In this document: positions 1 to 31,434 of the stretch, piece by piece | How the letters are laid out: each line of letters opens with the position of its first letter | Position numbering within the stretch: position 1 is the stretch's first letter | Source of the DNA: Rotaria socialis | Lineage: Eukaryota | Assembly (NCBI GenBank): GCA_905331295.1 | Contig: CAJNYD010000529.1 | Coordinates: 62,001 to 93,434 of the forward strand | Direction: 5' to 3' | DNA length: 31,434 bases | Notes under the pieces: generated by a model | Databases searched by the model: none | What the model was told of the DNA's origin: nothing | What the model saw: the letters and a program-made list of their open reading frames with translations, nothing else | Made by a program: the position numbers and the translations under genes

Positions 1-12710: not shown

Positions 12711-13929
12711 ATGGCCAATTACGGACCGGCATATGGAACACTTGCCAGCAATCTCGTAAAGGTGAGGATGCTATTTTTATCAGTAATAAGAAGTTTTTTC
12801 TTTGGAGCCATGGATACAATTATTCTACACAGAACAAATAGATGAATGAAGAAAAATATCTATTTCATAAACTAATTATTATATCTATACCAATTCTTTT
12901 GAAAAATAGGCATTTTTTTTACGGCGAAATTGAATTGGGTCCTTATTTCTTAAATTCTACGTGAGGCTGCATCACTACATGTACATATTTTTTCTTTTTT
13001 CCCCTTCGCTATGTGGCGATGGATACGAATGATTTCTGAATTTAAAAATTTTACATCTTACGTTAGCGGTTACAAGTAACACTGTAATACATATCCGTCC
13101 TTAAAGTGCAAGCGTTACCATCACTAGATCAATCTTATTTACTTTTCTGATACTAACATAACAAGAAGTCGTCTGTTTGTTACTGTCTCTTTGTTTTTTT
13201 ATTTTCTTTGGAAATTTTCATTGTTCTGATATATTCGAATATATGTGTAATGCTTAGATAGCAACAAAACGTGATCCTAAACTTGACAGCCAAGCACAAG
13301 CATGGATCGAGTTAGTAATCGCTGAAAAATTTCCCAATTGTTCTTATGAAGATGCTCTCCGGAATGGTATTATCTTGTGCAAGTATATTAGATTTTTTTT
13401 TCTATTAGTCAATTCGATTCTGTTCTTTTTATATTCATGTTGATAAAAGACTTATGAACAAACGTCAACCAAATGCTATCCCAAAATTTACCACAACAAT
13501 TGGAGGATTTAGATCACGAGAAAATATATGTTTCTTTCGTGAGTATAGAAATTCTCTATTATAATTATTGTCAAATTGATACATATGAAATAGAAAATGC
13601 GGCTCGTGCCTACGGCTTACGCGATCTAGACTTATTTCAAACTGTCGATCTATTTGAAAAACGTAACATAGCTCAAGTAACATATTGTATAATTGCACTT
13701 GCTCGACAAGTAAGTACAGCATTTGTTTCTAATAGAAATCTGTTGATTTGGGACTTCTTTTTGCTTCTAGGCTCAAAAGAAGAGTTTCAATGGACCTATT
13801 CTTCGAACAAGCACGGCAGAATTTTGCCCATGTGAAGTCACTGAAGAACAACTATTTGTTAGAAAAAGTCTAACCGGATTTCTAGACGAAGGGTTGATCA
13901 AATTTGCTAACTCTTCTAAGCTTTCGTAA
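12711..13929 (+). CDS. Transgelin / muscle protein 20 / calponin-homology protein, ~179 aa; exons 12711-12761, 13258-13382, 13450-13538, 13594-13709, 13771-13929
   Basis: Spliced translation MANYGPAYG...KRDPKLDSQAQAWIE...YEDALRNGIILCKLMNK...FRSRENICFFQNAARAYGLRDLDLFQTVDLFEKRNIAQVTYCIIALARQAQKKSFNGP is a calponin-family CH domain. All introns are GT-AG and the total of 540 nt is in frame. Confidence 0.9.
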
Positions 13930-14335
13930 TGGTCTATCGCGCGTGACAGAATAAAACGAACATACAACTAACAATAACTGTTATATTTTGCAAATTTTCA
14001 CCAATAAATATATCCGTATAGATTCATGTATAACTATGTTTCTATGGCAAAGAAAATCTGTTGAAAGCAATGGCGAAACCGATTCGAACTATGTATAGGC
14101 ATAGCATCATCCCGATGACCCTTCTCGCTCCAAAACCGTGTCATATATTTTTCTCAATTATATGCAATAACCTTCTTGCAGGTACACAAGTAAACAATAA
14201 AAACAATATTTAACCGAGTTCACACCCAAGTCCTGAAATATACTAGTTGAGCGACTTTGAACCATATCGAGCTTTGTAAAGGTTTGGGTAAGAGTAACTT
14301 GAAAGGACATTTTCATCGATTAGTTGTATTACGAA

Positions 14336-15335
14336 CAGGGTTGCCAGCCGTACCCCATTTGGGGGTACAGTACCCCCTTTTGAGCCTTTTGTACCTCAAA
14401 AACAATTGTACCTCTAAGGTACGCATTTTGTACCCCATCTGCATTTTTCAATGTTACGACTACTATCATCCATATTTTGGTTGAAACTAAGAAAATTTCT
14501 GTCTCTTTATCCGACATTTACTATTGATAAAGATGTGAAGCGTCAATTATATTGGTTGGCTGCTAATGGTCATGTTTATGAAGAATTCAACAATGACATA
14601 TGCAACGAGTTTCGTGATGAAGATAATCTCATTCACAAATCGACGACCGAAAATCATGAAAGAGAAGTGGAATTTCGGTCTGATCAATTTTGGGCTTTTC
14701 TTTTTGTAAAGTCGAAACCAATGTGTATTGAAATGTACAAAATTATTTCTTATGTGTACTCAATTCCTTGCTCGAATGCATTTGTTGAAGGCGTTTTTAA
14801 TCAAAGAAAAAGCGCATGGACAGCCAGTCGTAATTTGACAGTGAATGAAACGATAGCTGCTGAATTGAAAATCAGATTTAATAGTACTATGACATGTGAA
14901 GATTTTTTTCTTTTGCTCAAACACAACCGCAACTGATAGAGTGTGGCAAAAAGCAACAAAAATACAGTTTCGAAAAAAAGCGTGCAACAGTTAGTGTAAA
15001 TATAAATCGAGAAGGTTCGCTTTGAGTAAGCATTGTTTTATTATGATTGAGTTGAATATATGTATGACAAAATGAAATTTTATTGTGAACATATTTATTA
15101 GAAAATAAAGATTTCAATTTGAAAGCTAGACTTTATAGTAAAACGAAAAACTGAGAATGCCCCTTCCTGATTGAAAATAGTTTTCGAAATTGATTTCCGC
15201 AGCCGATGACCAGTGTGAAAGATGTAAACTGCGTACCTCATGAATGTACCCCATTTACAACTGAGTTGTACCTAACGTGTACCCCATTCCGAAATCAGTA
15301 TACCCCATTTGGGACCTGAACAGCTGGCAACCCTG
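14336..15335 (+). mobile_element. Internally deleted hAT DNA transposon (1000 bp)
   Basis: TIRs CAGGGTTGCCAGC(C/T)GT at both ends. Perfect 8-bp TSD ATTACGAA (14328-14335 and 15336-15343). Subterminal GTACC(CC) repeats. Internal transposase remnant. Confidence 0.95.
14451..14936 (+). pseudogene. hAT transposase C-terminal dimerization-domain remnant
   Basis: DQFWAFLF...YKIISYVYSIPCSNAFVEGVFNQRKSAWTASRNL..ETIAAELKIRFN matches the hAT dimerization motif (S.P.S.A..ER.FS). The N-terminal and core regions are missing. Confidence 0.85.
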
Positions 15336-15728
15336 ATTACGAATAGTAAATTATTCGAACTATAGCAATTCAGTGGTCGGTTGGCTAACAATCGGTTTAT
15401 TTTGATGTTGAATTCTTATCAACTCAAATTCTCTACTACAGATCTATTTTAGTGAAAACATTTAAAGACTTCATCATTGAATTAAACAGCCATGAGTAAC
15501 TATATAATGTAACATTATGAATAAGTTTAGGAATTCTACATCAATGATGAAATATAGCACAATCGCAATGGCAAATATCGTTTTTTGCTGTGTTTTCCTC
15601 CTATTCGTATATGCTTCAGTAATTGGATTTTTAGTAGGCTCCTGCTGAATTTAAGTTTGTGAGAATAATCGAGGATATTTTGACATATTATGTGTGAATG
15701 ATAACTTTCTCAAAGTCTGCCCTATGGT

Positions 15729-16596
15729 CAGTAGTGTCATTATTCCAAAATTCTAGAATTCTCATAGAATTCCTAATTCATCCTTTCATAATGAAGTTTT
15801 ACACCGCAATATTCTATGCCGTTCACAATACTCATACCGTCGAAGTTTTGGAATTTTGAAATCATTCGAATAAATCAGAATATTCGAATTGTAGAATAAT
15901 AAGAACTTCACAATAATTAGAATTATTGAAATTTTAGAGTAGTGAACTAGCCTGAAGTATGAATTTTTTAGCGTTTGAGAGAACTATATTTCTTGAGAGT
16001 TTGGAATAATGAGAATTTCAAAATAAGTATAAAGTTTAAGAATGCGAAATTATTAAGAATACAACATTATACTCGATTTGTTGATTGTGAGAATTTGTAG
16101 ACTTGTAATATTAAAAAACTACTATTCATGTAAATTCGCATAATAGATGGCGCAATACACATATTGAGAATTTATTGTTTTAAACTGTATGCATGAAACT
16201 AAGTGAAATAGTACAGTTTTTTCAATATTGCAGGTCTACAAATTCCCACAACATTTGATTATAAATTATCACAATCAACAAATCGAGTATAATGTTGTAT
16301 TCTTAATAATTTGACATTCTTAAAATTTATACTTATTTTGAAATTCTCATTATTCCAAACTCTCAAGAAGTATAGTTCTTTCAAACGCTAAAAATTTCAT
16401 ACTTCAGGCTAGTTTACTATAAAATTTCAATAATTCTATTATTCTTGAAATGATCCGAATGACGTCAGAATTCCAAAAGTTCGATGATACAAGAACCGTG
16501 AAAGATATAGAATCGTTAAGTGTAAAAGTTGATTATGAATATGGTGAATTGCGAATTCTATAAAAATTCTAGAATCTTGGAATAGTGACAGGGCTC
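15729..16596. mobile_element. Long foldback / palindromic element (~400-bp inverted arms, ~75-bp spacer)
   Basis: 15918-16128 is the reverse complement of ~16206-16438 (e.g. AAGAATACAACATTATACTCGATTTGTTGATTGTGA). More diverged pairing continues out to TGTCATTATTCC (15735) / GGAATAGTGACA (16590). No convincing TSD. Confidence 0.8.
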
Positions 16597-16689
16597 GATT
16601 ACTCTCATCGTTGCAATAGCCGTTCTCGTTATAATACACCTTGCTCCTTTTTTTTTATTGCGTCTTTAGCATTTTTATTTATTTTCTTC

Positions 16690-17892
16690 ACTGTTATTTT
16701 TTTTTTCTATCGACTCATTGTCATCATTACTGTCATTTCATTTGCTTCGACGTCTAAAATATATGGTGTTTACAACTCAATCTTTTTCTCTTCCGTTCTC
16801 TTTTCTTCCAACATTGAGGAGACACTTTTCAAGAGCGAGTCGAATTTTGCCTTCACTTTCTCGTATTCACAAAAAAAAGCAATTTTCAATCCCAGAAAAT
16901 AAAATTTTTCAAAGTTCCTCGACTGAAGTTGCAATCACCCGATTCTAAAACACACAGAGACAAACTAAACACAAAGTTTCAGCACGCCGCTTATTCAAAT
17001 GTCTAAAAACAGCGGCAGTTCATCTAGAGCAAGGCATCCAGACAGCAGCACTGTAAGCAATTTTTGTTTTAATTTTAATTTCTATAGTTTTCTTTCAATT
17101 TTGTAAACAAGGTCTACTCTTTAAGAAAATAGGCCCAGTCCCTGTTCCCCGGGGGAAGAACTATTTTAGGTTTCGTAGCTTTTGTGAAGCTCAAAAGCAT
17201 TAAGTCGCTTACCTATTTTTTTAGAGCATATCTCACATGTCTATGTTGCATTCTCTGTCAGTTCACTTGTTTATATTTACTACCTGTCTTTTGGTATAAA
17301 ATTCATTCGTTTGAAAATTGATCGGAACTATACTAATAATGAATATCATGTTTGCTTCGAGTGTTAATCAATCATCACTGAGCCCTAATTGTATCAAATA
17401 GTTGCTGATAACTACTTCACAGATATCTCTCGTATTTTGAAGCACGCGAATATGTTTCTAACACATTAAAGCCGAGCTACTCTACTGAAAATTTTCAAAT
17501 ACTATTTACTTTCCAGCTACTCTTAGGCTATATCCATCCGCCCCATAAAATTCATAAGAAAATTTTCAAGTTGAAGCATTGCTTATATTACACGCGACTA
17601 GATATGAGTTACCTCGGAGAATGACTATCCTTTGCTACAAATTGATGTTCACACTTGTGGAGAATAAAACAAACACGACCAATTCTGGTGACCCAATAGG
17701 GATTTTGATTTAGAGATTTTTCAATTTAGAGATGTTTTTAAATAAGCAATATGCTGTTCAAGTCAAAATCAAACAGAATCTCAGCTTTCATATCATTCTG
17801 TACTTATGCTTCATATTACCCTTGACTAAAGACCTCTTATTCATTAGTTTTACAACCGAGATCTCATTCAAATGTGCTGTATTTTGACACCA
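16690..17892 (+). repeat. Copy 1 of a direct duplication (promoter, exon 1 and intron 1 of the large gene); copy 2 at ~30320-31434
   Basis: Near-identical sequence 17070-17892 vs 30680-31434, with one ~72-bp indel at 17183-17254. Weaker similarity upstream. Confidence 0.95.
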
Positions 17893-20800
17893 CGTCTGGC
17901 CACCAGATTCAAAATATAATACAGATATTCACTATCTTATGCTTTTTTCCCGTCTTCTCTTGTTTATGTGCCTAGTCATTCTAATTTATATAGAAATTAA
18001 ATCCAATATTCTCCTTTAACATTCTTTTATTCTTTTATTCTCTTAAACTCTGATAGCCAAAATCAGTTCTCTGAGTTCTTGATAAGCAGAATTAATTGTC
18101 GAAAAGATTCTCATAAGTAATATTGATTCTGTAAGCATCTGGTTACCAGAATGTACTTACATATACTATGGTTAGCACTAGGGTACTTGGTTTGAATGGT
18201 AAAATATTTTTTGGGTAGAAGATGGTGTTGAACTATGATCCATCAGCCTTGTCGTATATTAAAAATGTCCCCAAATTGAAAATTCCTATTTGGTCACCTG
18301 AATTGACCGTATTTGTTTTATTCTCCACAAGTGTGGATATGGTATAGAGATGTGTCTGGAGATTTCAATTTGCAGCAAAGGATAGCCAACCGATTAAATG
18401 GTAGAGTTAAATTAATTATTCGTGTTTTATCGCCTCTAGTTTGTGAAATATAGAGGAAATAGAATGATAGGTCATTGATTCAACACAATCGAGGGTAAAC
18501 TTTGTCAACAACGACTGCGAGTCTATTGCTCAATTGTATTAGCTTCCTAAGAAAAATAACAGATTAATCCTGTAACACCAGTAATAATTACACATTATAG
18601 GATCATCAAACAAAGCCATCGTCAGTGAACAAATACGATGATGCTGATTATAGCCAAGCATCTGAAAGACACTCACGAAAAACGGAAGCAAATGAAAGTA
18701 AGTAAAGTTTTTAAGTTGATGGTTATATAGGAGTCTTCTTGAAATGATGTTGAGTTTAAAAAAAAAACTTTCTGCTTTAATAATATTGCTTCATCAAAAT
18801 TGGAATAAATACACACAAGGCGTCGAACTGATGTAGGCATGCAAAAATGCAATTATTATCTATTGCTGACTATTTTATTTTTATCGGCATGATCTTTAAT
18901 TGTTTCGCAAGAGTTTTCCTTCAATATAGATGTAAACATCATAGAGTCAATAGAATCCTATTAGAACTGATATTTTTTAGACAATATCACAGTCAATAAC
19001 TTCATTTCTTTTGGAATAATGTTTTTCTTCAATGTTGAGATCCTTCTCACGAATTGTGATTCGAGGTTTTTCGGTAGAACATACCTCTCTGTAGATCGTA
19101 TCATCAATGACTCAAAAAGGAATAAAAATGTCTCAATAGCATTTTTTATGCAATGGTAATCTCTAAAACTAGGAGGTGTGCAGAGCCTTTTAAGTTTCTG
19201 TCTTCTAGGCGAGTCCCGAACCTATAAAATAAACTTTGCACAAGACAGCAAGATGTTGTAGAGGGTATTGAAATCATTTATTTTTCGTGAAAAACTATTT
19301 TCGTGTGAGTCAAATTTGGGTAAAAGACAGAACCTTCAAAAGTTCTATGGATCTCCGTCTTTTTTACAGAGCAGTAGATGCCTGAGTGAACACTTCTCAT
19401 ATATTGAGCATCTAAATGAGATGAGCACTCGTCAGATAGCACCAAAAATTTCTGTTGGATGTAAGTTATATCAAAATTGAATTTTGAATTTGATTGACAA
19501 AATGACCCTCAATTTAAAATTTTGATACTAACATGATTTAAGGTGCTATTCACGCTTAATAGCCAGTATTGTAGTGGTTCTTCCGGCCTATCCTGTCAAT
19601 ATGTACTGAACAAGTAACGTTCATCGACATCGAAAGTCGATTCAATGAACCCTAGGCTGGCAGTGTTGAGGGGAATAAATGCATTGACAGGACAGAAAAT
19701 CGGTTGTTTGTGCCAGCAGTTGGTGATGAGATTTTCAAACAGACCTGTAAAGGGAGTGGAAATAAGTGAAACCGAGGTAAGAATTAGACGAAAATTAAAG
19801 GTTTCAAGTAAAAGCACTGAAAGTGAAGACGAAAGACAGACAAAATGGGACTCAAAGGTCCTTAAGGAGGGAAGAGGCTGAGTCATACCTAGCCATACAA
19901 CTATATGGTTAAGAAGCTTCATGATGGTTAGTTCAAATTTCCGTAAGGGGATCAGCTTACCCCTCCACTGACTCCATCTCCAGAGCGGGCTGTTTCACAT
20001 GGCCATGTCATGCATTCACCATGGTTTGTGCCGGAACAATACCCTTCGTGTCATAGAAATGGTCATTTGTATCACAGACATGGTCGCTTGTGTCATTGTT
20101 ACAGGCAGACACAGGTGAATTACGGTTTCTAGACCCTATCCTTTCAGTCTAGGGGAAAACTAAGAGCCAGACGAAGAAAATCATAACAATAGCAATTTAT
20201 AGATCTTGTAAAATAATATTCATTCACTTTCAACGATGTACATCCTTGAAATACCTGATTGTCTTGGGCTTGTTTGAGAAAATATTGTTATAATCAAGTG
20301 ACTCTGCAGAGAGCACTTCAATAGCCAATATGGTTACTATCATCAGTTATCTGTGTACTCGTAGATGCCTAGTCACAACAAAGATACAGCTTTTTCTCTA
20401 TTCATTATAAAAGAATGACATCTTCGTTTGATTATGAATCGCTCAGGTCAACAACGCACTAATTCAAATTCATCATCGACTGAAGGACAAGATTGGAAAT
20501 GTCGCCAATGTGGTTACACAAATAACGATAGTAATAAATCGTGCGAAACGTGCAACGCTCGTAAACCAATGCGTCCACGTATTGAAACACGGCCTAGTTA
20601 TGTAGAGAGGAGTCCCTCATCATCGTCATCTAATCACCGTACTCCTTCTCCAGAAGATGAAAGTATACCTAATCGACCAGATCCAAGAAGTTCTGTACGA
20701 GATCGGCGACGCAGTTCCAGCGGTGAACACGTAACGGAAAAAGATAGTTCTTCCGACAGTGAAAAACCGTACTATAATTCGTCCACTCAATTAAGAAGTC

Positions 20801-23800
20801 ATAGAAAGTCTCAAAATCCAGATGCACCGAACGAAAAGGAAAAAAAAACGCAACCACATGAAGGCAAGTATTCGGCCTCAAGGTTACATACGATTAAGTA
20901 TTTCCTTATAATTTTAGCCTCGTTTCATGAACAATCTTCAACTAGAGGATCTTCATCTTCAGTTAGGGACGATAGCAAAATTTTCGAAGACGACTATGAG
21001 CATAAACCCAAGAAGTCTACTGCAAAAAAGTCTTCGAGTGGTAATCAAAACTATGATGATGAACTGAGCAGTAGCAAGATGCACTCCAGTTTGAGCTCTT
21101 CACCAACACCACCGCCAGATTATTCGTCATGTATTGCTTCACAAAAGCAGCAATCGACCCTTCTTCGATATGATTCAGAAGGTGAACAATCATCATTGCA
21201 ATCTGTTGGACTATCTTCATCGAAAAATAAAAGTTCTTCGCATGATGTAAACAATCCTTCTAATTTGAAGCAGGGCTCTTCGAGGGATGATGAACGAGAT
21301 GAACCTCTTTTAACAAAGACATCTGATAGACATGTCCCTTCCAAAGGATCTTCAAAACACATTGCATCTGGTTCATCTTTATCGGTCGATGACAAAAAGG
21401 GATCCCGCGTCTCTGCATATGACGATGATCCTTATCAATCATCTGCAACAGCTGCCAAACCAATGAAACCACCTACAAGTAAGTATCTAATTACTATCTG
21501 AAGCCTGTATCCATAAATCATATTCTATTCAATTGCAATCATTGCTGTGTTTTTCATAGTAATATCGACAAAAATAAAGCTAACATAAATTCATTATCTA
21601 ATTTATCACATGAAATCATGAACCCAGGCTAATAAATCTTTCCCTACCCCATCTATATTATTTCGGTGAATCTACCAATAGTATATCAACATTTTTACAG
21701 CAAATGAAGATGCACTTACTGTAAATGAGAAGAAACCTTGAAATGCTATCTGGTCTCTATGACGAATATATTGACCATTTAAGTATGCAAAATATTTCAA
21801 TATCTTCAGAGTTTATGCATCAAAATGACTAATTTCTTAGAGCTCCAGATACGTGCGATGCACTATTATTTTAAGGATTTCATATGTGTAAAAGAGTTTC
21901 AATTAAATGTCTAGAGATAACATCCGATTCAAATGGATTTCCTGAAAGTATGCTGCCCTTGCACTGAGTGTTCTGAAGAATAGTTTCAATTACAGCTACT
22001 TGATATCCACACAATTTTATTTCTTCGTTCGAACTATAGTCACGACTTAATCGTGTTCAACTTGTAATGAGCTAGCCGAAATGCGACTCTTTTTTGATAA
22101 ATCTTCAAAGCACATCTATTTCATCAATTCAAAACATTGTTTTTCAGGTCCGTCATCGTCAAAAAAATCAAACAAAAGTGAACCTATCATAGTTTATATA
22201 CCAGATTTGCCTGTTAACATAGATAGTAATCAATTACTCGAAAGTATGATTCGGCAATGTTTAGAACTTAAACATAAACAAAAAATAGTCGATGTTAAAT
22301 GTGATGCCAAATTAGGCATTGGAATTGTCTACTTACATACTGATGAAGATAAGCATAATTTAACTAATATTATCGAAAAAATTATAATTGAAACATCCAA
22401 AAATACAATGGTATCATTTGTCGATGAACTGGAACTAGTATCTTATATTGTTGTTGATAACATGGATACAAAAGATCTTCCATCAGTAGATGACATATGT
22501 CGACGATGGGTTCATCTGTACAAGGTGCAATCGGAACCACAATGTGAACGACTATCTGCTCAATTTCCGAACATCTATCGAATAATAACACATTCATTAG
22601 ATGAACTACTCCCTGCAATGTCAACTAAGGAGTTCTCAATCAATAAACAGTTCGCAACTGTTTACTTCCGTGCTGATTGTGCTTTCTTTGAAGATTTACC
22701 ACGAACGGCAACATTAGATCGATTGACCGACGCAATCAGTAGTCAAATCTCTGATAAATACATGTCCAAAGAATTAATACATATACAGTATAATAAAGCA
22801 AATGGTAATGCTATTGTGCTGACATCAGGAAGAGCTCGAATATGGGCCCTACATAGTTCAATTCTATTAGATGGGCGCTCTTTTATGAAAAAGGACAGCC
22901 TTGCTTGCCGCTTATTGATACGCACCGTACCCAAAGGGGTGTCAACTTCACTTATCCGAAATCATAAAATGTTTGGTGATGCTGTTGTTAAAATATTCCC
23001 TAGCGATGAACATGTCGTTCTCGAACTTTCTGATCGAAGTATTTATGAGAAGTGTATTGATCAAGGTGTTGTACGCATTGATCAACACTTATTAGGTATT
23101 GAAGCTTATACGTTTACAAATAATCCTGAAAATAGTGAAATTGATGCTGAAAATTGGTATGAAACAGAGATGGTTGATCATAAGCCCGATATAATGCCAT
23201 TTATTTCTAATCCTCAACATCCTATTTTTCAATTTAAATGGAATCCAAGAGTGTTTTTAGAACAACTCCGTTTGTGGACATCGAATGAACGTAAGACTAA
23301 TGAAAAAGATCAAGTTAAATTTGAAAAATTATGTAATCTGAAACGTCATCTATTACGAATGACAGTTATGTTGAATACAATTGGTGTAGTAAAAAGAGGC
23401 TTTTATCGTATAGGTGACAAAGAAATCAAATTAAAACCAGATCGATTAAAAACAATTCTCTATGATCATAAGTCAAAATTGCAGCGTGGTAAGACAATGT
23501 CGTTATCGCATGCTACAGAATTCCCGTATAAATCTACATCAGTTAGTGTAGTGAATGAAGACTGTTTGATAGTTTATAAGAATCTAGTAAATAAAGGTTG
23601 CCGACCAGTTGTTCTTAATATGGCTAATGCTACCAGTCCAGGTGGTGGCTACAAACGAGGAGATGGAGCTCAAGAAGAAACACTTTTTCGTCGCTCGAAT
23701 TATTTCCAAAGTCTCGATCTTGAGTTAGATGATGGGAAACCAACAGCACGCTTCTATTGTAATTCAAATTGTGATTTAGAACCATTAGGTAAAGGTGATC

Positions 23801-26800
23801 GAATGTATGAAATGGACGAATTCGGGGCAATCTACACAGCAGGATTGACAGTTTTTCGGCAGCCTGAAGATACTGGCTACACTTTCATGGATATACCAAT
23901 GTACGATGTATGTGCCATTGCAATGGCTGCCTATCGTGATCCGAAAATTGAAAACGACCTTCTCACTTCCAAATACTCTCTTGGAATGCGAAAAAAAATT
24001 GAAAATATATTTGCTATAGCTTACCATCAAAAACATGATAGCCTTGTTCTATCTGCACTTGGTTGTGGTGCATTTAGAAATCCGCCAAAACATGTTGCAG
24101 CAATATTCAAATCAGTTATTGAACAATATGCTGGATATTTCAAATACATCTATTTTGCTATTGTGGATGATCATAATGCAGGCCAAGACTTGAACCCAAC
24201 TGGAAACTATCGTCCTTTTCATAAATTACTCGATAATTTAGAAGAAGAACCAAAACGACAATATCTTGTAGACATGATGATTGGACCTTGGCGAATTTTA
24301 GATCAAAAAACTAGTAAAGAAATAACGTTAAGTGATATTCGAATCCGCTATTTGGATCCATGTTTTCATGGAGGAAAATGCAACGATTTGAACACTGAAC
24401 AACATTGTCGTGAATTTTCACATCCACCTTTATGTCCTTACACAAATGATACAGCTCCATGTAAAAAGAAAAATGATACTCAGCATATGCTTTGGTTCAG
24501 ACATCGTGAAAAATGTTCATATGGTGGAGAATGTGAATTAATAGAAACTGATTTTATGCATTCGAATGAATTTGAACATCCTGAATTTTGTCGAGATGGT
24601 GGTCGATGTGAAAACATGGGTGCTGAACATCTTAAAGCTTATCAACACTTGCCGCTATGTAAATATCGTCGTGAATGTGTCAGTTTCAATAGTGGATCAG
24701 TTGAACACTGTCAAAGCTACCGTCATTGTGTACCGATGTGCCGCTTTGGTCATTTCTGTACCAAATTTCATGACGAAAAACATTTAAGCGAAGAAAACCA
24801 TCCTTTTTTACAACCATGTTCATTTACTCCATTTCATTGCCGACAATACAACAGTTTTGGTGAGGCAAAAGATACAAAAACATTAGGGATCGATGTTCAA
24901 AATCACTGTTTTCACTATTCGCATGTTTGCCGGTACGGCCGTCAATGTCGTGATAAATCAGACATTCATTGGAAAACTACAATTCATATTGCTCGTAACA
25001 TCTGTTCATTTGGTGATAAATGTGCAAAAACATATGATGAAGATCATTTAAATTCGTTCTCACATCCAGGTATAGCTGACATTCGCCTTTTATGCAGTTA
25101 CCCAACGTATAAATGTCGTGATAGGCGAAAACCTGAACATATTATAGAATATCGACATCATGGTGGATACGACAACAGTGGAGTTATCGGCTGTTTTGGG
25201 CAGAACCACAAAATTGATTTTGTTAAAAATCAAGAAAGAATTATTCAAACAATAAATACCTATGTGAAAGATACACATTCCAAACAGCTATCTGTATCGT
25301 TAGAAGTTCAAAAATGGGTTAAGGGTCTACAGCCTATTCATCGATGTTCCAAATTAATTTTCGAATCGATACTTGTACATGGCCATGTCATGTCTCGTGA
25401 TCATATGGAAAATTTAAAAAGATCCTATTTCGCAGCTCAAGCTGTTCAAGAACATAAACGTGTGCGTGGAATATTTGATCGATATAAAATGGCACCTATC
25501 GAAGATAATGCTAAAGAATATATTAAAGCTATTGTTTCTCTGGAATACGGTAAAAAATATGCTGCTGGCGACACAACAGCATCAGGTGGATCTGATGATA
25601 ATGACGATGTAATACGTAGAAAAGAAAGAATTTTACACACTTTAATCAAACCAGACGAACTTAATATTATAAAACAATGCGCCATTGATATTGCTGAAGC
25701 CTCGTGGAATCTTCATAAAGCTCCAACTGGTATCAAATATGAAACTGATAAAGCGTTAGGTACTGATAAACATGTTTTTAGTATTCTTGGGCCACATCTC
25801 GGTCATTATTATGGAGATATAATTCTTGTATTTAAAAGCGAAGTAATGCTACACCCAGACGCCAATTTCTCTCCACAAGCAGGCACATCATTTGCAAGTG
25901 GTAGTACATTTAAGCATCGACCATGGGTTAAAGATCCTGGTACTGAACCTGAAAGAATAAAATGTTTTCATGAATCGAAATTGCATTGTGCTGTACCGGG
26001 ATACGAATATGCAGCAGCAGCAGAACTTATCGTTATATCAGGATTACTGAAAAATACAATAAATGTTGATGTGCGAGACATTATGACTCGTTGGAAGAAA
26101 GTTGATTCACATCAAGTACTCGAGGCGCATCTACCTCAATTGGTACCTCTCGATTATATTGAAGAAGTATACATAGCAAAAAATCTATTTGATTCGCTGA
26201 CTCCAGCAGCACAAGAGTCAGCAAAGAAAATTTTCCGTGATTCACTTCATATTACCAAGCATGAAATTAACTTGACTGATACCGGTGGTGGAGGTTCGCA
26301 GCCATCGGATAAGAGTCGTGCTGACTATCAAGATTATGTGATGAGTGCTTTAATAGAAAAATTTAACAAACGAAAGGACCGTACAAGACATTTGCATGGC
26401 TCTGTCCTCACTCTAGCACCAAGTGCATTTACGGATCACATTATGTTACCGCCAACAATCGGTCAAGCGCGTACTCAATATCTTCGAACTCATAAACAGA
26501 GCTCGAATTCCGACGACATATATATTTATTGGGAAACAATGTATGGTGATATGATGGTCACTCTTTCGGATGAACGAATCGATCCTGATAAGACTCAACC
26601 GGATATTCAATGTCTTGTTTGTTATATTGCTGAGAGACCATCAACTATAACTGCCACTTACAGTGAAACATATTCATATTTAAATGCTGGCGAACCATAC
26701 AGGCATAGTGTTATAAAGATTACTGGTAAATGTTCGAGTAGTTCACGTACATTTCATCGTGGTGCTAACATTGAAAATTTTCTTACCTACTGTCTTAAAA

Positions 26801-27948
26801 TCGAGAAAAAAACGGGCCAAGCAACACTGTCACACGCTGGGCCAAACAGTATTTATTGTTATGAAACGATAACGTGTAGATTTTCGAAAACAACACTTGA
26901 TTTAAGCAAATTAGACTACGTTCACGTAAGTGCTGGCTCGCAAAAAGTACCAATCAGAAATTTAACTATTAACTTCGAAAAAATTCCCGATTTACATCCA
27001 TTATTCGATAGAAATTTCAAGCGAGGGGATGATCCATTTCATAATAGGAAATCGCCTCATCTACGTAGCCGCTCTCCATCTCCCAATATTGCACAATCAA
27101 CTCGCGATATGCCTCCATCGTTTATTCGAAAAGCTGCGAATGCTGTTGCTGGTCTTTTTGGTTATGATGCTGATGATAAAAGCCTTGGTCCCTGCCCCTA
27201 TTCAATCAATTGTCTATTTCAAGGAGAATCGCAACATATGAAAAAATATTCTCATCCTTGTCCATACTCTGAACTTTGCACTAATAAAGAGAAAGAGCCT
27301 AATCTAACACATGAGCCGCACCGAGCAAAACAATGTCCATCTAAGAGTTCTTGTCAAAAACTTCATGATCCTGTTCATCGAGCGCAGTATCGGCATCCAG
27401 GCTACCCTGACTTTCTTATTCCATGTCAAGATGGATCGAGTTGTCATAATAAAACATCGGATCATCGAATAAAGTATTCACATGGTGAGCAAGGAGAAGT
27501 AGTTCGAGATAAAATACGTAGAACGGTATGCCAATTTGGAACAGAATGTCGGAATCAGGATGACAACGATCATTGTTCTAAATATTCACATCCTGGTGAA
27601 AATAGAGTTAAACATGCGCGCAGTTCAAGTCCTGAACGAATCGCTTGTCGCCACGGAAGCGATTGTCGCGACAAAAATGATCGTCAGCATCGATCAAAAT
27701 TTTCACATCCAGATGAACGTGAATCTTCACCTAGTTCAAACTCTGCACGAATCACTTGTCGGCATGGAAGCGACTGTCGCGACAAAAATGATCGTCAACA
27801 TTGCTCAAAATTTTCACATCCGGATGAAGATCGAAATCAAGGTCATAGAGGCTCAAATCAAGATAAAACGCCATGTCGACATGGTAATAAATGTTTTGAT
27901 AAAGATCCTCATCATCGCTCTAAATATTCGCATCCAAACAAAAAATAG
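16999..27948 (+). CDS. ~2309-aa multidomain ADP-ribose protein: RanBP2 ZnF - Ser-rich linker - RRM-like repeats - TIGR02452/DUF2263 PARG macrodomain - 10 PBZ-like fingers - DarT-like ART domain - beta-rich domain - 8 PBZ-like fingers; exons 16999-17052, 18601-18697, 20447-20863, 20918-21478, 22148-27948
   Basis: Splice phases are compatible at every junction (0,1,1,1; 6930 nt). Motifs: WKCRQCGYTNNDSNKSCETC (RanBP2); VLNMANATSPGGGYKRGDGAQEETLFRRS and LVLSALGCGAFRNPP (microbial PARG); repeated C-x5-C-x6-8-H-x5-H(P). The 5.8-kb last exon is solid; exons 1-2 are inferred from splice signals and from conservation in the paralog. Confidence 0.85.
17623..18387. mobile_element. MITE-like element with long TIRs in intron 1 of the large gene
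   Basis: GACTATCCTTTGCTACAAATTGA...CACACTTGTGGAGAATAAAACAAA..CCAATTCTGGTGACC (17623-~17750) is the reverse complement of 18260-18387 (...GGTCACCTGAATTG...TTTGTTTTATTCTCCACAAGTGTG...TCAATTTGCAGCAAAGGATAGCC). TSD not clear. Confidence 0.8.
19650..20154. mobile_element. Possible degenerate non-autonomous TIR element in intron 2
   Basis: GC-richer block bounded by imperfect inverted ends CCCTAGGCTGGCAG / CTTTCAGTCTAGGG (piggyBac-like CCCT start), but the flanks TGAA/GAAA are not a clean TTAA. Confidence 0.3.
27637..27828 (+). repeat. Recent intragenic tandem duplication (111-bp period) of a PBZ finger
   Basis: RI(A/T)CRHGSDCRDKNDRQH(R/C)SKFSHPDE is encoded at 27637 and 27748 with high nucleotide similarity. 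Confidence 0.9.
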
Positions 27949-28834
27949 ACTATATGACTTTGCAGGCTTTTAATCTTGATTATTATAACTATTTTTATTT
28001 TGATATGAAATAAATTTTCTTAATATTCTTGTAAAACAATCGATTGGAAATAGGAGTGGGGGCAATTTTTTTCAACTGGCATCAATATTCGGAGCTCCCA
28101 TCTTAATCAATGTACGAATTTTGTTCAGAAATGTGTACTATATCAGATGAAGTTATCCTTGAAATGTTTTTGATCAAATCCATAAAATAGATTTTTGGAG
28201 ACTGGATCTTTGAAAGACTCTTTTCACAAAATTTGTCATGCAAATTTAAAAGGCAGCTCGCTTGATAGAAAACTGTTGAGGAAAAAATTAAAAAATGAAT
28301 TCCTCTTAAAATTGTTGCCACCACTTAGCAACTATTATCAATGGTTACGATTTACACGCTGATATAAGAATTCTTGAATCACCAGAGACAGAATTTTTTC
28401 CTACTTCTACCTATAGTGGCGCAACCTTGAAGTCTCCCCGATTGACACGACCCATAAAAATTCAGATTCAAATTTTCTATAATAATTATTAGTTATATTG
28501 TTTTTAGCATTAAAAAAGAAAATTCATTTCAGTAACATAAACTGAACAAACAAAAAGACTACGATACACTTTCTAATCATCAATTTATTTTTTCCGCTGA
28601 ACACTTTATTATAATTAGTAACGAAAAAAAACAAAAAAAAGAGAATCTTCACATAACAAAAAAACAATGTTCGAGAAAATAAAATGAGTAATTGACTGAC
28701 GGACAAGATAGTCAATAAAACAAAAAGGCGTTGGCTCGCATTTGAAGTACAAGTTTTGATTAGCTCGGACACGACTATCCAAATTAGAAAAATAATCTCA
28801 ATGAACGGAATGTTTATTTTTTCTGGCATAAAAA

Positions 28835-29610
28835 TTAAAATTCATCTACGTTAACTCGCACTTCTGGATAGGCGTGCATTTTTGCGACATTGACAATCTC
28901 TTCGGTCTTATATGATGGATAAAGACCTGTTTGACCATTAGTTTTATCTGATCCTTTTGAAAATCCATCCCAATGATTTCCTTCTGTACCGATGATATCA
29001 CCTCGTTGAAAGCTAAATTCATTTGGCCAAACAGCTTTATTAGGTAGAAGAGCACGTTGATTATGAGCATTTTGTCCACCAAAATAATAAACATCATCAA
29101 GCGGCTGCACACGCCATGCACCATCAACTAATCGTTGTTGCATGATTTCATAGGCAACACGACAAATCTAAATTTAAAACAATAACAATACATCTTTCAA
29201 AATCTTTTCATTAGTTGCTAAGATTATCGCATAAATTCGAGATCTTCTCAATCAGACATTTCGCCTGCAAAATTTATTTGCTTTTAAGAAAAAGTATCAT
29301 ACCTGTGACGAGAATGTACAAACCAAATAATCACATAAAGAAAGAAAATGAATATCCAATAGTACACCTTTCAATGATTCTGTTCCGTATCTTGTATTCA
29401 ATTGGGCAGATTTTGCTACAGCTGTATCACCATAGAATATGTAATTTGGAAATCTAATTGTTAATAGAGAAATAAAAGAAATTATTTTCTATGGAAAATA
29501 AGCAAACAAACAATTCTTACTTTGAACGCGCATCACTAAAAACGGCCGGTTCATCAGTAGCTAGAAAAACTCGTTTTGTAAAATTTACATTTGGATTTTA
29601 ATATTCATAA
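28835..29610 (-). pseudogene. FUT8: 3' fragment of alpha-1,6-fucosyltransferase; exons ~29610-29521, 29453-29303, 29167-28835
   Basis: KRVFLATDEPAVFSDARSK|FPNY...[40 protein letters not shown]...LDDVYYFGGQNAH followed by an SH3 domain (GNHWDGFSKG..GLYPSYK). In-frame TAA at 29600-29598. No upstream FUT8 exons (HVRRTDK) are visible in the window. Confidence 0.8.
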
Positions 29611-30319
29611 CTTATAAAACTTGAAAAACATACAGTTGTCATTATTTGTGTTGAAAAATTGGTTCAGCCTACCCAGCGCCATCCGATGGAATGGTACATT
29701 GAAAGATGCATAGTTTTTCATGGGCTGTCTTCTGACACTAAAAACGTTTATGGAGAAAATCTTCATAGTATACTTTTATGAGCAAAATATAAAAACATTG
29801 CAGAAAAAAGTATAAGTTTTTGAAAAAAAATTTAAACGTTTCACTCGATTTATAATTTTCAGTCTTCTTCTATGATGGCGGATTTAATAGATATAATTAA
29901 TATACGTTAAAAAATATAAAATTAGAGAGTTCTTGGATAGCAATATATACTACAGTTAAGTGTTAACTCGAATTCACTTAAATTAATCAAATTATAATAG
30001 CAGAATATCCGATGATATATTCAAAAATCTATTTATATTTTTTTATAGGGTTTCCAAAAAACAACAAGAGGCAAAGATTTGTATTTGAGAATAAATTAGG
30101 GTGTCTCCAGACAAGCCCATCCACTTTGTGCCGGGGACATTTAGCCATGCTAGTCTTGCATTCCTGGAGGGTATGGGTGTGTACGTAGGTATTTGAGTCG
30201 AAAGAAGATTCAGACTAGCAGCCATAGCCACATCCTAGTTTCTGTTGCCATTGTGGGCCTTATTTGTGTCTTTTACTGTTTTAGTTTTTGGATAGGCTTT
30301 TATTTTCTTCGTTCTTATC

Positions 30320-31434
30320 TGTTATATCAACTCATTGTCAATAATTCTGTTTCGGGACTCGCTTTTACGACCAAAATATACGGTGTTTGCTAACCCATAT
30401 CGTTTTTCGTGCGTTCTGTTGTTTTTCAACACAGATGTGAAATTTTGTAAGAGCCATTTAAATATATTCTTCACTTTTTCGCATTTAGCAAAAAAGAAAA
30501 CAATTCGAATCCTAAGGAGTGAGATTTTTATACTTTCCCACTGAAATAGTGCCTCGTATTCACGAACACACATAGAAACAAGGCACAAAATTTCAGCCCA
30601 ACGCTTGTTCAAATGTCTAAAAACAGCAGCAGTTTATCTAGAGCAAGGCATCCAGAGAGAAACATTGTAAGTAGTCTGAATTTTAATTTTAATTTCTATA
30701 GTTTTCTTTCGATTTTGTAAACAAGGTATACTCTTTAAGAAAATAGGTCCAGTCCCTGTTCCCCGAAGGAAGAACTGTTTTAGGTTTCGTAGCTTTCTAT
30801 CAGTTCACTTTTTTATGTTTACTACCTGTCTTTTGGTATAAAATTCATTCATTTGAAGATTGATCGGAACTATACTAATAATGAGTATCATGTTTGCTTC
30901 GAGTGTTAATCAATCACCACTGAGCCCTAATTGTATCAAATAGTTGCTGATAACTACTTCACAGATATCTCTCGTTTTTTGAAGCACGCGAATATGTTTC
31001 TAACACATTAATGCCGAGCTACTCTACTGAAAATTTTCAAATACTATTTACTTTCCAGCTACTCTTAGGCTATATCCATCCGCCCCATAAAATTCATAAT
31101 AAAATTTTCAAGTTGAAGCATTGTTTATATTACATGTGACTAGATATGAGTTACCTCGGAGAATGACTATCCTTTGCTACAAATTGATGTTCACACTTGT
31201 GGAGAATAAAACAAATACGACCAATTCTGGTGACCCAATAGGGATTTTGATTTAGAGATTTTTCAATTTAGAGATGTTTTTAAATAAGCAATATGCTGTT
31301 CAAGCCAACATCGAACAGAATCTCAGCTTTCATATCATTCTGTACTTATGCTTCATATTACCCTTGACTAAAGACCTCTTATTCATTAGTTTTACAACCG
31401 AGATCTCATTCAAATGTGCTGTATTTTGACACCA
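30320..31434 (+). repeat. Copy 2 of the direct duplication, including the left arm of the intronic MITE from 31165
   Basis: Aligns by eye to ~16690-17892 up to the window end (GTATTTTGACACCA). Confidence 0.95.
30613..30666 (+). CDS. Exon 1 of a tandem paralog of the large PARG/PBZ gene (gene continues beyond the window)
   Basis: MSKNSSSLSRARHPERNI|GTAAGT vs MSKNSGSSSRARHPDSST|GTAAGC at 16999-17052. Same 54-nt length and phase, followed by a near-identical intron. Confidence 0.65.

What the first reader, a model, noticed from the sequence alone, without database searches (positions are those of the whole stretch)
16999..27948. Single animal protein that appears to be ADP-ribose writer, reader and eraser (fused DarTG-like system)
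Seen: one spliced ORF holds an intact microbial-type PARG macrodomain, two arrays of PBZ-like fingers and, between them, a domain with ART-like motifs. It is preceded by a RanBP2 finger and RRM-like repeats. Known: PBZ binds poly(ADP-ribose); TIGR02452/DUF2263 proteins hydrolyse it; bacterial DarT (ART) pairs with a macrodomain antitoxin, DarG, in anti-phage defence; PARP14 combines RRMs, a hydrolytic macrodomain and an ART. Inference: this is an independently assembled, self-regulated ADP-ribosylation machine for immunity or DNA-damage/desiccation response. I do not know of a characterised protein with this architecture.
Basis: partly seen in the sequence, partly recalled or inferred. Interest (0 to 1): 0.9.

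Follow-up and report, generated by a model that had tools for sequence, protein, structure and literature searches.

The report
Rotifer ADP-ribose writer-eraser fusion enzyme
Bdelloid rotifers and scattered protists carry a giant protein that joins an intact-looking ADP-ribose-removing enzyme to an unannotated domain predicted to fold like bacterial ADP-ribose-adding toxins, so one protein likely both writes and removes this chemical mark.

Summary
A five-exon gene (2,309 aa) is recovered, exons 1-2 by homology to Rotaria sordida. All enzymatic parts lie in one 5.8-kb exon. The bacterial-type PARG has an intact GGG-X7-QEE. The central domain has no Pfam family, folds confidently (pLDDT 95), and its top 8 of 48,161 structural matches are all ADP-ribosyltransferases (ARTs): SopF (Z 11.7), DarT and OspC3 (10.6), CopC. 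It keeps an OspC/CopC-like His-Phe-Glu triad with E-x-H in about 95% of 265 homologous domains.

Corrections: it is a family (9 or more loci in Adineta vaga), not a single protein. The same domain order occurs in protist transcriptomes, so it was not assembled in animals. It is not DarTG: the hydrolase is PARG-type and SopF is the nearest fold. The fingers lack the PAR-binding Tyr-Arg of APLF, the RRM call is inconclusive, and a lectin-like beta-sandwich was missed. PARG plus PBZ in A. vaga is in print; my searches found no report of the ART domain. Activity, substrate, and whether the PARG erases the ART's own mark are untested.

The parts
16999..17052 (+). Exon 1 (ATG, 18 codons)
   Evidence: 7 of 18 residues identical to R. 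sordida P0002 start; GTAAGC donor
18601..18697 (+). Exon 2
   Evidence: In register with P0002 residue 19; AG/GTAAGT; phase 0 to 1
20447..20863 (+). Exon 3 (RanBP2-like finger, Ser-rich region)
   Evidence: tblastn of orthologues; GC donor; intron skipped in X3 contig
20494..20553 (+). RanBP2-like C4 zinc finger
   Evidence: PF00641 E=0.039; pattern in 29 of 354 stored family proteins
20918..21478 (+). Exon 4 (low-complexity Ser-rich linker)
22148..27948 (+). Exon 5: one open frame holding all folded domains and the stop
   Evidence: Open frame 22051-27948; acceptor TTTTCAG
22177..23100 (+). Conserved N-terminal region, possibly RRM-like (not established)
   Evidence: 77% identical to R. sordida, 57% to A. 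vaga; family profile vs RBMS1 RRM E=0.11
23248..24285 (+). Bacterial-type PARG macrodomain; signature GGG-X7-QEE at 23641-23679
   Evidence: PF10021 E=1.2e-20; PDB 3sig/5zd series; coordinates
24361..25161 (+). First CCHH (PBZ-like) finger array, 10 pattern matches
25198..26370 (+). ART-fold domain with helical insertion; H1441 (25339), D1577 (25747), F1587 (25777), Y1598-G (25810), H1698, E1702 (26122), H1704 (26128); protein numbering of the 5-exon product
   Evidence: AlphaFold2 pLDDT 95.2; structure searches; conservation; coordinates
26395..26982 (+). Concanavalin-A/galectin/CBM66-like beta-sandwich
   Evidence: Model residues about 410-605, Z 10.5-11.6 to CBM66, levanase, galectin; PF12248 in 3 distant homologues
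27193..27933 (+). Second CCHH (PBZ-like) finger array, 7 pattern matches
   Evidence: (APLF PBZ E=2.4e-5)

Best explanation
The gene encodes one 2,309-aa protein in which a bacterial-type PARG with an intact catalytic signature is fused to a domain predicted to be an ADP-ribosyltransferase of the SopF/OspC/DarT fold, and the protein likely works as a resettable ADP-ribose switch. Shown: domain order, one-exon fusion, PARG signature, conservation of the His-Phe-Glu and E-x-H residues. Predicted: the ART fold. Inferred: the ART domain cleaves NAD+ and adds single ADP-ribose units; the zinc fingers and N-terminal region tether it to a polyanion (nucleic acid or ADP-ribose chains); the mark is O-linked (a nucleic-acid end phosphate or another ADP-ribose), the class of bond that PARGs cleave, so the PARG domain resets it. 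Inferred role: a conflict or stress enzyme, shared with protists, that entered bdelloids once and expanded.
For: Top 8 of 48,161 chains are SopF, DarT, OspC3 and CopC structures, Z 9.6-11.7, 170-215 residues aligned, rmsd 3.5-4.6; first unrelated row Z 8.4 over 103 residues. Foldseek best hit SopF E=4.7e-4. Conservation in 265 domains: H 235/249, D 256/261, F 249/263, E 255/263, H 252/263. CopC uses H137-F183-E325 with H327 and D172 (PMC9239266, passages); the best local stretch of the family profile against OspC3 puts E-x-H on E326/H328 (not significant by itself). Both motif sets are intact in 117 of 144 copies with a full PARG. D. radiodurans PARG did not remove Glu- or Ser-linked mono-ADP-ribose (PMC6445106, passage), whereas human PARG removes it from DNA-end phosphates (PMC5725667, passages), so a shared mark would be O-linked. 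Family members also fuse to Arg-ART, PARP, ARH and WWE domains. Bdelloid domains form one side of a branch, support 100 in two trees.
Against: No activity was measured. The nearest folds, SopF and OspC/CopC, modify proteins, and those marks are not PARG substrates (OspC3's resists ARH1, ARH3, TARG1 and MacroD; PMC8883491, passage). The two domains are not obligate partners in cis: 15 of 144 copies have an intact ART set with a changed PARG signature (several are isoforms), 11 the reverse, and P0005, P0007, P0009 and P0035 carry an Arg-ART in place of the PARG. Sequence profiles show no significant link to OspC or DUF3626, so residue equivalences other than E-x-H are by motif order, by eye. Nucleic-acid binding is unproven: no RRM_1 match in 24 of 24 members. 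The DNA-end result is for human PARG, not a bacterial-type one.
Confidence: 0.45

Rival explanations
1. Mark editor: the ART domain modifies a protein target as SopF and OspC do, with the beta-sandwich as target-binding module. The PARG domain separately degrades PARP-made chains at the same site, replacing a removable mark by a lasting one.
For: SopF ranks first in all three searches (Z 12.0 vs 10.9 for DarT). The triad and E-x-H are OspC/CopC-like (PMC9239266). ART plus beta-sandwich persists in copies without PARG. Loss of either signature is tolerated in cis. Single gene models fuse the domain to an Arf-like GTPase (P0283) or EF-hands (P0265), echoing the ARF and calmodulin activators in the matched structures.
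Against: By motif order the place of OspC3 D231 (40 of 42 Asp in OspC proteins) holds Ala or Ser (261 of 262), which argues against OspC-type arginine chemistry. The Z gap to DarT is about 1. The fingers lack the canonical PAR-binding residues, so recruitment to PAR is doubtful.
Confidence: 0.3
2. NAD+-consuming enzyme with no lasting macromolecular mark: an NADase or signal generator, or a Tpt1-like phosphotransferase, with the PARG domain handling the ADP-ribose product.
For: CopC with calmodulin was assayed for NAD+ hydrolysis (PMC9239266, figure legend). Tpt1 is the next ART-fold match, Z 7.5. The near-invariant D1577 sits, by motif order, where CopC D172 lies; that paper proposes D172/D230 activate the acceptor and the ribose 2'-OH.
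Against: All eight best matches are transferases. A polymer hydrolase and many tethering fingers fit a macromolecular substrate better (inference).
Confidence: 0.13
3. The ART-fold domain is a non-catalytic NAD+ or ADP-ribose binding module, and the protein is only an elaborate PARG.
For: 19 of 241 scored domains have lost at least one of five key residues, 11 of them beside an intact PARG. No activity data exist.
Against: The catalytic-position Glu is kept in 255 of 263 domains from bdelloids and distant protists, also in copies that have no PARG.
Confidence: 0.1

Closest known systems
SopF (Salmonella; contains DUF3626 per PMC6682159)
   Same: Best structural match: Z 11.7-12.0, 210-214 residues, rmsd 4.1-4.2. 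A DUF3626 protein shows the same motif order ending in E-A-H.
   Different: 12-13% identity; no PF12294 match; hhalign not significant. SopF is a single-domain injected effector, activated by ARF, that modifies ATP6V0C. No fused hydrolase.
OspC3 / CopC arginine ADP-riboxanases
   Same: Z 10.1-10.6; His-Phe-Glu triad, E-x-H, and an Asp 10-11 residues before the Phe (PMC9239266).
   Different: No PF06128 match. The D231/D230 place holds Ala/Ser by motif order. A beta-sandwich follows the domain instead of ankyrin repeats. No hydrolase partner.
DarTG toxin-antitoxin system (including the single-chain Thermosipho DarTG, 7omu)
   Same: Z 9.6-10.9 to DarT structures; writer and macrodomain eraser are linked.
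   Different: No DarT Pfam match. The eraser is PARG-type (Glu pair), whereas DarG is TARG1-like with a catalytic Lys (PMC8883491, passage). The domain has a helical insertion of about 110 residues. The eraser is not obligate in cis.
Adineta vaga bacterial-type PARG with PBZ repeats (PMC4245714, citing Slade et al. 2011)
   Same: Very probably this family: PARG plus PBZ repeats in a bdelloid.
   Different: The passages seen mention neither an ART domain nor a beta-sandwich. The 2011 paper was not held.
PARP14 (macro-PARP; architecture recalled)
   Same: RNA-binding-type modules, a hydrolytic macrodomain and an ART in one animal protein.
   Different: Its ART is a PARP domain; no PF00644 match in the window protein. 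Different macrodomain class and domain order: analogy, not homology.

Membership tests
Bacterial-type PARG (DUF2263/TIGR02452) | PF10021 match over cut-off | tested here: met
   74.9 bits vs 23.5
Bacterial-type PARG (DUF2263/TIGR02452) | GGG-X6-8-QEE signature (PMC4245714) | tested here: met
   GGG-X7-QEE at 23641-23679
Bacterial-type PARG (DUF2263/TIGR02452) | Hydrolyses poly(ADP-ribose) | not testable with these tools
   Needs assay
ART superfamily | ART fold | tested here: met
   Predicted model pLDDT 95.2, pTM 0.92; top 8 of 48,161 chains are ARTs
ART superfamily | Conserved His in the first core strand and Glu in the catalytic strand | tested here: met
   H1441 and E1702 lie in predicted strands and are conserved 235/249 and 255/263; no residue-level superposition was available
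ART superfamily | NAD+-dependent transfer | not testable with these tools
   Needs assay
DarTG | DarT family sequence match | tested here: not met
   No DarT row for the window domain or 26 homologues scanned with it
DarTG | DarG/TARG1-type macrodomain partner | tested here: not met
   The macrodomain is PF10021 PARG-type
DarTG | Physical sequestration of writer by eraser | not tested
DarTG | ADP-ribosylation of DNA bases | not testable with these tools
   Needs assay
SopF / DUF3626 | PF12294 or profile-level homology | tested here: not met
   No Pfam row; hhalign probability under 1% against 1 and 7 DUF3626 sequences; SopF itself was not compared by sequence
SopF / DUF3626 | Shared fold over the catalytic domain | tested here: met
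   Z 11.7-12.0
OspC/CopC ADP-riboxanases | H-F-E triad and E-x-H | tested here: met
   H1441, F1587, E1702-x-H1704; H and F placed by motif order
OspC/CopC ADP-riboxanases | Both essential Asp residues (CopC D172, D230) | tested here: inconclusive
   First Asp matched by D1577; second place holds Ala/Ser; register is by eye
OspC/CopC ADP-riboxanases | PF06128 match and C-terminal ankyrin repeats | tested here: not met
   No match; a beta-sandwich follows instead
PBZ (PAR-binding zinc finger) | PF10283 match over cut-off | tested here: met
   35.7 bits vs 22.7, 7 stretches
PBZ (PAR-binding zinc finger) | Tyr-Arg after the second Cys (APLF Y386/R387; PMC6264785) | tested here: not met
   0 of 17 fingers here; 3 of 1,344 C-x5-C fingers in 120 homologues have C-[YF]-[RK]
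RRM | RRM profile match or fold | tested here: inconclusive
   E=0.11 to RBMS1; RRM_occluded E=0.026 in P0194; RRM_1 in 0 of 24; region not folded
PARP14-like macro-PARP | PARP catalytic domain PF00644 | tested here: not met
   No match in the window protein

The most novel reading that the evidence does not exclude
An undescribed eukaryotic branch of the SopF/OspC/DarT transferases, spread across distant protists and expanded in one animal group. It is catalytically active, ADP-ribosylates nucleic acid or protein as a cell-intrinsic defence, and carries its own PARG as the reset: the first animal enzyme of this toxin class.
Probability: 0.4. Interest if true: 0.9.

Novelty: new variant of a known kind. 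Interest (0 to 1): 0.8.

Why it matters
Solved members of this ART branch are bacterial: DarT in phage defence, and SopF, OspC and CopC as effectors against host immunity. A eukaryotic family with the catalytic residues conserved from protists to an animal would be an unrecognised class of ADP-ribose writers that Pfam cannot see. It gives a soluble 390-residue domain and a built-in candidate eraser for direct assay. It could show what such enzymes did outside pathogenesis, and it names a writer for the many bdelloid bacterial-type PARGs, so far described only as hydrolases.

Tried and rejected
No whole genome was held, so copy number in this assembly was not counted. No RNA holder was listed for the window's own sequence. 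Directly joining exon 1 to 20447 is out of phase; I first doubted exon 1, then found exon 2. No viral contig matched the single-protein patterns; 29 pattern matches in prokaryote genomes gave no confirmed relative; plasmid tblastn gave 3 weak hits at E 0.3-0.9, and the one examined was spurious. These searches see only close relatives. Sequence searches of the PDB with family profiles found no ART. Profile comparisons with OspC and DUF3626 were not significant. The viral fold library returned weak, partial matches, those with names mostly lectin- or tail-like. No DarT sequences were obtained. A. vaga locus numbers were not found as gene ids in the supplements held for PMC10809525 (1 file), PMC10665377 (4 files) or PMC12220480 (1 file, cut when stored), so stress expression is untested; uncut tables may hold it. 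Earlier-findings look-ups showed nothing. The careful tree did not finish; the quick tree is reported.
Full report
1. Observation. The window is bdelloid: the central region is listed as 100% identical to a Rotaria socialis protein. One open frame runs 22051-27948. Five exons (16999-17052, 18601-18697, 20447-20863, 20918-21478, 22148-27948) give 2,309 aa without an internal stop. Exon 1 is the best local match of the R. sordida orthologue's first 18 residues (4 of 300 shuffles as high). Exon 2 begins in register with its residue 19 and supplies the needed phase, though its score alone is weak (39 of 300). A contig of run X3, a related organism whose contigs are spliced, skips intron 3 and others cover parts of the ART region. 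Introns 1, 2 and 4 are not bridged. PARG, both finger arrays and the ART domain all lie in exon 5, so their fusion does not depend on the splice model.

2. Eraser. PF10021 scores E=1.2e-20. The domain aligns with T. curvata and D. radiodurans PARG, and the GGG-X7-QEE signature is intact. It is the best-conserved domain: 85% identical to R. sordida, 74% to A. vaga.

3. Central domain. It has no Pfam family, nor do the homologous domains scanned, and PDB sequence searches found no ART. AlphaFold2 on 25168-27030 gave pLDDT 94.6, and on 25198-26370 alone 95.2, pTM 0.92. Against 48,161 chains the top eight are SopF (Z 11.7, 210 aligned, rmsd 4.1), Thermus DarT (10.6), OspC3 (10.6), M. tuberculosis DarT (10.4), CopC (10.2), OspC3 (10.1), DarT1 (10.1) and DarTG (9.6). 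The next rows are helical designs at 8.4 and below, and Tpt1 at 7.5. Foldseek ranks SopF first, E=4.7e-4; the second look gives SopF 12.0 and DarT 10.9. The Z values are moderate, but the ranking is of one superfamily and covers the whole core, so I accept the fold.

4. Active site. In 265 domains (of 323 proteins with a hit; those outside 280-520 aa were dropped) conservation is H1441 235/249, D1577 256/261, F1587 249/263, Y1598 247/260, H1698 248/263, E1702 255/263, H1704 252/263. CopC has an H137-F183-E325 triad; E325/H327, D172 and D230 are needed for activity (PMC9239266, passages). OspC3 reads D177-x10-F188, F211-G, D231 and E326-x-H328; this family reads D-x9-F, Y-G and E-x-H in the same order. 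The best local stretch of the family profile against OspC3 lands on E326/H328, but at probability 0.6%, and all other profile comparisons are insignificant. The relation is therefore structural, and the family is distinct. By motif order the D231 place holds Ala or Ser (261 of 262), so OspC-type arginine chemistry is doubtful; this register is by eye.

5. Reader. Seventeen CCHH fingers match by pattern and Pfam PBZ passes its cut-off. None has the Tyr-Arg that APLF uses for ADP-ribose (PMC6264785, passage), and only 3 of 1,344 fingers in 120 homologues have C-[YF]-[RK]. PAR binding is possible through avidity (inference) but is not supported by the motif. The RRM call stays open.

6. Distribution. 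One search gave 163 proteins, 120 listed; every one with a species name is a bdelloid (Rotaria, Adineta, Didymodactylos), and 113 of the 120 have a PARG or part of one. Nine A. vaga loci appear. The 50%-cluster search found 380 proteins, 150 listed. Of 30 distant hits looked up, 10 have species names: Diphylleia rotans (4), Pharyngomonas kirbyi, Gefionella okellyi, Copromyxa protea, Naegleria fowleri, Cyanophora paradoxa and Madagascaria erythrocladioides; one more is an unnamed eukaryote and 19 are unnamed. Transcriptome contamination is possible for single records. PARG-fingers-ART is present in the first four genera, several from transcript assemblies, so the architecture predates or lies outside rotifers. 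In trees of 79 domains the 41 bdelloid-labelled rows (5 labelled by similarity only) form one side of a branch with support 100; deeper branches are unresolved and name no donor. One entry into bdelloids followed by expansion fits; transfer is favoured over loss only by the lack of other named animals in capped lists.

7. Coupling. Of 241 domains with all five key positions scored, 144 sit beside a full PARG: both intact 117, ART only 15 (including isoforms), PARG only 11, neither 1; 86 have no PARG, many being fragments, and 11 a cut one. The pair is usually kept, but the PARG is not an obligate antidote in cis; paralogues could act in trans.

8. Mechanism. I commit, at 0.45, to a resettable switch with an O-linked mark. 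The reason is chemical: a bacterial-type PARG did not remove protein-linked mono-ADP-ribose (PMC6445106, passage), while human PARG clears it from DNA-end phosphates (PMC5725667, passages). The main rival (0.3) is a SopF/OspC-like protein modifier whose PARG works on other enzymes' chains. That the domain is an active NAD+-using enzyme of some kind I put at about 0.85.

9. Prior description. PBZ repeats on an A. vaga PARG are noted in PMC4245714 (passages), citing a 2011 paper that was not held. Nine full-text searches (listings) and passages from eleven papers showed no report of this ART domain or of eukaryotic SopF/OspC relatives. Subscription papers, including a 2015 review of ART evolution that I recall, were not searchable. 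Writer-eraser fusions as a kind are known (single-chain DarTG 7omu; PARP14, recalled).

10. Verdict. A real, conserved feature; a new ART family in a new architecture; activity untested. New variant of a known kind, interest 0.8.

Noticed in passing
window 30299-31434 (+): Same-strand copy of the gene's 5' end (76% over 514 nt, then 97% over 639 nt, to 16678-17892), with an exon-1-like ATG at 30613: probably a tandem paralogue running off the window.
   Followed up: partly
window 6635-8777 (-): ADP-ribosylglycohydrolase gene (PF03747, E=1.4e-54); two spliced joints in run X3.
   Followed up: partly
window 10050-10934 (-): Arginine-type ART (PF01129, E=3.1e-5) just upstream of the hydrolase, covered by X3 contigs; no evidence that the two join. 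Three ADP-ribose genes lie within about 21 kb.
   Followed up: partly
P0005, P0007, P0009, P0035, P0343, P0060: Paralogues carry an Arg-ART (PF01129) instead of, or besides, the PARG: two different writer folds in one protein; P0009 groups with the window gene.
   Followed up: partly
P0283, P0203, P0265, P0248, P0306, P0045, P0087, P0229: The new ART domain is also joined to an Arf-like GTPase, LRR-Roc-COR, EF-hands plus PARP, WWE, ARH, RING, FN3 or TPR domains; single unverified gene models.
   Followed up: no
L009:1417-2262 and L011-L016: DUF3626 proteins of environmental bacteria keep E-A-[HQ]-[VI]-H-G and look like uncharacterised ARTs; no held paper has both 'DUF3626' and 'ADP-ribosyltransferase'.
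   Followed up: partly
window 27517-27522: A run X3 contig has 85 letters where the window has 4 (in-frame net +81), and an X2 contig departs at the same place; an X1 contig matches the window: length variation in a finger linker.
   Followed up: no
P0001: The public model starts at the internal ATG 20434 and reads through the GC-AG intron 20864-20917.
   Followed up: yes
window 446-1229 (+), 4252-4965 (+), 13458-13835 (+), 14418-14936 (+), 28835-29167 (-): Six1-type homeobox gene, RD3-domain protein, calponin-like fragment (recalled motif, no Pfam hit), weak hAT transposase remnant, FUT8 C-terminal exon.
   Followed up: no
PMC12220480 supplement, 6 PF10021 rows in the part held: Five of six A. 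vaga PF10021 genes are flagged as horizontally acquired and all six have read counts; whether they carry the ART domain was not determined.
   Followed up: partly

What the first reader, a model, noticed from the sequence alone, without database searches (positions are those of the whole stretch)
25327..26184. Cryptic DarT-like (nucleic-acid ADP-ribosyltransferase) domain
Seen: three motifs in the right order. (1) PIHRCSKLIFESILVHGHVMSR, His at 25339. (2) GTDKHVFSILG..YYGDIILVFKSEVMLHPDANFSPQAG. (3) HQVLEAHLPQLVPLDYIEEVYI, Glu at 26122-26124. As recalled, these parallel DarT/DUF4433 motifs YHITHxxNLxxILxxGGLL, HDYVPFYF...ILHL...FVFTDxxAA and QAEFLVxxxxPxxxVEEIGV (catalytic Glu). There is a helical insert between motifs 1 and 2. 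DarT modifies ssDNA bases, so an animal version would be notable. A related ART clade (DUF3626- or Tpt1-like) is an alternative, and the substrate is unknown.
Basis: inference. Interest (0 to 1): 0.85.

Follow-up and report, generated by a model that had tools for sequence, protein, structure and literature searches.

The report
Hidden ADP-ribose writer in rotifer PARG
A large protein of a bdelloid rotifer, a microscopic animal, holds an unannotated domain predicted to fold like the ADP-ribose-transferring enzymes of bacterial toxins; it shares one chain with an ADP-ribose-removing domain, so it is likely an overlooked reversible tagging enzyme, also found in several protists and in phages.

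Summary
The three motifs are at the stated coordinates, in exon 2 of a 2281-aa bdelloid (Rotaria) gene. His1087 and Glu1348 are kept in 116 and 120 of 120 homologs. The AlphaFold model (pLDDT 93) ranks SopF (Z 11.5), OspC3 and DarT (10.5) and CopC (10.0) among the top 8 of 48,161 chains, so the ADP-ribosyltransferase (ART) reading holds. Foldseek's best E is only 0.002. 'DarT-like' is too narrow. The catalytic strand (E-x-H-L-P) matches OspC3 E326/H328 (0 of 500 shuffles; DarT 44 of 500), the YG strand matches DUF3626/SopF-family proteins, no conserved Arg replaces DarT R51, and the fused eraser is a microbial PARG, not DarG. The family is wider than rotifers: 464 representatives, with the PARG fusion in Diphylleia, Pharyngomonas, Copromyxa and Gefionella, and copies in phage head-gene proteins. 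Best reading: an undescribed ART family, likely a one-chain writer-reader-eraser that makes PARG-removable O-linked ADP-ribose (0.4); protein modification as in OspC/SopF is the close rival (0.33). Activity and substrate are untested.

The parts
20434..21478 (+). Exon 1: RanBP2-type zinc finger followed by low-complexity Ser-rich sequence
   Evidence: Splice test reproduces P0003. Finger is weak in the window (PF00641 E 0.038), found in 5 of 24 homologs, best E 1.4e-05.
21479..22147 (+). GT-AG intron; contains the ATG (22081) used for ORF numbering
   Evidence: Only in-frame GT-AG join found in the tested ranges; 2266/2281 identity to P0003. No RNA join seen.
22148..23120 (+). N-terminal folded region, possibly RRM-like repeats (weak)
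   Evidence: No Pfam hit. Family profile hits two RBMS1 RRM chains near its start at E 0.4 and 0.75, not significant.
23377..24255 (+). Microbial-type PARG macrodomain with intact GGG-x7-QEE signature at 23641-23679 (predicted eraser)
   Evidence: PF10021 E 1.1e-20; solved bacterial PARGs hit at E about 1e-15; motif position. End coordinate approximate.
24361..25158 (+). First cluster of PBZ-like CCHH zinc fingers, 9 pattern matches (predicted reader)
   Evidence: Pattern matches; PF10283 E 7.6e-09 with 7 stretches over the whole ORF; APLF PBZ chains at E 0.026-0.076.
25171..26400 (+). Cryptic ART-fold domain of the SopF/OspC/DarT structural group (the finding; core 25327-26184)
   Evidence: AF2 pLDDT 93.1, pTM 0.91; Foldseek and VIA-align hits.
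25339..25341 (+). His1087, first strand, predicted NAD-binding
   Evidence: 116/120; strand E55-59 in the model.
25423..25719 (+). Variable helical insert between strands 1 and 2
   Evidence: Model helices at residues 85-183; low conservation.
25747..25749 (+). Asp1223, near-invariant acid 10 residues before F1233; possible counterpart of OspC3 D177 / CopC D172 (by spacing only)
   Evidence: 118/120, 109/111; block scan did not pick D177.
26122..26130 (+). Glu1348-x-His1350, predicted catalytic strand, matching OspC3 E326/H328
   Evidence: 120/120 each; best window in OspC3 is E326, 0/500 shuffles.
26374..27012 (+). ConA/galectin-like beta-sandwich (Methyltransf_FA-like in protist members), possible substrate or partner-binding module
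   Evidence: AF2 pLDDT 90.6; Foldseek lectins E 1e-4; VIA Z 11.2 CBM66, many ties; PF12248 in P0155, P0178, P0194, P0243.
27193..27948 (+). Second cluster of PBZ fingers (7 pattern matches) and stop codon

Best explanation
The domain is predicted to be an NAD+-dependent ADP-ribosyltransferase of an undescribed family in the SopF/OspC/DarT fold group, and it likely acts as the writer in a one-chain writer-reader-eraser that likely attaches O-linked ADP-ribose (to a ribose 2'-OH or terminal phosphate of RNA, DNA or an ADP-ribose chain) rather than modifying DNA bases. Shown: the gene model, the domain order, the conservation of H1087, D1223, F1233, E1348 and H1350, and the wide fusion with an intact PARG and PBZ fingers. 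Predicted: the ART fold (about 0.92). Inferred: His and Phe/Tyr bind NAD+, Glu1348 drives nicotinamide release, and the enzyme is active (about 0.8); the PBZ fingers bind the product or existing PAR and localise the protein; the PARG domain removes the product, which limits the linkage to one a PARG can cut. Inferred, weakest: a role in cell-autonomous defence or stress signalling.
For: Fold: the top 8 of 48,161 chains are all SopF, OspC3, CopC or DarT (Z 11.5-9.2; SopF rmsd 4.2 over 215 residues, DarT 3.6 over 179). Foldseek ranks SopF first (prob 1.00) and DarT third. Catalytic set complete in 116 of 119 and 67 of 81 ungapped rows while the insert drifts. PARG signature in 95 of the 120 listed homologs; PF10021 in 13 of 35 divergent members scanned, among them named proteins of Diphylleia, Pharyngomonas, Copromyxa and Gefionella, so the fusion is old or repeatedly kept. 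Bacterial-type PARGs hydrolyse RNA 2'-OH ADP-ribose (PMC11833690 passage) and PAR (PMC9967889 passage). PARG reverses phosphate-linked DNA ADP-ribose but not the protein-proximal unit (PMC8501950 passages), and human PARG does not reverse DarT's adduct. Other fusions are ADP-ribose or immune-type: ARTC, PARP, WWE, RING, GBP, LRR-Roc-COR.
Against: No activity data. Foldseek gave no match at E <= 0.001 (best 2.3e-3). Sequence searches against PDB and Pfam, and hhalign against OspC3 and DarT, were not significant. The two closest motif matches (OspC, SopF family) are protein-modifying enzymes. The PARG need not be cognate: phage members and the Symbiodinium and Paratrimastix members show no PARG, 23 of 120 homologs lack both PARG motifs, and some carry an ARTC instead. 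The PARG could simply erase PAR made by host PARPs. RRM evidence is not significant. No residue-level structural superposition was available.
Confidence: 0.4

Rival explanations
1. It is an endogenous OspC/SopF-like enzyme that mono-ADP-ribosylates a protein side chain (Arg, Gln or similar), with the lectin-fold domain recruiting the target as OspC's ankyrin repeats do; the PARG acts separately on PAR.
For: SopF is the top fold hit and OspC3/CopC tie with DarT. E-x-H-[LI]-P strand matches OspC3 E326/H328 (0/500), residues reported essential (PMC9239266 passages). H-F-E triad as in CopC. YG strand matches three DUF3626 proteins (0, 3, 18 of 500). An ARH gene lies in the same window.
Against: No Asp/Glu/His/Asn at the positions that line up with OspC3 D231 (A1267 0/120 and 0/115; T1269 1/120 and 2/115), a residue needed for riboxanation; the register there is by eye. 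The D177 and F188 pairings were not recovered by the block scan (best ungapped register put F1233 on F186, 164/500). PARG cannot cut the protein-proximal unit.
Confidence: 0.33
2. It is a DarT-type enzyme that ADP-ribosylates ssDNA bases and the macrodomain is its antitoxin.
For: DarT Z 10.5, rmsd 3.6; best DarT window for the catalytic strand is the catalytic Glu; conserved R1280, K1300 and H1344 could bind phosphates; phage versions lie in head-gene clusters.
Against: No conserved Arg in residues 1205-1232 (at most 7/120; at most 24/114 in the wide set), whereas R51 is essential in DarT. No His/Asn at the H119-like position. Strand match not significant (44/500). No PF14487 hit. The eraser is PARG, not DarG/TARG1/NADAR.
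Confidence: 0.08
3. It is an NAD+ glycohydrolase or a non-catalytic NAD+/ADP-ribose sensor built on the ART fold.
For: A small residue (Ala) sits where relatives carry the acceptor-activating side chain. Four bdelloid paralogs have Tyr for H1087.
Against: Glu-x-His and Asp are near-invariant from phages to animals. A PARG and PBZ fingers make more sense beside a transferase (inference).
Confidence: 0.12
4. The fold match is spurious and the domain is not ART-related.
For: Foldseek E only 2e-3; TM-scores 0.2-0.4; no sequence-level significance.
Against: Eight of eight top VIA hits are one ART subgroup, found without Foldseek; the viral library independently ranks DUF3626-type proteins on top; the conserved Glu falls on known catalytic Glu residues.
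Confidence: 0.05

Closest known systems
Shigella OspC / Chromobacterium CopC arginine ADP-riboxanases (PF06128)
   Same: ART fold (Z 10.5 / 10.0); His-Phe-Glu triad; E-x-H-[LI]-P catalytic strand; an acid 10-11 residues before the strand-2 Phe.
   Different: No acid at the D231/D230-like position; 100-residue helical insert; no ankyrin repeats; fused to PARG, PBZ and a lectin fold; chromosomal eukaryotic gene.
Salmonella SopF / DUF3626 (PF12294)
   Same: Best fold match (Z 11.5, 215 residues); YG-strand motif matches phage DUF3626 proteins; both families occur in phages.
   Different: No PF12294 hit; E-x-H-L-P instead of E-x-Q-x-H-G; no Asp after strand 4; need for an ARF cofactor unknown.
DarT1/DarT2 DNA ARTs (PF14487)
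   Same: ART fold (Z 9.2-10.5); His on strand 1 and Glu on strand 5; association with a macrodomain.
   Different: No R51/R52, no H119/Asn, Phe not Tyr, macrodomain is PARG-type; strand profile does not match significantly.
Adineta vaga PARG with PBZ repeats (noted in PMC4245714, citing its ref. 18)
   Same: Rotifer PARG plus several PBZ fingers was already noticed.
   Different: The passages read mention no transferase domain; whether that protein is a member of this family was not checked (figure not seen).
PARP14 and fused DarTG (PARP14 recalled, not tested)
   Same: Writer and eraser in one polypeptide.
   Different: Different ART clade and a different macrodomain class.
Phage polyvalent, head-packaged ART proteins (PMC9503650 passages)
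   Same: Phage members sit at the C-terminus of about 1100-aa multidomain proteins or beside terminase, portal and head-morphogenesis genes.
   Different: The domain has no PHROGs or Pfam family.

Membership tests
ART superfamily | ART core fold | tested here: met
   Predicted model; top 8 of 48,161 chains are ARTs, Z 9.2-11.5; Foldseek best E 2.3e-3.
ART superfamily | Conserved strand-1 His and strand-5 Glu | tested here: met
   116/120 and 120/120; both on predicted strands.
ART superfamily | NAD+-dependent ADP-ribose transfer | not testable with these tools
   Needs an assay.
DarT (PF14487) | Match to the Pfam model | tested here: not met
   No hit at E <= 10 for the domain or E <= 1 for 23 homologs.
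DarT (PF14487) | Catalytic Arg (R51/R52) in the loop before strand 2 | tested here: not met
   No conserved Arg in residues 1205-1232: at most 7/120, and at most 24/114 in the wide set.
DarT (PF14487) | Base-locking His119/Asn after strand 4 | tested here: inconclusive
   0/120 at A1267, 3/120 at Q1266; register set by eye, no residue-level superposition.
DarT (PF14487) | Cognate DarG/TARG1-type or NADAR antitoxin | tested here: not met
   Fused macrodomain is microbial PARG.
DarT (PF14487) | ssDNA base modification | not testable with these tools
   Needs an assay.
OspC/CopC (PF06128) | E-x-H catalytic strand and H-F-E triad | tested here: met
   Best window is OspC3 E326, 0/500 shuffles; all of H, D, F, E, H in 116 of 119.
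OspC/CopC (PF06128) | Second acid D231/D230 | tested here: not met
   No Asp/Glu/His/Asn column at 1263-1271 above 3/120; register by eye, but both plausible registers fail.
OspC/CopC (PF06128) | First acid D177/D172 | tested here: inconclusive
   D1223 is 118/120 at similar spacing (10 vs 11); the block scan did not select D177.
OspC/CopC (PF06128) | Pfam match and C-terminal ankyrin repeats | tested here: not met
   No hit; the C-terminal domain is a lectin-like sandwich.
OspC/CopC (PF06128) | Calmodulin activation | not tested
   Not examined.
SopF/DUF3626 (PF12294) | Match to the Pfam model | tested here: not met
   No hit in the window protein or in phage record L001 (whose control genomes also gave nothing).
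SopF/DUF3626 (PF12294) | YG-strand 3 motif | tested here: met
   0, 3 and 18 of 500 shuffles in three phage DUF3626 proteins.
SopF/DUF3626 (PF12294) | E-x-Q-x-H-G catalytic strand | tested here: not met
   Family has E-x-H-L-P; the DUF3626 form is read.
SopF/DUF3626 (PF12294) | ARF-GTP activation | not testable with these tools
   Needs a binding and activity assay.
Microbial-type PARG (PF10021) | Pfam match and GGG-x6-8-QEE signature | tested here: met
   E 1.1e-20; signature at 23641; definition from PMC4245714 passage.
Tpt1/KptA | Closest fold and H-H-h triad | tested here: not met
   Z 7.2, rank 16; a Glu is conserved on strand 5.

The most novel reading that the evidence does not exclude
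An ancient, overlooked eukaryotic ADP-ribosyltransferase outside the PARP and ARTC families that builds ribose-ribose (2'-O) links, that is ADP-ribose chains or RNA 2'-O-ADP-ribose, reads them with PBZ fingers and erases them with its own PARG. It would be a second, PARP-independent reversible ADP-ribose system, shared by distant protists, massively expanded in bdelloid rotifers, and the eukaryotic kin of the OspC/SopF effectors.
Probability: 0.15. Interest if true: 0.92.

Novelty: new variant of a known kind. Interest (0 to 1): 0.72.

Why it matters
Animals are generally held to have two main ART classes (PARP-like and ARTC) plus a few outliers (PMC7955679 passages). The SopF/OspC/DarT group is known, in the papers read, from bacterial effectors, toxin-antitoxin systems and viruses. 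An endogenous, intron-containing, multi-copy member in an animal and in several distant protist lineages, fused to its own PARG and PBZ fingers, would add a eukaryotic ART family and a single-protein system that is easy to assay. Its catalytic set is a mosaic (OspC-like E-x-H, SopF-like YG strand, no D231 or R51 counterpart), so its product may be a new linkage. It also bears on bdelloid stress and immune biology.

Tried and rejected
Sequence-level identification failed: Pfam, PHROGs, PDB sequences with a single protein and two profiles, and hhalign against OspC3 and DarT (probabilities 0.1-0.3%, though searches placed their best segment on OspC3's E-x-H strand). Block scans for strand 1, the Asp loop, strand 2 and strand 4 did not single out the OspC or DarT counterparts; only 3 blocks x 5 targets were shuffle-tested. 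No member found in GTDB genomes by two motif scans (exact short patterns, weak evidence of absence) or in GenBank phages by tblastn. No whole genome is held, so copy number in this genome and flanking synteny are open. The protein atlas gave no answer. RNA: no RNA holder on record; contigs of four guessed-RNA runs cover pieces only and show no exon join; not used as evidence. A complex prediction of the domain with the Arf domain of P0055 gave 'no answer'. Direction of gene transfer was not established: bdelloid (14 rows) and phage-like (9 rows) sets are each one side of a branch (100/100) and do not group together in the best tree, but the AU test does not reject grouping them (p 0.198). Earlier findings of this scan: none in three look-ups.

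Full report
Setting. The window is eukaryotic (Six homeobox, RD3, SH3, ARH and ARTC-type genes) and the finding lies in a 1955-codon frame at 22081-27948. The best homolog is P0003 of Rotaria socialis, 99% identical over the domain. A GT-AG intron (21479-22147) joins the frame to an upstream exon and gives 2281 aa with 2266 identities to P0003. Domain order: RanBP2 finger, an N-terminal folded region (RRM-like only weakly), microbial PARG (E 1e-20, intact GGG-x7-QEE), nine PBZ-like fingers, the cryptic domain, a ConA/galectin-like sandwich and seven more fingers.

Observation. In the 120 listed full-length homologs (of 182 found), H1087 is kept in 116, D1223 in 118, F1233 in 116, Y1244 in 119, E1348 and H1350 in 120, while the helical insert drifts. 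Every animal name among these hits is a bdelloid (Rotaria, Adineta, Didymodactylos), with many paralogs per species.

Fold. An AlphaFold2 model of residues 1031-1440 from a 60-row alignment has pLDDT 93.1 and pTM 0.91. Foldseek found nothing at E <= 0.001, but ranks SopF first and second (E 2.3e-3 and 7.8e-3, prob 1.00 and 0.99), then DarT (E 0.2), with OspC3 and CopC lower. VIA-align over 48,161 chains, independent of Foldseek, puts only this ART subgroup in its top 8: SopF Z 11.5 (rmsd 4.2, 215 aligned), OspC3 10.5 (4.0, 207), DarT 10.5 (3.6, 179), CopC 10.0, DarT1 9.2; Tpt1 is 7.2 (one search agrees). In the viral library three of the top ten hits come from phages in which I then found PF12294 (DUF3626) matches. 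These near-ties span DNA-base, Gln and Arg acceptors, so fold cannot name the substrate.

Which relative. DUF3626 is the SopF domain (PMC6682159, passages). CopC has an H-F-E triad, E325/H327 (OspC3 E326/H328) are essential, and D172 and D230 are needed for riboxanation (PMC9239266 and PMC11598138, passages). I confirmed the OspC3 numbering on the natural sequence. A profile of the family's catalytic strand scores best exactly on OspC3 E326 (25.6; next window 2.2; 0 of 500 shuffles). It also lands on DarT's catalytic Glu but weakly (44 of 500), and on the Glu of two of three DUF3626 proteins (5 and 111 of 500; the third missed). The YG-strand block matches all three DUF3626 proteins (0, 3, 18 of 500), not OspC3 (499) or DarT (282). 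The strand-2 block was significant for none, and the His, Asp and strand-4 blocks did not pick their presumed counterparts, so the D1223/D177 and F1233/F188 pairings rest on spacing alone. DarT needs R51 and H119 (PMC9967889, passages; PMC11543638, passages). The family has no conserved Arg in residues 1205-1232 and no Asp, Glu, His or Asn column after strand 4. It is thus a mosaic that fails membership of DarT, OspC and DUF3626, and is best treated as its own family.

Spread. A profile search of 1.84 billion representatives gave 464 hits at E <= 0.001, 150 listed. Of 30 looked up, 9 carry an organism name: Diphylleia (4), Pharyngomonas, Copromyxa, Gefionella, Symbiodinium and Paratrimastix. 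PF10021 is present in 13 of 35 divergent members scanned, including the first four genera; other fusions are LRR-Roc-COR, GBP, WWE, PARP plus EF-hands, kinase and TPR, and in bdelloids RING, ARTC, Arf and FN3. Several names come from transcriptomes of predatory protists, so contamination by other eukaryotes is possible, but these sequences fall outside the bdelloid clade. Phage members keep His, Asp, Phe and E-x-H. They end about 1100-aa multidomain proteins (InPase E 2.5e-46 in L001) or follow terminase and portal genes (L010), the setting described for head-packaged ARTs (PMC9503650, passages). In a 54-row IQ-TREE (210 columns, insert left out; rows chosen by me from 112 that passed a gap filter) the bdelloid and phage-like sets are each fully supported and lie apart among protist rows, with an unresolved backbone and no root. 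Joining them is not rejected (p-AU 0.198). An old eukaryotic family with losses, and transfer from a protist into bdelloids, both remain open.

Mechanism. The strongest handle on the product is the fused eraser. The PARG signature is in 95 of 120 bdelloid-set proteins and recurs across distant lineages. Bacterial-type PARGs cut PAR and RNA 2'-OH ADP-ribose. PARG reverses phosphate-linked DNA ADP-ribose but not the protein-proximal unit (PMC8501950, passages), and human PARG leaves DarT's adduct. If writer and eraser are cognate, the product is O-linked to ribose or phosphate, and PBZ fingers would read it. That premise is inferred, not shown: members without PARG exist and the nearest motif relatives modify proteins. 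Hence 0.40 for this model against 0.33 for protein modification, 0.12 for NADase or sensor, 0.08 for DarT-type base modification and 0.05 for a spurious fold.

Novelty. Seven full-text searches showed no title or abstract describing this domain or a eukaryotic OspC/SopF/DarT-group family; for most listed papers I saw only the listing. Passages were read in 14 papers: those cited above plus PMC7955679, PMC12560355, PMC6264785, PMC12220480, PMC10809525 and PMC4245714. The last notes an Adineta vaga PARG with PBZ repeats, with no transferase in the passages seen. No whole text and no supplement was read, and the library lacks most subscription papers, so a listing in a supplementary table of an ART survey cannot be excluded. 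The PARP14 comparison is recalled. Verdict: a real, conserved, predicted ART domain of an apparently undescribed family; not a DarT; substrate open. Interest 0.72.

Noticed in passing
window 6635-8609 (-) and 10050-10871 (-): An ADP-ribosylglycohydrolase gene in at least two pieces (PF03747 E 4e-49 and 3e-06) and an ARTC-type ART (PF01129 E 2.5e-05) lie within 15 kb of the finding: a local cluster of ADP-ribosylation genes.
   Followed up: no
P0008, P0009, P0011, P0041, P0139: Close Rotaria/Adineta paralogs carry an NAD:arginine ARTC domain and no PARG hit, so two predicted writers share one chain; P0008 is among the window's nearest rows in the tree.
   Followed up: partly
P0055 (Adineta ricciae): An Arf-family GTPase domain (E 1e-34) is fused upstream of the fingers and the ART domain; SopF needs ARF as cofactor. 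May be a gene-model join.
   Followed up: partly
L012:23-3451; P0178: Protist-like protein with this domain, the Methyltransf_FA sandwich, EF-hands and a PARP catalytic domain; EF-hands recall calmodulin activation of OspC.
   Followed up: no
P0214: The domain follows an eIF3c N-terminal-like segment (PF05470 E 5e-13); a table in PMC11598138 lists eIF3 as an OspC substrate. Could be a chimeric model.
   Followed up: no
P0201, P0260, P0227, P0283, P0258, P0302: Fusions to LRR-Roc-COR, GBP, WWE, kinase, TPR and (precomputed) SH2 domains suggest use as an effector module in immune-type proteins.
   Followed up: no
P0053, P0091, P0098, P0112: Four bdelloid paralogs have Tyr for H1087 and lack H1344 while keeping E-x-H: a possibly altered or inactive subfamily.
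   Followed up: no
L007:4672-7433: The phage copy of the domain is split over two frames at about 6513; sequencing error or real break not examined.
   Followed up: no
L001:3186-6374 and L002:2487-5873: These phage proteins appear by eye to hold a further ART-like motif and an HExxH-type motif upstream of the domain; neither was confirmed by Pfam.
   Followed up: no
window 656-1027 (+), 4267-4965 (+), 28835-29143 (-), 14451-14936 (+): Ordinary neighbours: Six-class homeobox exon, RD3-like gene, SH3 exon, weak hAT transposase fragment (E 0.079).
   Followed up: no
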